From positions 84,961 to 148,960 of IMG/VR virus record IMGVR_UViG_3300049216_000317: a stretch of DNA of 64,000 bases; one strand, written 5' to 3'. Of the stretch, positions 1 to 64,000 are shown piece by piece. Each line of letters begins with the position of its first letter. Position 1 is the stretch's first letter. The notes under the pieces are model-generated. The model made no database searches. It was given only the letters and a program-made list of their open reading frames with translations, and had not been told where the DNA came from. The stretch comes from a virus. Its lineage: Duplodnaviria; Heunggongvirae; Uroviricota; Caudoviricetes. The position numbers and the translations under genes are program-made.

Positions 1-279
1 GCGCGAAAGTTTCTCAAGAAGAATTGCGAAGCTTGCGGCTACGACAAAAGTCTTCATGCCCACCACGTAGATCAAAACCCAGAAAACAACGTGGAGCAGA
101 ACATTCAGACCCTGTGCAAACATTGTCACAACTTCTGGCACACCACGCAGAAGAGGCTTGGGCTTTCTATCGCCGGGAAAATGTGCCAGCTTTACAGTCT
201 TGGGCAGATGGTTGGGACGACGGAATCAGCCGAGCAGGAGCCGGGATCGTCGACAGAGTCGATAGGCTTAAGTGTTTAG
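1..279 (+). CDS. HNH endonuclease, 5'-truncated by the window edge
   Basis: Frame 1 is open from base 1: CEACG...HAHHVDQNPENNVEQNIQTLCKHCHNFWH, which is the CxxC / HH-D-N-NN-N-LCxxCH HNH signature. Confidence 0.85.
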   Translation, partial: ARKFLKKNCEACGYDKSLHAHHVDQNPENNVEQNIQTLCKHCHNFWHTTQKRLGLSIAGKMCQLYSLGQMVGTTESAEQEPGSSTESIGLSV

Positions 280-338
280 GTAACAGTGTCGTTCCGGCGC
301 AAGTCCGGGTCGCGTTCGAAATCTTAATTGGAGGATAA
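3..338 (+). CDS. DNA cytosine-5 methyltransferase C-terminus (partial)
   Basis: Frame 3 is open from base 3 and ends GIVDRVDRLKCLGNSVVPAQVRVAFEIL, resembling the terminal motif X region of phage C5-MTases. The catalytic PC motif is not in the window. Confidence 0.7.
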   Translation, partial: AKVSQEELRSLRLRQKSSCPPRRSKPRKQRGAEHSDPVQTLSQLLAHHAEEAWAFYRRENVPALQSWADGWDDGISRAGAGIVDRVDRLKCLGNSVVPAQVRVAFEILIGG

Positions 339-512
339 ATGAAAAGTACGAATTTCTGGGATGTGGTTGTCACATTACTTTACCTGTCATACATTCTGAT
401 CGCCTTTGGCGGCGCAGCGTTCCTGGTTACATCGTGTGGCTGGTCTGCTTGGTGGATGCTCTTCCCGGCTTGTTGCATGGCCGTGCGAATTAAAACTGGA
501 AACGGCGAATGA
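339..512 (+). CDS. small membrane protein (57 aa, not in ORF track)
   Basis: GGAGG RBS and ATG at 339. MKSTNFWDVVVTLLYLSYILIAFGGAAFLVTSCGWSAWWMLFPACCMAVRIK has two hydrophobic segments. Its stop overlaps the next ATG (ATGA). Confidence 0.7.
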   Translation: MKSTNFWDVVVTLLYLSYILIAFGGAAFLVTSCGWSAWWMLFPACCMAVRIKTGNGE

Positions 513-907
513 CCGAACTTCGACGCTTGATTATTGCAATCGGAAAGCCTGTCCTGAAAACTCGGGATTGCGACTATTGCCGCGGAATCAAGCTAGATGA
601 CGGCGAACGATTTTGCAGCGATCGTTGCAAAAGACATTTTACCGACAATCACATTCTGATCGAAAATCTCCAGCGCACGATTGATACCGCCCGCGATACC
701 ATCGAGAAGCTGAAAGCTGACGGCCTTCGCCCTTTGCGCGACCGCATCACGCGGCTAGAGAAGGAAAATGCCTGCCTTCTTGACGAGAATATCGAACTCC
801 GAAAGGGCTGCGAGCGCGTAAAAGTCCTCGACAATCCGGCCATGCGCTGGATTCACCGCGCTTTGCGCAATGCCGATATGATTCGGAAAAATTTCAAAAA
901 ATCTTGA
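509..907 (+). CDS. hypothetical protein, Zn-finger plus coiled coil
   Basis: CDYC...FCSDRC motif followed by heptad-rich sequence; coupled start. Confidence 0.7.
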   Translation: MTELRRLIIAIGKPVLKTRDCDYCRGIKLDDGERFCSDRCKRHFTDNHILIENLQRTIDTARDTIEKLKADGLRPLRDRITRLEKENACLLDENIELRKGCERVKVLDNPAMRWIHRALRNADMIRKNFKKS

Positions 908-954
908 CTGCCCCGTGCCTTTAAAACAGACTGCATAGCGTTGGAGGGGCAACA

Positions 955-1329
955 ATGGCTCAAATTTTGGTCGTAGACCAACGCATGCGCGAACGTCTTA
1001 GAGCACTGCAAGAATACGCAAAAGAAAACATCATCACCGCAGACCGCCTGAAGCTAATGGTAGAGGGTAAGGTAAGACCAATCGGCGACAACGAGAATTT
1101 CTCTGTCTACATTCCTCTTGGATACCGCGCGGTATTTTCGATCGAAGAACAGCCCATCGGGCTTTGCCGCCATCTTTCAATATCAGTCGCAAGACATGCA
1201 AAACTCCCAAATCCACAAGCCGTAGAAGAAGTCATGAAATACCTTGGCTTCATTGGTGGCGTTACGAAATGTCAGGTCTGGATTGAAAACAAAATTGCCA
1301 TCAACGTTTTGCAACCCTACACTCACTAG
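955..1329 (+). CDS. hypothetical phage protein
   Basis: GGAGG RBS; 124-aa ORF. Confidence 0.7.
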   Translation: MAQILVVDQRMRERLRALQEYAKENIITADRLKLMVEGKVRPIGDNENFSVYIPLGYRAVFSIEEQPIGLCRHLSISVARHAKLPNPQAVEEVMKYLGFIGGVTKCQVWIENKIAINVLQPYTH

Positions 1330-1340
1330 AAGGAGGGGCG

Positions 1341-1526
1341 ATGCGCGAATATCTATGGTCTGATGACGAAGGGAACGTCTGTATGACGCTTTCTGAGGAA
1401 CACTTGCGAGAGTTGGGCTTTAGCAAAACTGATCTGAAAAATGAACCTGAAATTGTCATCACAACGTCTGACGACGAAGACTCTGTAACTGGAAAATCAC
1501 TCGTCATTTACAAAAAGGAAGACTAA
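1341..1526 (+). CDS. hypothetical protein
   Basis: AGGAGG RBS; stop coupled to the next gene. Confidence 0.65.
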   Translation: MREYLWSDDEGNVCMTLSEEHLRELGFSKTDLKNEPEIVITTSDDEDSVTGKSLVIYKKED

Positions 1527-1753
1527 TGGAACAAAAACCTTCAATTGGCCGCATCGTTCATTATCAACGCTATGGAACTCCAGGCGGCGAACACAAATCC
1601 GAGCCGTCAGCCGCTATCATTACGCAAGTTTTGGACGAAGCGACCGGCAAGTGCCAGCTTTTCGTTATGAATCCGAACGGCGTTTATCACAATGCCACCG
1701 AATATTCTGAAACGCCTTCGCCTGGCAAATGGAACTGGCCACCACGCACATGA
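1526..1753 (+). CDS. conserved small phage hypothetical protein
   Basis: PSIGRIVHY...AAIIT.V...W.WP pattern familiar from phage hypotheticals; TAATG coupling. Confidence 0.7.
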   Translation: MEQKPSIGRIVHYQRYGTPGGEHKSEPSAAIITQVLDEATGKCQLFVMNPNGVYHNATEYSETPSPGKWNWPPRT

Positions 1754-1992
1754 GCGATGCGCGCGAAGATCGCATCCGCAAAGAAATCTTAGAAGGTGAA
1801 TGGGAAACCCTTTGGCATGCTGATCTTCGCTTTTTGATCGCAAAACTTGATCAAGCCCGCAAACAAGTCGAAATGGCTTCCGACCTTTGGAAACGGCATC
1901 AGCAGACAAAATTTAAGTCCGACGGAAGCCATTTTCAAATCGACATCGAACTAAACGACTTCTTTGCTAAGTTAAAGCAGGAAAACGAATGA
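1750..1992 (+). CDS. hypothetical protein
   Basis: ATG at 1750 overlaps the upstream TGA. Confidence 0.6.
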   Translation: MSDAREDRIRKEILEGEWETLWHADLRFLIAKLDQARKQVEMASDLWKRHQQTKFKSDGSHFQIDIELNDFFAKLKQENE

Positions 1993-2186
1993 ACTTCATT
2001 GAAGCCGGAAAGCTAGCCAAAGAACAAAACCGTCCTTTTGGCCGAAAAGGATTGTCGAAGGAGCTTTTATTTTGGGATGGCATCATGCTGAAGCTTCTCA
2101 TCTATGCGCACTTCGGAACAGGCATGATTCCTTATCAGGCCATCGACCATCAAGACATTTTCGCCGAAGACTGGGAACTGAAATAG
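1989..2186 (+). CDS. DUF2829 / Tad2-like small protein
   Basis: Starts MNFIEA...RKG and ends DIFAEDWELK, like the MNF.EA...RKGW...D.LAEDW pattern of DUF2829. Confidence 0.55.
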   Translation: MNFIEAGKLAKEQNRPFGRKGLSKELLFWDGIMLKLLIYAHFGTGMIPYQAIDHQDIFAEDWELK

Positions 2187-2253
2187 ACTAGACCCGTGCT
2201 AATAACTATTTACATAATTGAAAATTTCTCCTAGCCTGCTAATAGGAGAAAAT

Positions 2254-2406
2254 ATGCGCCGTCGAATCTACCGCCATCTTGAAACCAAAGAACTCTGGGA
2301 AGTCCGTTTTGCTGGCGAATGCCTGATGCTCCTAAGCATGAAACGTGGCATCCGCTTCGTCAAATTGACCGAATATCCAAATTTTGAGTTTGTTCACGCA
2401 CTATGA
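2254..2406 (+). CDS. hypothetical protein (50 aa)
   Basis: AGGAG RBS before the ATG at 2254; stop coupled to the next gene. Confidence 0.55.
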   Translation: MRRRIYRHLETKELWEVRFAGECLMLLSMKRGIRFVKLTEYPNFEFVHAL

Positions 2407-3170
2407 AGCGTGTTGCCGTGATCGGCGACGTGCATGGCTGCCTTGATGAGCTTAAACAGCTTTACGGCATGCTTTGTCACTTTTCGCTCGATGAAATCCG
2501 CGTTGCAGGTGATCTCGTGGATCGGGGACCCGATTCAGGGGGCGTCGTGCGTTTTTGTCGTGAAAAGGGCATTCCTGCGGTCCTGGGCAACCATGAAGAC
2601 TCGGTTCTGGCTGTGCGCAAGCGCCTTCTGCGCGGTGATCCAAACGTAAATAAGGGCGAGAAGTACAAAACCAATATGCAACTTACGGAAGATGACGCTA
2701 ATTGGCTAAGGGCACTTCCGAAAATACACTACTATGAAAATTTGAATTTGCTAGTAGCGCATGGCGGGATCTGGCCAAAGCTTGAAATGTGGCAACAGCC
2801 TTTAAACGTGATTCGTGCCCAGATGATTAAGCCCCTCGAATTTGGCATGTCCAAGTGGTGGGGAAAGGATGCGACGGTCCACGGCGGAAAGACCGAAGAG
2901 CAACTCAAGGAAATGGGCTGGGCGCGCTGGTATGACATCTACGATGGCCCCTGGAACGTCGTTTACGGCCATAGCGTCTTTGCCCAGCCCCACATTCAGC
3001 AGAATCCAGGCGCGGGCATGACGATCGGCATTGATACCGGCAGCTGCTTTGGAGGCATGCTGACGGCTTTAATTTGGGATGAAAAACAAACCCCTTCTTT
3101 TGTAAGCGTCAAGGTTCGGGAGAACTACGCAAAGAAGGAAAAGGTCGGATTGGACCAGGAGAAAATGTAA
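2403..3170 (+). CDS. calcineurin-like metallophosphoesterase (ApaH/PrpE/phage phosphatase type)
   Basis: GDVHG, GDLVDRG, GNHE, AHGG, YGH and IDTG motifs. Confidence 0.92.
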   Translation: MKRVAVIGDVHGCLDELKQLYGMLCHFSLDEIRVAGDLVDRGPDSGGVVRFCREKGIPAVLGNHEDSVLAVRKRLLRGDPNVNKGEKYKTNMQLTEDDANWLRALPKIHYYENLNLLVAHGGIWPKLEMWQQPLNVIRAQMIKPLEFGMSKWWGKDATVHGGKTEEQLKEMGWARWYDIYDGPWNVVYGHSVFAQPHIQQNPGAGMTIGIDTGSCFGGMLTALIWDEKQTPSFVSVKVRENYAKKEKVGLDQEKM

Positions 3171-3415
3171 TGAAATGCCGATTAACTCGACTTGAGTCGA
3201 ATCATCAGAATTTGCGAACGGATTCTGCCGAAGGTCAGACGGATCTAGCCCCGACTGTCGGGGAAATCTTCGTTTTAGCAGGCGAACCTCTTTCAACAGA
3301 AGGCAACATTCGCGTCATACATACGACACCGATTGAGAGAGTTGAAAATTTTGATGGATATGTCGAGTTCTGGACGAAAAACTCGCATTATAAATTCGAG
3401 AACCTGGAGAATTAG
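3170..3415 (+). CDS. hypothetical protein
   Basis: TAATG-coupled 81-aa ORF. Confidence 0.6.
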   Translation: MKCRLTRLESNHQNLRTDSAEGQTDLAPTVGEIFVLAGEPLSTEGNIRVIHTTPIERVENFDGYVEFWTKNSHYKFENLEN

Positions 3416-3879
3416 TTACCGCTGCCAACCAGCGCCCCGACGCCCTTAAGCTCGTCGAGCCTAACTTTGAACTTATCGACTTGATCTGAGCAGTTGTTCT
3501 GTTTGCATTGGTTGATGATGTAAGTTACCAAAGGTGCATACGACTCTTTTGCAGGCAAATAAATCGACTCAGTCTTTAGCTGACTCCATGGTTTGCCGTT
3601 GAAAAGGTGAGTTTTTTGCTCGCCAACATACACTTCTTTTTGACTCATTATATAGATCCCATGGCCGCACGAAGGCTCTTGAATCGCTGCTTCACACGCA
3701 GGCGAAGGACGAATTTCAATGTGATTATTGGTGGGATTGGTTCCCATGTGAGTCGGAAGATCTTCAAAAACAGCGACGTCGGGCGGAGCCGTTACGCAAG
3801 CCGTTAAGAAAAGACTAGTCGCCAGATAAAGTGACGAAATCGTTGAACGCAGAAATTTGAGCTTGTTCGGCTTTTGCAT
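3412..3879 (-). CDS. lipoprotein, possible o-spanin
   Basis: Probable start MQKPNKLKF, then a hydrophobic stretch and lipobox FLTA-C. Overlaps the 3' end of the upstream gene and lies near the endolysin. Confidence 0.55.
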   Translation of the reverse strand: MQKPNKLKFLRSTISSLYLATSLFLTACVTAPPDVAVFEDLPTHMGTNPTNNHIEIRPSPACEAAIQEPSCGHGIYIMSQKEVYVGEQKTHLFNGKPWSQLKTESIYLPAKESYAPLVTYIINQCKQNNCSDQVDKFKVRLDELKGVGALVGSGN

Positions 3880-4201
3880 AGTCGGCATCGGAAACATCCT
3901 TCGGAAGGTTTGCGAGCGCATCTGCGGCCTGAACGAAAGCGCCGGCATCAGTAGCTTTGCGCAAAACGGTATTCATAAAAAAAGCGCCCATGACGGCGGA
4001 CTCGGACATCTTCGAAAGAGCGAAGGTCAAAGCCATTTTAAAAATAGATGAAATGATTGGGAGTTTGGAAATAGGCCCAAGATAAGGAACTGCTACCATG
4101 GCGGTCATTAAAAAATCGACTCCCCACGTAACAAAAGAGGACCTCGTTTTTTCAACGAGGTCCGTAACGTCTACAACATCTGGAGTAGTAGACGCAGCCA
4201 T
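3815..4201 (-). CDS. membrane-associated protein, possible i-spanin or holin
   Basis: Hydrophobic core FLMTAMVAVPYLGPISKLPIISSIFKMALTFALS; lysis-region context. Confidence 0.45.
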   Translation of the reverse strand: MAASTTPDVVDVTDLVEKTRSSFVTWGVDFLMTAMVAVPYLGPISKLPIISSIFKMALTFALSKMSESAVMGAFFMNTVLRKATDAGAFVQAADALANLPKDVSDADYAKAEQAQISAFNDFVTLSGD

Positions 4202-4203
4202 GA

Positions 4204-4431
4204 TTATACCTTGCTGATCAAGGCGATGACCGTTGCGATTGCCGCTTTTTCGATCTCATTTGAAGCTTTCGCCTGAAGATCTGAAAGCAACTGAACTGCG
4301 CTAATCGACAACTGCAAAGATGCCGAAGCGTCTGCGCCTTTGTAACTAACCGTAATGTTCGCTGAGCCTGCTGCAAAGCTAACATCGTAGCTCGCTTCAG
4401 GACCGATATTACCGTTAACAATTTCTGCCAT
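4204..4431 (-). CDS. hypothetical late protein (75 aa)
   Basis: AAGGGG RBS before the ATG at 4431; AATCTT motif upstream. Confidence 0.65.
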   Translation of the reverse strand: MAEIVNGNIGPEASYDVSFAAGSANITVSYKGADASASLQLSISAVQLLSDLQAKASNEIEKAAIATVIALISKV

Positions 4432-4462
4432 ATATTCCCCCTTCGGAATTGGTTCTGTTCTT

Positions 4463-4468
4463 AAGATT
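4463..4468 (-). promoter_or_regulatory. putative late promoter motif AATCTT
   Basis: CCAATCTTAAG, 31 nt upstream of the ATG at 4431. Confidence 0.55.
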
Positions 4469-4492
4469 GGCTCGCGAGGGATTCTCGAACGC

Positions 4493-4498
4493 AATCTT
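4493..4498 (+). promoter_or_regulatory. putative late promoter motif AATCTT
   Basis: GCAATCTTTAGATCAAA, 28 nt upstream of the endolysin ATG. The 15-mer AATCTTTAGATCAAA recurs upstream of 16478. Confidence 0.6.
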
Positions 4499-4526
4499 TA
4501 GATCAAAACCACCAAGGAGAAACAAC

Positions 4527-5522
4527 ATGAGTTTCCTAGCTAAAATGCTTCAATGGCTCGAACAATTATTCGCCAATAATGGAGCGATGCCTACACCACC
4601 AACTCCTTCTCCGGCACCATCCCAAGTAACACCAGCACCAGCACAAATTCAGCCGACTTTGCAATCAGGGGATAACAGTGCGTCGGTATCAACCGCGCAA
4701 AACCTTCTGGTTAAAGATGGTTTTCCCGTAACTGTGGATGGGTCCTTTGGTCCAGAAACAAAGGCCGCCGTTATTGCCTTCCAACAATCACAGGGTTTGA
4801 CCGCTGATGGGGTCATTGGACCTTTGACTTGGGCGGCATTAGCAAATCCAAAAGCCGTTGTGATTCCTGCTCCAAAACCAGTTCCCACAAGTGGTCCGCT
4901 AAAAATCATCGACCTATATCATGGCGATGCAGTCGCTTCTTATTCCTACATCGCAGCAAATACTGACGGCGTCTATTTGAAGTGTTCTGAAGGCGAAACC
5001 TATATTGATTCCGCTCATGCGACTCGTCGTGCCGCATTAAAAGCCGCTGGTGCAAAAGTCGGAGATTATTTGGTCATTCATTGTGACGAAGATGGTGCTG
5101 CGCAAGCAAAGTTCTTCTGGGCACAGGTTGGCTCTTTGGCCAAAACTGATCTGACTCCAATGATTGATTGGGAAAGTTCAGTCAACTCTGACTGCACTCC
5201 TGCTCAAAATAAAGCAGCAATTTTGGCATGTGCTGCTGAGCTTCGCGCTCTTTCGGGCCGTCAGATCATTCTTCTTTACGGAAGCAAAAGTGACATCCAA
5301 GCGATGAATTTTTCGGCCTCAGAAGCCGCTGGGTTCTATCTTTGGATCGCAGCTTATCCGACAGTTCCGCCAACAGCTTCTTCGGCTCCAACGGCTCCTT
5401 CTAAGCCCTGGACATCAACTTCGGCATGGCAATACGACGATGGTTCACATACGTCGACCCCAGGCGCTGGTCACTGCGACATCAGCTGGTTCTACATTCC
5501 ACTAACTAGCCTTCAAGGCTAA
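4527..5522 (+). CDS. endolysin: peptidoglycan-binding domain plus GH25 muramidase
   Basis: VDGSFGPETKAAVIAFQQSQGLTADGVIGPLTW (PG_binding_1); IIDLYHG, LKCSEG, MIDWE, WIAAY and WQY (GH25). AGGAG RBS. Confidence 0.92.
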   Translation: MSFLAKMLQWLEQLFANNGAMPTPPTPSPAPSQVTPAPAQIQPTLQSGDNSASVSTAQNLLVKDGFPVTVDGSFGPETKAAVIAFQQSQGLTADGVIGPLTWAALANPKAVVIPAPKPVPTSGPLKIIDLYHGDAVASYSYIAANTDGVYLKCSEGETYIDSAHATRRAALKAAGAKVGDYLVIHCDEDGAAQAKFFWAQVGSLAKTDLTPMIDWESSVNSDCTPAQNKAAILACAAELRALSGRQIILLYGSKSDIQAMNFSASEAAGFYLWIAAYPTVPPTASSAPTAPSKPWTSTSAWQYDDGSHTSTPGAGHCDISWFYIPLTSLQG

Positions 5523-5526
5523 AAAG

Positions 5527-5550
5527 AAAGGGGCCGAAAGGCCCTTTTTT
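5527..5550. terminator. intrinsic terminator between convergent genes
   Basis: GGGCC-GAAA-GGCCC stem with an A-tract before and T6 after. Confidence 0.85.
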
Positions 5551-5572
5551 GTTTCTAAATATTGTTCTCAGA

Positions 5573-6070
5573 TTATTCGTAAGTAACAGCGACTTCGCCG
5601 CTTGTGAATGTATTGGTTCCACCAAATGTCGTAAAGCGAATGCCCGTAAGAGCGCCTGACAAAGTGATATTTCCTCCGCCGCAACAACCGTAGAAGTTAG
5701 TTCCGTTCGTCAAACCGGCTGATTGGGCGTAAACCCATTGGTTTCCACCAACGTTTGTAATGACAAAAGATCCAGATGGTGTGTCGATAGCGTTTTGAGC
5801 CCATGCGCCGAATCCAGTCGTGATGTTTGCCGAGTTTGTTCCGCCTGATCCCGTGTTTGCAAATGTCGACTGATAGCCGGTTGTAACTGGAACGCCTCCA
5901 ACTGCCAATTGCACCATAAGATAAGAAGCACCGCTTTGCTGTACTTTACTGTACGAAACGGTGATCCGCTTTACTCCCGAAGGAATATTCGTAAAATCAA
6001 TGAACGTCCCGCTCGTAGTAGCTACGGGAGTCATTTGCGTAAAAGGAATTGGCAGGTTGGTTTGCGGCAT
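5573..6070 (-). CDS. tail-fibre-associated beta-rich protein
   Basis: G/T/S-rich 165-aa ORF at the end of the fibre operon; GGAG RBS. Confidence 0.6.
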   Translation of the reverse strand: MPQTNLPIPFTQMTPVATTSGTFIDFTNIPSGVKRITVSYSKVQQSGASYLMVQLAVGGVPVTTGYQSTFANTGSGGTNSANITTGFGAWAQNAIDTPSGSFVITNVGGNQWVYAQSAGLTNGTNFYGCCGGGNITLSGALTGIRFTTFGGTNTFTSGEVAVTYE

Positions 6071-6079
6071 CGTATCTCC

Positions 6080-6613
6080 TTACGACAAGCTTGTCGATAG
6101 CGGAAGTCCAAGATACGACTCAACTTGATTGCAATATGAAAGCAAACGAGCCGCTGTTACATATTTCGAATCGTAGCTTGATGTTGGCACTGCTTTGATA
6201 CGTTTAATGACTGAGGTCAAAGATCCACCCTGAAGCGCCGTTTGAACTGGAGCCATAACATCTAAGACGGTATCAACCATGTCATCCGCATCAATACCCA
6301 TAATCAAATTTTCAGTTGCAAACTGATTCATGAGATTTTGGCCAAAGGCCAGTGCTGCTGCAACTTTTGCTGAGACCTCTGCCTTAGTTTGGTTTGCAGT
6401 ATAGTTCGTTGCTTCGGGAGAAGCAGTCGAAAGACCTTCCCAATAAGCATTGATTGCGGCTTGGTATTCCGAAGGGTCGCTCGTGTACCAAATTGTAAGG
6501 TCTGAGTCTGCTGACATACCGTTGTAGCCAGTGGGAGCATTTGCCTTAACCCATGCATCTACAGTCGGAAGGTCGACGTTGAATGATGGCCATTGAAGAT
6601 CAATTGAAAACAT
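6080..6613 (-). CDS. hypothetical protein, possible fibre assembly chaperone
   Basis: 177-aa ORF with AGGAG RBS, directly after a fibre gene. Confidence 0.55.
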   Translation of the reverse strand: MFSIDLQWPSFNVDLPTVDAWVKANAPTGYNGMSADSDLTIWYTSDPSEYQAAINAYWEGLSTASPEATNYTANQTKAEVSAKVAAALAFGQNLMNQFATENLIMGIDADDMVDTVLDVMAPVQTALQGGSLTSVIKRIKAVPTSSYDSKYVTAARLLSYCNQVESYLGLPLSTSLS

Positions 6614-6624
6614 AAATTCTCCTT

Positions 6625-9336
6625 TTATTTTTCTTTAACGATTAGGACACGGCTGGTGTTGTAGTTACTCAATGTTCCAGAGTAACTACCCCAGTAAACC
6701 TGAACAGTGTGAAAGCCTGGAGCAACGTTTAAGAGCCAATTTCGAACAACCTGGAAATTGTAACCATTGCCCGGCGCATTAAGGTCACCATTGGCTGGTC
6801 CGACGGGTACGGCATCCACATATATCTGAACGTTGCTGCCGTTGCCGGACCCGTTGTTGTTCATGTCGCCGTAAAACTGAATGTCGAGCGCGCCGCCCGA
6901 GGTCTTTACAATCACAGACATGTCCGGCATCGGCACCATCGCCGTGTATGAAGCCGAAGTAGTTGGGTTGCTCGTAATACCAACTGCCATCGCACTGGCC
7001 TTGGTTGCCGGAAGAGCATTCTTAATTGGAGTTGTCTGACGATCATCGCTGATGGAGTTTGATCCAACAGTTAATGTATTCTGGAAATCTGCATACAAGT
7101 TGGATTTCGGTGAGTACAAAGGAGTAATCACGTCCGCAGACGTAATATTTAGCCCGCTTCCCGTGGCCGTTGTCGTTAATTTTAAAGTGTGAAGTCCGAG
7201 TGTGAGGCCTGAGATTTGAAGCTTGGCTCCGAACCCAGTATCGTTTGTCCAAGTGCTCGTACCAGGAGTCCAGGCAGCCGTGCCTCCTCCGCTGGTGCCG
7301 TTTAAAGCCACCGCAGTGCCCGTATAAGCAGAACCATCGATTTGAATCGTGGAGGTAGTGGCAGTAGATACTCCGTATCCACCAATTTCGACGCCAGTTC
7401 CAAAGAACGTAAATTGAAGAGAATCGCCATTCGTAGTGGACCTGACGATCCAGCCATCGATCGCAGAAGTCTGAACGAGAGCTCCACCCGACCATGAGCC
7501 GGTGTAAGTGAACTCACGAAGAGCCGATTTCCTTAAAACTCCTGCGGAAATTGTCAGTGCAGACTGAGTGCCCGTGGTGGCCGAATAGTTGGCCATAATG
7601 TTGTATGATCCGAGCTGCACGCATCCAGACGGAATCGAGGGAGTTTTGGGCTGATAGACCTTGTAGTTGTATATGCAAAAATCCCAGGTCGTGCTTCCGT
7701 TGCAAAGAATTTGAACCGTATGCGTTCCATAGGGCAACCCTGATGCCACTTTTAAATTAGTCAATACTCCTGAAACAGAAGCAGTCGCAGGAACGTAGCC
7801 CTGAGACACCCCGTCAACATAAACTTGGTATATGGTGGAGGTATTGGTTCCGCTTAAGCTTGGAACATATCCAATGTCCAGCCCAGTGCCAACGAAGGTT
7901 AGGGTTACAAAATATCCAGAAAATCCCCGGACATCGATAACTGAATAGTTACCTACTACCGTACCAAGAGCGACTCCGCTGCTTGCCACCAACGTCGTAA
8001 CCCCATCATCAAGGGTAAATGCGGCAGCTTGCGCGTTGCCAGTGTACAAACTGAAGTCATCGCTTCGGCCTGCACCAAATTCTCTTGGGATATAGGTTCG
8101 AGCGAGTTCTTCATTCGTATGAGAAGCGGCGGTCAAATAGCTCGGCGAGGTCGCATTCTGAGTAAACGCTTGCCCACGCGTTCCTGCCAAAGTGATATAC
8201 TCAACAACGCGACCGCCAGTTGTTCCGACAACTGCTGCGTTGTAAGCCAAAGTTGACTGTGCAGAAAGAACTGATTTTTGTCCTTGGCTATAGGCGATGC
8301 CGGGGTTTACCGTCACAAGGCTTGATCCAGTAGAAACTTGGTTCAAAATTTCGAAACCTTCGAAATCAATATTTCCAGAGTTCAGTCGGATTTTTACGGT
8401 ATGAATACCCAGCGCAAGGCCGGATGCTGCCGGACAAACTAAATTGTAAGGATAGTTTCTTTGCGAAAACCCACTTGCGATTGTCGGGCGAATCGTTGTA
8501 GTGCCTTCTGTCCCGCCGTCTACTGTAACTCGAATATCTTTAGCGCCAGATGCGACGCTACTCAGCATATTGAGTCCTGTTCCATAAAAAACGATCTCAA
8601 CATAGTCATTCAAATTCGAAGAAAATGGACGGGGACCATCGGAATCAATTTGTGAAACCCAACCTGAACCGACAAGACGAACAAGGTTAAAGGTATCATT
8701 GGGAATTCCAAAGACAGGCTCACCGTTTGAGCCAAATTCAGTTTGAATAACTTGTACCGCCTGGGCGCTGATTCGTTCGATTCCGAATCGAGGCTTTAGA
8801 TCTTGAGAAATATCGACAATCGGTGCGCGATTCGTAATTTGAGAATAGAATGTTCCAGCAACAGGTGACCCTACGGTCGTCGTAGCCGTAATAATTGCGT
8901 CAGTTTGACTTACAAAACCCTGGAAAGCTGAATTTTGGTTTGCGTACAACTGCGTAAAGCGGTTGTCCATTGTGAACTGAATTTCAGGCTTCAAACCAAG
9001 TTTGAAAGCTTGAATATTAAGACCAGAAATCAACGAGAAGTTAAGGGTGACTTGCGAAGAAGTTCCGTCGGAACCGATCGAAGTGAACGTATAATCGTTT
9101 GAAGATCCGAGATCGAGCTTTTTACCATCGACAAACAACCAAAAGATGTCCGTAAACGCAGGAACAGCGCCGTTAGCCGCTGCTTGAAGTGTGAAGCCAA
9201 AGTTAATAATTGTCTGGCCAGACGTCGAAGTAGCATAGTACGAATTGATGACTGGCTGAGCAGGACTAAAGGGCAGGTCGTTGCTCGTGGTCTTCTTGAC
9301 GTTGGCTTTGCTGTTTAAACTTTGTGTAATACTCAT
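6625..9336 (-). CDS. tail fibre / receptor-binding protein (903 aa)
   Basis: S/T/G-rich repeated beta modules (TFVGTGLDI, GLPYGTHTV); paralogous to 10476-14345. Confidence 0.75.
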   Translation of the reverse strand: MSITQSLNSKANVKKTTSNDLPFSPAQPVINSYYATSTSGQTIINFGFTLQAAANGAVPAFTDIFWLFVDGKKLDLGSSNDYTFTSIGSDGTSSQVTLNFSLISGLNIQAFKLGLKPEIQFTMDNRFTQLYANQNSAFQGFVSQTDAIITATTTVGSPVAGTFYSQITNRAPIVDISQDLKPRFGIERISAQAVQVIQTEFGSNGEPVFGIPNDTFNLVRLVGSGWVSQIDSDGPRPFSSNLNDYVEIVFYGTGLNMLSSVASGAKDIRVTVDGGTEGTTTIRPTIASGFSQRNYPYNLVCPAASGLALGIHTVKIRLNSGNIDFEGFEILNQVSTGSSLVTVNPGIAYSQGQKSVLSAQSTLAYNAAVVGTTGGRVVEYITLAGTRGQAFTQNATSPSYLTAASHTNEELARTYIPREFGAGRSDDFSLYTGNAQAAAFTLDDGVTTLVASSGVALGTVVGNYSVIDVRGFSGYFVTLTFVGTGLDIGYVPSLSGTNTSTIYQVYVDGVSQGYVPATASVSGVLTNLKVASGLPYGTHTVQILCNGSTTWDFCIYNYKVYQPKTPSIPSGCVQLGSYNIMANYSATTGTQSALTISAGVLRKSALREFTYTGSWSGGALVQTSAIDGWIVRSTTNGDSLQFTFFGTGVEIGGYGVSTATTSTIQIDGSAYTGTAVALNGTSGGGTAAWTPGTSTWTNDTGFGAKLQISGLTLGLHTLKLTTTATGSGLNITSADVITPLYSPKSNLYADFQNTLTVGSNSISDDRQTTPIKNALPATKASAMAVGITSNPTTSASYTAMVPMPDMSVIVKTSGGALDIQFYGDMNNNGSGNGSNVQIYVDAVPVGPANGDLNAPGNGYNFQVVRNWLLNVAPGFHTVQVYWGSYSGTLSNYNTSRVLIVKEK

Positions 9337-9354
9337 ATATTCCCTATATCATTG

Positions 9355-9360
9355 AAGATT
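9355..9360 (-). promoter_or_regulatory. putative late promoter motif AATCTT
   Basis: GCAATCTTCAATGATATAG, 18 nt upstream of the ATG. Confidence 0.55.
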
Positions 9361-9364
9361 GCGC

Positions 9365-10474
9365 TTAGAGTCCGGCGTCGGCGGTCCAGTGTGCATAGCA
9401 TCTCGCCTCTGTTCCAGGATTGTTGACTTCAATGGCGAAACTATCTGTCCCCTGCATCTGGTATGACGAAATTGAGGTGCTTGGGCTTGCGGCGTCAAAA
9501 GAGACCGTGTTGATGGCGCCGGTTCCGTTGGTGTTGTAAACGGCGTTTTGAGGAACGGATCGCTTTTTCACCGAATATTTAATTGAAACACGGCGAACTG
9601 CTCCGGAATTCGTGGTGGCTGTCGTGGAAAACGCGCCGCCTTGAGTGACAGTTCCGATCGTAGTTCCAATATCATAGCTTTTTTCAAAGTAACGTTGGCA
9701 CAAAGCCAATTCTTGTTGGATGTCTTTTCCTGCCCGCTGAAAACCAGTTGAAGAAAAACCAAGAGGCCCTTCAACAATTGAGAATTGGGCGATTTGGATC
9801 GTCGCGCCTGCTGTCGCCATGACGTTTGTCGCAGATGAAGAAGCAACAAGATTTCCAGACTGCCAAGTATTGAGAGTTGACGTGCTCCAGTTTGCTCCGC
9901 CCGCAGCCGCAACATATACGATCAAACCTAGAGTAGTGTCGAAGTTCCAAGAAGATGAATTGGCAGCGGAATCTAGCGGGATCGTCAAAGTAATGAACTG
10001 CCAGCCTGCGCTAGCAGCAAATGTCGTAACATAGCATCGAGTTCCGGCATTATTACCTAATGCGAACGAATAGGTGCCAGAGAGAGATGGGTTGAACCAA
10101 AATCCGAAAGTTGCGGTTTTCCCGTGGATCTTTTGATAGTCCAATCCTTCCATTCGATATTCAAGAGGGATAACAGCATCTGTAGCTGCATAACTTGAAA
10201 GTGCCGTTGTTACGGTAAAAAGCCAACTATATGTACTGTTGTAACCGCTTTGTGCCAAGGTTGGTACGCTCGTAGAGCGAGCAACAGTAAAAGCCTTTGT
10301 GTTCGTACTTCCAACGCTTTGAACCGAGAACATATCAGCCTGTGTGCCGTAAAACGAAGCTGTTTGGTTAACGCTCGTAGTATTACCTTCAATGCGTTGC
10401 CAGTAATCAAAGTTTCCGTTGATCGCGAGGTTTTTGAGTTCTGCTGGGTAGTGAACACCCTGAATCTTTGCCAT
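9365..10474 (-). CDS. tail fibre protein with carbohydrate-binding-like domain
   Basis: NLAINGNFDYWQR and ELALCQRYFEKSY, motifs typical of phage fibre domains. Confidence 0.75.
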   Translation of the reverse strand: MAKIQGVHYPAELKNLAINGNFDYWQRIEGNTTSVNQTASFYGTQADMFSVQSVGSTNTKAFTVARSTSVPTLAQSGYNSTYSWLFTVTTALSSYAATDAVIPLEYRMEGLDYQKIHGKTATFGFWFNPSLSGTYSFALGNNAGTRCYVTTFAASAGWQFITLTIPLDSAANSSSWNFDTTLGLIVYVAAAGGANWSTSTLNTWQSGNLVASSSATNVMATAGATIQIAQFSIVEGPLGFSSTGFQRAGKDIQQELALCQRYFEKSYDIGTTIGTVTQGGAFSTTATTNSGAVRRVSIKYSVKKRSVPQNAVYNTNGTGAINTVSFDAASPSTSISSYQMQGTDSFAIEVNNPGTEARCYAHWTADAGL

Positions 10475-10475
10475 A

Positions 10476-13400
10476 TTAAAGCTCCTTTACCGTCATCACG
10501 CGATATGTACCGATAGCCGTTAGCGTTCCGGAGAACGCATACCAATAGAGATCAATTTTGTGATAACCAGGCGAGAGGTAGACCAAATTCGAAAGTCCAT
10601 AGCCAACATCATCAGTAGCTGGCGGTGCGGAGTTGCCCACGATTGCGTTCTGAACGATTCCGTCCACAGCAAATACTAAGAAAACGCCATTGCCAGAGCT
10701 TGTGCGAATTTGTACATCCGCACGAAGATCAAACCAGTTGCCTAGAGTTTTGACGACCAAAGACATATCAGGCATCGGAACTGCCGATGTTGCCGACGTC
10801 GTTGGTGATGTAAGGACACCCACAGCTTGGCCGCGGTATTTCGCTGCCGACTGGTTAGGAAGAATAGTCAGATTGCGATCGTCAAAGATTCCCTGCGAGC
10901 CAATTGCAAAAGTATTCTGGAAGTCGGAATAAATGTTCGTTTTATAAGAATGGATTGGCGTAATAATGTCGAAGCACTCAAGCGGCATCGCCGAACCACT
11001 ATTATATGAAACCTTAACAGTATGAAGCCCAAGCGAAAGCCCTGAAACCACCACACCAGATCCAAAAGAATTCGAAGTGTTCGTCGTGAACACTCCTGTA
11101 GAGGCCGTGAATGCGGTGACAGATCCGTAAAACGAAGTCGTATAGCTTGAAAGGTTTGAACTTCCATCGATGCTGACCGTAGCATTTAGGGCAGTTGTTC
11201 CTGGAGTTCCCATTCGCATGTCGAAACCAGTGCCAAAGAATGTATAGGTATAATAGTTACCTGAAGAAGACCCGTTAACGTAAAGACCCGTCGTTGAACC
11301 GGCTGTTCCTGCGGCAACTTGGTTAACTACTGACCAAGTTCCAAAATAGACAATCTCGCGCGCTGCGCTTTTGCGCAAAACTCCAGTCGAAACATACTCT
11401 GATCCGGCAGTTGTATTGGCCACGAAGTTCGCCATGACGTTGTAATCAGCCAAGGCAATCGCACCGCTTGGGAGCGTCGGTTTCTTCGGTTGGTAAACGA
11501 TAAAATTCAAAATGTCGAACGAACCAATTGACCCTGTGTTAACAAGTTTCAGCGTGTGAGTTCCATAAGGAAGTCCTGAAGCAACGGTTACCGTTCTGAT
11601 TGCGGAAAGGGTAGGGGTGATTGTCCCAACTGATGTTCCGTCAATATACGCAGTCATAGGACGAGAATTTCCGTCGCAAGAAATCGACAGATCAATTCCA
11701 GTTCCTACAAATGTAATTTGCGTGAAGTAAGAGCTTGTGCCTTGAGTTTCCAGACCTTCATGGCCCGAAATTAAGGATTCAAAGCCACCGCTGGAAGTGG
11801 TTAATGTCGTTGTGTCGTCATCAAGTGTGAAAACACGAACTTGATTTGAAGTTCCTGTCGCAAAATCGTCTGATCGGCTCGACCCAAATTCACGAGGGAA
11901 ATAGACTCTCGCAACTTCTTCATTCGTATGGCTGGCAGACGTCAGAAATAAGCTTGTTGAATTAGCAGCATTCCATGCCTGTCCAATTGTTCCACTTGAA
12001 GAAAGATAGTGAAGAATGCGTCCGCCGCGAGTGCCAGTAACGTTTGCGTTATAGGCAATTGACGACTGCGAAGTTAACGAGATCTTTTTTCCGCCAATAT
12101 AACCAACACCGGGAGGGGTGATTACGTTTGACGAAGAGTTGACGATCTCAAAACCGAAGAGATCTTGGTCAACGGTTGAAGTTGTACGAATACGAACCGT
12201 ATGAACTCCAAGAGTAAGACCCGATGCAACGCTAACAACTTGGTTTACACCATAACTTCTTGCGGAAATTACGTTTGAGTTACCAAGTGGGAAGGCTGTT
12301 TCAGATCCACCATCAACCGATACTGCAAAGGCTCGGGTTGCAACGTCCGCCAAAAGCAGGGCGTTAAGTCCTGTTCCGTAGAATACAATTTCAGCGTATG
12401 CCGTGCTTGATGCGATAATTCCAAGGCGAACACGCGCACCGTTGCCGTCAACGAAAGAATCGCACGCACCGACCAAACGAACTTGACCAAATTGATCACC
12501 ATCAACAGCAAAGACAGGCTCGCCGTTAGGGCCAAACTCTGTCGTAAGAAGGTTTGCCGTTTGAGTCATGATACGGTCAATGCCCATGCGGGGCTTAAGA
12601 TCTTGAGTAAAATCAACGATAGCTGCACGATTCGTGATTGCTGAGTAGAACGAACCTGCCACCGGAGTTCCGACGGTCGTGGTTGCGTTCATCAGTTGCG
12701 CTTGGCTTACAGCCGACTGGAAGTTATTTGAAATGATCTCTTGCTGTTGGCTGATCGCCGTAGTGTTGGTCGTCGAAGAATCAATGACCTGCAAGTCGTA
12801 AACGACCATGACTTCAAGAGCCTGAGTCGAATAGTTTTGATCAAGCTGAATCGCATTTGCTGCATATTCAGTGTAATAACCGTCAGAAGAAGAAGTAGTT
12901 CCTGCAAGGTAACGGTTAAAGACCAAGCCGTTCACGGTCACAAACAACGAGCCCACAGTTCCCGACGAGTTAACGCCAATAGGATATGTGTTGTTCGTAA
13001 ACGTAATCGTGGTTTTCCCACCAACGACCGAAATTGTCATGTTGTTCTGTGCCGTACCTACGATATTGGTCATACCCTGAGCAGACCAAATCACGTTATT
13101 CGTGCTAGCTGCCGTAACAGACTTTTGCAGGAATGCCTTGTAAGTGATCAGATTTACTGTGCCTGAACCAATTGATGCATTTGCAAAGAATCGCAAATAA
13201 AGGCTTGTGCCAGCAGAAGGAAGAATCGTGCTAGGAATCGTCGTCGTCGCCGACGAAGGACGAGTTTGAACAGTCGTAAAGTTTGTTCCGTCCGGAGAAG
13301 CGACGTATGAAACGTAAGGACCTACGTTCGGGGTGAAGATATTTGAACCCGAAGTCGCATTGTCCTTATAGTCGACCATAATTTCAGAAAAAGTGGTCGA

Positions 13401-14345
13401 GCCAAATTCAGTCGACAAAGCAACGCCATCAACCGAAAGGTTGTAGATGTCCTTTGTAATGACGGCTTGCGAAACAACGCAAGAAGCCGCTGTCAAAGCT
13501 GAAGGAAAAGCCGATTCCAATGTGTAAGACGTTTGACTTGCAACAGCCGTAATTTTGCGTGCGTAACCGCCAGAAACTAGAACATCGCCCGCCGCAACTG
13601 TATAAGCCGGTGCGGCTGACATTGTTGCGGTTGTTCCTGAAGTCGTAACCGTTTTGGAAGCATCATAGCTAACTGCGTACATTGCCTTGGCGGCATTGAA
13701 AGCTGCATTGGTGTTTGGCGAAGTCGCATTGACAGAAGAATTGGCATTTGATGCGCTTTCTCCGAAAAGATCAGAGAATGATGCCTGGAACTGCAAAGAA
13801 TCCAGATCGTCGCCGATGCCAGAACCAGTTCCGCCCGATCCGGCTGATCCCAGCCGAGCCGATTGGCCCGCATTAAATGCGGCTCCATTGCGGAAATAAA
13901 GACGTTGAGTGCCGTCAGTGGCATCCAAGCGTTTTGCAATCAAGAAGACTTCGAGGTTTGCAGAAGAGACCGCAGGTAAAGCGCTACCGCTTGTAACAAT
14001 CGACAAAGTGCCAGTGGCAGCTGTGCGATTGATCGTCGCGATAAGCATATCGCCAGAGTTCGTGAAGGTTTGTGAAGTCGAACCTAAATTGATGACGTAA
14101 GGGGTTGCTCCAGCAATGTTTTGATTGATGGAAAGTTTTAGGTTGTCAGTAAACTGGACTTGAGTCCCGGTAAAAGTAATCGTTCCGCCATCCGAAATAA
14201 GGATGTTACGGTCTTCGAAAAGCTTACCGATCTCGGCGTCATGCGCAAGAAAGGCGGTGTCCATGCCGGTATTGGTTCCGGTGCCCACCATGTTGGCGGC
14301 TGGGCGGAGAACTGACTGTCGAATATCTAAGGGTGTGCCTGCCAT
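10476..14345 (-). CDS. long tail fibre / receptor-binding protein (1289 aa)
   Basis: S/T/G-rich; the C-terminal ~750 aa are homologous to 6625-9336. Confidence 0.75.
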   Translation of the reverse strand: MAGTPLDIRQSVLRPAANMVGTGTNTGMDTAFLAHDAEIGKLFEDRNILISDGGTITFTGTQVQFTDNLKLSINQNIAGATPYVINLGSTSQTFTNSGDMLIATINRTAATGTLSIVTSGSALPAVSSANLEVFLIAKRLDATDGTQRLYFRNGAAFNAGQSARLGSAGSGGTGSGIGDDLDSLQFQASFSDLFGESASNANSSVNATSPNTNAAFNAAKAMYAVSYDASKTVTTSGTTATMSAAPAYTVAAGDVLVSGGYARKITAVASQTSYTLESAFPSALTAASCVVSQAVITKDIYNLSVDGVALSTEFGSTTFSEIMVDYKDNATSGSNIFTPNVGPYVSYVASPDGTNFTTVQTRPSSATTTIPSTILPSAGTSLYLRFFANASIGSGTVNLITYKAFLQKSVTAASTNNVIWSAQGMTNIVGTAQNNMTISVVGGKTTITFTNNTYPIGVNSSGTVGSLFVTVNGLVFNRYLAGTTSSSDGYYTEYAANAIQLDQNYSTQALEVMVVYDLQVIDSSTTNTTAISQQQEIISNNFQSAVSQAQLMNATTTVGTPVAGSFYSAITNRAAIVDFTQDLKPRMGIDRIMTQTANLLTTEFGPNGEPVFAVDGDQFGQVRLVGACDSFVDGNGARVRLGIIASSTAYAEIVFYGTGLNALLLADVATRAFAVSVDGGSETAFPLGNSNVISARSYGVNQVVSVASGLTLGVHTVRIRTTSTVDQDLFGFEIVNSSSNVITPPGVGYIGGKKISLTSQSSIAYNANVTGTRGGRILHYLSSSGTIGQAWNAANSTSLFLTSASHTNEEVARVYFPREFGSSRSDDFATGTSNQVRVFTLDDDTTTLTTSSGGFESLISGHEGLETQGTSSYFTQITFVGTGIDLSISCDGNSRPMTAYIDGTSVGTITPTLSAIRTVTVASGLPYGTHTLKLVNTGSIGSFDILNFIVYQPKKPTLPSGAIALADYNVMANFVANTTAGSEYVSTGVLRKSAAREIVYFGTWSVVNQVAAGTAGSTTGLYVNGSSSGNYYTYTFFGTGFDMRMGTPGTTALNATVSIDGSSNLSSYTTSFYGSVTAFTASTGVFTTNTSNSFGSGVVVSGLSLGLHTVKVSYNSGSAMPLECFDIITPIHSYKTNIYSDFQNTFAIGSQGIFDDRNLTILPNQSAAKYRGQAVGVLTSPTTSATSAVPMPDMSLVVKTLGNWFDLRADVQIRTSSGNGVFLVFAVDGIVQNAIVGNSAPPATDDVGYGLSNLVYLSPGYHKIDLYWYAFSGTLTAIGTYRVMTVKEL

Positions 14346-14375
14346 TTTTTTACCTCAAAATCTTTATATCGTGTC

Positions 14376-14723
14376 TCAACTTGTTCGCTCGCTACGGATG
14401 TCGATGCGATCTCCAACAACTAATTGGAAAGTGAACTGAATCGCGGTGTAGTTCGGACCTGAACCTGATGTGGTCCAGTCGTAAACTTGCTCAAGTCTTT
14501 GACCGTTGAGATCAATGTTAATGTTCGCCACGCTTTCAGCGTTGAGCGTGTATGAAAAGCTTGCTGGCAAAGTAAGCGCCGTGCCTGCCGTAACGGGTCC
14601 GTTCACCGATGAAGGTGCGGTCCCGCCCGAAGCAACGATCGAAATACTTTGATCGTAAATATCCTGGCCAGATACTGAGACCTGCCTTGGGAATCCGTTT
14701 ACGATCTGCAAGAAGCTTGGCAC
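14376..14723 (-). CDS. small structural protein (fibre module)
   Basis: LNGQRL...DW...I.F...LVVGD.I pattern shared with the C-terminus of 17276-21019; GGGAG RBS before GTG. Confidence 0.65.
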   Translation of the reverse strand: MPSFLQIVNGFPRQVSVSGQDIYDQSISIVASGGTAPSSVNGPVTAGTALTLPASFSYTLNAESVANINIDLNGQRLEQVYDWTTSGSGPNYTAIQFTFQLVVGDRIDIRSERTS

Positions 14724-16478
14724 TTAGTTGACTCCCACTGGAGCAATCAAAACGTCGATCGTGCTGGTTGAACTTGCGATACCCAGACGGCAGACAGCCT
14801 GACCAGAAGTCGTGCTTGCAGTTGAAGTAATCGCTCCGCTTGCAGCTAAGAAAACAGGGAGACCGACTTGGCCAGTCGTAAAGTTGGTATCAGACGATCC
14901 CAAGGTGTATGCGCCAAGGGTTGTAGCCAAGATGGTTGTTCCAGCGGTAACAGTCGTTGCTGAGTTAAAGATGCCGATCACATAGAACAAATCGTAAGAA
15001 GTGGTCGTGATGTCGGCAGCATAAACCCGACCTGCTGTTTCACTATTTGAGGGAATTCCCCAGCGAAGAGCATAAGTCGTATTTGCGGTGAAGGATTGGC
15101 CAGCAACAAAAGAACGTTTAACCGCAGGAGCGTTTTGAACCGACGCTGCTGTGCCAGCACCACCTGTGATAGTAGCCTGGTCAAATGCGCCAGTTGCGAG
15201 TTGTGTTGCGCTGATACCAGCGTTTTTAACCGCAACTTGGTTTGAGCCGTTAATATTTAGGGTCGTGCCGTCGGTATTAACCAACAGACCCGAAGAAACC
15301 AGCAAACCAGACGAAGTCGCCAAAGCAACTTTAACGCCCGAAGCCGAAGACGAAAGTGAAGTGTCTGCAAACAACAGCGCCAAGGCAGATGAACTGACCT
15401 GGATACCACCAGTTGTCGAAACTGTAACACTTAGGCCTGAAGATGAAACAGCGATGGCCGATCCAGTTGCGGCAAGAACAGAAAGTGTATTGCCTGATTT
15501 CGTAAGACCGTTACCGGCAACGATTTGACCAGATCCTGAGATTTGGACCCATGATCCGCTGGCAGAGTAAGAGAATTGAAGGTTGGCGTTAACCGTACCT
15601 TGCAGAACGAGAACAGTGTCACCAGCTTGAGGCGCGCCAGTTCCTGACTGACCGTCGGTTGCTAGAGTCCAAGTGATTGCAGAACCAGAAACTGCTGCAA
15701 CGTAAACTTCGTTGTTGCCTGTTCCTAAATTCGTGAACAGGACGCGCATACCATTCGTGACCGTAACGCCGTCAATCAGAGTAGCAGTCGTTGCAGGCTT
15801 ACTCGTATCGACTGAATCCAAAAGATTCACTTCTGGACGCCATGCGATACCAGAAACAAAACTCATCAACTGGCCATAGGTAGCGGCGTCAGTTGAAACC
15901 GATCCGTTAGCCAAGTTCGTGAGCTTGAATCCGCCCATTGATTGTGCGGCTGCAAAAGCCACAGAACCGTTTGATTGGATTGCAGTCAAAACCAGACCAA
16001 GGTTTACGTTCGCATCTGGCATTGTAACCGTGCGAGTCGTTCCCGTTGAAATCGTAGCTGCGTTGAAGGCTAATTTCTTCGTATTGTCCGAAGAATTGTA
16101 GATGTAAAAAACTGAATCTGAGTAATTTGTCTTACCGACAGTCGCTAAGGCCGAATCAATAGCCGTCAAAGCACCTTTTACGGTTGCGGTGGCGGGGGTA
16201 AAATTCGTATAGGAAGCGTTATCACCGATGAGCGTGGAGCCCGCAGAACCCGAAGTCGACGAACCAAGGGCCGAGGTACGAGTGTAGATCGTATCGTGGG
16301 TGTGATAGGTTGAACCGACTTCAGTACCGTTCTGGAGCGCAATCAGGCGTCCCAGGATAGTATCGGTCAGACTGTAGCTTGCGGTTGATAGTGCTTGAAC
16401 CTGAAGAGTATTCTGGCTCAGATCAACTTGGCGCTGAACGCCGTTGACGAGACGTGAAAGTAGACTAATTGTGGCCAT
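14724..16478 (-). CDS. tail fibre / virion structural protein (584 aa)
   Basis: MGGFKLTNLANG...DAATYGQL fibre motif; low-complexity S/T/G shaft. Confidence 0.7.
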   Translation of the reverse strand: MATISLLSRLVNGVQRQVDLSQNTLQVQALSTASYSLTDTILGRLIALQNGTEVGSTYHTHDTIYTRTSALGSSTSGSAGSTLIGDNASYTNFTPATATVKGALTAIDSALATVGKTNYSDSVFYIYNSSDNTKKLAFNAATISTGTTRTVTMPDANVNLGLVLTAIQSNGSVAFAAAQSMGGFKLTNLANGSVSTDAATYGQLMSFVSGIAWRPEVNLLDSVDTSKPATTATLIDGVTVTNGMRVLFTNLGTGNNEVYVAAVSGSAITWTLATDGQSGTGAPQAGDTVLVLQGTVNANLQFSYSASGSWVQISGSGQIVAGNGLTKSGNTLSVLAATGSAIAVSSSGLSVTVSTTGGIQVSSSALALLFADTSLSSSASGVKVALATSSGLLVSSGLLVNTDGTTLNINGSNQVAVKNAGISATQLATGAFDQATITGGAGTAASVQNAPAVKRSFVAGQSFTANTTYALRWGIPSNSETAGRVYAADITTTSYDLFYVIGIFNSATTVTAGTTILATTLGAYTLGSSDTNFTTGQVGLPVFLAASGAITSTASTTSGQAVCRLGIASSTSTIDVLIAPVGVN

Positions 16479-16505
16479 TATGCTTCCCTAGAGAGTCGGT
16501 TTGAT

Positions 16506-16793
16506 CTAAAGATTGGCGGCCTTTTTAGATCTGCGCTTCCTAGGTGATTTTTTGGCCTTTTCCGGCTTTTTTTCGATGTTTTCAGGTACTTGTGCAGGAA
16601 CTTTGTCCATTTCGACAAATGCGCACTGCATTTTTGCTTCAAGACCATAGACGGATAAAAGCTTATTAACTTCGTTGATGCAGTTATCGACCATGTCACG
16701 GATCTTGTTGCCCAGTTGAGCAGCCAAATTTTCCGTTTCCTCTTTTGAGAGCTTTTGCACATCGATGTGCCGGGCTCGATCTTTTAGTTCCAT
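16506..16793 (-). CDS. hypothetical protein with basic C-terminus
   Basis: 95-aa ORF ending KKSPRKRRSKK. Confidence 0.6.
   Translation of the reverse strand: MELKDRARHIDVQKLSKEETENLAAQLGNKIRDMVDNCINEVNKLLSVYGLEAKMQCAFVEMDKVPAQVPENIEKKPEKAKKSPRKRRSKKAANL
16509..16514 (-). promoter_or_regulatory. putative late promoter motif AATCTT
   Basis: CCAATCTTTAGATCAAA, 30 nt upstream of the ATG at 16478. Confidence 0.55.
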
Positions 16794-16813
16794 GCCCTAA
16801 TCCTTTAGCTGGC

Positions 16814-17269
16814 TTATAGCTGACCGACGATGATCCGATTCAGCTGAATGTCTTGTTCTTCGGTATCGAACTCGTTTGGAACGACAACGCCCACAAAAAC
16901 GACAAACATACCTTCTGACCATCCTGTAGCATTTATATCAGGCTTTACATTGGTCAGACTTCCGGGGGTTAAGCCCAAATAAATGGCGTCCCCGATGGCA
17001 AAACCAAGATCAATCGGAATATTTTCGATTCGCCCGTCTGAAACGACTTGACCAGATGCGCCAGAGGGCAAAGCGATTTGAGTCAGACCGACAAACGAAG
17101 TCACTAAAGACTCCACACTAGGATCGGTGTAAACTATGTTGCCTGCCGTATTGGCTGAAACTGGGGCGCAGGCATTCATGTTTGCGCCCGTGCCGTTTTG
17201 GTAGCCCGTAGACGTCGCTCTCGAACTGATATTTGGATTCGCACCGCGAATAAGTGGATTGTAACCCAT
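16814..17269 (-). CDS. virion structural protein (cement/fibre beta-module-like)
   Basis: G.V...G.IE....G..IGDAIYLG..PG.LT pattern, similar to the C-terminal module of 14724-16478. Confidence 0.5.
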   Translation of the reverse strand: MGYNPLIRGANPNISSRATSTGYQNGTGANMNACAPVSANTAGNIVYTDPSVESLVTSFVGLTQIALPSGASGQVVSDGRIENIPIDLGFAIGDAIYLGLTPGSLTNVKPDINATGWSEGMFVVFVGVVVPNEFDTEEQDIQLNRIIVGQL

Positions 17270-17275
17270 GTGTCC

Positions 17276-20200
17276 TTAGATCAAGTAGAAGCTGGTTCCG
17301 TCGCAAACCATGGTTAATGATTCGTACTGAACGGTGATGACCTGGGTGACGGCGCCGTCGCAAAGTTGGCCGCCAGTTGTGTTAATGGTAAGTGTATTGG
17401 TCGTTGAATCTGTCTTTTTAAAGACGAATACTCGACCAGCACATGTTGAAGCTGAAGGAAGCGTCGCAACCAAGTTTCCAGATGAACAATTGAACAAAAG
17501 AACGTTGTCTGCGGAAACGACGTTATAGTTCAACGATTTTGTCGAGATCGTCATCGCATAGAGCGCATTTGTTCCAGGCGGCCCAGCCTGTCCTGGAGGT
17601 CCCTGTGGTCCAACTTCACCACCGCCGCCACCGCCAGCAGATCCACCTCCGCCTGCGTTCACTCGGAATTCAAGAACGTCACCCACGACAAGGTTTCTTA
17701 AAATCTGAATCTGATCACTTGCGGTTTCAGCTGTTCCAACTTCGGCCCAATCAATTCCTAGACGTAGGTACTGACCATTGAGATAGAGAAGAAGCGCGCC
17801 TGCTCCGACGGTATAATACTCTTGAACATCGCTAATACGAGTGTTTGGAGGCAGCGTAATTACTGTTCCAGAAACGACCGGACCAACAATTTCATTTGCT
17901 GGAACTGAGGCACCAGAAGTTCCATCGTTGCCGATCAGAGACCAAACGGGATAGTGTTGGGGATTTGTAGGTTCTTGAGTCCAACTTGTTCCATTGGTGC
18001 TTCTGTAATACCATGTGCCTGGGTTCGGAGTGTTGGCACAGGTCGCGTACAGCGCAGGTCCGCCAGAAATATTCGAGGTGTTTAGTACCCACCAATAAGT
18101 TCCAGCAGGAAGTGTCGGAGAAGATGCCCATGTGAATTGCTGACCATTGGTCTGAAGGCCATCGCCTGCCATATTCGGATAGGGCAGAAGCTGACTAGCG
18201 TTCAAAGAAAGTGTCGTCGTTCCAGAAATGAGAGTCCCCGGACCGCTTCCGGTATCGGTATAAATGGAACAATTCATCGTTCCACTCGACGTACCTAATT
18301 CATTATAAATCAGCATCGTCGACTTATCGAGGATGGTTGAGTTCGCGAGTGTGAATCTGAAAGCGTTATAATGGTTATCGCCATCAAAACCGCTAATGTC
18401 GGGCTCAAAAACTTGAGAAACATCAACGCCAGTCAAATATCCCGTTACAGAATAAATACCGCGCTTAGTAAATGACTGATAGCTCAGCCATCCGCTTGAG
18501 CCGTTCAAGGCATCCCATTGGTAAAGGCCGTTGCTTGTGCCCGTTCCCTCGGCAACGGACCATTTCCAGTCCGTACCGACGATCACAAACCAGTAAGCTC
18601 CTGGCTGCAAAACAACCGGAGTCGAGAAGTTAAATGACGTTCCCTTTCCTGACAGCGTGTCGCCCGATGTGTATGGGCCGTTCGGAAGCGAAGTTGCTGC
18701 GACGGTATTGGATGCGGTTCCCACAGTGTTCGTCGGGCATCCGCCGTTTCCATTTCGATCAGTGTAAATCTGAGCATAGAAACTGCCCGTGCCGCTCTGA
18801 TTGTAAAGCAAAGCATTAAACTGAGTAATTGTCGTAGGACTTGCGATCTCGACACGGTAGGCGACAGATGTCGCTCCGCTTGAATATTCAGTTGAAAAAT
18901 TCTCGCCACCAGTTGGCGTGGTGTAACTGTAGAGAACAGCTGGAGTTGATCCGCCTGAACTTGCGACGACACTCATTGGCTCGTCATAGTTAGGTTCGTC
19001 AAGGCCTTCTACGATGTTGTAAAGAGCACCGTCGAGTTTTTTAATCGCGAGAGTAAGGCTGTCGCCGTCGTTAATGAAGCTGTTACCGACACCCGTGCCT
19101 GCTTGCGTTTCCACAATAGCAAAGGGTGAAGGCATGTTAAAGTTCGCAGCCGCAACAGTCGCACCGGCAGAATTATTTTTAACCGTAACGACAGCGCCAC
19201 TAACTGAAGTCGTGAAATCGTTCGGAGTAAGTCCGCCAAGGGCCGAAGCATAGGCTGTAGCAACTTGGGCCGCAGTCATTCCAGTTGTTAAATCAACTGG
19301 GATACCAACCCGGCCCGGAGCCATCGGATCATTGTTTGCTCCACCGATATTAGCCCAAACGTAATAAAGACGCGTGTTCGCAGACGAGTTGATTTCGAAA
19401 TATTGGCCCGACGTCAACGTTGAAGCGGCACCAAACGTCAAAGTTTGGATCAGAGGAACAGATCCAGGATTCAATGCCGAAACATAGCCAGGAGCATACG
19501 CCGAAAGCGTGGGAGATCCGACATACTTAAGAAGCTCATCTGGAACTTCTCCGCCGATGTCTTCTGATTCACCTTGCGTAAGCTCTGAGCTTAAAAAGCG
19601 AACGTAAACGCGTGCAGCGCCCGTATTGTCTGAACGAAGCAAGAACCAGAAATAATTCTCGCCTTGCGGAACAGAGCCACGATCGGCAATTTGAATGTCG
19701 CGGTTTGTGCTCGGAGAAGCAGCAGCTTGATAGCTTCCATAAGAGTATTGTGATTGAAGGCCCGCAACGCCTGTCGATGTCTCAGCAAAATTCGATGTAA
19801 GGGTAACTTGCGTGAGAGAGTCGACTGTTGAAATCTGGTAAAAACCAGCAGAAGTGTCTGAGGAAAGCTTAATCCAGTCGCCAGATTGCAAAGGCGCCGT
19901 CCATGCAACACTTCCTACTGAGGTAACAGTCGGCGAGCCGTTGGTCCAAATCAAAGAAGGCGTGATTGCTTGGTTGCGAACTAAGTTAAGGTATGCGACT
20001 TCGTTGTCTGCCAGTGTGATGTCAGTCGAGGTCGGATTGGCCAGTAATTTATAAGAAATTTCAGAGCCGATGACGCGGATGTAAATATCCTGGTCCCAGT
20101 TCACTTGGCCAATGGCGGTTGGGGTTTCGCCATCTGACGGCAAAACACCATGCGCGATCGAGCCTTTTCCGGTGATAACCGTGTTGCCTAAATCTTCGCG

Positions 20201-21019
20201 CAAGCTTTGAGTTGAACCCGAAGAAGATGTCGAGAACCAATAGGTGGTTCCCTTGATCTCTTGGATTGAACTCATGATCGCGTTCATCCAGTCCTTCAAC
20301 GTACCGATGGCTTTGTCACCACCAGAGAACGGATCAGAACTGTTTGAAGTTGAGCTTACCGGATTTTGCGTGCGTCCTTCGGGCCAAGTGTATTGGTAAA
20401 AAGGATTTGGGCTATAGCCGCCTGCGCCCAAACTGAACATGTTCCAGCGCGCATCGGTAATTTCAGTTACGTTATTAGATGCGTCAGTGACAACAACGGC
20501 AAGGGGCAAATATTGCGAGGTCGGAACCGTAGTCGTGATGTTCAGCGTATAGCTTAACACGAGCGCGCGCGGGGTGATCTTGGTCGTTTCGGTATTCTGC
20601 GTTGGGTCCCAGAAGTAAGTCTGGGCATCGGTCGTGTCGTCAGCTAGACGTTGGTACTCAAGAGAAACATAGTTAATAGCGTTTGGGGTGAAAGCGCCAT
20701 TTACGATCGTGTTAGTAGCCGAATTGAGGGTTTGAACAGGTGTTCCCGTAGGAACCAAATAAAACGTACCAGATTGGCTTGAAGAAACATGGAAGATCGC
20801 GCCTGGATCAACCTCGACCTGCAACGAGGACGCTGCGCCTCCGATGGCCGAAGCCATGACGATATTAAAGCCACGAAGGACGTAACCCTGCGTAGGGCCA
20901 GTAACAAACGATTGAATAAGGGTATCAAAGTCAGCAGAAGCTGCGGATTCGATTGAGCGAAGGTCAGGAACGTCGACCCGTTGCTCTGAAAGTAAATTTA
21001 CACGTCGTTGTACGCTCAT
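17276..21019 (-). CDS. large modular tail / fibre protein (1247 aa)
   Basis: Tandem beta modules, a poly-G linker and a short collagen-like GPQGPPGQAGPPG run. Confidence 0.7.
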   Translation of the reverse strand: MSVQRRVNLLSEQRVDVPDLRSIESAASADFDTLIQSFVTGPTQGYVLRGFNIVMASAIGGAASSLQVEVDPGAIFHVSSSQSGTFYLVPTGTPVQTLNSATNTIVNGAFTPNAINYVSLEYQRLADDTTDAQTYFWDPTQNTETTKITPRALVLSYTLNITTTVPTSQYLPLAVVVTDASNNVTEITDARWNMFSLGAGGYSPNPFYQYTWPEGRTQNPVSSTSNSSDPFSGGDKAIGTLKDWMNAIMSSIQEIKGTTYWFSTSSSGSTQSLREDLGNTVITGKGSIAHGVLPSDGETPTAIGQVNWDQDIYIRVIGSEISYKLLANPTSTDITLADNEVAYLNLVRNQAITPSLIWTNGSPTVTSVGSVAWTAPLQSGDWIKLSSDTSAGFYQISTVDSLTQVTLTSNFAETSTGVAGLQSQYSYGSYQAAASPSTNRDIQIADRGSVPQGENYFWFLLRSDNTGAARVYVRFLSSELTQGESEDIGGEVPDELLKYVGSPTLSAYAPGYVSALNPGSVPLIQTLTFGAASTLTSGQYFEINSSANTRLYYVWANIGGANNDPMAPGRVGIPVDLTTGMTAAQVATAYASALGGLTPNDFTTSVSGAVVTVKNNSAGATVAAANFNMPSPFAIVETQAGTGVGNSFINDGDSLTLAIKKLDGALYNIVEGLDEPNYDEPMSVVASSGGSTPAVLYSYTTPTGGENFSTEYSSGATSVAYRVEIASPTTITQFNALLYNQSGTGSFYAQIYTDRNGNGGCPTNTVGTASNTVAATSLPNGPYTSGDTLSGKGTSFNFSTPVVLQPGAYWFVIVGTDWKWSVAEGTGTSNGLYQWDALNGSSGWLSYQSFTKRGIYSVTGYLTGVDVSQVFEPDISGFDGDNHYNAFRFTLANSTILDKSTMLIYNELGTSSGTMNCSIYTDTGSGPGTLISGTTTLSLNASQLLPYPNMAGDGLQTNGQQFTWASSPTLPAGTYWWVLNTSNISGGPALYATCANTPNPGTWYYRSTNGTSWTQEPTNPQHYPVWSLIGNDGTSGASVPANEIVGPVVSGTVITLPPNTRISDVQEYYTVGAGALLLYLNGQYLRLGIDWAEVGTAETASDQIQILRNLVVGDVLEFRVNAGGGGSAGGGGGGEVGPQGPPGQAGPPGTNALYAMTISTKSLNYNVVSADNVLLFNCSSGNLVATLPSASTCAGRVFVFKKTDSTTNTLTINTTGGQLCDGAVTQVITVQYESLTMVCDGTSFYLI

Positions 21020-21057
21020 TGCCAGCCTTCAGAAGTTAAAATAGCGGTCTTTTCTAT

Positions 21058-21063
21058 AAGATT
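21058..21063 (-). promoter_or_regulatory. putative late promoter motif AATCTT
   Basis: ATAATCTTATAG, 38 nt upstream of the ATG at 21019. Confidence 0.5.
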
Positions 21064-21115
21064 ATGACCACCTCACTATTCCTATATCAGGGCCTTTGGC
21101 GTGAAATTTCTCGGC

Positions 21116-21121
21116 AATCTT
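21116..21121 (+). promoter_or_regulatory. putative late promoter motif AATCTT
   Basis: GCAATCTTAATGATATAG, 26 nt upstream of the ATG at 21148. Confidence 0.55.
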
Positions 21122-21147
21122 AATGATATAGCTATTATGGGAGGGTT

Positions 21148-21555
21148 ATGGGCAGAAGCCGAAATACCCGGTCAGACAAGGAATTCTCCAAAGAACAGAA
21201 GCTTGCTCACGAAAACCGTGAACTACGCAAGGCGCTCGCCAAATTGCGTAAAAAGCTAGATCGTATGGACCATGAGGCCCACGAAGAAATTCAAGAGGTA
21301 CTTGAAGAAGCCCAAGCTGCCGAGCGCCAAGCTGAGCAAGAAAATGAAAAAAAGCCTATTAGCATTCGCTGCGACGACTGCGGTAAAGGCAATTTAGCTA
21401 TTTTCCAATATCAAAAAATCACCGAACCCATGTGCTATTGGCAGTGCGGCCTATGCGGATACCGGACTAAATCGCAAGTTTTTGTTCCGGAAGGAGACAA
21501 TCGTCCCAAATTAGCGCCGCTGGTGACCCAAATTGTGTCTAAAGTACGAAAATAA
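21148..21555 (+). CDS. coiled-coil plus Zn-ribbon protein
   Basis: GGGAGG RBS; CDDC and CGLC motifs. Confidence 0.7.
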   Translation: MGRSRNTRSDKEFSKEQKLAHENRELRKALAKLRKKLDRMDHEAHEEIQEVLEEAQAAERQAEQENEKKPISIRCDDCGKGNLAIFQYQKITEPMCYWQCGLCGYRTKSQVFVPEGDNRPKLAPLVTQIVSKVRK

Positions 21556-21617
21556 AAGGGCAATTAGGCCTTAATTTTGACCTGGACCTGCCGATAAGTT
21601 TGCATACAGGAGGACGT

Positions 21618-22016
21618 ATGCGGATTTTAGTGGGTCTTTTGATATTTTTCGTAGCGTTTCAGGTTGAGGCGAAGAATTTGACCGTGGTCGAGTATAAGCA
21701 AATTCGCTTCACGAATGCGTGCGTTGGTGCTGCCAACATAATTTCGTCGTATTTCAAGGGAGGCATCCCATTGCAATATATGGGTGCATCCGAAAAGTTG
21801 TGCGAAAAACAAGCCGATGCCATTCCGACAACAGAATGGAAAACGATGATGCATACCTCTGAACGTGGTTGCCTGACTGCATTTGCCAAATTGATGCCTA
21901 AGAATCTTCCTCAAGACAAAGTAGCCAAGGTTGCTGATGATAGTTGCCGAGGTGCTGTATCTGTAGATCAGCGCTTGTATAATGAAGATATTCAACTTAT
22001 GGCCAAAGACAAATAA
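21618..22016 (+). CDS. secreted four-Cys protein
   Basis: AGGAGG RBS; MRILVGLLIFFVAFQVEA signal peptide; four Cys. Confidence 0.65.
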   Translation: MRILVGLLIFFVAFQVEAKNLTVVEYKQIRFTNACVGAANIISSYFKGGIPLQYMGASEKLCEKQADAIPTTEWKTMMHTSERGCLTAFAKLMPKNLPQDKVAKVADDSCRGAVSVDQRLYNEDIQLMAKDK

Positions 22017-22025
22017 GGGGGACGC

Positions 22026-22493
22026 ATGTTAGAACTTATTATTTCATTGATTCTTAGCGGCCTTTCGACCCCTACAAACATTGATGCAAAAGTTGGTGAA
22101 CGCCTTGATCCAAACGCAGCCTTGACGCTAGAGCAAATTGAAGCGAATCCTATGGCTACAAGTGTTTACAAGGGTTGCGCAAAGGGAATGTCAGCCTATG
22201 CTGTGGGGGAGTCCGATGACGGACTTCAAGCTTCAGCCGACCCGGTAATTGCTCACGACCTAGCGACCAATATAGGGAAATACTGTACGCAATTTGTAAC
22301 GAAATTTCGAAATGCAGGGAATATGGCTCACACGCAGAATCCAGAAAAGGATGGCTGTCGAGACGGTGTCATTGCTTTCATGCGATCACAAAGAATTCAG
22401 ATTTACCAATGGAATCCGAAGGCAGATCTTTACTGTGACGTTAAGCCCGATCCAAAGCAAACAGTGGCAGCAATCCAGAAAATTGGACCGTAA
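22026..22493 (+). CDS. secreted four-Cys protein
   Basis: Hydrophobic N-terminus MLELIISLILSGLS; four Cys. Confidence 0.65.
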   Translation: MLELIISLILSGLSTPTNIDAKVGERLDPNAALTLEQIEANPMATSVYKGCAKGMSAYAVGESDDGLQASADPVIAHDLATNIGKYCTQFVTKFRNAGNMAHTQNPEKDGCRDGVIAFMRSQRIQIYQWNPKADLYCDVKPDPKQTVAAIQKIGP

Positions 22494-22863
22494 TGTGGTA
22501 AACGCCTTTTGCGGCAGCAGAATGAGATTCTTTGATAATCTTTGCGTAGGGAAGCGAAATAATATCTTCGCCCGACTGACGATCGTGGACCCGCAACTGG
22601 ATATACGGGGATGCACCAATGTCGGTAAACAGGGGACGAAGGTTCTTCGCTTGCAATCCGCCGCTGTTTTTCTGGCGAATCAGCGTCATTGAGCCTGAAA
22701 CTGAAACTTGCGTCGCTGCAATTTCTTGCGGATAAGGCGAATCAATTCCACGAATCTCTTGCTCCCCATAATCAACCTCAAAGTTGACCGACTGGACTTC
22801 TTTTAAAACTGCGTTATTAGCATAAACGACGATATTCGCGCCAACTAAAGAAAATTGCGGCAT
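22441..22863 (-). CDS. tail-tube-like / baseplate tube initiator protein
   Basis: 140 aa; VQSVNFEVDYG.QEIRGIDS.YPQEI...VSGSM tube-protein pattern; baseplate context. Confidence 0.55.
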   Translation of the reverse strand: MPQFSLVGANIVVYANNAVLKEVQSVNFEVDYGEQEIRGIDSPYPQEIAATQVSVSGSMTLIRQKNSGGLQAKNLRPLFTDIGASPYIQLRVHDRQSGEDIISLPYAKIIKESHSAAAKGVYHITVQFSGLLPLFALDRA

Positions 22864-24509
22864 TACTCACCCCAAATCGTAGAGATCTCTGAAAACACGG
22901 TTCCTGCCTTACCTAAACCAATGTCACCGGGGTAAAGGACCGTGAAAACAACGTTAATGCCGGTTGCCGCAATAGAATTAATCAAATCCTGCGCATAAGT
23001 TCGCCCGTCGACAACGCCCGTTAAATAAAAAGCATAATCTGTTCCGTCTTGGGCAACGGTGACGGGTGATTTATAAACGTAAGCAACGTCTTCGCCCGTC
23101 GGATGAACATTTTGAATGTTGTACGCTGGCGAAATTAAGAGCGTGTTGTCGGACGGACGCGCAATGTAAGGAATCGGACCTTCTTGTCTTTGCGTTCCGT
23201 AGCCCAAGACAATGTACCCTGTCGCATCTGGGAAAGAAGTCGAATCATTGACTGCAATGACTTTCGTAGAATTTGCATTCACTTGTTGCGCAAGCGTCGT
23301 TCCGATTGCTGAAATTGTAAAAGCCTGACTTAAATCGTAAGCGTATGGACCTTGCTGGTCCGGCAAAAGCGAAAGAGGGTCTGTTGGATCGTGAATATGC
23401 GCAGAGCCAATCCGATCACGGCGAATTACTTTAGTTGCTGCTGGCAAAAAGATTTCGAGTAATCTGTTTTCGACTTGATATACAGCTGCATAGGTTTTCT
23501 GACTTGCAATTGTTTTACGAGCAGGATTGTAGAACAGAATCGCACTGTCCGTACCTTGAGTGACAATGCCAGATGTCCCGAGCGGATTAGAAACTTCGAA
23601 ATACGCTTCGCCTGCAACGCCACCAATGGCATCGGTAATGGTAAAAGTTCCTTCGTTGTCTGACGAAGTAAAACCGCCTCCATAAATATTAACGTAGTTG
23701 CCGATTGAAATATAACCAAGGTTAGGGTTTGCGCCACCAGTCCAGGTAAAACGAACAACGCCACCTGGACGAAGCGAAAGGGTCCACTGAGTTGAAGCGT
23801 TACCTCCGGCGGCTACAGATGCGGCAAAACGAAGCTCGTTCTGGGCTCTTCCCCCGAAGACGGTTACAGAAGACGCCGGACCAATTGTGTCCGAAAGGAT
23901 CTCCACATAGTTACCGTTTCCGTTATTATTGGCAACGGCAGTGCCAGTCAGACCTTGGTTACGCAATGATTTGGTGATCGAGTCAGCTACTTCTTGAGCA
24001 GTCGCTGCGGCGATTGAACCAAACTGTGATGCCGCAAAGGTAATGGTGGCATTTGACTGAAGACTATCAAAGTTCAAAATCAGTGTGTCGCCATCTTGCA
24101 AATTATAGGGCTCGTAAGCTGTCGAATCATTTTGTGCCCGAACAAGCTCATCGCCAAAAATAGCGTCCAGCAAATTGTTAATCAGATCCCGAACCTGCTT
24201 ACGATTTTTTACCTGAATACCGATTTGGCGAAAGACGTCATCCGACAAACCAAGATTCGAAGGCGACGTAATTCCATACTGCGCTAGACGATCTGCCAAG
24301 TATTGGCCTGATGCCGTCGCAATATAAAGCTGATCGTTCACCGCTCGGATGTTATTGATCAGATAAGACGAACTGGCGCTCGCGAGAGCGTTTAAAACCG
24401 CGTCCGTATTCTTACCCTTGATGGCTGGGTTCAAATATGAACGAAGTCGCTTGTACTCAATTTCCTGAGTCGCGATGCCAGTTGTGGTTGGCGTAGCCGT
24501 CGTTGCCAT
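22863..24509 (-). CDS. baseplate wedge protein
   Basis: ATASGQYLADRLAQYGI...LSDDVFR pattern of wedge (gpI/gp7-like) proteins; follows the J-like gene. Confidence 0.6.
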   Translation of the reverse strand: MATTATPTTTGIATQEIEYKRLRSYLNPAIKGKNTDAVLNALASASSSYLINNIRAVNDQLYIATASGQYLADRLAQYGITSPSNLGLSDDVFRQIGIQVKNRKQVRDLINNLLDAIFGDELVRAQNDSTAYEPYNLQDGDTLILNFDSLQSNATITFAASQFGSIAAATAQEVADSITKSLRNQGLTGTAVANNNGNGNYVEILSDTIGPASSVTVFGGRAQNELRFAASVAAGGNASTQWTLSLRPGGVVRFTWTGGANPNLGYISIGNYVNIYGGGFTSSDNEGTFTITDAIGGVAGEAYFEVSNPLGTSGIVTQGTDSAILFYNPARKTIASQKTYAAVYQVENRLLEIFLPAATKVIRRDRIGSAHIHDPTDPLSLLPDQQGPYAYDLSQAFTISAIGTTLAQQVNANSTKVIAVNDSTSFPDATGYIVLGYGTQRQEGPIPYIARPSDNTLLISPAYNIQNVHPTGEDVAYVYKSPVTVAQDGTDYAFYLTGVVDGRTYAQDLINSIAATGINVVFTVLYPGDIGLGKAGTVFSEISTIWGE

Positions 24510-24511
24510 AG

Positions 24512-27500
24512 TTAGTTCCCGTTAATCGAAACCGAGATGTCTGAAATCGAATCGATGATGCGGGCCTTTTCTTTTGCCGCCAAATTGATGATGTCATTTG
24601 TCGTGCTGTAATTCGGGCTTGAAATCGAAACAGCCGTGATACCCGGAATCGCATTGACTGCGGAAACGATCGCCGAGATAGCGATTGCCTGACCGACAGG
24701 ATTCGAGTTGATAAGAGCTTGGATCGAAGATCGAACCTGGCTGACCGCTTGAGCAAACGGAACACCCGTAGCTGTACGAATCACTAACGAAACCTGGATA
24801 CGTTTTGTTAACGGAGCTTTCGTGAAAATCTCGGCACCTGCTGCCGCAACGCCCGGATAAGTTGTCGGATCGCGAGGATCGCCGTAAACGATACGATTGG
24901 CTTCTGCAATCAATCCAGTGTTGTAAGAATACGAATCCAATCCTTGTTTCAAAATCGTTGAATAGTTCATCTTATTTTGAGAAACCATTTCGACAGAAGC
25001 CGATTGGTTGATCTTTTCGTACTGAGCATTGGTATCAGTGACAATCATCGTGCGATTCGTAGTTCCCGGCTGTGCAGCAACTAAGTAAACGTGTTTGTAT
25101 CCGTAGTAAGGAGATGCTTCGAGAACATAAACCGATGATTCGACGCCGTTTAAGCTTGCATTGCTTACTGCGACCATCACACCTTTGACGATGATATTAT
25201 CTCGGTCAATAACCTGATTGATCGAATAAGACCCGGCATTTTTCGTGCCCAGAGTCGCTCCAGTTACAACGAATTGATCTCCTGCAACAGTCGCCTCGTA
25301 TTCCGAGAACTGAAGTTGTGGGCGATGAACTTGAAGAACATTGGATACGAAAACAGTTGATTGGTTAACGGCAGAAGGATTGATCGCCTCAATGAATGTG
25401 CGACGGCCTGATTGAGTTACGTTTACAATAAACGCAGCAGGCATCGTACCAGCAGTAGCCGACGCAGTTTCTTGATAGCCAGTTGTCGTAACAGTCACCA
25501 CGTTGCCAGAAGCAGACGACGTGAAGCCTGACGTTGCAGTCAGGGCGGCAGATGCTTTGGCCGCAACATTAGTTGAAGAATCGCCAGTTAAAATATTGAC
25601 CTGAACGCCCGTGTGACCAGCTGGAGCGGGATCGGTGTTTGCTCCGGTATTGAACCAAACGTAATACTGAGTTACGTTACCAGCAGTGTTAATCAAGAAG
25701 TATTGGCCCGCGCCAGTAGTCGAGAATGCAGATCCAGAAGGCATCAAAAGCTGAGTCACTTGCTGAAGTTTAGCGCCTGAACGAAGGACCATGAATGATC
25801 CCTGGTTGCCGGTCGCAAAATCTGTGCCAAAAGTGATCACATCGCCCATTTGCGCATTTTGCAGCGATGGCTCAGTACCAACACCATTCCAATTAAGGTA
25901 AATATCTTTGTTGGTTGCCGAGATTTTGAAAGACGTTGTGGAGTCGTAGCCCAAAGATACAGAGTTCAAAGGCAGCGTGACTTCTTCTTCGACCACATTG
26001 ACGTTTTCAAACCAGATAGCGCCATCGTAACGTCGAATAATGCGGAATGTGCCTTGGTTTAAAACGTTGAACGGAGATGAAACGACCAAGCTATCGCCTT
26101 CGCCCACTTGAGTGATGGCCGAGAACGTCGAACTTGAATAAGCAGATCCAGAAACGGTTGATCCGCTCACTGTGACTGCTGAGCTAGTCGTAGAAAGCGC
26201 CATCGAAGAGCCAACATTTTGTGCCGTAATGGTAACTACGTCACCGCTTACCGATGATGTTACGCCCGACAAAGTTCCCGCAACTGCGGAGAAGTTTGCT
26301 GCGGTTGCGATATTGTTGACACCAATTGCGAATCCAGTACCAGCAACCAAAGTTTGGCCATTAACGCCGAACTGATCCCCCGCTGTCGGATTCGAATTGA
26401 ACGTAAATGTTCCAGAAGAGTATTGGTTCGATCCGCTCGGGTTTTGAACCTGCAAAGTCGTGCCGTCATCCGATACGCCAGTAACAAGGAACGTTCCGTT
26501 GTTTCCGGAATTTGCCATGCCCGAGACAGTTACGAGATCGCCAATTGAAAGTTCACCGAAACCAGCTGCGCCAGTCAGAATCACATATTGGAAATCGTTT
26601 GTTCCTGTGACAGAAACAACGTTTAGCGTTCCGCCCGCCGAAGTATTAAAATTGACGTTCTTATGAAACTTGGGATCAGTTCCTTGGCCGTTCCAGCTAA
26701 GGCAAACAAGAGATCCTTGTTTTTCGATACGGAACGTGAGGCCCTGCGTGCGAACATGATTGCGTGGCTTGCCGAAGTTACGCTGAGTCAGCGTGCGTCC
26801 GGTTAAAGTAATTTGCGCAGTCGAACTTGAAGGAACCACAGCAATCGTCGTATTTGACGAAAAGAGTGTTTGTTTTTGCTGAGTATTCAATGCTGACAAA
26901 CGGAACCATTGATCCGCCTGAACGGATTGCGCGGCAATCGAATTGGCGCTAATTTGCATATAAGTATTGTCGTAACGAACCGCCGAATCCAAAACCGGAA
27001 CCGAATATTCATTAGCTGCGCCACCGATGATTTGGATAGAACCGCTGCTTCCGAGAGTATCAGTTGCAAGTTCAATTTGCTTTTCACGGTTAACCAACTT
27101 CACAGTTCCGACGGTCGTGAAACCAGTCACGCCAAGGATCGAAATGAAGCGAGCAACTTGCTCCATCGTGGTAGGAATCAAGCGCACTTCTTCGCCGTTA
27201 TTGAACGTGTATCCGACGTCCGATGTTAGAGTAAGCGGAACTTTTAAAGTAAACTGGGGGCTTCCGCTAATGTCGCTTGAAGCAATCCAGTTAATCCCGT
27301 CCTTGAGTTGAACAGTTGAGTATGTGAATCCGCTATCTTCATATGTGCTGAGCACGATTGCTCCGGAGCCAGCCGTTCCACCGTCGTTTACGATAGTTGA
27401 AGTCACATAATTAGAGAGGTTTGCGTTGACGTAAGTGTTGATGTCCGACGCAAGCGTAGTTGACGAAGCATAAAACACGATTGCCCCATTGACCACCGTA

Positions 27501-30500
27501 GCTGCGCCAGTTTGATTAACACCTTTGCCGGTCGGCATTTGAACAGAGAAAGATGTCGAAGTGGGTGTAAAGCCAGATTGGGTCGAAACACGGTAAACAC
27601 CAGTGTTTGCCGAGGCAAGCTCTGTGCCCTGTCCAATGTTGACGTACTCCCCACCCGACAAAGTCAGAGCAGGAGAAGTTCCCGTTCCGTTGTACGAGAA
27701 GGTAACTTGATCAATGCCAGCCGAAGGAGTGTTTGGCGTAACAGAGACATTCCATTCGGTCGTCGGGTCAATTGCCGAAGAAATTGCGGCACCGGACTTC
27801 AGGTTAATCAGGATTGTAACTACGGAACCAACGGTAACCGTACTGGAAATGACAGAATTCGCAGCCGAAGGGTAGCTGTACCCAACCATGATTTTTTCGC
27901 CAGAACGGCCCCAAAGAGCGCTACGGTAGAGTAGGGCGGTCTGAGCCGGTGACGGCTTTAATGTTTTCTTCGCTTTCATTAAAGCTTTAAAATTCGAGAA
28001 ATCAAAAGAAGTGCCGAAGGTCGAAGTGAAAGCGGCTGTTGGCCCAGCGTCAACATCATATGCGTTGAAATTTGACGTGTTATTGACATCCGAAGTGTTC
28101 GTGATCGCACGACGATAGAACGGAATGGAGAACGATTTTGAGCTTGCATCACCATCGACGATAACGACGGCTGTATCAGCTGGACCGAAGTCCAATGGAC
28201 TAGCAATGAAATAACGATCGGCAGCACGGAGACGTCGAACGTCTGGATTGTTAGTCAGCATAATATCGGTTCCCGAAATTGCTGATTCCTGGACGAACTC
28301 CCCGTAAGGCTGAGCATCACGGATAGCGCCGTAAGGATGCAAAAGAGCGATCAATTCGTTGGGATCGCGGCCCGCAAGGCTAATGGATGAAACAAATGAA
28401 GTAACGTAACTATCAATTGGATCGGCTGCGGCGCCGGTTGCCACCAATGCTTGAATAAACACTGGCATTGCTGCGCCATAGTCTTCGCTATCATAGAAAG
28501 CGATGAGAGAATCTTTGCTGGTATTTGAAGTGCCGTTGGTAAAATTAAGAAGCTTGCCGTTAGTATCGGCGGTAACGATCAATAACGCACCAGATGCAGA
28601 TTTGGTATTGGTCTGCATGACGATGTATTGTTCTTGAAGAACGCTGAAAATCACACCCTCAGTTTGTGAACTCAGTTGCTGAACAATTGAATCAAGAGAG
28701 TTAACGCCTGATTGGATTTCAAACTTTTGGGGAGCCAAAGTCGATCGCAAAATAACAAATCCGTCATTGTAAACGGCTCCGTTTACTGCTGTGGCATTTG
28801 CATATTCGTTTGGAGTTACAACGATGTCCAATGTCGTGGCTGTAACGGCATGAACGCGGCCCTCAAGCTGGTTTCCAGAACCAAGTTCCGTTGCCCAAAT
28901 GATGACATAATCGCCAACCTGGACGGTTTCAAATGCAGTTGCAACTGAGGAAGTGTAGCGAACGGTGTTTGTTGCTGGTTTTGAAACGGTGATTAGCGTG
29001 TTTGATGTGACTGCCGTTGGAATGATCGTTCCTGGATTGTCGATAAGAACCCAGACATGGCCATTGGCGGACAGCGTGACGTTTCCGCCGCTGATTGCAT
29101 TGCTTTCGACTTGCGCTTCGGTTAACGACGTTCCCGCTGCAAGCTGATCGCCCGCAACGAGCTTGTTGACTAGCTTAATTTGTGCAGTGTTACGCGAAAG
29201 CGTATAGTCCGAAGTTGCTCCTTGCGATGACAATCCAAGGATTGAAGAGAACATACCCTTCGTTACCAAGGTCGAAGATGGGTCAATGAAAATCTGCGCG
29301 CGAGTCAATGCGCCAAGGTTTGAAGTCAACGTGATTTGCTGACCAGAAATGGCGGCAGTTACCCCGACGAGTTTGCTGTTAATAACTTCAACCCATGATT
29401 CAAGAGAATTCTGAGAGTTGACGGTATTGTAAAGGCCCGTAGCGATAAAATCTGCATCGTAGAAAGTGTACGTGAGGCTTGCAGTGCCATCCACAGCAAT
29501 GATTAGAGTGTCGCCATTTTGAATATTCGTTGACCAGAGTGTTTGATCTTGGGTCGAAACGATTGCAGAAGATCCGTCTTTATTTAAAGGAATTCGGTTT
29601 TTGTAAAGGCGAAGCGTTTGTGCTTGGCTATCAGGAAGACCCAAAAGGACAGACGCATCGCGACCAGATGTCGTAATGCCCGCAACCTGAATGGAGTCTT
29701 CAGTTTCTGCCTGGGCACGTAGAACAACGAGTGTTCCTCCGCCAGACGTTGCCGCTTCAAAGCCAATTTCAGTGTTCGCGTTGATGGAAGCTGTGATTTC
29801 GTAAGCAGTTGCTGCACCAGGAGAAATGAAATCGGTATTTGCAAAAACGTGCTGATAGAAAGTCTCGCCAACAGTCAAAGCAAGAGTGTCCCCGCCAACG
29901 ATGTCAAAGGGGGATTCATTCGTAGAAAGCAAAAAAGCCTTAGCAACGGGAGCCTGACGACCACCAGTAGCCAATTGAAAGAATTGTTCGCCGCCAAGAG
30001 CATTGTCGACAATGGTCTCTAGACCTACGCCAGCTACCTTTTCCTCGTAGCCAGTCCCGTCGTCGATATAAAGCGTTGCTCCGTCCGTGTCGGACTGGAT
30101 GCTATCGCTTACGACAGTTGCATTTTCGTCGGAGGGCGTTGCTCCTATAACCGCTGCTTGAATCGCAGTTGCAGTACCCAAACCAGTAGAAGCAAGTGCC
30201 AGCTTAATGCGGACCCTCAACTGATCATCGGTTTCAGTATCTCGTCCGGTCGTGAAGGCGATGGGATTGGTTACTGAGGCGCCAGGGAAAGGAAATGAAG
30301 CAAACTCTTTAATTGCTCCGGCAGGAACGTTTCCAATTGTGCCAGGAGTCGTTGCCGTAACCGGGACGTTTGCAACTGAAACTTCACCGTCGAGAATCAC
30401 GGCAGCAGCCGTTGTCACGAAAGTAATGTCTGGGCTTGCGCCAACTGCCGGCGCAATCGGCGAAGTGTTAATGGCGACTGGACGGTTTCCGCCTTGAGCA

Positions 30501-31039
30501 AGGATAACCGTTTCACCGACGTTATGGAACTTTGTGGTCGGGCTCGAAAGATTGATTAAATAGATGGTGCCTGATTGAGTAATCGAAGAGTAAGGAAGCG
30601 GACCTTCAACGTTATTTGTCCCGCGGCCCAAATAGACGGAGCCAGTGGCCGGAAACAAAGAAGCGTCTGAAACCGGAATTTGGATTGAACCAATGTTCGG
30701 AGCGTTCGCGCCAGCATAGATTTTTGTCGAAATTTTCTGAAAAGACGTATCAGTGACCGTAACAAAGCCGGTTGAAGGCGATGCTGTGATTGGCGTTACA
30801 TTATTTTCGTTCGCAAGACGCTGGAGTGCGTCACCAGTTGCGCGGTTAACCGAATAATCACGCAGAATCTGAAAAATGTCCCCTGACGCCCGTGCAGTGT
30901 AAAGGGCGACCGTCGACATCAGCGACGTAATCGCCGAACCGACGTTAAAATCGTTGATTCCTAGCGCACTCGCGTAAGTAGATAGCAGGCCAGAATTGAT
31001 TTGTTCATAACTTTGAGGCGTAGGAAGCTGATTGGCCAT
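24512..31039 (-). CDS. baseplate J-like protein with ~1500-aa insertion (2175 aa)
   Basis: N-terminal J-like sequence (ATGDALQRLA, VTATTPGTIGNV, TTGRDTETDDQLRVRI) and a J-like C-terminus (IAISAIVSAVNAIPGI). Confidence 0.8.
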   Translation of the reverse strand: MANQLPTPQSYEQINSGLLSTYASALGINDFNVGSAITSLMSTVALYTARASGDIFQILRDYSVNRATGDALQRLANENNVTPITASPSTGFVTVTDTSFQKISTKIYAGANAPNIGSIQIPVSDASLFPATGSVYLGRGTNNVEGPLPYSSITQSGTIYLINLSSPTTKFHNVGETVILAQGGNRPVAINTSPIAPAVGASPDITFVTTAAAVILDGEVSVANVPVTATTPGTIGNVPAGAIKEFASFPFPGASVTNPIAFTTGRDTETDDQLRVRIKLALASTGLGTATAIQAAVIGATPSDENATVVSDSIQSDTDGATLYIDDGTGYEEKVAGVGLETIVDNALGGEQFFQLATGGRQAPVAKAFLLSTNESPFDIVGGDTLALTVGETFYQHVFANTDFISPGAATAYEITASINANTEIGFEAATSGGGTLVVLRAQAETEDSIQVAGITTSGRDASVLLGLPDSQAQTLRLYKNRIPLNKDGSSAIVSTQDQTLWSTNIQNGDTLIIAVDGTASLTYTFYDADFIATGLYNTVNSQNSLESWVEVINSKLVGVTAAISGQQITLTSNLGALTRAQIFIDPSSTLVTKGMFSSILGLSSQGATSDYTLSRNTAQIKLVNKLVAGDQLAAGTSLTEAQVESNAISGGNVTLSANGHVWVLIDNPGTIIPTAVTSNTLITVSKPATNTVRYTSSVATAFETVQVGDYVIIWATELGSGNQLEGRVHAVTATTLDIVVTPNEYANATAVNGAVYNDGFVILRSTLAPQKFEIQSGVNSLDSIVQQLSSQTEGVIFSVLQEQYIVMQTNTKSASGALLIVTADTNGKLLNFTNGTSNTSKDSLIAFYDSEDYGAAMPVFIQALVATGAAADPIDSYVTSFVSSISLAGRDPNELIALLHPYGAIRDAQPYGEFVQESAISGTDIMLTNNPDVRRLRAADRYFIASPLDFGPADTAVVIVDGDASSKSFSIPFYRRAITNTSDVNNTSNFNAYDVDAGPTAAFTSTFGTSFDFSNFKALMKAKKTLKPSPAQTALLYRSALWGRSGEKIMVGYSYPSAANSVISSTVTVGSVVTILINLKSGAAISSAIDPTTEWNVSVTPNTPSAGIDQVTFSYNGTGTSPALTLSGGEYVNIGQGTELASANTGVYRVSTQSGFTPTSTSFSVQMPTGKGVNQTGAATVVNGAIVFYASSTTLASDINTYVNANLSNYVTSTIVNDGGTAGSGAIVLSTYEDSGFTYSTVQLKDGINWIASSDISGSPQFTLKVPLTLTSDVGYTFNNGEEVRLIPTTMEQVARFISILGVTGFTTVGTVKLVNREKQIELATDTLGSSGSIQIIGGAANEYSVPVLDSAVRYDNTYMQISANSIAAQSVQADQWFRLSALNTQQKQTLFSSNTTIAVVPSSSTAQITLTGRTLTQRNFGKPRNHVRTQGLTFRIEKQGSLVCLSWNGQGTDPKFHKNVNFNTSAGGTLNVVSVTGTNDFQYVILTGAAGFGELSIGDLVTVSGMANSGNNGTFLVTGVSDDGTTLQVQNPSGSNQYSSGTFTFNSNPTAGDQFGVNGQTLVAGTGFAIGVNNIATAANFSAVAGTLSGVTSSVSGDVVTITAQNVGSSMALSTTSSAVTVSGSTVSGSAYSSSTFSAITQVGEGDSLVVSSPFNVLNQGTFRIIRRYDGAIWFENVNVVEEEVTLPLNSVSLGYDSTTSFKISATNKDIYLNWNGVGTEPSLQNAQMGDVITFGTDFATGNQGSFMVLRSGAKLQQVTQLLMPSGSAFSTTGAGQYFLINTAGNVTQYYVWFNTGANTDPAPAGHTGVQVNILTGDSSTNVAAKASAALTATSGFTSSASGNVVTVTTTGYQETASATAGTMPAAFIVNVTQSGRRTFIEAINPSAVNQSTVFVSNVLQVHRPQLQFSEYEATVAGDQFVVTGATLGTKNAGSYSINQVIDRDNIIVKGVMVAVSNASLNGVESSVYVLEASPYYGYKHVYLVAAQPGTTNRTMIVTDTNAQYEKINQSASVEMVSQNKMNYSTILKQGLDSYSYNTGLIAEANRIVYGDPRDPTTYPGVAAAGAEIFTKAPLTKRIQVSLVIRTATGVPFAQAVSQVRSSIQALINSNPVGQAIAISAIVSAVNAIPGITAVSISSPNYSTTNDIINLAAKEKARIIDSISDISVSINGN

Positions 31040-31061
31040 TAAGATAGACTCCGTTGACCTA

Positions 31062-31067
31062 AAGATT
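31062..31067 (-). promoter_or_regulatory. putative late promoter motif AATCTT
   Basis: GTAATCTTTAGG, 22 nt upstream of the ATG. Confidence 0.55.
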
Positions 31068-31112
31068 ACAGTCTCTCACTACATCTATCAGGGCGCGTAA
31101 GTAGGCTATTAA

Positions 31113-33674
31113 TCAGGACAAAGTGAAATTGACTGGGAAGACGCCTTTTTGGCCTGCAACCTTGATTGTCATGTTGATTAGGACCTCGGGTCCGCTCAAA
31201 ACGACCTGAAGCTTGTCGACCGATGTAAAACGTGGGTCTTGAACGACAATTCCCTGAATTGACTTATAAATTTCGGCTACGTTCACATCGACATTAGATG
31301 TTCCAGGCTGAATTCCCAGACCAAAATCCGGATATAAAATCCAAGAATTCTTTTGAACTGAAAATTTAATCTTCAAAGCCTGAATTAGATTTGTCAGACC
31401 GTATGATAGGCGTAAATCACCGTAGTTATTCACGGCAAGGTCGCCATCATCGGTCAAAAGCAGGTCAACTTTGCTGATTCCGGTCAATGGATCGCTAATT
31501 GTTGATGCCGGAGCGAGCACAGTTTGGGTGTTGTCGACCGGAAGATCACTCGGAATGAAGATTTTTTGCTGAGAATTGGTCGTTCCAGGCAGGTAGGCCT
31601 GGATATAAGCCTTATCTGAAAGCAAATAAGAGTCTAAATTGGCGTCGCCATCCAAGGTAAGAAGGTAGCTTGTGGTCGAAAGTTCATCAATATTGAGAAT
31701 CGTCCGCGCTGTTGCGGTCTGAGTGGCAGACATGACGATCACGCGCTGACCAATATAAAGGTTCGACACGTCCGAAATGGTAACTTGGCGTCCAGACGCA
31801 TTGGAAAGAAGCGGTAGTTGGAAGCCGTTCTCGTCAATGTAAGGATCTCGAAGGTTATTAAGGGTGACGATCTCAAGCCAACGCTGAGGATCGCCTAAGT
31901 AACGAGCAGCAATAGCCTCGACGGTCAGACCAAAAGGCACTGGCGCCAGGATTTTTGCCTGCGTATTGTTAAATTCAATTCCCGATTCGGCAGCTAGGCC
32001 AGCGACGTAGTCCATATTTGACTGCTGGTTGATGTCGTCAAGATACGTGGTAGCTGTCAGGGCATCATACGCCGCTAGCATGTCGTAGAACGTCGTCAGG
32101 ATGTCAAATTGATCCAAAGTAATCGGAGAATATGACGTCGCAGGAGCGGGCAGGCCGTAAACTTGGTTGTAGTAAGCATCGCCGGTTCCGAAGCTGTTCG
32201 AAAGCTGAATTGCCAGCTGCTGAATAGTCGCGCGGAAAGCTTTTACGTCTGCGACGGTGAGAGCCCGCGCTGATTCGACAGCATTATTGACAACATTTTG
32301 CTGAGCTTTAGATAGGTTCAACTTATTAATCGGAATTACGTTAAACAGATCAAAGTTCGCATTCGGGTTCGAGAACAAGTTGTTGATTGGATCAGTCTGA
32401 GTATTCGAAGCAGCCTGGGCTCCGTTTTGACCGCCCGTTACGGCGGTTTGCGAGAGCCCTTCGTTTAATGCTTTGACGGTAGTAATCGCCTTAATTGCAT
32501 TCGCGACAGTTGGATCTGTTTGGCCGCCAGCGCCCGGAGACAGGCCAACATTGGCCAAAGCATCTTTGATCGTGCTTTGCGCATCAGAAATCAGCTGCTT
32601 TGGAAGATCTGCCGCAGTCAACACGACCCCAGCCAAGTCTTTTACTAAAAGGCTCGTTTGCGTTAGCACATTGAAAACGTTATCGACATCCGAACGGACG
32701 GCACCAATCAAAGCAATTGCTGAAGCCGCAGTGGAGCGAGCCGCTGCAATAGTGTTCAGAATTTGCTGCAAAAGACCGGGGGTTACCGCAAACGGACTTG
32801 AAACGTTGGTGACCGCTGAAGAATTTAAGTCGATACGACGCCAAGCTTTGAGACTTAGGTTGTATTGAATCTCCATAGAGCGCCCTTTGTCTTGGCGCCA
32901 ATTGAATTGTATTGGCGTTACAACATAGGAAGTGCTCTGTTTTGGAATGTCGAAAACTAGGCGCCACGAGGCATTTGCTGGATCGGTTTTGGCAATCGCA
33001 TACTGTTCAAGAAATTGCTGCAATGTCTGCGCTTGGTAATATCCGGTCGATGTCGGATCAGTACCAACGTCGCCTGGACGAGTCGTAACCGGCTTTGGGT
33101 TTTTGTTGCTGGAAGTTGCCGAATTGATAACTGACTGTGCTTGCGCTACGACATTTCCAACCGCAGCAATGGTTCCACCAAAAATCGACTGAACAATACT
33201 TGGGGGAGAAGATGGTTTGAAGTTAGCTGTGCGCTGAGTCCAAACACCAAACGAACCGGATGCAGTGATATTTTTGAATGGAACGCCGTTATGCTCTTCA
33301 CCAATCCCTTTAAGGGTGGCCGTCGTCGTAATAGCATATTGGTCGACAATGCTAAGCTGTTCCGGTGTGATCGGAAGATTATAAACCCAACGATTAACAG
33401 GTACAAACTCGACAGATTGGCCGGAAGTACCAACGCTGACCGTAACGTTTGGAACTTTTCCGCCATCAACGACTTGGTTTCCCTTATTTGTATCTACAAC
33501 GATGAAACGATACGGGAAAAGTTGGTCCCAACGAGTTTCATCGATGGCAATAGGCACATAAAAAGCAGCTTGAGAATTTGATGGCTTTGGCGTAATGCTG
33601 AGCCATGGCGCGCTATTGGGCGACGCCGCTGTGGCGCCGCTAATTGCTGATGAAATATCTGAAAGTGATGGCAT
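31113..33674 (-). CDS. baseplate protein with LysM-like and C-terminal gp25/gpW-like domains
   Basis: TVEAIAARYLGDPQRWLEIVTLNNL (LysM/tail X-like); DLLLTDDGDL...NLIQAL...YPDFGLG...DPRF (gp25-like). Confidence 0.7.
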   Translation of the reverse strand: MPSLSDISSAISGATAASPNSAPWLSITPKPSNSQAAFYVPIAIDETRWDQLFPYRFIVVDTNKGNQVVDGGKVPNVTVSVGTSGQSVEFVPVNRWVYNLPITPEQLSIVDQYAITTTATLKGIGEEHNGVPFKNITASGSFGVWTQRTANFKPSSPPSIVQSIFGGTIAAVGNVVAQAQSVINSATSSNKNPKPVTTRPGDVGTDPTSTGYYQAQTLQQFLEQYAIAKTDPANASWRLVFDIPKQSTSYVVTPIQFNWRQDKGRSMEIQYNLSLKAWRRIDLNSSAVTNVSSPFAVTPGLLQQILNTIAAARSTAASAIALIGAVRSDVDNVFNVLTQTSLLVKDLAGVVLTAADLPKQLISDAQSTIKDALANVGLSPGAGGQTDPTVANAIKAITTVKALNEGLSQTAVTGGQNGAQAASNTQTDPINNLFSNPNANFDLFNVIPINKLNLSKAQQNVVNNAVESARALTVADVKAFRATIQQLAIQLSNSFGTGDAYYNQVYGLPAPATSYSPITLDQFDILTTFYDMLAAYDALTATTYLDDINQQSNMDYVAGLAAESGIEFNNTQAKILAPVPFGLTVEAIAARYLGDPQRWLEIVTLNNLRDPYIDENGFQLPLLSNASGRQVTISDVSNLYIGQRVIVMSATQTATARTILNIDELSTTSYLLTLDGDANLDSYLLSDKAYIQAYLPGTTNSQQKIFIPSDLPVDNTQTVLAPASTISDPLTGISKVDLLLTDDGDLAVNNYGDLRLSYGLTNLIQALKIKFSVQKNSWILYPDFGLGIQPGTSNVDVNVAEIYKSIQGIVVQDPRFTSVDKLQVVLSGPEVLINMTIKVAGQKGVFPVNFTLS

Positions 33675-33694
33675 TACATTCCGTCCTTAATGAA

Positions 33695-33700
33695 AAGATT
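33695..33700 (-). promoter_or_regulatory. putative late promoter motif AATCTT
   Basis: CCAATCTTTTC, 20 nt upstream of the ATG. Confidence 0.45.
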
Positions 33701-33719
33701 GGCGTTTTCCAATCTAGAC

Positions 33720-34922
33720 TTAAGTCGCGTCCTTATAGATTCGCGCGTTATTCGAAACGGTATATTTCGAGGGCACAACATCATTTAGAGTGATCGTATT
33801 GTTGTTGATAGAAGCAATCGCGCGCAGAAGTTCGGTTTGAGTTTCGCAATAGACGTAAACCGTATCGCCGACAGAAAATAACTGGGGATTCATGACCTGA
33901 ATCGTCTTGAGGTTGTTTCCATCAGCTTTAAAAATACTGGTTGGCACAAACCCGCTGTAAGTTGAAGCATTTTGCTGAGCGCTCGTGGCAAGGGCCGTCT
34001 GCGCATTGATACCCATTTGAAGCTGAGCAACCTGCGAAAGAGACCCGCTTAAAGAATGAAGGCGCAAAGCAAGGATTCCATATCGTTTACCGTAAAGCCC
34101 GCTTGAGGCAGTAATGTTTCCTGTGCTGATGTCCTGAGTTATTGAGCCCAAAATCGCATTGATTTGACTGACGCGCGTAGCGACAAACCTTTGTCGAGCT
34201 AAAACAGCCGTTTTCAAAACGTCAAAAGAGGGGTCTGGGGTGTTTGGGGTCTGAGTCGCAGGAGGAACCGCTGGCGGTGGTGGAGCGGGATGCGAAGCCG
34301 CCAAGTAAGTCGCAAGAGCCGGAAGAATCACATTGTTGATGTTGTTCAAAGCCGCAGTGTTTTGCGCTTGGTTCGGCGAAGTCGTGTCTGTCGTAGGAAC
34401 GGCAGAAGCCATTGATGTGAGAGTTGCTTGATAGAGCATAACCGTGGCCTCTATCGTCGCAACTGTTGTCGTATCCGTATAACCAAGAATAGTCGTAATC
34501 AAAGTATCTTCAGGATTTGCTAAAACCCCGTAGGCTTCGCTGTAGTTTTTGCCGATAGCATAGCTCAACGCATATGGAGGAAGTTGCGTCCAAACGTTAT
34601 TCTTCGATGCGAGACTTGGAACGGAGATCGCCGTGTTGTTCGGAAAGAAATGGTTTCCGGAAACTTTGTTTGCGGCATCCTGGATGTCTTGCTCGATGAT
34701 CGTCGTGCGAATGTTGCCGTCGATGTACTGAATTTCATTTTGATAAAGATTAATCAATGCGTTTGGCGAGGTGAAAAGGTTCATATTCGCCGTATCCAGA
34801 GCCTGGACTTGAGTAACCTGAGCTTGAATTGCAGCTTTGTTCGTTGCCACTTGCGCAGCAACGACTGGCGCTTGAACAACGTTCAAGGAAAATGCAATTC
34901 GGTCAGACTGCGAAAGAGCCAT
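33720..34922 (-). CDS. hypothetical structural protein (400 aa)
   Basis: Long ORF in the baseplate block with a Pro-rich linker. Confidence 0.65.
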   Translation of the reverse strand: MALSQSDRIAFSLNVVQAPVVAAQVATNKAAIQAQVTQVQALDTANMNLFTSPNALINLYQNEIQYIDGNIRTTIIEQDIQDAANKVSGNHFFPNNTAISVPSLASKNNVWTQLPPYALSYAIGKNYSEAYGVLANPEDTLITTILGYTDTTTVATIEATVMLYQATLTSMASAVPTTDTTSPNQAQNTAALNNINNVILPALATYLAASHPAPPPPAVPPATQTPNTPDPSFDVLKTAVLARQRFVATRVSQINAILGSITQDISTGNITASSGLYGKRYGILALRLHSLSGSLSQVAQLQMGINAQTALATSAQQNASTYSGFVPTSIFKADGNNLKTIQVMNPQLFSVGDTVYVYCETQTELLRAIASINNNTITLNDVVPSKYTVSNNARIYKDAT

Positions 34923-35191
34923 TAGTGAAACCTCAAAGGAATGATTCTCAAATTCAAAAGAGAAGTGAGGATTTCCGCTTTGTCTTTTTTTGCGGGATCT
35001 TTAAGCATATCTCTCAATCCTTGCTGAATTTCTTCAACGAATCGTTCAGCCGTCTCAATTGTGAAGGAATATTTCTTTTTATAATCGAAAAATTCCCCGC
35101 CCAATTGAATCAAGAATGCGCCATTTTCAGCCCTAAGAATTTCCTCAACGCTGAAGTTGGCATAAGGGGATTTTTCCATGTCATCCTTCAT
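34922..35191 (-). CDS. hypothetical protein
   Basis: 89-aa ORF, coupled to the next gene. Confidence 0.55.
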   Translation of the reverse strand: MKDDMEKSPYANFSVEEILRAENGAFLIQLGGEFFDYKKKYSFTIETAERFVEEIQQGLRDMLKDPAKKDKAEILTSLLNLRIIPLRFH

Positions 35192-35198
35192 ACTTATC

Positions 35199-35732
35199 CT
35201 ATATCAGGTACTTAATCAGACCGACCGTCGCCAAATCGTAAATGACATGGCAAAGCATGATGGTCCCAAACCCATGTTTCTTTCCGAAGTAAAGTGTAAT
35301 AGGTATATAAAAAGCCAGCATGCAAGCCGCAAAAACTCCCTGATACAGATGGCCAGCGCCAAAATCGACCATCAATACGATCAAGAAAAAGTAACGTACC
35401 GTTCGAAAAAAATAATTATCCGGAAAAGATCTTCCCATGATCGCAAGCGGAATTGCGTGCGACAGGTCTTCCCATGGAACAAAAAATGTGGACCATGTGG
35501 GTAGCCAAGTAAGGCTTGAGGCCAAGGCAGTGATCTCTTCGGGACTTGAAAAACAATGAATCAGAAAGTATCGGACAATAGAAATTGCCAAAACGAATAT
35601 GGCCCATTTAAGAACAACCTTAAATTTTACGGCGAGTAGGTCACGATAAGAAGAAAAGTAGACCGCAACAAACATCAGTACGCCGTAAGTCCAGAAGGGA
35701 ACCATATTTAAGGCAAAACTGATGAATTCCAC
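35199..35732 (-). CDS. CPBP (Abi/CAAX) family intramembrane metalloprotease
   Basis: Multi-TM protein with PWED, FGAGHLYQG and CHVIYD (E, F...H and H...D motifs). Confidence 0.75.
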   Translation of the reverse strand: MEFISFALNMVPFWTYGVLMFVAVYFSSYRDLLAVKFKVVLKWAIFVLAISIVRYFLIHCFSSPEEITALASSLTWLPTWSTFFVPWEDLSHAIPLAIMGRSFPDNYFFRTVRYFFLIVLMVDFGAGHLYQGVFAACMLAFYIPITLYFGKKHGFGTIMLCHVIYDLATVGLIKYLI

Positions 35733-35749
35733 GACAACCTCTTAGGCTT

Positions 35750-35755
35750 AAGATT
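35750..35755 (-). promoter_or_regulatory. putative late promoter motif AATCTT
   Basis: ACAATCTTAAG, 17 nt upstream of the GTG. Confidence 0.5.
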
Positions 35756-35774
35756 GTCGGTTTGATGACTAGCG

Positions 35775-36836
35775 TTAGGTCGCGACGACCTTGGTGGTAA
35801 AGCCGGAGATCGCCTGCGAAATGACTGGTGCCCCGAGGTTTCCGACGCCTAGAATCATTGCTGAGAGCAGCAAAAGAGGCTGGCCGCCCTGACCACCCAA
35901 AGCTACCTGTCCATCAAGTACGATATTCGAAGCTTTGATAGTTGCCATAGATTGCGCTGTGAGCTTGATTGTGCTCCCTTCAATCGTAAGAGCAGATTGC
36001 GCAGCGATGTCACAATTTTGGCTTGCAAGAGACGCGTCGCCCGAGCATTGAGCCACAAGTTTGGTCACGCTGATGTTTGCGTCGCCCTGAGCAGTAACAT
36101 TCACATCTTTGCCAGTTTTCACGACGTAGTTGGTCTGGGTGTTTTCTGTGATGTCATCTTTGGCCGTGAGGGTCATCTGACCTTTGCGATCATACCTTGC
36201 GGTGATGGCATCATGCATAAACTGAAAAGAGCCATCTTTCTCAATAGAAAACTGTGTCGTTCCTTGAGAAGAATCGGTAGGCTTTCCTTGCGAATCAGTC
36301 GTGCCCATAAAAGTGAGCGACGTACTTCCGTCATCGTTAACTTTGATGTTTACACCGTTAAACTCACCCTCAAGATGCATTTGATCGCCAGTTAAGGTCG
36401 TTTTGCGATCCGGATGATTCAAACCACCGATGATGACTGCACGATCGGACGTTCCGTCGATGCAAAGGAGAAAGACAATTGCTCCGTCTTGATCATTAAA
36501 AGTTTGCGTCTGATCTTTGCTCGTCTTGGTCTTCTGAGGGCGGAACGTGCGCTCAAAAAAATCGGCAATCGACCCCAGCCCGTCCATAGAAAGGCAATGT
36601 CTATAAAGTGTGGTCGTCATTCCGCTGCCAGCTTCTGTTTCTGTGGCTACGACATCATACTCCACCGTCAGCTGCGAAGAGTTTTCAGGATCATCAACAT
36701 CGTATCTTTTTATAATCACGCCCACTCGTAGCGCAGTATTTCTATAGCTTTTATTAAAGCCTGCCATCGCTGGGCGAGATGTTTCAGATAGAAGTCCGTG
36801 CGGGAGAACGGTTCCGTTATCTAAGTAGTTACTCAT
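35775..36836 (-). CDS. baseplate spike (gpV/gp5-like)
   Basis: OB-like N-terminus, AVIIGGL.HP motif and a beta-helix-like C-terminal repeat; follows the hub gene. Confidence 0.7.
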   Translation of the reverse strand: MSNYLDNGTVLPHGLLSETSRPAMAGFNKSYRNTALRVGVIIKRYDVDDPENSSQLTVEYDVVATETEAGSGMTTTLYRHCLSMDGLGSIADFFERTFRPQKTKTSKDQTQTFNDQDGAIVFLLCIDGTSDRAVIIGGLNHPDRKTTLTGDQMHLEGEFNGVNIKVNDDGSTSLTFMGTTDSQGKPTDSSQGTTQFSIEKDGSFQFMHDAITARYDRKGQMTLTAKDDITENTQTNYVVKTGKDVNVTAQGDANISVTKLVAQCSGDASLASQNCDIAAQSALTIEGSTIKLTAQSMATIKASNIVLDGQVALGGQGGQPLLLLSAMILGVGNLGAPVISQAISGFTTKVVAT

Positions 36837-38667
36837 CTTTTTTCGCTTTCTTCACAAAGCGAGTGCTCGATTTAATGCTTGTTGTTGTGTTTGGTTGTAA
36901 GAATGGCTTATCGGTTTTTCCCGTGCTGTCGATGTTATCGCCTCGGCCAACCGTCGATTGACTTTCAGAAACGCCAGGCAAAATCAAATTCGAGTTCGCA
37001 TCGGCATCGCGATAACGATAAGCATTTCCGTAATCCATTTGCGCATATTTCACGCCATTGATGTTTGAACTTGCTAAGATTCCAGAGCTTAAAGAAATAG
37101 TCGTGCGGAAAATTTTCTTTCCGTTAGAGATTTGGCAAGAATGTGTAATGGATTCGATGTGATAAACGACATTGTTAAATTGCAGGTTGTCGCCAACAGC
37201 AATAGGCTCCTGAATGCCGAACGTCATGACAGATCCATTTAGCTTAAGATGCCCGCCAATAACCGCATCTCCTACGATGCGTGCCCATTTCGGAGATTGA
37301 AAATTTGGGTTGTTGCCGTTTTGTTCGTCGAAAGTAGAATTAACCACCATTGGTCGAAGGCCAGATCTTTTTACATCATCGGCATCGTAAAGATAATTTC
37401 GGGCGGCAGTTTCTGCTACAATGTCGAAGCCAACATTGCCAATTGCGGATCTTCCAAAAATTTGCACAAAGTTGACCCGAGCAGCCTCGTCTCGTCCAAT
37501 ATCGAGATTCATAACCATTGCAGGGTCAAGGTTCCATCTCGGCAATGTCAAAAAACGAGTTACCGCAAATCCCCCAGCATCAAAATCCATATTCGTAAAA
37601 GGGGTTTGGCGCAAAATAACAGTGGGCATTACAAGGCCCGTTGGATCAATCCGAAAAGTCGTAAACATCTCATTCAAAGGAGCGTTAACAAATTGATTCA
37701 GAATCGACCAAAGTTTCACTTGATTCCAATATTCAGCTTTTTGAATAGCATTTCCCTGAATGTTCGTATCCATTGGGAAAAAGTTTGTGTCAGGATCTGA
37801 TGTCGCAATATTGCTCGGATTCATACCAGAAGGCATATCCGTACCTCCTGAATATTGTTGAATTCCGAATAAATAATTATAAATATCTTTTGCGGCGGTT
37901 ACATTTTGAGTCCCAAGAAGGTTACCAACACTTGTCGGAACTTGAAAAAGGGTGTTTGGCGTTTTAATATTGCCAACCTTATCATGAGATCCGGTATCAC
38001 TGAAGCCAGTTCCGATCATCATCTTAATCAAAGCATTGATAATGTCCTGAACGTTCGTGATGCCTTTGTCAGAAGCCAAACTCGCGAAGGCGCTTCCCAT
38101 ATTCGATGCGAAAAAAGCTACGTTCTGCGTATCTTCAACACTGATCATACATGGATTAAAATAGATCGTGTTGTTGAATTCGGTAAAAGCAAAACCCGTT
38201 ATTTTGAATGCAATATGCTTGTTGCCGTTGTCGGGATCTGTCATCAAAATTTGGCGAACACTTTGAACTTTAAAAATCCCTTTAAACCCGTCATCTTGAT
38301 TGTTGATTGCTTGCTGGTTGTGCGCGCGAATTGTAATGTCGCGCGCTTTGTCTGGCCAATTAACCATGTTCACAAAGCAAAAATCACCAGGAGCCACAGC
38401 AGTTAAATAGTTGATGTCTGTCATCAACAAAGTGGCGCTCATATTCGGCGTGAGAGTTCCTTTGTTCATGCTTGTCGTGACTTCAATACAATCGCTTTCA
38501 ACCACGAGAATATGATCACGAACAGAAGTAGACGTAATTCCATTCGTTGGCTTTGTGCGCAGCGTATCGCGCTCGGCCCAACGAATAAACGTCAAAACCC
38601 AGGTTGGAGACGATTGATGCTCATTCTGAGTCTTGCCGGATGTAGTAATGTCGTATTTATAGGCCAT
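36829..38667 (-). CDS. baseplate hub protein (gp27/gpD-like)
   Basis: Between tape measure and spike; LNGSVMTFG...IAVGDNL...YHIESITH end motif. Confidence 0.6.
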   Translation of the reverse strand: MAYKYDITTSGKTQNEHQSSPTWVLTFIRWAERDTLRTKPTNGITSTSVRDHILVVESDCIEVTTSMNKGTLTPNMSATLLMTDINYLTAVAPGDFCFVNMVNWPDKARDITIRAHNQQAINNQDDGFKGIFKVQSVRQILMTDPDNGNKHIAFKITGFAFTEFNNTIYFNPCMISVEDTQNVAFFASNMGSAFASLASDKGITNVQDIINALIKMMIGTGFSDTGSHDKVGNIKTPNTLFQVPTSVGNLLGTQNVTAAKDIYNYLFGIQQYSGGTDMPSGMNPSNIATSDPDTNFFPMDTNIQGNAIQKAEYWNQVKLWSILNQFVNAPLNEMFTTFRIDPTGLVMPTVILRQTPFTNMDFDAGGFAVTRFLTLPRWNLDPAMVMNLDIGRDEAARVNFVQIFGRSAIGNVGFDIVAETAARNYLYDADDVKRSGLRPMVVNSTFDEQNGNNPNFQSPKWARIVGDAVIGGHLKLNGSVMTFGIQEPIAVGDNLQFNNVVYHIESITHSCQISNGKKIFRTTISLSSGILASSNINGVKYAQMDYGNAYRYRDADANSNLILPGVSESQSTVGRGDNIDSTGKTDKPFLQPNTTTSIKSSTRFVKKAKKDE

Positions 38668-41141
38668 TATTCGCCATTACCTTTAGCGCCAGCTTGAGGC
38701 TGAGTTTGAGTTTTGTCCATAAGATTACCAAAACCAAAAGGACCAAGCATTTTATTGCGTTGTTCTTCTGGAAGTTTCATTGCTTCTACAACAACAAGCT
38801 TTAAAGCTTCATTAAAAGCCGCAACATCTTTTGCGCTTGTTACTAACTGCGAGCTAAGCTCTTGGAAGTTGTTCAGCACTAAACGAGAACCCTCCGCATT
38901 GGCTTGAGTCGTTGTGTCTTCAACGCGATTTGTTTCTTTGTTTTCTAAATTTTTAGCAACGCTAGTCGCAGAGGCACCTTCTTGGAAGAAATCTTCTGTT
39001 CCTCCAAATGCACCGGCAATTGTAGATCTCAATTTAACCTGATCTTTTGCAATTTCAGGCGACTCACGACCAAGATATAGCGAATATTCGTTTCCCGTTT
39101 TTCTGATTTGATCCGCAAGATTTTTTTTCTTCATCGGATCTTGTTCTTTTTGATATGCTTGAACTAAAGACCGACCTCTTTTTGTTACCTCATCCGCACC
39201 AGAAGTTTTATTTCTGCTGCTATCATTGGCCTTCTTCATTGAATCGACTACTGTTTTTGGATCAAGACCATATTTGTCAGCAATACCTTGGACGATAGGA
39301 TTGTCCGAGGTTAGCTGATTGTCTGGAACATCCATGAGAGACGCCTTGTCCGGCGCGCTAACTTTTCCTAAATTCGGATCTTTCATCATGGCAGAAAAAC
39401 GCATGACTCCGCGAGGACCGCTCGTCTGAGATCCGAGATCTGAGTAGGCTTGAAAAGCCGACTGAGCGGCGCCAATACCTGCGGTTGTTTTGTCATCTAC
39501 GAATCCGCCGAAACGCTTCGTCATATCAGAAATGTCGCTTGCGTTTTGTGATCCAGACCCCGCCACAACACCAGCAGCTGCGTCTAGGAACTTGCGATTC
39601 TCTTCAGCAAACTGAGACGAATCCAGGCCGCGGCGATTACCTTCAGCAATCATATCAATGAAGGCCTTTTTTGAGGCTTCGGAATCGCCCAAGGTACTTG
39701 AAATTTTACCCAATACATTGGCGGAGTTTGTGACTCCATAGGCGCGCTGAGCTTGGAGACCTAAAACTGAATTTTGAGCCATCCGCGTTGAGCCGCCAGC
39801 GGCCAAAATTCCTGAAGACTCATTCATGGCTTGTGTGTCCATGAAGCCCGCATTAATCGAGCGTTCACGAAATCCGTTCAGACCATGGAAAGAATTGTAG
39901 TCGAGACCTGTAGAACGTTGAAAATCAAGGTTGCGCGAATAGTTTTGGTTATATTCTTCCGCTGCCGGACTTTTAAATGGGTTTTCATTTTTCTTACCTT
40001 CAAGAGCGGCCTGATAGCTTTCGGTAAACTGTTTTGCTAAATCGGCATTACGTGCTGCTCTTGCTGTTTCCGAAAGGGGACTCATAGTGACGTTTTTGTC
40101 GGCACTCATGAAACCATGAGCTAATCCGCCCACTCCACCCACAACTGCGCCGCCAATTCCACCAATCACCGCTGAGGGGATAGCCATGGTGCCCAAAGTC
40201 GCAGTACCGCCAACCAGTCCACCAATTTGCGCGCCCGCAAGACCCATTGCGCCTGCGCCAACGGCTCCGCTTCTCAGCATATTCCCGGCAACATCGGTCC
40301 ATTGAGTGTCATGGATCGCATTCATGTTTTTCATTGCCATTTTAGCGGCAGCGGCTTTTTCCGGCAAAAACGCCATCTCCAATGCCGTTCGACCGTTGTA
40401 AGCGTTATTTACTTCTTTGCCAAAAGTCCCGCTAATAGCCGAACCCATGTTTGCAGTTGCTTCGATTGGAGCACGAGCAAAATAACGATAGAGATCGCCG
40501 CCAGCCAATAGCCCGGTGCCAGCGGCTCCAGCGACAGCGGTGGCTGCACCAATTCCGACACCAACTTTGGTGCCCATGCTTTGCTCGTTCCAAATCGCTT
40601 TACCTTCGTTGACACCGCCGCGCCAGCCGCCGTTTTTGATCGCATCGTACATGCGCTCACCCGGTTTTGGAGCCATCTTTTGACGAAGATCGGCCATTTC
40701 TCCTAAAGCTTGGTCGCGCTGACGATAGCTATCAAGATTTCTAGCGTTGTTCTCTCTTACTTTTGCAATTTCTTTTTGAAGCGCAAGTTCTTCGGCGGTC
40801 CCTTTAACTAAGCTTTTTTGACGCTCAACCATTCCTTTGAGCTTTTCATCACGCTCAACGATTTGTTTGACGAGCCCCTGTTGAGCCTTAAACTCACTCG
40901 CCATTTGTTGGTCGAGTTCGCGGCGGACCTGCTGAGTTTGCGCTTTATATTGCGCCTGTGCGGCGGGACTACTGCCTCCCGCACCAATACCCATTGGTCC
41001 CAAACGTTGTTGCATTTGCTGTTGAGCCAAAACTGCGTTACTCGGACTATAAATGTCCTTAAGCTTCCGTTGCATGTCGCCAATGGACTTGTCGAAATCC
41101 TCGAAGTTAAGCTTAGCTGCAATTTGGAATTCTTTTTTCAT
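38667..41141 (-). CDS. tape measure protein (824 aa)
   Basis: Helical Ala/Gly/Gln-rich, with an N-terminal coiled coil and central hydrophobic Gly-rich segments; position upstream of the hub. Confidence 0.75.
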   Translation of the reverse strand: MKKEFQIAAKLNFEDFDKSIGDMQRKLKDIYSPSNAVLAQQQMQQRLGPMGIGAGGSSPAAQAQYKAQTQQVRRELDQQMASEFKAQQGLVKQIVERDEKLKGMVERQKSLVKGTAEELALQKEIAKVRENNARNLDSYRQRDQALGEMADLRQKMAPKPGERMYDAIKNGGWRGGVNEGKAIWNEQSMGTKVGVGIGAATAVAGAAGTGLLAGGDLYRYFARAPIEATANMGSAISGTFGKEVNNAYNGRTALEMAFLPEKAAAAKMAMKNMNAIHDTQWTDVAGNMLRSGAVGAGAMGLAGAQIGGLVGGTATLGTMAIPSAVIGGIGGAVVGGVGGLAHGFMSADKNVTMSPLSETARAARNADLAKQFTESYQAALEGKKNENPFKSPAAEEYNQNYSRNLDFQRSTGLDYNSFHGLNGFRERSINAGFMDTQAMNESSGILAAGGSTRMAQNSVLGLQAQRAYGVTNSANVLGKISSTLGDSEASKKAFIDMIAEGNRRGLDSSQFAEENRKFLDAAAGVVAGSGSQNASDISDMTKRFGGFVDDKTTAGIGAAQSAFQAYSDLGSQTSGPRGVMRFSAMMKDPNLGKVSAPDKASLMDVPDNQLTSDNPIVQGIADKYGLDPKTVVDSMKKANDSSRNKTSGADEVTKRGRSLVQAYQKEQDPMKKKNLADQIRKTGNEYSLYLGRESPEIAKDQVKLRSTIAGAFGGTEDFFQEGASATSVAKNLENKETNRVEDTTTQANAEGSRLVLNNFQELSSQLVTSAKDVAAFNEALKLVVVEAMKLPEEQRNKMLGPFGFGNLMDKTQTQPQAGAKGNGE

Positions 41142-41193
41142 TTCAACGCCTTAGATAATAAAAGGGACTATAGAGAAACGCCCCTCTCTACTT

Positions 41194-41199
41194 AAGATT
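41194..41199 (-). promoter_or_regulatory. putative late promoter motif AATCTT
   Basis: GCAATCTTAAG, 52 nt upstream of the tape measure ATG. Confidence 0.5.
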
Positions 41200-41207
41200 G
41201 CAGTTTT

Positions 41208-41318
41208 CTAGGTCAGGCTGAAATGAACGAACAGGCTGATTACAAAAAGAGCCCAAATGACTTTTTCCTGGGTCCAAAGCGCTAAAATTAAAAGCAAAAG
41301 GGAAAGTGATATGGTCAT
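41208..41318 (-). CDS. 36-aa hydrophobic membrane peptide (not in ORF track)
   Basis: MTISLSLLLLILALWTQEKVIWALFVISLFVHFSLT; ATG overlaps the upstream TGA. Confidence 0.5.
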   Translation of the reverse strand: MTISLSLLLLILALWTQEKVIWALFVISLFVHFSLT

Positions 41319-41539
41319 TCTGAGTCCTTTTCTGGGTGGGTTGAATCCCACCACCGTTGATCGGCTTCTGGGTCCGATTCAGTCAGTGGAACGTCGTGAT
41401 CGAGGATTTTTTCGGAAAGCTTTAGAAGGTGATCAACCGCGCGCGCGGAAGGCTTGGCCTGTAGCTTTTCGCCAATTTCCAGCATCGCGTCCTTAGACGT
41501 GATCTTCTTGGCCTTCCACCTTTTACAAATATCGCACAC
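41315..41539 (-). CDS. hypothetical protein
   Basis: AGGAG RBS; 74 aa. Confidence 0.6.
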   Translation of the reverse strand: MCDICKRWKAKKITSKDAMLEIGEKLQAKPSARAVDHLLKLSEKILDHDVPLTESDPEADQRWWDSTHPEKDSE

Positions 41540-41593
41540 ATTTACTCCTAATAGCTTATTGTCAATTTTGTATTTAATTTTGTCTAGTAGTTT

Positions 41594-42265
41594 TTAGTCT
41601 GGGGCATCTTCCATGAAGTCTAGTAATTCCATGTTTTCGCTTAAGATTTCCAAAAGTTGTTCGTTTTGCTCGCGAATCATCTGCGCAGTCTTTTTGCGGC
41701 GCTTCTTTCTTGGTCCAGAATTGTCGATTTTTGACTTCGCCTTGTGGCATAAAAAACAAATGCATTGATGGTTGGCGGGGTCCAGCGCCAAGCCACCGCG
41801 AGCGATTGCCGTGATGTGATCCACTTCCAGTCTATGATCAGGATCGTGCGCCGCCATATGACGTTTAAGCTGTTTTACGATCCAGTAAGTGTATTGTGCC
41901 CTGAATTTTGTCGTGTCGACACCGGCAAGGCCATAAGGTGGTTTGGGCCGAGAAATCAGATCCTCGACGACTGCGCCCCAATCAAAAAGGCAGACATTGC
42001 AGCGGTAACCTTGGCGGATCAGAAGCTGGCCAAGGTTTTCTTCCTGTTGGGGATACGCCCAAGCCATTGCCGCACTTGAGCATTCGTTTGAGCACCACTT
42101 TCGCTGCTTATTGCTAAATTCTACGTCGCCGCACCATGCACAAAAGCGTTTCCCATCGCGTTGGATGGCAGAAATGCCTCCTAAAGCGTAGGAGCGTTCA
42201 CGATACGATTTGGTCAACGTTAATATCTTGGGATTTTTGCATTCCTTCACATAAGGCTTTATCAT
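41594..42265 (-). CDS. HNH endonuclease with Zn fingers
   Basis: CAWC, WCSNEC and CNVC, then LEVDHITAIARGG...NHQCICFLCH. Start codon uncertain. Confidence 0.85.
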   Translation of the reverse strand: MIKPYVKECKNPKILTLTKSYRERSYALGGISAIQRDGKRFCAWCGDVEFSNKQRKWCSNECSSAAMAWAYPQQEENLGQLLIRQGYRCNVCLFDWGAVVEDLISRPKPPYGLAGVDTTKFRAQYTYWIVKQLKRHMAAHDPDHRLEVDHITAIARGGLALDPANHQCICFLCHKAKSKIDNSGPRKKRRKKTAQMIREQNEQLLEILSENMELLDFMEDAPD

Positions 42266-42286
42266 GGCGAGCCAATCTTGAGGGAT

Positions 42287-42634
42287 ATGGCCAGTCAAAC
42301 AGCAGCCCAAGCAAACGCAGCATCGATGTCAGGGCAAAGCCTTGAACAATCAACGCTAAATCAGGTATTTTACGATTCCGTAGATATGATGATTGCGAAT
42401 GCAGCCGAACTTGGCGCATTTAATGTGGTCGTTACGACTTTTGATGGCGCCGACAACCAAACCCTAGTTAACTATTACGTTGGTCTAGGGTATTCTGTGA
42501 GCCTTTTGGACGTAAATTTCATTGAACCCATGGTCTACAACGACCCATTCTGGATCAATTGGGTTCAGTACAGTTACGGCTGGCCGGGCTTTAATGCTAA
42601 AAAAGCCCTTCGCTTAAATATTTCCTGGCGCTAG
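42287..42634 (+). CDS. hypothetical protein, lone + strand gene
   Basis: GAGGG RBS; AATCTT at 42274-42279. Confidence 0.6.
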   Translation: MASQTAAQANAASMSGQSLEQSTLNQVFYDSVDMMIANAAELGAFNVVVTTFDGADNQTLVNYYVGLGYSVSLLDVNFIEPMVYNDPFWINWVQYSYGWPGFNAKKALRLNISWR

Positions 42635-42794
42635 GGTCGCAGGCCCTGCACCAATGCGGAAGTACATGCCAAGTCATCGTCTTTTCGTCTAAAATCTTCT
42701 GAACGTACCAAGTCTTAAAGCAATTTAAACAAGTAAATTCTGAATATGGATACTTCGTTACTTTAAACGAGGTCGCATAATTCGTTTCATTCAT
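42597..42794 (-). CDS. small Zn-ribbon protein
   Basis: CLNC...CRAC; coupled start. Confidence 0.55.
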   Translation of the reverse strand: MNETNYATSFKVTKYPYSEFTCLNCFKTWYVQKILDEKTMTWHVLPHWCRACDPSARKYLSEGLF

Positions 42795-43267
42795 GTGACC
42801 GCTTCTAAGCGCTTTTGAATCGCCTCAAGAAACGAATCAAATGTTTCGTGAACCTTAACGCCATACCTTTGAGCAACTATATCCACGTTGCCCTTGCGCC
42901 AAAAGCCATCCGGACAGCAAAGAATCAAGTTATGCGGTTTTTGTTCTGCGCGAATGCCCAATTCCAGAAGAGAAATTGGCGACATTGTTCCTGGCTGCAA
43001 GTACATCGCGACGATGCTTGCCCTTTTGAGCGCATTTAGCTCCCAGGTGACCTGCTGATGGAACTGTGGGTTGCTAATCTTCTGTTCCCACGAAGAATCC
43101 CAATCATCACGACGCGGATTTAAAATCACGCCCGAATAACGGTCCAATTCCTTTGCAATTCTATCCTGCCAAAGCTCGGCCTTCCCCATTTCAATACTTC
43201 CTGCAAGGAAAATGGACGGTCCATAGCCCGTGACTTCAACTTTGTTCGGTGCCTTGATGACTTTCAC
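42791..43267 (-). CDS. nucleoside 2-deoxyribosyltransferase-like protein
   Basis: IFLAGSI...WQ...NPRRDDWD...QVTWEL...SPISLLELG. Confidence 0.8.
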   Translation of the reverse strand: MKVIKAPNKVEVTGYGPSIFLAGSIEMGKAELWQDRIAKELDRYSGVILNPRRDDWDSSWEQKISNPQFHQQVTWELNALKRASIVAMYLQPGTMSPISLLELGIRAEQKPHNLILCCPDGFWRKGNVDIVAQRYGVKVHETFDSFLEAIQKRLEAVT

Positions 43268-43599
43268 TGCTCTTTTCCCTTCGATGATAAAATAGCTTGG
43301 CGATGCATTTCAAAAATTTCAGAAGTGATGGTTTTTAAATTGGGATCAAGGCCAGGGAGCTTCGAAATGTGATGAGCCATCATGCACCAAAGGGAGAATA
43401 ACCTGTTCGGCGGGATTTCAAAACCAGTCTTGCCCTCCAAGGAAAGCACGAGATGAGACATCGGGCCTTTGCCAAATTCACCCATTACAGACATCAATAA
43501 AATGCTGTCTGCGCCGCCAAAACCACCGTTTTCTAAATCTTCTTTGGTGAACTCGCCGGGCTCAATATTATATTTGATCGGATATTTATGTTCGCTCAT
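43264..43599 (-). CDS. hypothetical protein
   Basis: Coupled 111-aa ORF. Confidence 0.6.
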   Translation of the reverse strand: MSEHKYPIKYNIEPGEFTKEDLENGGFGGADSILLMSVMGEFGKGPMSHLVLSLEGKTGFEIPPNRLFSLWCMMAHHISKLPGLDPNLKTITSEIFEMHRQAILSSKGKEQ

Positions 43600-43787
43600 T
43601 CGCGTTCCTCATATTTTCGCCCCGCAGCTTGATAAAGCTCTTCCGCTTCTTCGATAGTGTCGCAATCATTGTTCTCAAAAATCTCGATGATCTTTTTTGC
43701 GACTTTCTTTTGGTCTTTTTTAGGAATAGATTTTTTTACCGCATCCCATATGCTTTCAGCGATTTCAGATCCGCTGGCCCACCCCAT
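43596..43787 (-). CDS. hypothetical protein
   Basis: MGWASGS small phage-type ORF with GGGG RBS. Confidence 0.6.
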   Translation of the reverse strand: MGWASGSEIAESIWDAVKKSIPKKDQKKVAKKIIEIFENNDCDTIEEAEELYQAAGRKYEERE

Positions 43788-43806
43788 TTAGCCCCCTTTT
43801 TAGGCA

Positions 43807-44352
43807 TCATGCGCTAAGGGGGTTGCCCCAATCAACCATTTTGTTCTTCAAACTTGCTTGGTTCTCGTGGAATTCAACGTAAATCATCGTATTAGCTATG
43901 CTACGGTGGCCGAGAGTGTATTTCACCAAGCGAATATCCTTGGTCTTCTCATATAATTTTTGGGCAAAAGTATGGCGCAAAGAGTGGGTCTTCTTTTTGA
44001 CCGGACGATAGAGATTCCAAATCTGATTTAAACGTTTATAAGAGATGTTGAATGGTCGACCGGACTCGCGTGGGAGTGCCATAATTCGTTCAAAAAGCCA
44101 TTTAGGGATCGGGATGTTACGATCATCCGAACCCTTGATGCCCGTGATGTGAACGGTGCTCGTATCCGCATCGAAATCTTCCCATTTAACCAGGATCGCT
44201 TCCGTGCAGCGCGCGCCAGTCTGGGCCAAAAACCAAATCAGCGTCGTATCGCGAGGATTCTCTTTATGATATTTGGTCAGAGTTTCTTGCAACTGATCGC
44301 ATTCGCGATCCGAGAGAAATTTCTTAATCGACAGAGCATACCGTTTACTCAT
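43807..44352 (-). CDS. minimal tyrosine recombinase (catalytic domain only)
   Basis: TGAR, IKG, HSLRH, LGH and TMIY: all catalytic residues in 181 aa. Confidence 0.9.
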   Translation of the reverse strand: MSKRYALSIKKFLSDRECDQLQETLTKYHKENPRDTTLIWFLAQTGARCTEAILVKWEDFDADTSTVHITGIKGSDDRNIPIPKWLFERIMALPRESGRPFNISYKRLNQIWNLYRPVKKKTHSLRHTFAQKLYEKTKDIRLVKYTLGHRSIANTMIYVEFHENQASLKNKMVDWGNPLSA

Positions 44353-44501
44353 TGAACTAACCTTTCGACTTCATTGAAATAAAAAATCTGCGTCGTGCCG
44401 TCGTCATGAATTCCAAGTACCGTCTCGGTAAGGTAATCGAAATCCAGGACGGTCCAGCCAACGACATTTCTGCCGATGAACCGATCCCCTGCTTGCCACA
44501 T
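44349..44501 (-). CDS. hypothetical protein (50 aa, not in ORF track)
   Basis: GGAGG RBS; MWQAGDRFIG...; its TGA overlaps the recombinase ATG. Confidence 0.55.
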   Translation of the reverse strand: MWQAGDRFIGRNVVGWTVLDFDYLTETVLGIHDDGTTQIFYFNEVERLVQ

Positions 44502-44635
44502 TTATTGACCTCCAGCGTTAAATTAGATGTTACGTGGTAAAATCTGTAACTTCTAGGGTCGGTCTCAAAATAGTGTGCTTTTACTGTAAAAAGTGCGTGG
44601 TCGTCTCGAAAAGATACGATATACCTTTAGTAGAT

Positions 44636-44723
44636 AGAAGGTTGGGTGAGTGGTTGAAACCACCAGTCTTGAAAACTGGCGAACCGCAAGGTTCCGTGGG
44701 TTCGAATCCCACACCTTCTGCCA
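44636..44723 (+). tRNA. tRNA-Ser(TGA)
   Basis: AGAAGGT/ACCTTCT acceptor, CT-TGA-AA loop, long variable arm, encoded CCA. Confidence 0.95.
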
Positions 44724-44771
44724 ATTGATTGATACAAACTAATCTTAAAGTATCAGTTAATTGTAGTTTGT

Positions 44772-44847
44772 TGCGGGGTAGAGCAGTTGGTAGCTCGCTT
44801 GGCTCATAACCAAGAGGTCGCCGGTTCAAGTCCGGCCCCCGCTACCA
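44772..44847 (+). tRNA. tRNA-Met(CAT), initiator-like
   Basis: CT-CAT-AA loop, 1:72 mismatch, A11-T24, CCA. Confidence 0.9.
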
Positions 44848-44854
44848 GTTTTCT

Positions 44855-44930
44855 GGGGGTGTAGCTCAGTTGGGAGAGCGCCAGCTTTGCAAGCTGGATG
44901 TCGCAGGTTCGATCCCTGTCACCTCCACCA
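44855..44930 (+). tRNA. tRNA-Ala(TGC)
   Basis: G3:T70 pair, TT-TGC-AA loop, CCA. Confidence 0.95.
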
Positions 44931-44954
44931 CTTTTGTTCTTTGAAATTAGATTT

Positions 44955-45029
44955 TCGCGGGTAGATCAAAGTAGATCGCGGCACCATTACATAGCCGAGA
45001 TGAAGAGTAGCGTCCTTCCCCGCGAACCA
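44955..45029 (+). ncRNA. non-canonical tRNA-like RNA
   Basis: TCGCGGG/CCCGCGA acceptor plus A-CCA; GATC/GATC D stem; CGGC/GCCG closing an 11-nt loop; GAAG/CTTC T stem with non-TTC loop. Confidence 0.8.
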
Positions 45030-45032
45030 TTT

Positions 45033-45122
45033 TTCTCGATAAGGGCGCAAGCCCGCGTGAAGCCTTATGCTCGATGCCCGTATCGCTGCATAAGGATAAA
45101 GAGAAGCCAGAAACGGGCATTG
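45033..45122 (+). ncRNA. structured RNA candidate (multistem plus pseudoknot)
   Basis: TTCTC/GAGAA; GGGC-GCAA-GCCC; CCTTATGC/GCATAAGG; loop ATGCCCGT complementary to downstream ACGGGCAT. Confidence 0.6.
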
Positions 45123-45123
45123 T

Positions 45124-45197
45124 TGCGCTTTAGCCAAGCGGTAAGGCACCAGATTTTGATTCTGGCATCCCTGGTTCGATCCCAGGAAGCGCATCCA
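45124..45197 (+). tRNA. tRNA-Gln(TTG)
   Basis: T1-A72, TT-TTG-AT loop, CCA. Confidence 0.92.
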
Positions 45198-45210
45198 TTT
45201 TAGTTTTTGT

Positions 45211-45296
45211 GTAAGCGTGGGTGAGTGGCTAAAACCACCAGACTGTAAATCTGGGCTCTTCGGGGTTCGCAAGTTCAAATCTTGCCGCTTACACCA
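45211..45296 (+). tRNA. tRNA-Tyr(GTA)
   Basis: CT-GTA-AA loop, long variable arm, CCA. Confidence 0.95.
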
Positions 45297-45312
45297 TTTG
45301 ATTTTGTTTTGT

Positions 45313-45388
45313 GCGCATGTAACTCAGCTGGTAGAGTACCTGACTTCCACTCAGGATGCCGCAGGTTCGAGCCCTGTCATGCGCTCCA
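45313..45388 (+). tRNA. tRNA-Gly(TCC)
   Basis: CT-TCC-AC loop, T73, CCA. Confidence 0.95.
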
Positions 45389-45403
45389 GTTTTTGTGTTT
45401 TGT

Positions 45404-45480
45404 CTAAGTATAGCTCAGTTTGGTAGAGCGCTTGGTTTGGGACCAAGAGGTCGTAGGTTCAAATCCTGCTACTTAGACCA
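45404..45480 (+). tRNA. tRNA-Pro(TGG)
   Basis: C1-G72, A73, TT-TGG-GA loop, CCA. Confidence 0.95.
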
Positions 45481-45493
45481 TTTTTGTTTTTGT

Positions 45494-45568
45494 TCGGCAG
45501 TAGCTCAGAGGTAGAGCTCACGACTGTTAATCGTGTGGTCGCATGTTCGATCCATGCCTGCCGAGCCA
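45494..45568 (+). tRNA. tRNA-Asn(GTT)
   Basis: T1-A72, G73, CT-GTT-AA loop, CCA. Confidence 0.95.
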
Positions 45569-45609
45569 TTTTTATAGCCAGTATGTGACGTAATAGGTAA
45601 CATACGGTC

Positions 45610-46242
45610 ATGAATAATCTTCTTCTTCAGCTTTTCCTCATAGTACAAAATCGTTCAGCCAATACCTGGCTTGTCGGCGGATGCGTGCGCGATCTTATTC
45701 TTGGCATGGCACCGAAGGATTATGACATCGTCACTGACGCCAATATCGAAGAATTAAAAGAAGAATTCTTGGCCAATGGATGGGCCGTCAATGCTGTTGG
45801 CGAGAACTTCCTGGTCTATGCCGTCTCCAAAGAACACCAGCAATTTGAAATTGCCAATTTCCGCAAAGAATATGGGTTTACAGATGGGCGACGCCCCGAT
45901 CACGTAGAGATTGGAACCCTAGAGGAAGATGCCCAGCGCCGGGATTTCACGGTGAATTCAATTTATTGGAATCCAATTACCAACGAGTACAAAGATCCAA
46001 ATAATGGCAAGAAGGATCTCCAAAACAAGGTGCTGCGCTTTATTGGAAAGCCCAAAGACCGCATCAAGGAAGACTACTTACGCGTCTTCCGATTCTATCG
46101 TTTTTTAAGCAAATTTAAGAAAATCGGCATGGAGGCTGAACCCCGCTCCCTTTCAGCTTGCCGCGAAATGTTTCGCGAAGCCTATGGGAAAACCAATCCG
46201 GAGCGGGTTCGTATGGAAATCGAAAGAATGAGCCTTACTTAA
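45610..46242 (+). CDS. class II tRNA nucleotidyltransferase (CCA-adding family), head/neck domains only
   Basis: GGCVRDL...DYD (motif A), RRDFTVN (motif B), EDYLR (motif D); only 210 aa. Confidence 0.88.
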   Translation: MNNLLLQLFLIVQNRSANTWLVGGCVRDLILGMAPKDYDIVTDANIEELKEEFLANGWAVNAVGENFLVYAVSKEHQQFEIANFRKEYGFTDGRRPDHVEIGTLEEDAQRRDFTVNSIYWNPITNEYKDPNNGKKDLQNKVLRFIGKPKDRIKEDYLRVFRFYRFLSKFKKIGMEAEPRSLSACREMFREAYGKTNPERVRMEIERMSLT

Positions 46243-46642
46243 TTTTCCAGTCCATGGTGCGCGCGACAGCCTGGAAAGCTTCAACTCCGCGACCCTTTAC
46301 GTTGACAGTAAAAGTCTCGCTGTGGCCGTGTTTTGAGTGGGGTTTCACCTTGCTTCGCAAAGCCAAAATTCGGTCAAAGTAAGGTTTGTTGAACAACTTA
46401 CGGTTCGGGTTTTGCGGATCGTAAATAGAAAACTCAACCAATCCACGCGCGAGCTTCTTGTTGTTTTTCGCCTTCCAAACACGGAAAGTCGAATCCTTCA
46501 TGCCCGTGGCTTTCTGCATATCTTCCATCGAGTAACGGTAGGCGGATAACTTTGCTTTCGGGATCTTTGTTGAGGTTTTCTTTGCGGTACGTTTCGTAGT
46601 CTTTTTCGCGGTCTTTTTTGAATTCGTCGTTTTTTTAGCCAT
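46235..46642 (-). CDS. DNA-binding protein: Lys/Thr-rich histone-like N-terminus plus HTH
   Basis: AKKTT repeats, then YSMEDMQKATGMKDSTFRVW; AGGAGG RBS. Confidence 0.6.
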   Translation of the reverse strand: MAKKTTNSKKTAKKTTKRTAKKTSTKIPKAKLSAYRYSMEDMQKATGMKDSTFRVWKAKNNKKLARGLVEFSIYDPQNPNRKLFNKPYFDRILALRSKVKPHSKHGHSETFTVNVKGRGVEAFQAVARTMDWKIK

Positions 46643-46695
46643 TGTGGCCTCCTATTCAGGCCACTATATAAATCAGAAACGTATCTAATGCCACA

Positions 46696-46729
46696 AATAA
46701 AAATGCCCCGGTAGCGAAACCACCGGGGC
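46696..46729 (-). terminator. intrinsic terminator
   Basis: GCCCCGGT/ACCGGGGC stem followed on the minus strand by ATTTTTATTT. Confidence 0.7.
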
Positions 46730-46745
46730 CGACGAAGGAAGACCA

Positions 46746-47237
46746 TCACTTCGTTTCAAGAAGACGCACGACTACGTCGTTACGCCTATTGAACTTGTTG
46801 TCACCCAAAGCCTCTTCCCGCGCTACCGCAGCTTCAAAGGCCGTCCCAAACCCATACTTACGAAATCTTTTCCCGTTAACATTAAATTCATAACCGAACC
46901 TATCTCTCTTAGCGACAACCCCATGGTATCCAGTTTCCGTACAGGGCGTCTTTCTTCGGCGATTCGCTATATTTTCGGCGTTCGTCGCCAATCTAAGATT
47001 TTGCTTTCGGTTATCTAGACCATTCCCATTGATATGATCCACGACCATACCCTTCGGGGCTTTCATAATCTCCCTGTGTAAGAGACCGGCATAAACCGTT
47101 TTCTTATTCTGTCTCTTGTAGAGAACACAGTAGTGTGTCGACCGATACCATTGAACTTTTAAGTAAAAGGTTTTCGCCAGCCCAATGTCCTCGGCGTCGA
47201 TCAGCACACTATTCGACGCGACCTCTATTTGAGGCAT
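46746..47237 (-). CDS. HNH-AP2 homing endonuclease
   Basis: [17 protein letters not shown], then an AP2-like TGYHGV...F.TAFEAA.AR. Confidence 0.9.
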
Positions 47238-48037
47238 GTTTCCGGACGACGCTTCAAATTCGCTTCGTTCGTTGCGTCCATTTGCTGAAGCTCAAGTCCG
47301 ATGCTCTTGCTCCAGGTCAGCATCGCCTGCAAGTCTTTCGGGAAACACATGCCCGCGAAACCAAACTTTGGGACGTCACTTCCAGCCTCAAAATTTGGTA
47401 CTTTCGTGTGCGTATCGCCCAGCTTACCTTGTGTCAAAGCTAGCGTGATGACACCGTCATAGTTCACACCCATCGTTTTGCAGACTTGGAAGATCTCATT
47501 CAAGAAACCAACTTTTGTCGCGAGAAACAGGTTGTGAGTATATTTTGCAATTTCGGTCACTTTATAGTCATTGGCATACGCAATCTTCACATTCGGAAGA
47601 AGCGCCTGGAAGATGCAAGCAATTTCATTCACGTCATCTTGCGCACCACTGAGTAGTACCGCTGGTTGCGCCATGAAGTCGTCGATCGGCGTCTTGGCCG
47701 TCAAAAATTCAGGATTGTGAACGATTTTGAGACCGTATTCTTTCGCGAGACGATCGCAAGTGCCCGGCAAAACCGTGCTCTTGATTACGACTTGTCCTGC
47801 GTATTTATTCTGCCCAAGCCACGCGCACGTTTCTTCGAGAGCCGATTGGTCTTGGCCCCCATTTACGGTGGCCGTTGGCAAAGAGAGAAACATACTGTCC
47901 GTTTCGAGAAGCTGATCTTTCGTGTTCGGCGAGGTGCGAATGTCGTACCCAACTGTCGGAAAGACCGTAGCAAACGCATTCGCTACAGCACCACCAACCA
48001 CTCCCAACCCAACAAACCCCAGCTTCTTCAGTCTCAT
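47225..48037 (-). CDS. UDP-glucose/GDP-mannose dehydrogenase family, lacking the C-terminal domain
   Basis: GLGVVG, KSTVLPG, HNPEFL, AKY.HN and GMCFPKD (catalytic Cys). Confidence 0.88.
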
Positions 48038-48038
48038 C

Positions 48039-49043
48039 TTAAACTTCCTCGATCGAATCTTCCATGCGGCTACGGTTGTAGCGTCGGACTTCATGTTCAA
48101 GTTTAGGATTGTTGATGATCGAAAGGACACCTTGCGCATCGTAGTGCAGATCTTTGTCCGGATTGTACTTATCGCCTAACAGCAATTCCCAACGCTCACG
48201 GTAGTAGCGACGCTTTTTTGGGCCGTGAAAACGGTGCTCAATGCGAGTAGGGACAAACCCAACTTCTTTTTGAGTGTAACGAACGGCCCGCGCTTCCCAG
48301 TCATAGCACTTACGGAAGAACGACTCTGCCATACCTTTATGAATCGTATTTTTCACCTCACCAATCATAGCAAATGCCATGTGGTGATCTGCGCTACCGA
48401 GAATTGGCCAATCCATAAGAGGTCCTGGACCGCCAGCGCCAAGCATAGCTTCCATGAAGCTACGACGGCATGCCCATGCATAACCGCTATGCGCATATTG
48501 ATATTCACGCTGCGAAGGATGCATTTGCTTTGGAACGCGACGTTGATGTTGGTAGCCAAATGATTTGAAGTGCTGAAGGACCGTCCCATGATGACCTAGA
48601 TCAAGACAGTCCGCCCATGGCTGAACAACTTCGAAATGCTGAAGCTGCTGCATGGTTTCTAATGCCCAACCTTCATCGGGGAAGAAAACGTCCATATCGA
48701 TCCACGCAATGTATTGCGCTTCAAGAGGGACCAAATGGCGAAAGCCAAGATTGATCATATTTTCTTTGATCCACGCTTCCGACTTGGTGCGAACCTGCAA
48801 GATTGAAAGATTTTGGCGTGGCTCAATGTCTGTGATTTCGTGATGACGATCGCCGAAAGCACATTCTACGAGGCAAAGATGAACGTGCGGAGTGCCCAGC
48901 ATGTGCTGAATCCACTCTCGGGCAATGCGGTAGCGGGAATGAAAACGAACGGGATTTGAGCAAACGCCGATCACATAGAGCGGCTGTTTACTTCGCAATT
49001 CCGGATGTCGGATTTGCAAGTTCAGGTGAGATGAATGCTGCAT
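48039..49043 (-). CDS. GT-A fold glycosyltransferase
   Basis: W.KENMIN.G, WIDMD (DxD) and H..HG motifs; next to a sugar dehydrogenase. Confidence 0.7.
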   Translation of the reverse strand: MQHSSHLNLQIRHPELRSKQPLYVIGVCSNPVRFHSRYRIAREWIQHMLGTPHVHLCLVECAFGDRHHEITDIEPRQNLSILQVRTKSEAWIKENMINLGFRHLVPLEAQYIAWIDMDVFFPDEGWALETMQQLQHFEVVQPWADCLDLGHHGTVLQHFKSFGYQHQRRVPKQMHPSQREYQYAHSGYAWACRRSFMEAMLGAGGPGPLMDWPILGSADHHMAFAMIGEVKNTIHKGMAESFFRKCYDWEARAVRYTQKEVGFVPTRIEHRFHGPKKRRYYRERWELLLGDKYNPDKDLHYDAQGVLSIINNPKLEHEVRRYNRSRMEDSIEEV

Positions 49044-49162
49044 ACGTCCTCGTGAAGAAATTAGGTTTGGGGTTCCCTATATTCTTCACTAATAACGTAA
49101 TTGCAATCAAGCTAATAGCTAAATTCAGAATCCATTTAGCTACTTCCTGGCCTTTCGTCGGG

Positions 49163-50119
49163 CTACCAGATCTTCCAAAACGGCTTTTTTCGCACAACTT
49201 TGGGCAATTCGTGCGGAATTTCCGACTTACGATCGTCCTCGCTTGCGGGCGGATGTTCTGATTGTGCGTCTTTTAATGCCGTCACGGGAGCCTGAGCTTC
49301 TTTTTCTTCAAGCTCGCGCCAGTTGCTTATATTCGTGTCAGCCAAGCGTTGATGCCTTGCTTTCACTTCTTCTACGATGGCTTTGAGTCGCTCGTCGGTA
49401 ATGTCTTCGACGCGACTGACTCCGTAGTCGGGGTCATCTTCTTTAAATCGTTCGACAAATTTATTGAGCGTGAGATCGCAATATTCATCAACCCAATCGG
49501 CAATAAAGTAGAGTCGGTTTGGCTGATGAAGCAGCTTTCCAAATAAAATTGGGTCTTTGCTACGAATTTTTTCTTTGGTTGTTGTGAGCTTTTCGCCTGT
49601 GTAATCAATGTAGAGAATCCAGAACTCATCGAACACCTTCGCTTTTTCGAGCTTGCGCACCTTCGCTTGGACGCTTTTCGGAATCACTCGCGGAAACTTC
49701 TCAAGTGGATTCCATTGAATTACGCGATCCTTCACTAGTCCACGAAACTTGTCGATGTCTTTTGATTCAACCCAGGTATTTATGCCGAAAGAAACAATTT
49801 CGCACTCACGCACGAGAACCGCGATCTCTTCGCAGAGCGACTCGTACAAGGCACGCTGCCCCATGTCTTTGGCGTAAGAAATCAAGCGCTGAACTTTAGC
49901 CATCCGACGCTTAACTTTTTCGATGTGAACCTTGCCAAGCTTCGATTTCACGTACTTCATGTAAAGGGCTGGCGAAATTGATTTGTCTTCGGTTTTCAGG
50001 CTGACCGTTGACTGAATTCCCGACGGCGTGTCGTAAACGTATTGGACTGTATAGCCATTAGAAATGGCAGTTGCGCCGCTAGCTAACCCTAAACCCGTAA
50101 CCGTGATTCCATTGCTCAT
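49163..50119 (-). CDS. conserved phage hypothetical protein
   Basis: 318-aa ORF with GAGG RBS; DPILFG...RLYFIADW motif. Confidence 0.65.
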   Translation of the reverse strand: MSNGITVTGLGLASGATAISNGYTVQYVYDTPSGIQSTVSLKTEDKSISPALYMKYVKSKLGKVHIEKVKRRMAKVQRLISYAKDMGQRALYESLCEEIAVLVRECEIVSFGINTWVESKDIDKFRGLVKDRVIQWNPLEKFPRVIPKSVQAKVRKLEKAKVFDEFWILYIDYTGEKLTTTKEKIRSKDPILFGKLLHQPNRLYFIADWVDEYCDLTLNKFVERFKEDDPDYGVSRVEDITDERLKAIVEEVKARHQRLADTNISNWRELEEKEAQAPVTALKDAQSEHPPASEDDRKSEIPHELPKVVRKKPFWKIW

Positions 50120-50125
50120 AATTCC

Positions 50126-50374
50126 TCAGTTCAGTGCGTTCTTGATTTCTTTCATTTGTCCTGGGGTCATCTCTTTTACCACGACTGCCGTATCCGGAAT
50201 TTCGTTCACGAAACATTTTTCACAAACGAATTTTAGGTCGTACCCCTCGCCAGCCTTTAGGCTTTCCATAGTGACCCAAACTTTTTTGCCGCACGTCGCG
50301 CAATCGCGGTGCTCACTGGGTGCTATTGAGCGCTCAGTCGCCCGCACGCACAGCATTGTCGCTGTTGGTTTCAT
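50126..50374 (-). CDS. Zn-finger protein
   Basis: CATC and CEKC. Confidence 0.6.
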   Translation of the reverse strand: MKPTATMLCVRATERSIAPSEHRDCATCGKKVWVTMESLKAGEGYDLKFVCEKCFVNEIPDTAVVVKEMTPGQMKEIKNALN

Positions 50375-50609
50375 CTTTCCCCCTCAAGTTGTGTAACATT
50401 TTGTGTGCTCTATCTTTGATGAGTTCGGAAACCGTTGAATCACCCACCAATTTTTCAAGCCCAAGGATAACCACCGTGTCGTCGATCTTGAGTCCAGCGC
50501 GCCCCTGCGCGAGACCGGCCTGATACGGATCTAAAAGTGGTTTGCCCATGGTTAGGCGCACGACGTAATCCTTCCAAAATTCTTTTGCTGCTTCTGTATC
50601 GTTCATCAA
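50334..50609 (-). CDS. hypothetical protein
   Basis: GGGAGG RBS; 91 aa. Confidence 0.55.
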   Translation of the reverse strand: MMNDTEAAKEFWKDYVVRLTMGKPLLDPYQAGLAQGRAGLKIDDTVVILGLEKLVGDSTVSELIKDRAHKMLHNLRGKDETNSDNAVRAGD

Positions 50610-50678
50610 ACCTCCCCGTGCTTTTGATTCACTCCCAAATGCACGCCCAATGCAAGCGCAAGCGCAGGGCGTTAGAGG

Positions 50679-51323
50679 TTAAGAGTGGTTCGGCACTAAA
50701 AACCATTTCTCCATCAAGCGGATGACCTCAAAGGCTCCAAGAATCATTGATTGCTCTTTCTCTGGCGTTATGTAAGGAAGTAGGCTCTTCTTCATTCCGG
50801 CAGCATGAGACTCTTCAGCAACCATATGATGGATGATGTACTTTTCTAAGTCTGACGAAATCGGCACCATGTTGTGGTTACAGTATTTTTCGACAAGAAC
50901 GCGAAGCCCCTGAAACTCAAAAACCGCCGTTGCCTCTAAAGCGTAAAGCGCGCCCGCGACATGATCTGGACTACCAAAGACAAAGATGTCGGCCATGGAT
51001 TCAAGAAATCGCTTTGTGTCCAAGTTAGGGTGGTGAAGATCAGTTAAAATGCCAACCTTTGCATAACCATCGCGCATGATCGCCAAATGAGGCTTCCCTC
51101 GCGTATGTTTGCCCAATTCTTCAGCAATATTTTCCAACACTTCTTCACGCAAGGCCGGGTATTCGTAAATTCGCGTCGCTGCGGCAATAAGAAATTGAAT
51201 CGCACGATACGAAAATGCGCTATACTCAAGGAGCGCAGCCTTGGCTTCTTCTGCCGGAATTCTAGCCAAAGGATGAGAGGCCAAATTTCTGCGAATTCTT
51301 TGGTCAATAACATCAAAAATCAC
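50679..51323 (-). CDS. heme-oxygenase-like dimetal oxidase (HDO/CADD/PqqC-like fold)
   Basis: All-helical; ENIAEELGKH...H, YALE..A..E and HH..AEESH ligand pattern. Confidence 0.7.
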   Translation of the reverse strand: MIFDVIDQRIRRNLASHPLARIPAEEAKAALLEYSAFSYRAIQFLIAAATRIYEYPALREEVLENIAEELGKHTRGKPHLAIMRDGYAKVGILTDLHHPNLDTKRFLESMADIFVFGSPDHVAGALYALEATAVFEFQGLRVLVEKYCNHNMVPISSDLEKYIIHHMVAEESHAAGMKKSLLPYITPEKEQSMILGAFEVIRLMEKWFLVPNHS

Positions 51324-52168
51324 GACGGCTCCATCATATAATCCTCAAGCTCATTCACCATGCGCTGAAATTCGGGTGTCTTTTTTAATTCGGGCGCTTT
51401 TTGAAGGAACGGCACGATGACCTTGCGCTTCAAAGTAGACGGCGAGCCACCCATAACCCAAATTTCGTCGGCCAAATAGACGGCTTCTGAAATGTCGTGA
51501 GTAACTGAGATGATTGTGGAAGCGTATTCGTTACGACTGCGGGCACTCAAAGTAAGAGCAAGCGCAATTGAATGAATCGAGTCCTGCATTTTGAGTCGTG
51601 TTTTGACGTCTAGAGCTCCGAAAGGTTCGTCCATTAATAAAATCTTCGGATTAGCCAAAAGTGATCGAGCAATTGCTACGCGCTGAAGTTGACCCCCAGA
51701 CAAATTTGGATAAATGGCGTACTTTTCCTCTTGGCCCTCTAGGCCGACCAGTCTAAGCATTTCAAAGGCGCGATCACGCGATTCTTTGTCTGATATTCCC
51801 TGGTAGCGCGCACCGATTTGAATGTTTTCAAGGACCGATAGCCAAGGCAACGACGAATAGCGCTGAAAAACCATTCCGACTCGGTCGTTTTCCGTTCGCG
51901 GTAGACCATGCATAAGAACCTGCCCAGCGGTTGGCTTTTGCAAACCCGCTATATAGCGCAGGAGCGTCGACTTGCCACAACCTGACGGCCCTAGAATCGC
52001 AACAAAGCGTCCTTTATTGGTTGGATCGTCTATTCGCAAGTTCAGGTCATTGAAAATCGTGATTTTGCCCTTGTCATAAGTCTGGGAGATGCCCCGAAGT
52101 TCAATCGTCGGAATAACTTCAGTAGGTGCTGTAGGTGGCGAATTGATGTCGGCAAAAAGGTTAATCAC
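51320..52168 (-). CDS. ABC transporter ATPase (NitT/TauT type)
   Basis: GPSGCGKS, LSGGQ, LLMDE and VTHD; GGAGG RBS before the GTG at 52168. Confidence 0.95.
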   Translation of the reverse strand: MINLFADINSPPTAPTEVIPTIELRGISQTYDKGKITIFNDLNLRIDDPTNKGRFVAILGPSGCGKSTLLRYIAGLQKPTAGQVLMHGLPRTENDRVGMVFQRYSSLPWLSVLENIQIGARYQGISDKESRDRAFEMLRLVGLEGQEEKYAIYPNLSGGQLQRVAIARSLLANPKILLMDEPFGALDVKTRLKMQDSIHSIALALTLSARSRNEYASTIISVTHDISEAVYLADEIWVMGGSPSTLKRKVIVPFLQKAPELKKTPEFQRMVNELEDYMMEPS

Positions 52169-52956
52169 TCGGCCTCCAAATGCTTGAACTTGAAGGCCCA
52201 CTTATCAAAAAGAATCGCCAGCTTGTCCTGAATCATGCCAACGACAATGATAACCGCAAGGATACCAAAAACCTTATCCACGCGTGATTGGCGAGCAGCC
52301 GTGTAGGCCAACGCACCTATTCCGCCATTCCCCTTGTTAATCATTTCGGCGACGATAATGTACGTCCACGAGATCGCAACCAAGACTCGAATATCGTCAG
52401 AGATTTTTGCCAGGACGGCTGGAATAAAAATAGATTTGATTGTCTGCCATTTGTTAGCGCCAAGTGTGTACGCCATTTCGACGTAAACGTCGTCAACTTC
52501 TTGCACGCGCTGGACAACTACGGGCAATAGGTAAACGGAGATCCCGAAAGCTAAAAACTGGACCTTCATCGTGTTCATGATACCGAACCAAGCAATAAAG
52601 AGTCCCGTGATCGCAGTCAGGGGCAGAAAGCGAACGGCGCCAAGGTATTCTTTGAACATTTCTCGAAAGAAGGGGAAGAGCCCGATAGCAAAACCAACCG
52701 GAATACAAAAAGCGATTGCTTCAGCATAACCAAGAAGGTTGATGTAAATTGAGTACCAAAGATTTCCCAGAAGACCGTCTTGTAAGAATAACTCGCCGAA
52801 AGAGCTTACAACTTCCGTGGGAGTAGGAAGCAGGGCTGACGAAATCAGATTTAAGCGCCCAATGGCTTCCCAAACAAAAAGAATCACGACAAAGCCGCCC
52901 CACTGAATCAGCAGGGCGGTCTTGCGCTCAACTTTACCACGTAAAGTAAAGAGCAT
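52165..52956 (-). CDS. ABC transporter permease (SsuC/TauC type)
   Basis: Multiple TMs; EAA-like YVEMAYTLGANKWQ; WTYIIVAEM. Confidence 0.92.
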   Translation of the reverse strand: MLFTLRGKVERKTALLIQWGGFVVILFVWEAIGRLNLISSALLPTPTEVVSSFGELFLQDGLLGNLWYSIYINLLGYAEAIAFCIPVGFAIGLFPFFREMFKEYLGAVRFLPLTAITGLFIAWFGIMNTMKVQFLAFGISVYLLPVVVQRVQEVDDVYVEMAYTLGANKWQTIKSIFIPAVLAKISDDIRVLVAISWTYIIVAEMINKGNGGIGALAYTAARQSRVDKVFGILAVIIVVGMIQDKLAILFDKWAFKFKHLEAE

Positions 52957-52958
52957 GC

Positions 52959-54506
52959 TTACTCCGATATTAATTCAAAATCCGTGCGGCGATTTTTAGC
53001 GCGTCCATCAGGAGATTGGTTGTCCGAGACAGGCTTGTCGGGACCATTACCAACAACCACAAAACGGTTGTGATCAAAGTGATACTCTTGAGCCAAGAAT
53101 GAAGCGACGGCTTTAGCGCGAGCCAAAGAAAGTTGCTTGTTCACTTCTGTCGAGCCAGTCGAATCCGTGTTGCCTTCAATACGCACGCGCGAGTGCGAGA
53201 AGCCTTTGGCGACATCGCCAAACTTGGCGCTGATCAGGTATTTCGAGTTTTCATCCAGCTTTGCCGATCCCGTTGGGAAGGTGATCGTCACGCGCTTTGT
53301 AGCAAACGCAGGTGCCGTCACAGCCGATTGAGTTGGGGCGGTGAAGGTCTTTGCACCTTCAGCTAAGTTCTCTGCGCCTGGAAGCGTTGTGCCCGAAATC
53401 AACGACGAGTCGTAAATTTGACGCCAGTCTGGAAGTTTCGTCGTGACGACTCCAACCTGGGTGTAAAGATCCGACATTTTGTTGTAAATCGACTCGCCAG
53501 TGACACCGTTGCCTTGCGCTAAACCGAAAAACACTTGGTTATCTCCAAGGGTCGCAAGCCGCGCATTCGAAATGGCTTTAGCCGCTTCTGCCGGTGAAAT
53601 GTTAAGGCCTTGAGCCAAAATCTCGGCTGCTTTTGCTGCCGCCTGGGGGTTTGAGTTAATCTCGGCAGCACCAATCATCCAGCCTTCGAAAAGTTCGCGA
53701 AGCTCGGTTTTGTGTGCTTGCAGGTACTCATCTTTCACAAAGAAACCGTCAGCAATAATGTTTGACGCTTCTTTGGTGTTTTTCAGAATTTTAGAGCCAG
53801 CAACCGTCTTTACGCAGTCTTGGTCATCTGGCGACCAAACAACTGCTGCATCAACTTTACCCGCTTTGAACATTTGCGCCGCAGCGACTGCCGAATCCGT
53901 CTGAACAAGGGTAATGTCCGAAGGTTTCATGTCGGCAGCGTCGAGCATCCAGAGAAGGAACGTATGAGAAGGCGTGCCGTAAGCAGCTGCGATCTTCATG
54001 CCTTTCAAATCATTGACCGAATTGATGCCACGACGCGATACGATAGCATCGCCTCCACGAGACCAGTCAGCCTGAAAGATCAGCTTTGGATTGAAGCGGC
54101 CATAACCGCCTACTTCCGTCGGGAACGAATCGACTGTTGTCCAGAGCACATCGACTTGATCTGCCTTCCATGCATCACGCGATGAGGCATAATCATCGTT
54201 CAGCACGAACTGGACTTTCAGCCCGTATTTAGTGAAGTAGCGTGAGTTCTCGGAAGCCTTAAAGCCATTGTTAAAGTATTCACCGCCTGCATAGCCGCCC
54301 CAGGTTACGACGCCGACACGGATCACTCCGGGCTCGCGAGGCTCTGGTTTGGTAGCGTTTGCAGCCGTTGTAACCTTAGCTACCATTTCGGGATGCGCAT
54401 CTCGAAAGGCTTTCAGGCCAAAGACTCCCGCTCCGGCAACTGCCGCAACGATCAAAAGCTTGGCAAACAAAGTTGCCCGTCCATTTTCATTATTTAGCGC
54501 GTTCAT
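52959..54506 (-). CDS. membrane-anchored substrate-binding protein (SsuA/NMT1-like) fused to OmpA_C domain
   Basis: N-terminal TM; DWSRGGDAIV...DLKG; C-terminal IEGNTDSTG...NKQLSLARA...NRR. Confidence 0.9.
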   Translation of the reverse strand: MNALNNENGRATLFAKLLIVAAVAGAGVFGLKAFRDAHPEMVAKVTTAANATKPEPREPGVIRVGVVTWGGYAGGEYFNNGFKASENSRYFTKYGLKVQFVLNDDYASSRDAWKADQVDVLWTTVDSFPTEVGGYGRFNPKLIFQADWSRGGDAIVSRRGINSVNDLKGMKIAAAYGTPSHTFLLWMLDAADMKPSDITLVQTDSAVAAAQMFKAGKVDAAVVWSPDDQDCVKTVAGSKILKNTKEASNIIADGFFVKDEYLQAHKTELRELFEGWMIGAAEINSNPQAAAKAAEILAQGLNISPAEAAKAISNARLATLGDNQVFFGLAQGNGVTGESIYNKMSDLYTQVGVVTTKLPDWRQIYDSSLISGTTLPGAENLAEGAKTFTAPTQSAVTAPAFATKRVTITFPTGSAKLDENSKYLISAKFGDVAKGFSHSRVRIEGNTDSTGSTEVNKQLSLARAKAVASFLAQEYHFDHNRFVVVGNGPDKPVSDNQSPDGRAKNRRTDFELISE

Positions 54507-54781
54507 TTCTTCTCCTTCATACGTTTGTTGTAATTTTCCACTAAGCCTCGTTTGATCACTTCAGCATGAATTTTCATGCCCTCCGCGAGGACATATCCGT
54601 CCGCAACAACTTTGTCGAACCGATGCTCTGCAACCTCTAAGATCCATGGCATAGAGTCGATTATCTTCCTGACCGCGATGGCCTCCGGTCCGTATTGAGG
54701 CTCCCGCTGCGGGATCTCAAGAACTCGGCGCTCATGCGCGGTAAAGTGAATTTCCTGTTTTTTCGCTTTACTCTTTTTCAT
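54503..54781 (-). CDS. hypothetical protein
   Basis: Coupled at both ends within the operon. Confidence 0.6.
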   Translation of the reverse strand: MKKSKAKKQEIHFTAHERRVLEIPQREPQYGPEAIAVRKIIDSMPWILEVAEHRFDKVVADGYVLAEGMKIHAEVIKRGLVENYNKRMKEKK

Positions 54782-55776
54782 CGCAATAGATCTTTAAAAC
54801 GATCTGGTTTTGCACCTACCGGAACAGGGGTCACATCGATTGCGCCCATCGAAGGATCGTTGGATTGTTGGATAAGGACTGTCTTACTGGAGCCAAGCAA
54901 AACAGACTGAGGATCTGATTCCCACTGGCGAAGCATCTTCAGAGCGTCTTCTTGCATAACGCCCTTTTCAAGATCAACGCCCTTCAAAACGCCTTCAGAC
55001 ACGTCCATGATATGATCAATCTCAGCCAACTGACGGTTCGCAGTATCGGCCATATTTTGCATCGCAAGGTCGAACATCTCTTTTTCAGGCGAAGAATTGA
55101 GAATCTTCGAGCCCAACGTCATGGCCTTGTGGGCCGACATAATGAGCTTTCTTTCTTCTTTTTTAATCTCAAGCTCTGATGAGGTTTTCTTGATGTTGAA
55201 ATCAGCTGCGTCGCACATTTGCTTTAGCACCGAAGACATCATCGCAACTTTAGAGCGCGTCTCGCCCAAAGTCTTGTTTGAGGCCGCATAGTTCTGGGCC
55301 TGAAGGGCCATCAATTTGGCTCCGTTAACGTCATTGGCCTTCTCGGCGTACTGCGCGCGCTTCATACAATCGTTAACTTTTTGGGTGTTCGAAGCAATTT
55401 TCGCGTCCAACGTTTTCAATTGGCCATTCACGTCGTTCTTATTTTTGTTTGCTTCATCCAAACGGTCTTGCATTTTCTTAAGCGACGTCTCGACAACCGA
55501 AATTGGGTCCATGTCGATGATCAAGCCCGTAAGACTGCGCATTGCCATTTTCCATCCATAAAAGGCGATCTTATGAATGTCCGGGCTCATGGAGACAAAC
55601 AATAGCCCGCAGACTGCTGCAATTAGAACGCCTGCGTAAATCATATTGGTCATCGCCAAAATGATGAACGGCAACAAGTTAATTGCAGCCCAGACGCATC
55701 CGGCAGCTACAACAAGGCCAAAAATGACCGAAGTTAAATTTTCTGGTCGGCTAAACCATGATTTCTGTTGTTCCAT
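54778..55776 (-). CDS. PspA/IM30-like coiled-coil protein with two N-terminal TM helices
   Basis: DPISVVETSLKKMQDRL...A..A...A pattern resembling the PspA alpha1-alpha2 hairpin. Confidence 0.65.
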   Translation of the reverse strand: MEQQKSWFSRPENLTSVIFGLVVAAGCVWAAINLLPFIILAMTNMIYAGVLIAAVCGLLFVSMSPDIHKIAFYGWKMAMRSLTGLIIDMDPISVVETSLKKMQDRLDEANKNKNDVNGQLKTLDAKIASNTQKVNDCMKRAQYAEKANDVNGAKLMALQAQNYAASNKTLGETRSKVAMMSSVLKQMCDAADFNIKKTSSELEIKKEERKLIMSAHKAMTLGSKILNSSPEKEMFDLAMQNMADTANRQLAEIDHIMDVSEGVLKGVDLEKGVMQEDALKMLRQWESDPQSVLLGSSKTVLIQQSNDPSMGAIDVTPVPVGAKPDRFKDLLR

Positions 55777-55785
55777 TTTTGGTCC

Positions 55786-56430
55786 TTAGAGGTATTGGTT
55801 GATTTTTTGAATGTTGCCTTCAATTTCAGCCACACAGCCTGCGTGTGTAACTTCGAAGGATTTTTTCTTGCTTTCAAGTTTCGCCTTGGTCTCGGCAATT
55901 TCATTGCTAAGAGCCAGTCGATCTGCCGCCGCCTTTGTGTTGAGTTCAGTCAACTGAGCAATTTGCTGCAAGCGTTCCGCCACTGCATTGTCCAAGTCTT
56001 GTAATTGACGCTCGCGAACGACGACCTTCTCTTGGGTCGTCGCCGCGAGGTTTGACTGGAATTCTTTGAGATCTTCGTTGAGGACTTGGATATAGTGTTG
56101 GCCAGTTTCCGCAAGTTTGACTTTGTCGGCCCCGGCTTGCTTTGCAACACTAAATGCGATTTTGAAACGCGCGTCCTCGGCGGGAACCATGCTCTTCATT
56201 TCTTCTAAAGCAGCAACGTACTTTAGATAATCGTAGCCTGGTAATTTTTTATCATTGATGGATGCAATCAGTGCGGCGCGAATTTCTTGGTCCGGGCCAG
56301 CAATGACGGGAGTTTGCGGGGCTTGATATGGAGAAGCCAAAGAAGACGACATCGTCGTCGCAGGAGCGGCTTGCGGAGCGACTTTCTTAACAGGTTGCTC
56401 GTCTTCGACGAAAAGTGATTTAAACTTCAT
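55786..56430 (-). CDS. coiled-coil hypothetical protein
   Basis: GGGGG RBS before MKFKSLF; Pro/Ala linker and a long coiled coil. Confidence 0.65.
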   Translation of the reverse strand: MKFKSLFVEDEQPVKKVAPQAAPATTMSSSLASPYQAPQTPVIAGPDQEIRAALIASINDKKLPGYDYLKYVAALEEMKSMVPAEDARFKIAFSVAKQAGADKVKLAETGQHYIQVLNEDLKEFQSNLAATTQEKVVVRERQLQDLDNAVAERLQQIAQLTELNTKAAADRLALSNEIAETKAKLESKKKSFEVTHAGCVAEIEGNIQKINQYL

Positions 56431-56512
56431 ATTTCCCCCAGGTTGTTCAAAGAGGTTCGCCAGGAACCGTGCTTTTAACAAGAAGAATTTTCTATCTTGC
56501 GGGATGTGTCAA

Positions 56513-56956
56513 TTACAATTCGCCATTGTATCGTTCGACGAGCCGAATGGCCGAAGAAGAAATATGGACCAGTGAGCGGTCAGATATGAAATAAACAAAT
56601 GGGATCTTTATGCCGAGATCCTCATTCCAGTATTGCTGCGTTTGTTCGGCAGCAAGATCTTGAGCATTCCTTAGACCTCGAATGACCGCAACGGCTAAGG
56701 GTACAGTCTCAAGGTAGTCGCGCAAGAGACCATGCCAAACGTTCGCGACGTTTACTCTTGAAACAAGACTTGGCACGATCGAGCATCTAATGGCGTTTCC
56801 CAGACCATGTAACTGAGAATTGGCAACGTACAGTTTCTCAGGATTTTTCATAGGCACAACATAAACCTTGTCAAAGGTCTTGAGCGCCTTTGTCAGGATG
56901 TCGGCATGGCCTTTGTGCCAAGGATTAAATGATCCAGGGTAAATGGCAATTCTCAT
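56513..56956 (-). CDS. coaD: phosphopantetheine adenylyltransferase (CoaD)-like nucleotidyltransferase
   Basis: AIYPGSFNPWHKGH (HxGH), IRGLR and ISSSAIR. Confidence 0.7.
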   Translation of the reverse strand: MRIAIYPGSFNPWHKGHADILTKALKTFDKVYVVPMKNPEKLYVANSQLHGLGNAIRCSIVPSLVSRVNVANVWHGLLRDYLETVPLAVAVIRGLRNAQDLAAEQTQQYWNEDLGIKIPFVYFISDRSLVHISSSAIRLVERYNGEL

Positions 56957-57144
56957 GGGTGACGGGAGTTCCGGCGAGTGCGTTCAACCCAGCAACGAAG
57001 ATTTACTATTTTCGAGATTTGAGGGCGGCATACGCCATACTTTTCGGCAAGCTTGGGGTTAGGCATCCCAGCGGCACTTTCGGAGCGGATTTCGCGGACC
57101 TTTTCCCAGGTCAAAGTTTGATGCGGAAATTTTGCTTTATTCAT
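56953..57144 (-). CDS. small HTH protein
   Basis: LTWEKVREIR...LAEKYGV...ISKIV, like the HTH tails of HNH nucleases. Confidence 0.65.
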   Translation of the reverse strand: MNKAKFPHQTLTWEKVREIRSESAAGMPNPKLAEKYGVCRPQISKIVNLRCWVERTRRNSRHP

Positions 57145-57145
57145 T

Positions 57146-57189
57146 AAAAACCCCTTTCACTTCTAAAGGATAGTCATTGAAAGGGGTTT
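57146..57189 (-). terminator. terminator/attenuator hairpin overlapping an RBS
   Basis: 12-bp AAACCCCTTTCA/TGAAAGGGGTTT stem, T5 run, start codon 3 nt after the stem. Confidence 0.6.
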
Positions 57190-57204
57190 GCGTCTAGCTG
57201 TCTT

Positions 57205-57708
57205 TTAGAAACTAATTGCGTTCTCGCAAGCAGTCGTGCCCATAGCGATCAATGACGAAACCGTTGCCGAAGGCGAACACTGCCATGCGGCTGGAATCGC
57301 GCCCGAGAAAACCGCAGTCTCCAAAGACGTGATTACAAGAGGGCAAGCGACGTTTCCGATAACGCCCTTTTCATTTGCGACTTTAAGGTTTTTGCCTTTT
57401 TTCGCTTCTGCCAAAGTTTGTTTCGCAGCGGCCAAAGTCGTGCAAAATTTAATGCCGATGCCGGAAACTGCTTTTTGAATGTCGGCAGAAATTGCCGCAG
57501 TTCCAGTGCAACCAGCTGTCGATGCGAATGCCGCAGCGATTCCAGTCGTGACAGCGGTTTCCGCATCACACGCAGCCGACGGAGCGGGGGCCGGTGTAGG
57601 CGCAGGCGTTGTGCCAGGGGCGGGAGTTGGTGTCGGTGCCGGATTGCTGCTGGTGCTGCTGCAACCGACGAAGCCAACGAGGGCAAGTGCTAAAAGGATC
57701 GTTTTCAT
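57205..57708 (-). CDS. lipoprotein with Pro/Thr linker
   Basis: MKTILLALALVGFVG-C lipobox; PAPTPTPAP; AGGAG RBS. Confidence 0.8.
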   Translation of the reverse strand: MKTILLALALVGFVGCSSTSSNPAPTPTPAPGTTPAPTPAPAPSAACDAETAVTTGIAAAFASTAGCTGTAAISADIQKAVSGIGIKFCTTLAAAKQTLAEAKKGKNLKVANEKGVIGNVACPLVITSLETAVFSGAIPAAWQCSPSATVSSLIAMGTTACENAISF

Positions 57709-57759
57709 TTTTGTCTCCTTGAAAGACGTTTGTTATTGGGACCTAAAACCAAAAATCAA

Positions 57760-57837
57760 TGGCGGAATTGGTGGGATTCGAACCCACGATCCCCTGCTCG
57801 ACAGGCAGGCGCATTAGGCCAACTATGCTACAACTCC
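57760..57837 (-). tRNA. tRNA-Asp(GTC)
   Basis: GGAGTTG/CAATTCC acceptor, G73, CT-GTC-GA loop, CCA. Confidence 0.93.
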
Positions 57838-57838
57838 A

Positions 57839-58236
57839 TGGTGGACCTGGGGAGAATCGAACTCCCGTCCGCAAAAGCCTCCACTAAAGATCTACGTGCG
57901 TAGCGTGTTTAAATTCCCGCCGGACGGGGACGTTGGCTTGCGCTAACATCCTCCACCAAGTTTTTACGAGTAACTCTCTCGCGACGTTTTACCCTCCGTC
58001 GGAGGTGGCCGTCTTTACAGCGCGAGGCCCTCTGTTTTTTGCCCTTCCTTGGTAACAAGGTTTGGAAGGACGTACCCCGCCTTTGGGTTTTAAGGCCCGC
58101 AGGAAACCACAGCGGTTAGGCTGCGGCTTGTTCGAAATCAGCGTCGATTACGCTTTTGCATCTTTTTAAACCGGCCTGATGCTCCGGTACACGCACTCTA
58201 GATTTGGATCTTCCACGTCGAAACCATGTCAGGCCC
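57839..58236 (-). ncRNA. ssrA: tmRNA
   Basis: 5' GGGCCTGACATGGTTTCGAC; 3' GGGAGTTCGATTCTCCCCAGGTCCACCA; G3:T70; tag ORF GAC GCT GAT TTC GAA CAA GCC GCA GCC TAA at 58145-58116. Confidence 0.92.
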
Positions 58237-58366
58237 ATTAACAGGTATTGGAGCGGGACTTGTTTCTAAAAGCACGTAAAATCTTCTCATAGCGCGAAGC
58301 ATTATGTTGGACTTTTATGCTAATAGCGGTAAAAATCAGTGTAATTAAGCTATTAGCGGGGTTGGC

Positions 58367-58744
58367 ATGAAGCCTATGTTGCATGCATTGGTGAGCGCAA
58401 AAAAGTTCGGCGGGAAGCCAGAAGACTATATGAAGGTCCATGATTTCATCGACTCAAGCAAAGCCCACATGCCCGATGTCCGGCACCGCGCGCTTCTCCA
58501 TTCCTCGTTCGGCATTTATATGGTCGAACAAGTTTTCGGCCACGAGCTAGAAAACTCAGAAGGTCTTATGGTCCAAATTCGTGACATTGCCGAAGAACAC
58601 GTCTTGTCAGACCTTGGATTTATTCCTACAGTACAAGACTATTTCAAGCACATGCCAATTCAAAATTGGTTTGGTGGCAAAGTAAAAGGTCGCAAACAGA
58701 CATACAGGAGAAAACTATGGGACTCGAAACCATCAAAGGATTGA
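58367..58744 (+). CDS. DUF6915-like protein
   Basis: H...SAKKFGGKPEDY..VHDFID.SK...HRALLH...GI...EQVFG...EHVL.D.G.IP pattern. Confidence 0.65.
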   Translation: MKPMLHALVSAKKFGGKPEDYMKVHDFIDSSKAHMPDVRHRALLHSSFGIYMVEQVFGHELENSEGLMVQIRDIAEEHVLSDLGFIPTVQDYFKHMPIQNWFGGKVKGRKQTYRRKLWDSKPSKD

Positions 58745-59145
58745 AAAAGAAACTCGAAGCCGTTCGCCAAGAAATGAAAGATACCGGCGAAGCAGCGATC
58801 ACGGAAGGATTCAAGGAGATTTTCGAAGCCTATCCGAAACTTGAAGCCGTTCGCTGGACGCAATATACACCCTACTTCAACGACGGCGAAGCCTGCACAT
58901 TTAGCGTTAATGGGTTCTACGTGAAAGTCGAAGGCACTGCGGAAGACGCGGGCAATTACGAACACGGATTCGTTAGCGAGTACGACGAGAGCGTGAAAAA
59001 AATGAAAGGCTCAAAGCAAATGTTAGAGGCCCTGAGCGAAATCCAAGAAATGGATGAAATGCTTGAGATGGTTTTCGGCGATCACCAGCAAATCACCGTT
59101 CGCCGCGATGGAACCGTTGAACAAGAAGAATACAGCCACGACTAA
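58717..59145 (+). CDS. acidic hypothetical protein
   Basis: AGGAG RBS; WTQYTPYFNDGE.C.F motif. Confidence 0.7.
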   Translation: MGLETIKGLKKKLEAVRQEMKDTGEAAITEGFKEIFEAYPKLEAVRWTQYTPYFNDGEACTFSVNGFYVKVEGTAEDAGNYEHGFVSEYDESVKKMKGSKQMLEALSEIQEMDEMLEMVFGDHQQITVRRDGTVEQEEYSHD

Positions 59146-59192
59146 CCTCTAGATCAGCTACGGCCCTGATATAGAAATATAAAGGGCCGAAT

Positions 59193-59957
59193 ATGAAAAT
59201 CTGCGCAATCTCAGACACACACCGTAGGCGTCCCGTCGACCTTCCCGAAGCTGACCTGCTTATTCACGCAGGAGACATCGGTTCGCATGGAAGCGCCGTC
59301 GAAATCGAAGCCGAAATTAAATGGCTCGCCACTTTAAAACCAAAGTTCCCCAAGGGCATCGTTTACGTCCCAGGCAACCATGATCTGGCGCTCGATGCGG
59401 ATATGGCCCAGAAAGAATGGGAAGCTTGGGTCAGAGATCCCTACCACCGCTACAAGCCCAAGCAAGACTCTAAAGGTCAACGGGTCGCTCAATATCTCAT
59501 GGATGTTTGCGACCAACAGGGCGTACATATTTTGATTGATGAGGATGTCGAGATTGATGGGATCAAAGTGTACGGAAGTCCGTACACTCCGATTTTCTAT
59601 GATTGGGCCTTTATGGAAAACGAAGAAGATCTCTCAAAGCGCTGGGCAAAAATCCCCGAAGACGTCCATGTTCTCGTCACTCATGGCCCCGCTCAGGGCA
59701 TTCGTGATCTTTGCAGTGGAGGCAATGTGGGAAGCTCGTCTCTGCGCTATGCCATCGACTATCGTTTTGCCCAATTAAAAGCCCATATTTTTGGACACAT
59801 TCATGAGGGCGCAGGACTTTCAAAGATCATACGCCCGCAGGGAGATTATGTTGCCTGGAACGCCGCCGTTCTTGACGGCAATTACCAGGGCTTCAATAAG
59901 ATCAATGTGATCGAAGTTACCGTTGAGCCGTCTTCTGAGCAAACTGCTGAGACTTAA
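59193..59957 (+). CDS. metallophosphoesterase
   Basis: SDTH, HAGD, PGNHD, THGP and FGHIHE. Confidence 0.92.
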   Translation: MKICAISDTHRRRPVDLPEADLLIHAGDIGSHGSAVEIEAEIKWLATLKPKFPKGIVYVPGNHDLALDADMAQKEWEAWVRDPYHRYKPKQDSKGQRVAQYLMDVCDQQGVHILIDEDVEIDGIKVYGSPYTPIFYDWAFMENEEDLSKRWAKIPEDVHVLVTHGPAQGIRDLCSGGNVGSSSLRYAIDYRFAQLKAHIFGHIHEGAGLSKIIRPQGDYVAWNAAVLDGNYQGFNKINVIEVTVEPSSEQTAET

Positions 59958-60504
59958 GATCCGTGTCGCAGACTTCTTGTTTCGTTTGAAGATCCTGGCT
60001 ACGTTTCTGAAGAATGGCTTTGTATTGACGGAAGCGCTCAATACGGGCCTTGAGAAATTCTTCTGATACGCCGACCAAGTTGTTTTTCTCATCGAGACCA
60101 ATGCTCATGTCTTCGTTTTCCGGAATTACTCGGTCAAGAGGTTCCGAAAAGGTGATCTTGCCGTCGCCGCCGTTTTCTTTTTGCGCAAGCTTCATGCGGC
60201 ATTCCTTCAAGACGCCATACTGACCGGAACTGCCGTACTGCTCATTTCCATAAACGTAGTCTTGAAGTTGGTAAGCTGCGATTTGAACATCGCGCATCTC
60301 TTCAGACATCAAAACTTTATGCTGAACGACCATGTCGCCATTTTTGATTCCGAGAGTCGTGTCGCCAGAAATTTTCTCCTGGTGGACCAATTTCGTTTCG
60401 ATGTTTTCAGCCTTGTTCGGGTTGCTTGCGCAAGCCGAAAGGAAAAGTCCAAGTCCCAAAGTGAGAATGATTTTTGTGTTTACGTTCTTCATGAGTGCCT
60501 CCAT
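59917..60504 (-). CDS. lipoprotein with coiled-coil C-terminus
   Basis: LGLGLFLSA-C lipobox; start at 60504 or 60492. Confidence 0.75.
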   Translation of the reverse strand: MEALMKNVNTKIILTLGLGLFLSACASNPNKAENIETKLVHQEKISGDTTLGIKNGDMVVQHKVLMSEEMRDVQIAAYQLQDYVYGNEQYGSSGQYGVLKECRMKLAQKENGGDGKITFSEPLDRVIPENEDMSIGLDEKNNLVGVSEEFLKARIERFRQYKAILQKRSQDLQTKQEVCDTDLKSQQFAQKTAQR

Positions 60505-60535
60505 GAATAACGTATCGGGCGGATATAGGATAACT

Positions 60536-60754
60536 TTAGCTCTTTTTTCGGGTTTTTATTAACGGGCACCAATCAGGAAGGATCTGGTGCTTATCGAACG
60601 TTTCATACCCACCGCACTTGTTATTCGAACGATCTGTTTTGGTACAAAAAACGTCCATAACGTTTTCAAATGAATCACCCGTATAGATGCGCTTCTCTTT
60701 TGAGAACGGACACTGTCTGCAATCGGTAATTTTGAGATTAACGTATTTAGGCAT
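60536..60754 (-). CDS. Cys-rich hypothetical protein
   Basis: CRQCPF...C...C...WCPL. Confidence 0.65.
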   Translation of the reverse strand: MPKYVNLKITDCRQCPFSKEKRIYTGDSFENVMDVFCTKTDRSNNKCGGYETFDKHQILPDWCPLIKTRKKS

Positions 60755-61251
60755 TACTTCTTATTGGCTGATTCTGCTAATTGCCTAATAGAGTCGTAGA
60801 AGTGAACTATTAGGTCCGCCTTCTTGGCAGCTAATGGACCACCAATCTCGACTTCGATGCGTGTAGCGGGGTTGGAATGAAGTCCGGTGGACAGCTTTAA
60901 ACCACCGTTTTCAAGCTTTTCTTCCGTAAGGTAGCGTAAGTGTTTGATCTCGCCAGATGTGATTTTCTTTATGACTGCAACTTGAGCCTCTGGCTGAAGC
61001 GGGCCATTTAAAACAGCGGAAATCATGTTTTCTTGAGACACAATAGGAGTTTCGACCTTATCAAACATCATTCCCTTGGTATCTCTGAATAGAGAAGCCA
61101 ATGTTTGAACCGAAATGTCCTTGCCGCGACGGGTTTTAAAGCCCTTTTTATTCAATTCTTCGGCAACTTGTTCGAAGGAAAGGTTAAGCCCGCGCAGACG
61201 GCGAGCCTCGATGACAACATTAGGGTCGTAACCCGTTTTATTTTCGTTCAT
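60754..61251 (-). CDS. putative DNA-binding protein (serine-recombinase 'recombinase' domain-like)
   Basis: SFEQVAEELNKKGFKTRRG; GGAG RBS before the ATG at 61251. Confidence 0.5.
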   Translation of the reverse strand: MNENKTGYDPNVVIEARRLRGLNLSFEQVAEELNKKGFKTRRGKDISVQTLASLFRDTKGMMFDKVETPIVSQENMISAVLNGPLQPEAQVAVIKKITSGEIKHLRYLTEEKLENGGLKLSTGLHSNPATRIEVEIGGPLAAKKADLIVHFYDSIRQLAESANKK

Positions 61252-61321
61252 AGCACGCTCCGTGGAGGCTTTATGCCATCGGAGCGTGCCTTTCACAAGA
61301 CCAAAGTGCAATAATGCACTT

Positions 61322-62116
61322 TTATAAGCTAAATTCGCCTTCGCCACGCATACGGACCGTGTAAAAATCATCAGCAAAGTTGTTAATATAGGCATCCGGA
61401 ATGTAGAAGTAACCACTTCCTTCAATCCCCCAACCTAATCCCCAGCTGTTTCGGTAAATCCACATGTCTTTCGATGCATCATACCCTACACAAAGGATAG
61501 CATGGCCACCTTCTGGCTGTTCGTTAGCCGCAGGCATCGGCAAAACGCCAGTTTCTGCCGTTTCTTCAGACTGAATGCCTGAGAAGCAAGTGATACCCGT
61601 AAAGAAAGGGTAACCTGCCTGCAAACACTGAATGCGTTCGGCTTTACTTGCTAGGTAGTAGTAAGCCGCGCACTTGCGACGAGCGGCATCGCCATACACT
61701 TCAGCCGAAGGCGTAGTGTAAAGCGTGTCGGGGCTGTAAGGATAAAGGCTTTCCTGTGGAGCGCCCTTAGTCGTAAGCACTGTGGCGGCATCCTTAAGCG
61801 TTGTAACCCCTGCATCAGTCGGGATAGTGCCGTCTAAATAGCGCTCTTCACGATAGATGAAGTTTTCCGCCACTGGAACGAAGCTACCCTTGTTGATCTT
61901 CTTTTGCAGGAATTCATGCATGCCCGAAGACGCGAACGACGAGCACGAGCCTTCCTGACCTTGATCTTTTACTGGCGAACAAAGACTACGAAGATCCGGC
62001 GAGGGATTTGCGTTTGTTGCGTGCAAAGCCATGATGCTTTTATACTGGTAATCGCGAACGTCTTTTTTCGAAAAGACGTAGTTGAGCCGGTACTTTTGCC
62101 ATTTGGTTTGTTCCAT
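61322..62116 (-). CDS. papain-like C1 cysteine peptidase
   Basis: QGQEGSC, GGHAI and RNSWG (Q, C, H and N residues); AGGAG RBS. Confidence 0.92.
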   Translation of the reverse strand: MEQTKWQKYRLNYVFSKKDVRDYQYKSIMALHATNANPSPDLRSLCSPVKDQGQEGSCSSFASSGMHEFLQKKINKGSFVPVAENFIYREERYLDGTIPTDAGVTTLKDAATVLTTKGAPQESLYPYSPDTLYTTPSAEVYGDAARRKCAAYYYLASKAERIQCLQAGYPFFTGITCFSGIQSEETAETGVLPMPAANEQPEGGHAILCVGYDASKDMWIYRNSWGLGWGIEGSGYFYIPDAYINNFADDFYTVRMRGEGEFSL

Positions 62117-62133
62117 GTTGTTCTCCTTGTTGA

Positions 62134-62529
62134 TTACAGCGAATCAGCCAGCTTGCGCAAATCTTCGAGAGAAGAACTGCCCAAAGCTTCGAGTTCTTTC
62201 TGTGCAACAAGCGCCAGGATCTGTTGCTTTTTCTCTTTGTTAGCTTTCGCTTGTGCTGCGCGCTCGTTCTCTTCCAGTCGAACGTCAATGATGTACTTGG
62301 CCAACTCAAATTTAAGCTGAGTGCCTTCGTCGTGCTTTGGAGTTTTCACCACGAAAGAAACGTCTTCCTCTTGTTTCAGCTTTCGATTTAAATCGCGCGC
62401 GATGGCATCCAGGCTTGCCTTCCCAGTGTTGCTTGTCAGCGGAAGGTCCCAAAGATCCTCTACACTCAACATGCCCGCAGGCGATTCAAAACGAAGTTTC
62501 AGACGGCTTGCTTTTGCGAAATCCAACAT
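62134..62529 (-). CDS. conserved phage hypothetical protein
   Basis: ASRLKLRF...G.LSVEDLWDLPL pattern; AGGAG RBS. Confidence 0.7.
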   Translation of the reverse strand: MLDFAKASRLKLRFESPAGMLSVEDLWDLPLTSNTGKASLDAIARDLNRKLKQEEDVSFVVKTPKHDEGTQLKFELAKYIIDVRLEENERAAQAKANKEKKQQILALVAQKELEALGSSSLEDLRKLADSL

Positions 62530-62540
62530 AGTTTTCTCCT

Positions 62541-63998
62541 TTAAATGTTGATTTTAAGAACTCGTGAAAAATTACCTTTTACTCGGCACAAAATGCTATT
62601 GCGCTGAGTAGACGAGAATCCAAGACCACTCAGCTGACGATCCGACTCTTCAGTCTTGACCTTTGATCCGACCACTTCAAGAACTTTACGGTGAGCGTCC
62701 AGTTCAGGGGTCAAGAATTCATTGAAAAAGCCACGCGCTTTGCCTTCGTTCTTACAGCCTTCCAGCATGAAGAAGTAGTGCTTGTTCCCGACTGGTTTGT
62801 CGTCCCAATAGTTCGGGGAAAGCATGACGGCGCTGACCTTGTGGAAAGCCTGCGTTTTGACGCCCCAAACTTCTTTCGAAGTCGCAGTCGACGGCAAAGA
62901 TTCGACGATCTTGAACCCATCCTTTTTCGAATATTGAAGTCGAGCAACCTGGATTTGTTCTCCATTTTGAACAGCTTTGGCATACGAGATCGTTTGGATC
63001 TTTCCATCGAATTCAATTTCAACTTCGAATCCGACATCAGTAGTTTCTCGGCGGCAGTAATTATGAACAAAAAGGTTATAAAAACCTTTTTTCATCGTGC
63101 GCCGGTCAGCATATGTGATGTTTTCAACTGGCGTGCGCGTATCACCAGCGCCAGCGTTCATATCAACGTCCAGCATGCCGCCTGAAGGGGATTGTCGCCC
63201 ACGGTTGCCGAAATAGATCTCATAGTGGTTTGGCTGCTCGATCATGTGCAGATCCAAGTCGTCATGGTTGAACCACGACAGCGAGCAACGGAGATCTCCG
63301 TCAACCTTACCACCGGCTTTTTTCACGCGCTCTTTGATTGAATCAGCGACGTCACCAGTGTAAGACCACGAAAACGGATTTTGCCACTTGAACATCTCTT
63401 TTGCTTCCTTGTCGACGGGGGCAATCAAGCTGACCAAGTTGCTGGCCTGTTTGTTTTCAAACATGATCTCAATCGATTCCGCTTTTGGAAGAACTTCTTC
63501 GATAAATTTGTCGATTCCGATTTCTTCGACCTTGTCGAAGTTTTGGATCTTTTCGGCAACAGTTGCTTTGAGATCGTCAAATACGTCCCCGCCGAGAGCT
63601 TTTTTAGCGTCGCGATTAGCAAAGAGAACGTTGTTGATTTTGATGTCATCGATCGTAGCAAAACGACGCTCAAGCGCGGTCTTCAGGCCAAGCTTTTCGA
63701 CTTCTTTTTGCGCCTTTTCGATCATAGCTTTCGTAACCAAAGCAGTCGGGCGCTTGTAATTAGTCGGAGCTACCTTTGCCTCAAACGCCTTCACTGCGTC
63801 TTCTAGCTCTTTTCCATCTGAAAGATCCGAAACCAGCGTCCCAATGACAGTATTGCGGAAACGAACGACTGATCCAGGGGCCGCTTTCACTTGCGACCAA
63901 ACATAAATATCACGCTTAGTTTCGCCTTTGATCTTATCAAATTCGACTTTGAACTTGCGGAAAGCCTCAAGCGCGAATTTGTGCTCTTCGCCGCGATA
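62541..63998 (-). CDS. large conserved phage protein with YfaP/DUF2135-like domain, 5'-truncated
   Basis: Frame open to the window end (YRGEEHK...); LRCSLSWFNHDDLDLH...LDVDMNA...PVENI. Confidence 0.7.
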   Translation of the reverse strand, partial: YRGEEHKFALEAFRKFKVEFDKIKGETKRDIYVWSQVKAAPGSVVRFRNTVIGTLVSDLSDGKELEDAVKAFEAKVAPTNYKRPTALVTKAMIEKAQKEVEKLGLKTALERRFATIDDIKINNVLFANRDAKKALGGDVFDDLKATVAEKIQNFDKVEEIGIDKFIEEVLPKAESIEIMFENKQASNLVSLIAPVDKEAKEMFKWQNPFSWSYTGDVADSIKERVKKAGGKVDGDLRCSLSWFNHDDLDLHMIEQPNHYEIYFGNRGRQSPSGGMLDVDMNAGAGDTRTPVENITYADRRTMKKGFYNLFVHNYCRRETTDVGFEVEIEFDGKIQTISYAKAVQNGEQIQVARLQYSKKDGFKIVESLPSTATSKEVWGVKTQAFHKVSAVMLSPNYWDDKPVGNKHYFFMLEGCKNEGKARGFFNEFLTPELDAHRKVLEVVGSKVKTEESDRQLSGLGFSSTQRNSILCRVKGNFSRVLKINI

Positions 63999-64000
63999 AA

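What the first reader, a model, noticed from the sequence alone, without database searches (positions are those of the whole stretch)
44955..45029. Non-canonical tRNA with a compensated, tRNA-Pyl-like elbow and a 19-nt anticodon arm centred on TTA
Seen: TCGCGGG TA GATC AAAGTA GATC G CGGC ACCATTACATA GCCG AGAT GAAGA GTAGCGT CCTTC CCCGCGA A CCA. It lies between tRNA-Ala and tRNA-Gln. The acceptor and D stems are perfect, the anticodon and T stems keep 4 bp each, and CCA is encoded, but the invariant loop bases have changed. The D-loop has GT instead of GG and the T-loop has GTAGC instead of TTCRA. Those changes could be compensatory (G18:U55 kept, G19-C56 becomes U-A, U54-A58 becomes G-C), which a decaying pseudogene would be unlikely to show. 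Established: tRNA-Pyl also lacks the GG and TTC motifs, has a GAUC/GAUC D stem with a GU-containing loop, a U55-A56-G57 T-loop and a 19-nt anticodon arm. Differences from Pyl: T1-A72/A73 instead of G1-C72/G73, and no CUA. The central triplet is TTA (would read UAA); an alternative register gives TAC plus 2 extra nt. Inference: a functional tRNA mimic, such as a conditional suppressor, frameshift tRNA, anticodon-nuclease decoy or non-ribosomal aminoacyl donor.
Basis: partly seen in the sequence, partly recalled or inferred. Interest (0 to 1): 0.88.

Follow-up and report, generated by a model that had tools for sequence, protein, structure and literature searches.

The report
Conserved non-decoding tRNA mimic in phage
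A 75-base RNA gene in a phage's tRNA cluster folds like a tRNA but has a rebuilt elbow and an unusable anticodon loop; relatives in an unrelated phage lineage keep the same fold through compensating mutations, so it is a real tRNA look-alike of unknown job and neither a stop-codon suppressor nor a decayed gene.

Summary
ARAGORN and Rfam miss it. A tRNA model built from the phage's own tRNAs aligns it end to end at 23 bits (best background 10). A sequence-blind cloverleaf+CCA descriptor finds only five real tRNAs and this element in the 164.5-kb genome (0.03 expected by chance).

A loop-anchored pattern scan found a homolog in an unrelated 73-kb phage (G005). A third member lies in a G005 relative (L120). 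Across the three, 10 of 21 pairs show compensatory double changes. G000 and G005 share the odd D-loop (AAAGUA), the T-loop heptamer (GUAGCGU) and the AGAU variable motif.

The anticodon loop is not conserved in length or sequence, and two members have A33. Base 73 and pair 1-72 also vary. The UUA triplet, the 19-nt arm and the GAUC D stem are private to this copy. tRNA-Pyl membership fails. TAA is the main stop codon, and no PylRS-type core is encoded.

Best reading: a non-decoding tRNA mimic that acts through the tRNA body, with an unknown target. This scan earlier noted similar anticodon-remodelled tRNA mimics beside PTH2 genes on other DNA; PTH2 is absent here.

The parts
44955..45029 (+). 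tRNA-shaped RNA gene (75 nt with encoded CCA): the finding
   Evidence: Cloverleaf. Scores 23.2 bits end to end with the own-array tRNA model. Only non-tRNA hit of the pairing-only descriptor. Homologs L104:3022-3096 at 50.4 bits and L120:7376-7450 at 34.3 bits.
44955..44961 (+). acceptor stem 5' strand; pairs with 45019-45025
   Evidence: 7 Watson-Crick pairs. Pairs 1-72, 2-71, 3-70 and 7-66 change on both sides among the three members.
44964..44977 (+). D arm: stem GAUC/GAUC, loop AAAGUA (GU in place of G18G19)
   Evidence: Pairs 11-24 and 13-22 are compensatory. The loop is identical in G005 and is AAUUUA in L120.
44979..44997 (+). anticodon-arm equivalent: 4 bp plus A.A, 9-nt loop CCAUUACAU
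   Evidence: The model inserts 2 nt after C32 and puts UAC at 34-36. Loop length and sequence are not conserved in the homologs.
44998..45001 (+). variable region AGAU
   Evidence: The AGAU motif is present in all three members (GAGAU, AGAUAU) and in G005 unit 2. A15/U48 and G26/A44 fit the standard core contacts.
45002..45018 (+). T arm: GAAG/CUUC plus A53.C61, loop GUAGCGU
   Evidence: Pairs 50-64 and 51-63 are compensatory. G005 has the heptamer GUAGCGU with one extra G. L120 has UAUCCAAU.
45019..45029 (+). acceptor 3' strand, A73, encoded CCA
   Evidence: A T-rich trailer follows, as after the neighbouring tRNAs.
44636..45568 (+). host tRNA array: Ser-Met-Ala-[mimic]-[second structured unit]-Gln-Tyr-Gly-Pro-Asn
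   Evidence: ARAGORN and Rfam.
45033..45109 (+). second structured, CCA-ended 77-nt unit in the same gap (UUCUC...GAGAA-G-CCA); context, not shown to be related
   Evidence: RNAfold gives -26.4 kcal/mol with a closing stem and two hairpins. The tRNA model gives no match. No similarity to the G005 or L120 arrays.

Best explanation
This is a gene for a tRNA mimic. The RNA is about 75 nt long, L-shaped and CCA-ended. It is transcribed inside the phage tRNA array and is most likely matured like its neighbours, with RNase P cutting at the 5' end and trimming back to the encoded CCA.

It keeps the tRNA body. That means a 7-bp acceptor stem stacked on the T stem, a 4-bp D stem, and the usual core contacts (U8/A14, A15/U48, G26/A44, G45). 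Its elbow is rebuilt: G18.U55 is kept, U19-A56 replaces G19-C56, and G54/C58 replace U54/A58.

Its anticodon loop is degenerate, so it does not decode codons. It therefore works through the tRNA body. The most likely role is as a competitor or decoy for a host protein that binds or attacks tRNAs, and the target is unknown.

Shown: the fold, its conservation, and the lack of a conserved anticodon or acceptor identity. Inferred: expression, processing and the decoy role.
For: (1) It is tRNA-shaped beyond chance.

(2) Homologs exist in G005/G006 (L104:3022-3096) and in a G005 relative (L120:7376-7450, same as L124). G005 is a 73-kb phage of 54.8% GC with no tblastx or blastn similarity to this 164.5-kb phage of 47% GC.

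(3) Covariation. 58 of 63 cells are standard pairs and 10 of 21 pairs have changes on both sides. For the acceptor and D helices on an ungapped alignment, 97% of cells pair and 6 of 11 pairs are compensatory. 0 of 500 shuffles reach this, and slid registers give at most 1.

(4) Between G000 and G005 the unpaired parts agree while the stems differ. UA 8-9, the AAAGUA D-loop, G26, the AGAU motif, the GUAGCGU heptamer, C61-C62 and A73-CCA are the same.

(5) The parts needed for decoding or charging are not conserved. The loops are CCAUUACAU, AAUACAA and CAACUAA, with A33 in two members. Base 73 is A, A, U. Pair 1-72 is U-A, A.C, G-C.

(6) In G005 the element is one of three non-canonical CCA-ended tRNA-shaped units around a single canonical tRNA-Met. 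One of them has a GGCA tetraloop where the anticodon loop should be. L120 has a similar multi-unit array.

(7) The phage invests in translation repair: RtcB, a minimal CCA-adding-family enzyme next to the array and a tmRNA. This fits a conflict over tRNAs.
Against: No expression or processing data exist. There are only three independent members from two lineages.

The G005 homolog was found with a pattern that fixed the D-loop and T-loop letters. 'Identical loops' is therefore partly built into the search, and L120 has different loops.

This copy has two non-pairs (A31.A39 and A53.C61) and 2 extra loop bases relative to G005, so it could be a degenerating copy of a functional family.

The decoy target is pure inference. 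No defence system or binding partner was identified. G005 has no RtcB or CCA-enzyme homolog. Relatives of the CCA enzyme have no mimic beside them.
Confidence: 0.55

Rival explanations
1. It is a specialised decoding tRNA derived from tRNA-Val(UAC). It is valylated by the host ValRS and reads GUA/GUG. The enlarged loop in this copy allows frameshifting, hopping or five-base decoding.
For: The tRNA model puts U33-UAC-A37 in register. G005 also has UAC-A at the centre of a 7-nt loop. This copy carries the bacterial Val determinants A73, G3-C70, A35 and C36, plus G45 (PMC9976931). The array has no tRNA-Val, and its other members are U34/G34 tRNAs.
Against: G005 has A33 and a G.A closing mismatch. 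L120 has loop CAACUAA (A33, triplet ACU) and U73. G005 has C3-G70. Loop length differs between homologs (9 versus 7). A shared 4-nt UACA in freely aligned loops is weak evidence. ARAGORN and Rfam both reject this copy.
Confidence: 0.12
2. It is a relic: a tRNA gene that lost function and persists in the array without a role.
For: tRNA finders do not call it. It has two mismatches (31-39 and 53-61), a 2-nt insertion in the loop, and none of the GG or T-Psi-C motifs. It is absent from the nearest relatives found by terminase (53% identity) and from relatives found by the CCA enzyme.
Against: 19 of 21 pairs are Watson-Crick, with no G.U pair. The changes cluster in the elbow while U8, A14, A15/U48, A21, G26/A44 and C61 are intact. 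Three homologs keep all four helices through 10 compensatory pair changes. Neutral decay does not produce that pattern.
Confidence: 0.15
3. It is a processing signal. RNase P and 3' nucleases cut at the tRNA-like fold to punctuate or stabilise a polycistronic transcript, like the t-elements of plant mitochondria. The released RNA itself has no function.
For: In G005 the element ends 44 nt before the start codon of a protein gene that has a GGGAG ribosome-binding site. In this phage the array ends 41 nt before the CCA-enzyme gene. Every unit ends in NCCA followed by a (A)UUU-rich spacer. No sigma-70-type promoter or terminator lies inside the array. t-elements are documented in PMC1920247.
Against: A processing signal needs only the acceptor/T-arm minihelix. 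It does not explain the conserved D-loop, variable region and T-loop letters, nor the maintained D and anticodon stems. Ordinary tRNAs in the same array would already supply cleavage sites.
Confidence: 0.12
4. It is a tRNA-Pyl-like orthogonal tRNA or a UAA suppressor.
For: UUA is the central triplet of the 11 unpaired bases. The elbow lacks GG and T-Psi-C, as in M. barkeri tRNA-Pyl.
Against: It fails every defining Pyl feature (see the membership test). No PF01409 class II core is present in the genome. TAA is the commonest stop, at 112 of 209, and the genome is 91% coding under table 11. UUA, the 19-nt arm and the GAUC stem are absent from the homologs.
Confidence: 0.02
5. The stretch is protein-coding on the minus strand: a 57-aa ORF at 44947-45120 fills the gap.
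For: The ORF exists and nearly fills the gap.
Against: It has no Pfam match. Its start lies against the tRNA-Gln gene, leaving no room for a ribosome-binding site. The homologs conserve RNA pairing, not a reading frame.
Confidence: 0.01

Closest known systems
Polycistrons of irregular tRNA sequences and inactive allo-tRNAs from soil and peat metagenomes and phage tRNA clusters (Mukai et al. 2017, PMC5389517)
   Same: They are non-canonical tRNA-shaped genes in tandem arrays from soil, peat and moss-type habitats. Standard finders miss some of them. Several were shown to be charged but unused in translation, or not charged at all. The authors proposed them as regulatory RNAs or RNAs linked to conflict systems.
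   Different: Those RNAs are defined by 8/4 or 9/3 acceptor/T geometry, G-1, extra loops or long variable arms. This family has 7/5 (7/4+1) geometry, a short variable region and a rebuilt D/T-loop elbow. No sequence relationship was tested.
Anticodon-remodelled tRNA-mimic arrays beside PTH2-like genes, noted earlier by this scan on other phage DNA (e1-4090461, e1-4035529, e1-4043311; unpublished AI notes)
   Same: These are tandem cloverleaf tRNA-like genes with enlarged or closed anticodon loops that lack U33. They were interpreted as non-decoding mimics.
   Different: No PTH2 (PF01981) match occurs in G000 or G005. A sequence look-up found no look-alike in the scan's index. The elbow remodelling is not mentioned in those notes.
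Phage T4 RNAs C and D
   Same: They are stable small RNAs of unknown function made by a phage that carries its own tRNA genes, and they are expressed and detectable by Northern blot (PMC9697503). That they lie in the T4 tRNA region and are processed with the tRNAs is my own knowledge, not checked here.
   Different: They are longer, not a 75-nt cloverleaf, and show no known similarity.
tRNA-Pyl (M. barkeri, D. hafniense)
   Same: It lacks G18G19 and the U54-Psi55-C56 motif yet folds into an L-shape (PMC7609411). From memory only, the M. barkeri D arm and T-loop contain the same GUA and UAG letters.
   Different: [quoted passage not shown] All of these differ here, and the resemblances are not shared by the homologs.
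Valine-accepting tRNA-like structures of plant viruses (TYMV TLS-Val), B. cereus tRNA-Other and herpesvirus vtRNAs
   Same: They are viral or bacterial RNAs that mimic the tRNA body, may or may not be charged, and do not decode (PMC9976931; PMC5389517).
   Different: They have other folds (a pseudoknotted acceptor in the TLS) and other hosts. Herpesvirus vtRNAs come from my own knowledge.
Phage tRNAs that escape tRNA-targeting defences (T5 tRNAs with altered anticodon loops)
   Same: Both sit in a phage tRNA array in a setting of host attack on tRNAs, with sequence changes in the loops. This rests on my own knowledge and on the scan notes.
   Different: Those are functional decoding tRNAs with 7-nt loops and canonical elbows.

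Membership tests
Canonical elongator tRNA (Rfam RF00005) | Score at or above the family gathering threshold (29 bits), or a call by ARAGORN | tested here: not met
   No RF00005 match at E<=10 on 44900-45140. Not called by ARAGORN at default, -ps80, -ps60 or -ps50. The G005 homolog scores 26.1 bits, also below threshold.
Canonical elongator tRNA (Rfam RF00005) | Cloverleaf with 7/4/5/5-bp helices and an NCCA end in the standard spacing | tested here: met
   7, 4, 4+1 and 4+1 pairs with standard spacers. Full-length alignment to the own-array model at 23.2 bits.
Canonical elongator tRNA (Rfam RF00005) | 7-nt anticodon loop with U33 and a purine at 37 | tested here: not met
   9 to 11 unpaired bases here. 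The homologs have 7-nt loops, but with A33.
Canonical elongator tRNA (Rfam RF00005) | G18G19 in the D-loop, and U54-U55-C56-R57-A58 with G53-C61 in the T arm | tested here: not met
   The D-loop is AAAGUA. The T-loop is GUAGCGU. Position 53-61 is A.C.
tRNA-Pyl | CUA anticodon | tested here: not met
   No CUA in the loop ACCAUUACAUA. Feature taken from PMC7609411.
tRNA-Pyl | 6-bp anticodon stem | tested here: not met
   4 Watson-Crick pairs, then A.A.
tRNA-Pyl | 3-nt variable loop | tested here: not met
   AGAU, 4 nt. The homologs have 5-6 nt.
tRNA-Pyl | G73 and G1:C72 (the universal identity elements) | tested here: not met
   A73 and U1-A72.
tRNA-Pyl | A cognate PylRS (class II core) in the genome | tested here: not met
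   PF01409 gives no match at E<=1 in the complete 164.5-kb genome, and all 14 control genomes ring. A host-encoded enzyme cannot be excluded.
tRNA-Pyl | D and T loops without GG and T-Psi-C | tested here: met
   This trait is shared with many other non-canonical tRNAs, so it does not define membership.
Bacterial tRNA-Val (identity set A73, G3-C70, U4-A69, A35, C36; PMC9976931) | The identity set is present and conserved among homologs | tested here: inconclusive
   This copy has A73, G3-C70, A35 and C36 (in the model's register) but C4-G69. G005 has A73, A35 and C36 but C3-G70. L120 has U73 and no A35-C36.
PTH2-linked phage tRNA-mimic cassette (earlier notes of this scan) | A PTH2-like gene directly upstream of the mimic array | tested here: not met
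   PF01981 gives no match in G000 or G005. There is a weak 20.8-bit match only in G001, which has no mimic.
Non-decoding tRNA mimic (functional class, not a sequence family) | Conserved tRNA body with a non-conserved or closed anticodon loop | tested here: met
Non-decoding tRNA mimic (functional class, not a sequence family) | Stable processed RNA in vivo, uncharged or unused by ribosomes | not testable with these tools
   No RNA data for this uncultured phage.

The most novel reading that the evidence does not exclude
Phages from unrelated lineages carry a dedicated family of tRNA-body mimics. The elbow has been re-engineered (G18.U55, U19-A56, G54/C58) and the anticodon is disabled. In G005-type phages several such units surround one real tRNA-Met. 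They act as decoys or sponges that neutralise tRNA-targeting immune effectors or tRNA-sensing host factors. This would be an RNA-based counter-defence that all tRNA finders miss.
Probability: 0.3. Interest if true: 0.8.

Novelty: new variant of a known kind. Interest (0 to 1): 0.62.

Why it matters
Standard tRNA finders and Rfam miss this element, so RNAs of this kind are absent from phage annotations. It shows that a phage can keep the tRNA body under selection while giving up decoding, and that the 'invariant' elbow nucleotides can be replaced as a set.

If the RNA proves to be a decoy for tRNA-targeting defences, it would add an RNA-based counter-defence to the phage tRNAs and repair enzymes already known. 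If it is charged, it would be a natural tRNA scaffold with a non-standard elbow, which is of interest for orthogonal translation. Either way it gives a concrete 75-nt test object with two natural variants for RNase P, CCA-enzyme, synthetase and nuclease assays.

Tried and rejected
Exact and stem-anchored DNA patterns:
- Two viral contigs patterns from the candidate gave 0 hits each.
- The Met-Ala junction pattern gave 0 hits.
- The one metagenome scan, with a 5'-half stem pattern, gave 65 loci. All were GC-rich chance matches of at most 21.7 bits against 111 for self.
- Two genome-contig scans (185,579 species) gave 0 hits, one with the 3'-half pattern and one loop-anchored.
- Two further viral scans that relaxed one loop at a time found only the same two contigs plus three chance hits.

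blastn against 50,697 phage records:
- Nothing for the candidate gap.
- For the G005 copy, only short chance matches. Pseudomonas phages SM1 and phiAH14a were examined and are not members.

Relatives:
- Relatives found through the CCA enzyme (L002, L005-L009) and through the terminase (G002-G004) lack the element.
- Their tRNA-Ala genes are not followed by it.
- More distant relatives of G005 (L126-L129) have no tRNA-shaped unit near the marker gene.
- One look-up returned no DNA.

Sequencing runs:
- Only the source moss-metagenome run covers 44970-45103. Other runs matched ordinary tRNAs only.
- No RNA holder was listed.

Other negatives:
- There is no support for a link to the minimal CCA enzyme. 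No mimic sits beside it in its relatives, and G005 has no homolog of it or of RtcB.
- I considered an initiator-like reading: an A1.C72 mismatch with G2-C71/C3-G70 in G005, which sits next to an fMet-type tRNA. I dropped it because L120 has G1-C72 and U73, and no member has the three G-C pairs in the anticodon stem.
- YrlA (Y RNA-like) gave only a 19.5-bit sub-threshold overlap spanning tRNA-Met and the mimic in G005.

Full report
CONTEXT

The window is bases 84,961-148,960 of a complete 164,531-bp IMG/VR virus record with direct terminal repeats. It was assembled from a moss metagenome. The phage is a myovirus-type: it encodes a tail sheath, portal, terminase, a large DNA polymerase, GroEL and NAMPT. 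GC content is 47%. A crude ORF call gives 91% coding under table 11, with stops TAA 112, TGA 67 and TAG 30, so there is no sign of stop-codon recoding.

The tRNA array at 44636-45568(+) reads Ser(UGA)-Met(CAU)-Ala(UGC)-[193-nt gap]-Gln-Tyr-Gly-Pro-Asn. A tRNA-Asp and a tmRNA lie on the other strand at 57760-58236. A 181-aa integrase C-terminal fragment lies upstream. A 210-aa minimal CCA-adding-family enzyme starts 41 nt after the array. RtcB is encoded at genome 33120-34313.

THE OBSERVATION

RNAfold gives -23.5 kcal/mol with z = -3.1. In the whole 193-nt gap the 5' acceptor strand can also pair with a downstream CCCGCG, so the cloverleaf is the fold of the processed 75-mer and not necessarily of the precursor.

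ARAGORN at any threshold and Rfam tRNA at E<=10 do not report it. I ran two tests that do not depend on the conserved tRNA loop letters.
- A covariance model built from seven class-I tRNAs of this phage, run without filters, aligns the element over all 76 model positions at 23.2 bits. The real class-I tRNAs score 70-89, the two class-II tRNAs 38-46, and the best background (antisense tRNAs) 10.
- A descriptor requires only 7/7 acceptor pairs, 4/4 D pairs, at least 4/5 anticodon and T pairs, standard spacers and NCCA. It finds six places in the genome on both strands: five real tRNAs and this element. In 200 simulated genomes it finds 0.03 per genome.

HOMOLOGS

Searches that fixed the stems failed. 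A pattern that fixed only the D-loop, G26, the T-loop and CCA, and left every stem free, matched 12 IMG/VR loci. Two of them carry a 75-nt sequence that scores 50.4 bits (E about 1e-14) against a model built from the candidate alone. These are L104:3022-3096 in G005 (73,277 bp, rated complete) and L097 in G006. G006 is identical to G005 over the 1.36 kb compared, so it is the same phage and not independent evidence.

G005 has 54.8% GC and no tblastx (E<1e-8) or blastn (E<1e-3) similarity to this phage. I found a relative of G005 through a neighbouring protein (70% identity). It carries a third, more diverged member at L120:7376-7450, scoring 34.3 bits with the candidate model and 22.8 with the generic tRNA model. 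L124 is the same sequence.

In both G005 and L120 the element follows a tRNA-Met(CAU) gene, by 8 nt and 5 nt respectively. Here tRNA-Met lies two genes upstream.

WHAT IS CONSERVED

I parsed the three sequences helix by helix. 58 of 63 pair cells are standard. 10 of 21 pairs show changes on both sides that keep pairing: 1-72, 2-71, 3-70, 7-66, 11-24, 13-22, 27-43, 28-42, 50-64 and 51-63.

The acceptor and D helices align without gaps, so I ran the formal count on those. 97% of cells pair and 6 of 11 pairs are compensatory. 0 of 500 shuffles reach the observed values, and sliding the partner by 1-3 columns leaves at most 1.

Between G000 and G005 the unpaired parts are the same: UA 8-9, D-loop AAAGUA, G26, the AGAU motif, the T-loop heptamer GUAGCGU followed by CC, and A73-CCA. 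The stems differ at eight pairs.

There is a caveat. The D-loop, G26 and T-loop letters were fixed by the search pattern, so their identity is partly built into the search. The UA, the AGAU motif, C61-C62, A73, the equal spacing and all four helices were not fixed. L120 has other loops (AAUUUA and UAUCCAAU), so the elbow letters are not invariant across the family.

Several core positions follow the standard tRNA tertiary scheme in all three members: U8, A14, A15 with U48, A21, G26 with A44, and G10-C25 with G45. This reads the sequences against established tRNA structure.

WHAT IS NOT CONSERVED

The anticodon-loop equivalents are CCAUUACAU, AAUACAA and CAACUAA. The first is 9 nt closed by A.A, or 11 unpaired bases. 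Two members have A33 where U33 is nearly universal (own knowledge). The triplet at 34-36 is UAC, UAC and ACU. Position 31-39 is A.A, G.A and U-A. Base 73 is A, A, U. Pair 1-72 is U-A, A.C and G-C. Pairs 2-71 and 3-70 flip.

Neither an anticodon nor an acceptor identity set is shared. This copy does carry most bacterial valine determinants (A73, G3-C70, A35, C36 and G45; PMC9976931), but the set is not kept in the homologs.

The UUA 'central triplet', the 19-nt arm and the GAUC/GAUC D stem occur only in this copy.

ARRAY CONTEXT IN THE OTHER LINEAGE

G005 has a single canonical tRNA. The generic tRNA model without filters finds four tandem tRNA-shaped units at L104:2776-3096:
- an 82-nt unit with a 16-nt 'anticodon' loop;
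- a 68-nt unit whose anticodon loop is replaced by a GGCA tetraloop, with variable region AGAU;
- tRNA-Met;
- the homolog of this finding.

L120 has tRNA-Met, the homolog, and further CCA-ended units at 7212-7293, about 7455-7575, 7580-7654 and 7660-7787. Each is followed by AUUU. Only the first of these scored above background with the tRNA model; the others were read by eye.

A unit with a tetraloop in place of the anticodon cannot decode. This supports reading the whole group as tRNA-body mimics.

tRNA-Pyl AND SUPPRESSION

The review PMC7609411 gives the defining features of tRNA-Pyl: a 3-nt variable loop, a 6-bp anticodon stem, a CUA anticodon, G73 and G1:C72. [quoted passage not shown] The element meets none of these. 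It shares only the absence of GG and T-Psi-C.

No PF01409 class II core is found in the complete genome, while all 14 control genomes ring. TAA is the commonest stop. The Pyl-like and UAA-suppressor readings are rejected.

MECHANISM

Shown: the fold, its maintenance by compensatory change in two unrelated phage lineages, and the lack of conserved decoding or identity elements.

Inferred: co-transcription with the array, RNase P and 3' maturation to a CCA-ended L-shaped RNA, and action through the tRNA body.

Among body-dependent roles I rank a decoy or competitor for a tRNA-binding host factor first. The reasons are that the D-loop, variable region and T-loop are kept as well as the acceptor/T minihelix, and that the phage carries RtcB, a CCA-family enzyme and a tmRNA. 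Nothing identifies the target. The link to the CCA enzyme is not supported in relatives.

Rival readings are a processing signal, a specialised Val-type decoder, and a relic. They are scored in their own sections.

COMPARISON WITH KNOWN SYSTEMS

The nearest published description is the 'polycistrons of irregular tRNAs' and inactive allo-tRNAs of Mukai et al. 2017 (PMC5389517). Those come from soil and peat data and have different geometry. T4 RNAs C and D are still of unknown function (PMC9697503).

Earlier notes of this same scan describe phage arrays of anticodon-remodelled tRNA mimics next to PTH2-like genes on other DNA. PTH2 is absent from G000 and G005, and a sequence look-up found no look-alike. 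I therefore treat them as the same kind of object but not the same family.

I found no paper describing this elbow variant or this family. My literature search was limited.

VERDICT

This is a real, conserved, non-canonical tRNA-shaped RNA gene. It is best read as a non-decoding tRNA mimic. Its tRNA-Pyl and UAA readings do not.

Noticed in passing
window 45033-45109 (+): The rest of the Ala-Gln gap is a second structured unit of 77 nt. A 5-bp closing stem UUCUC/GAGAA is followed by G and CCA, and it encloses a GGGC-GCAA-GCCC hairpin and an 8-bp hairpin. The tRNA model does not match it, and it shows no similarity to the G005 or L120 arrays. It may be another CCA-ended mimic.
   Followed up: partly
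L104:2776-2857 and L104:2865-2932 (G005): Two more non-canonical CCA-ended tRNA-shaped units lie upstream of the only canonical tRNA (Met) of a complete 73-kb phage. The second has a GGCA tetraloop in place of the anticodon loop and the same AGAU variable region. About 250 nt of further non-coding, hairpin-rich sequence precedes them (L104:2525-2775).
   Followed up: partly
L120:7190-7790: An array of about six units, each ending in NCCA followed by AUUU. Only tRNA-Met is canonical. Two units of about 120 nt have acceptor/T-arm modules around large inserts.
   Followed up: partly
L120:1339-1746: A 135-aa protein with an RF-1 (peptidyl-tRNA hydrolase / ArfB-like) domain lies in the same phage contig as the mimic array. 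This is a possible ribosome-rescue function and parallels the tmRNA of the window's phage.
   Followed up: no
window 45610-46242 (+) and L002, L008, L009: The 210-aa minimal CCA-adding-family enzyme has hundreds of phage homologs of about 207 aa. In G001 it follows a weak PTH2-like ORF (20.8 bits). In L008 and L009 a tRNA-Ala lies less than 1.1 kb upstream.
   Followed up: partly
window 44772-44847 (+): The phage tRNA-Met(CAU) has a U1.U72 mismatch and A73, which are initiator-like acceptor features. It has only two G-C pairs next to the anticodon loop.
   Followed up: no
window 43807-44352 (-): A 181-aa ORF matches only the C-terminal catalytic part of tyrosine integrases and sits directly upstream of the tRNA array. 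It may be a remnant of the element that brought the array in.
   Followed up: no
L025:1501-1577 (G002): The 163-kb relative found by terminase carries a single weak tRNA-like gene. Rfam scores it at 28.4 bits, just under threshold, and ARAGORN calls it tRNA-Ile(UAU).
   Followed up: no

Follow-up and report, generated by a model that had tools for sequence, protein, structure and literature searches.

The window, the whole stretch of 64,000 nucleotides that was analysed, is taken from a virus record of 164,531 bp that is complete and carries direct terminal repeats. The record encodes a tail sheath, a major capsid protein, a portal, a terminase and RtcB and therefore belongs to a myovirus. The capsid protein is ∼80% identical to those of many uncultured relatives, and the nearest cultured phage by this protein is Myxococcus phage Mx1 (52%). 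Some relatives of the integrase are labelled Bdellovibrionales.

Eight tRNA genes are arrayed on the plus strand (44636-45568), followed by a short gene of the CCA-adding family. The interval between tRNA-Ala and tRNA-Gln is filled by an unannotated tRNA-shaped RNA (44955-45029), referred to below as the upstream mimic, and by a 94-nt spacer that holds the element described here. Directly after most CCA ends of the array lies a U-rich tract, and TTGT precedes 6 of the 8 tRNA genes checked; all five bases after the CCA of the upstream mimic are T. The preliminary description, which was made from the letters of the window, had called the other spacers short T-rich linkers. U-rich tracts are indeed common after CCA, but the Ser-Met spacer is 48 nt long. 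The boundaries of the candidate RNA were set from these spacer motifs, and its parts are as follows.

44955-45029, plus strand: upstream neighbour, a non-canonical tRNA-shaped RNA ending in ACCA (folding z-score -2.8; missed by ARAGORN and Rfam)
45033-45123, plus strand: whole candidate RNA, between the CCA/U-tract of the upstream mimic and the point where RNase P is expected to cut before tRNA-Gln
45033-45037, plus strand: 5' half of P1, the weak closing stem (partner 45101-45105), and part of the generic post-CCA pyrimidine tract
45043-45054, plus strand: 4-bp hairpin with a GCAA (GNRA) tetraloop, present in both main folds of the isolated element (-6.7 kcal/mol)
45063-45095, plus strand: stem S1, 45063-70 with 45088-95, 8 Watson-Crick pairs and a 17-nt loop (pairing analysis)
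45074-45087, plus strand: loop strand of the pseudoknot helix S2, in which 45074-81 pairs with 45113-20, and its imperfect extension (pairing and nested ensemble)
45096-45104, plus strand: A-rich linker of 9 nt, directly 3' of S1 (sequence)
45105-45120, plus strand: 3' strand of S2, including GCCA at 45106-09 (pairing)
45120-45123, plus strand: TTGT leader motif, common to most tRNA genes of the array (array comparison)
45124-45197, plus strand: downstream neighbour, tRNA-Gln(TTG) (tRNA calls and Rfam)

The closing stem 45033-37/45101-05, the GNRA hairpin, the 8-bp stem S1 and the loop-tail helix 45072-81/45113-22 (8 Watson-Crick pairs plus G-U and C-G) had all been noticed in the preliminary description and are present as it gave them, as are the GCCA, a second ATAAGG at 45039-44 and the start of tRNA-Gln at 45124. 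Two further pairings had been missed. An inner stem (45072-75/45082-85) can form in the S1 loop, and S2 can be extended by pairing 45083-87 with 45105-11, interrupted by an A-A mismatch and a bulge of 2 nt. S1 and the extended S2 stacked on each other, with the linker crossing S1, make the standard H-type pseudoknot layout predicted by pairing; from pseudoknot geometry, the first loop is too short for the whole extended S2, so that only part of it can form at once. By analogy with SAM-II and CptI (PMC4627078), the A-rich linker would be the minor-groove loop of this pseudoknot and play an A-minor role. Within the pre-tRNA-Gln leader, the 8-bp core of S2 occupies positions -11 to -4, and further pairing can reach -2. 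The outer 2-3 pairs of the pseudoknot are partly generic, because 45120-23 is the array-wide TTGT. The element is present in a single copy and contains no repeat of 7 nt or more, no terminator and no sigma-70 promoter. An antisense open reading frame of 57 codons (44947-45120) was considered and discarded for want of support.

Crossing helices and competing folds

S1 and S2 are both perfect, free of wobble and mismatch. Two crossing perfect 8-bp helices never arose in 5,000 dinucleotide shuffles, and among 3,655 genome windows of 90 nt they were confined to one, the element itself; these odds are somewhat optimistic because the site was picked for looking paired. No second site in 7.75 Mb of fetched DNA combined a tetraloop hairpin with a stem and a pseudoknot helix of 8 bp each. 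The folding z-score of the element is only -2.2 to -2.5, and that of the real tRNA-Gln is similar (-2.2). The observation of a paired element is confirmed, with crossing helices far beyond chance, whereas its earlier interpretation finds support in part; the shuffle and genome-window counts support the earlier claim of a structured, non-random element in the tRNA array.

Several folds compete within this sequence. Without the tail, 45033-45109 forms a three-way junction with the inner stem and with GCCA overhanging (-26.4 kcal/mol). The 5-bp P1 belongs to the minimum free energy structure only in this truncated form, and its pair probability in context is ∼0.02. When the tail is included, the best nested fold keeps S2 and loses S1 (-31.1 kcal/mol), and the junction fold (-30.0 kcal/mol) lies 1.1 kcal/mol above it. 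In the nested ensemble the core of S2 has a probability of ∼0.79 and its extension of 0.6-0.7. For the knot together with the GNRA hairpin, only a rough estimate of -25 to -28.5 kcal/mol could be made; the pseudoknot may not dominate, since the nested S2 fold lacking S1 is better than this estimate. The GNRA hairpin has a probability of 0.16 when folded with the flanking genes.

Two details of the preliminary description fared less well. A helix between ATAAGG and CCTTAT, proposed there as a switch, received a probability of 0.0 in the nested ensemble; competition does exist, but between other folds. The GCCA, likened to a tRNA 3' end, is followed by a purine-rich tail and not by the U-rich trailer of real 3' ends in the array. 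This tail pairs with the loop at -15.9 kcal/mol and so holds the most stable helix, for which reason GCCA is probably internal. The 7 nt of 45042-45048 are complementary to 45125-31 in the 5' strand of tRNA-Gln, so that the acceptor stem could meet competition; the acceptor pair probability of tRNA-Gln is only ∼0.3 in the fold of 44955-45197.

An Rfam search, one of the checks proposed along with the preliminary description, left the element unmatched: no hit reached the gathering score, and none at E up to 10 was credible. The element is accordingly uncatalogued by Rfam, and the phage RNA catalogue of Fremin 2023 (PMC10690425) may carry an entry for it. A potC match was rejected as below threshold and antisense. 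For YrlA and Y RNAs, which combine a tRNA-like D, AS and T module with a nearby Ro60 gene, RF02553 matched only real tRNAs, and the genome lacks a TROVE gene.

A candidate stable RNA and the alternatives

The element most likely represents a real pseudoknotted RNA, as yet uncatalogued, and would fall within the broad class of non-decoding RNAs that phage tRNA arrays encode. We give a probability of roughly 45% to the reading that host processing of the array releases it as a stable non-decoding RNA. The element lies on the array strand between the U-tract and TTGT motifs that also flank the tRNA genes, and may be a small non-coding RNA gene placed in a tRNA array like the tRNAs themselves. In bacterial tRNA polycistrons, RNase P cuts the 5' ends of tRNAs, and endo- and exonucleases cut after CCA. 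The element would be co-transcribed with the array, its 5' end would be freed by host processing after the CCA of the upstream mimic, and its 3' end by RNase P cleavage at tRNA-Gln. The pseudoknot, 1-3 nt from the RNase P cut, would then block 3' exonucleases and leave a stable RNA of ∼90 nt. In the most speculative step, this RNA could act in trans, its folded form serving as a ligand or decoy for a host defence protein that binds or cuts RNA.

We favour this excised RNA because the crossing helices are beyond chance and the placement between spacer motifs is gene-like, because the loop lengths and the A-rich linker fit the H-type geometry of CptI and SAM-II (PMC4627078), and because arrays of related phages hold other unannotated folded spacers. 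The reading is weakened by the failure to find a homologue, by a nested fold predicted to be more stable than the rough estimate for the knot, and by the single copy without repeats, unlike antitoxin arrays.

The T4 species 1 and 2 RNAs (rnaC and rnaD) and the small stable RNAs of T5 are non-decoding RNAs of unknown function encoded in tRNA clusters, and those of T4 are a precedent for stable RNAs cut from such a cluster. Like them, the element sits inside a phage tRNA cluster and is positioned for release by host tRNA processing. The T4 and T5 RNAs keep a tRNA-like acceptor/T-arm half with a CCA end, whereas the element has no T-arm and probably runs 10-14 nt past its CCA into the pseudoknot. 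Phage tRNA arrays offer cheap mass production of small RNAs, and their few known non-tRNA products are unexplained; a product that is pseudoknotted and not tRNA-shaped would widen the class of non-decoding array RNAs. A topological parallel exists in the flaviviral class 1 xrRNA, a three-way junction in which the 3' tail pairs with the third loop. The element in the fold of the preliminary description has a matching topology; it differs in its much longer junction strands (5, 8 and 5 nt) and weak P1, and no Rfam match links the two.

Pseudoknot antitoxins and phage pseudo-ToxI are the analogues that suggest the decoy role (PMC4627078; PMC3475682). The CptI-type antitoxin is an H-type pseudoknot that has single-stranded flanks and places an A-rich loop in the minor groove (PMC4627078), a layout that the element would share. 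Phages can use type III antitoxin-like RNAs as decoys, and escape of a phage from ToxIN by means of such an RNA has been published (PMC3475682). The tandem pseudoknot repeats upstream of a toxin gene that mark type III antitoxins were not found; unlike CptI and ToxI, the element is a lone copy about twice the length of the 45-nt CptI unit, has no toxin gene beside it and gives no Rfam match.

A rather unlikely alternative, though the main one among the rivals, is a cis-acting switch on the maturation of tRNA-Gln. S2 would mask the 5' leader needed by RNase P, the alternative fold (P1, S1 and the inner stem) would free it, and the balance could be shifted by a metabolite or protein that binds the SAM-II-like triplex region. 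The position of the S2 core over the leader and the ∼1 kcal/mol between the two folds with tail are what such a switch would use. To our knowledge, no natural riboswitch acts on a tRNA leader, and we know of leader-masking control of RNase P only from engineered constructs. In those, engineered riboswitches control E. coli RNase P by leader masking (PMC8925977).

The resemblance to SAM-II was examined against 26 real SAM-II sequences, with which the words and spacings of the element line up. As in SAM-II and SAM-V, an H-type pseudoknot with an A-rich minor-groove loop is possible by pairing, which is a prediction only; a long loop has its 3' half paired with a purine-rich tail, UAAA comes right after stem 1, and CCG and YGC words, a GC pair and an A-A mismatch stand in matching places. 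Unlike them, the element has an extra 5' GNRA hairpin and is followed by tRNA-Gln instead of a ribosome-binding site and gene. On the SAM-II profile it falls in the top 0.05-0.13% of background hairpins, a likeness noticed only after many families had been compared, and scores 8.2 bits vs 28-52 for real SAM-II. Neither RF00521 (SAM-II) nor RF01826 (SAM-V) gave a hit at the site of the element, and nhmmer likewise gave none. SAM is contacted in SAM-II by U11, U21 and U44 (PMC3303485); the contact set compared comprised U10/U44 and U11/U21-A45. At the contact positions of the element U45075 is kept, and G45076, C45084 and C45108 are changed (U11, U21 and U44 being G, C and C). The element may be built like SAM-II; membership in the family was rejected on its score below the family range and the replaced ligand contacts. 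We consider it very unlikely that RNase P maturation is gated here, through leader masking, by a natural pseudoknot that responds to a ligand or protein and might be a SAM-II-fold variant of altered specificity. If it were, tRNA-Gln gating would be a natural counterpart of the engineered RNase P riboswitches.

It is likewise unlikely that the element is a chance pairing or a decayed remnant; it would then be an insert specific to its lineage, with helices that arose by accident or are no longer under selection. This reading draws first on the homologue searches, which had been proposed as a check and found nothing in five collections or in 67 related phage records. Pattern scans gave no homologue in IMG/VR, JGI metagenomes or GTDB genomes, and BLAST gave none in cultured phages or plasmids. 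A single-sequence covariance model gave none in 151 genomes of one bacterial class and none in 73 phage records, of which 67 were capsid relatives (15 of the 67 at least 90% complete), and with filters off it gave none in six related tRNA arrays; exact patterns and a single-sequence model would miss diverged relatives. There is consequently nothing to count for covariation of the helices, and the element is a singleton, a candidate and not yet a family. The modest folding z-score, the choice of the site by eye for its pairing and the derivation of P1 and of the outer S2 pairs from generic spacer motifs point the same way. Against it, both 8-bp helices are perfect although decay would erode them, and absence in relatives at ∼80% capsid identity says little when the closest phages stand at 88-90%.

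Four look-alikes were rejected. That at locus L316 has a different fold; that at L571 (E 0.005) has no pseudoknot and is a gene leader; the spacer before tRNA-Gln at L503 (global alignment p 0.03) has different helices; and that at L561, despite an 18/19 match, is on the opposite strand and has no partner for S1. A pattern scan for the upstream mimic in IMG/VR also gave no relative, and the pattern hits inspected were unrelated.

Quite improbable is a ribozyme of an undescribed class whose self-cleavage would trim the upstream mimic at its 3' end or tRNA-Gln at its 5' end. A compact pseudoknotted phage RNA starting within 5 nt of a tRNA-type CCA end is in the position of theta ribozymes (PMC10879173), and S2 shows GUA opposite GAAAC, as in hammerhead stem III geometry. 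The preliminary description could not fit the element to hammerhead, HDV/theta, twister or pistol cores, and our searches agree. No CUGANGA occurs within one mismatch on either strand, while GAAA is present at 45110. A descriptor search of both strands gave 0 hits for the HDV/theta topology, the nested double pseudoknot P1-P2-P3 with L3 and the J4/2 cytosine being absent. Unlike theta ribozymes, which carry P3/L3 and begin at the cleavage-site G1 of P1 within 5 nt of the tRNA 3' end, the element begins in a U-tract, with five T in that place. The single marker words of twister and pistol are lacking, and covariance models of twister, twister-sister, pistol and hatchet gave no match overlapping the element at E up to 10, in line with the absence of any overlapping Rfam ribozyme. 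Both junctions carry ordinary host-processing motifs, so self-cleavage is not needed.

The least likely alternative is a minimal tRNA mimic, 45033-45109, ending in GCCA and handled by CCA-adding or charging enzymes: this segment does overhang GCCA when folded alone, adjoins the upstream mimic and lies near the CCA-enzyme gene, but it has a 5-bp closing stem vs the 7-bp acceptor, no T-loop, no ARAGORN call even at relaxed score, no U-tract after CCA unlike most array genes and a tail given over to the stablest helix, and the phage genome has no Ro60/TROVE gene.

Folded spacers in related phages and neighbouring genes

Other spacers in the tRNA arrays of related phages are also folded. A spacer of ∼100 nt with two hairpins is found in L481 (between tRNA-Ser(GCT) and tRNA-Trp, 2055-2161) and in L498 (minus strand, between tRNA-Pro and tRNA-Arg(TCT)). 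Its hairpin loops are complementary in both copies though their sequences differ (GACT/AGTC vs GATT/AATC), and it is likely a kissing-loop RNA family, unrelated to the element. The L503 spacer, 80 nt on the minus strand before tRNA-Gln(TTG), has a hairpin, TTAAA and a possible small pseudoknot, and is not alignable to the element. A short GC-rich hairpin lies 25 nt upstream of tRNA-Pro(TGG) in L503, L501, L478 and L498, directly preceded in two of the four by ATG and a word resembling Shine-Dalgarno. In L500, L478, L501 and L505, several tRNA-shaped spacers escaped ARAGORN, some with altered T-loops or without an anticodon arm.

The CCA-family enzyme behind the array (window 45610-46242), short at ∼207 aa, belongs to a large phage family of ∼700 relatives. 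In other phages (loci L006, L007, L009, L011 and L395) its gene stands among RlaP, PNKP and RNA ligase genes. In neighbour-gene walks, none of the relatives of this enzyme or of the integrase adjoined a tRNA array; the place of the gene behind the array is thus not conserved. A tmRNA with the tag DADFEQAAA is encoded on the minus strand of the window (57760-58236), one base from tRNA-Asp; no tmRNA was found in 20 fetched regions of related phages. Outside the window (L398-L400), the same phage genome encodes RtcB, nicotinamide phosphoribosyltransferase and GroEL.
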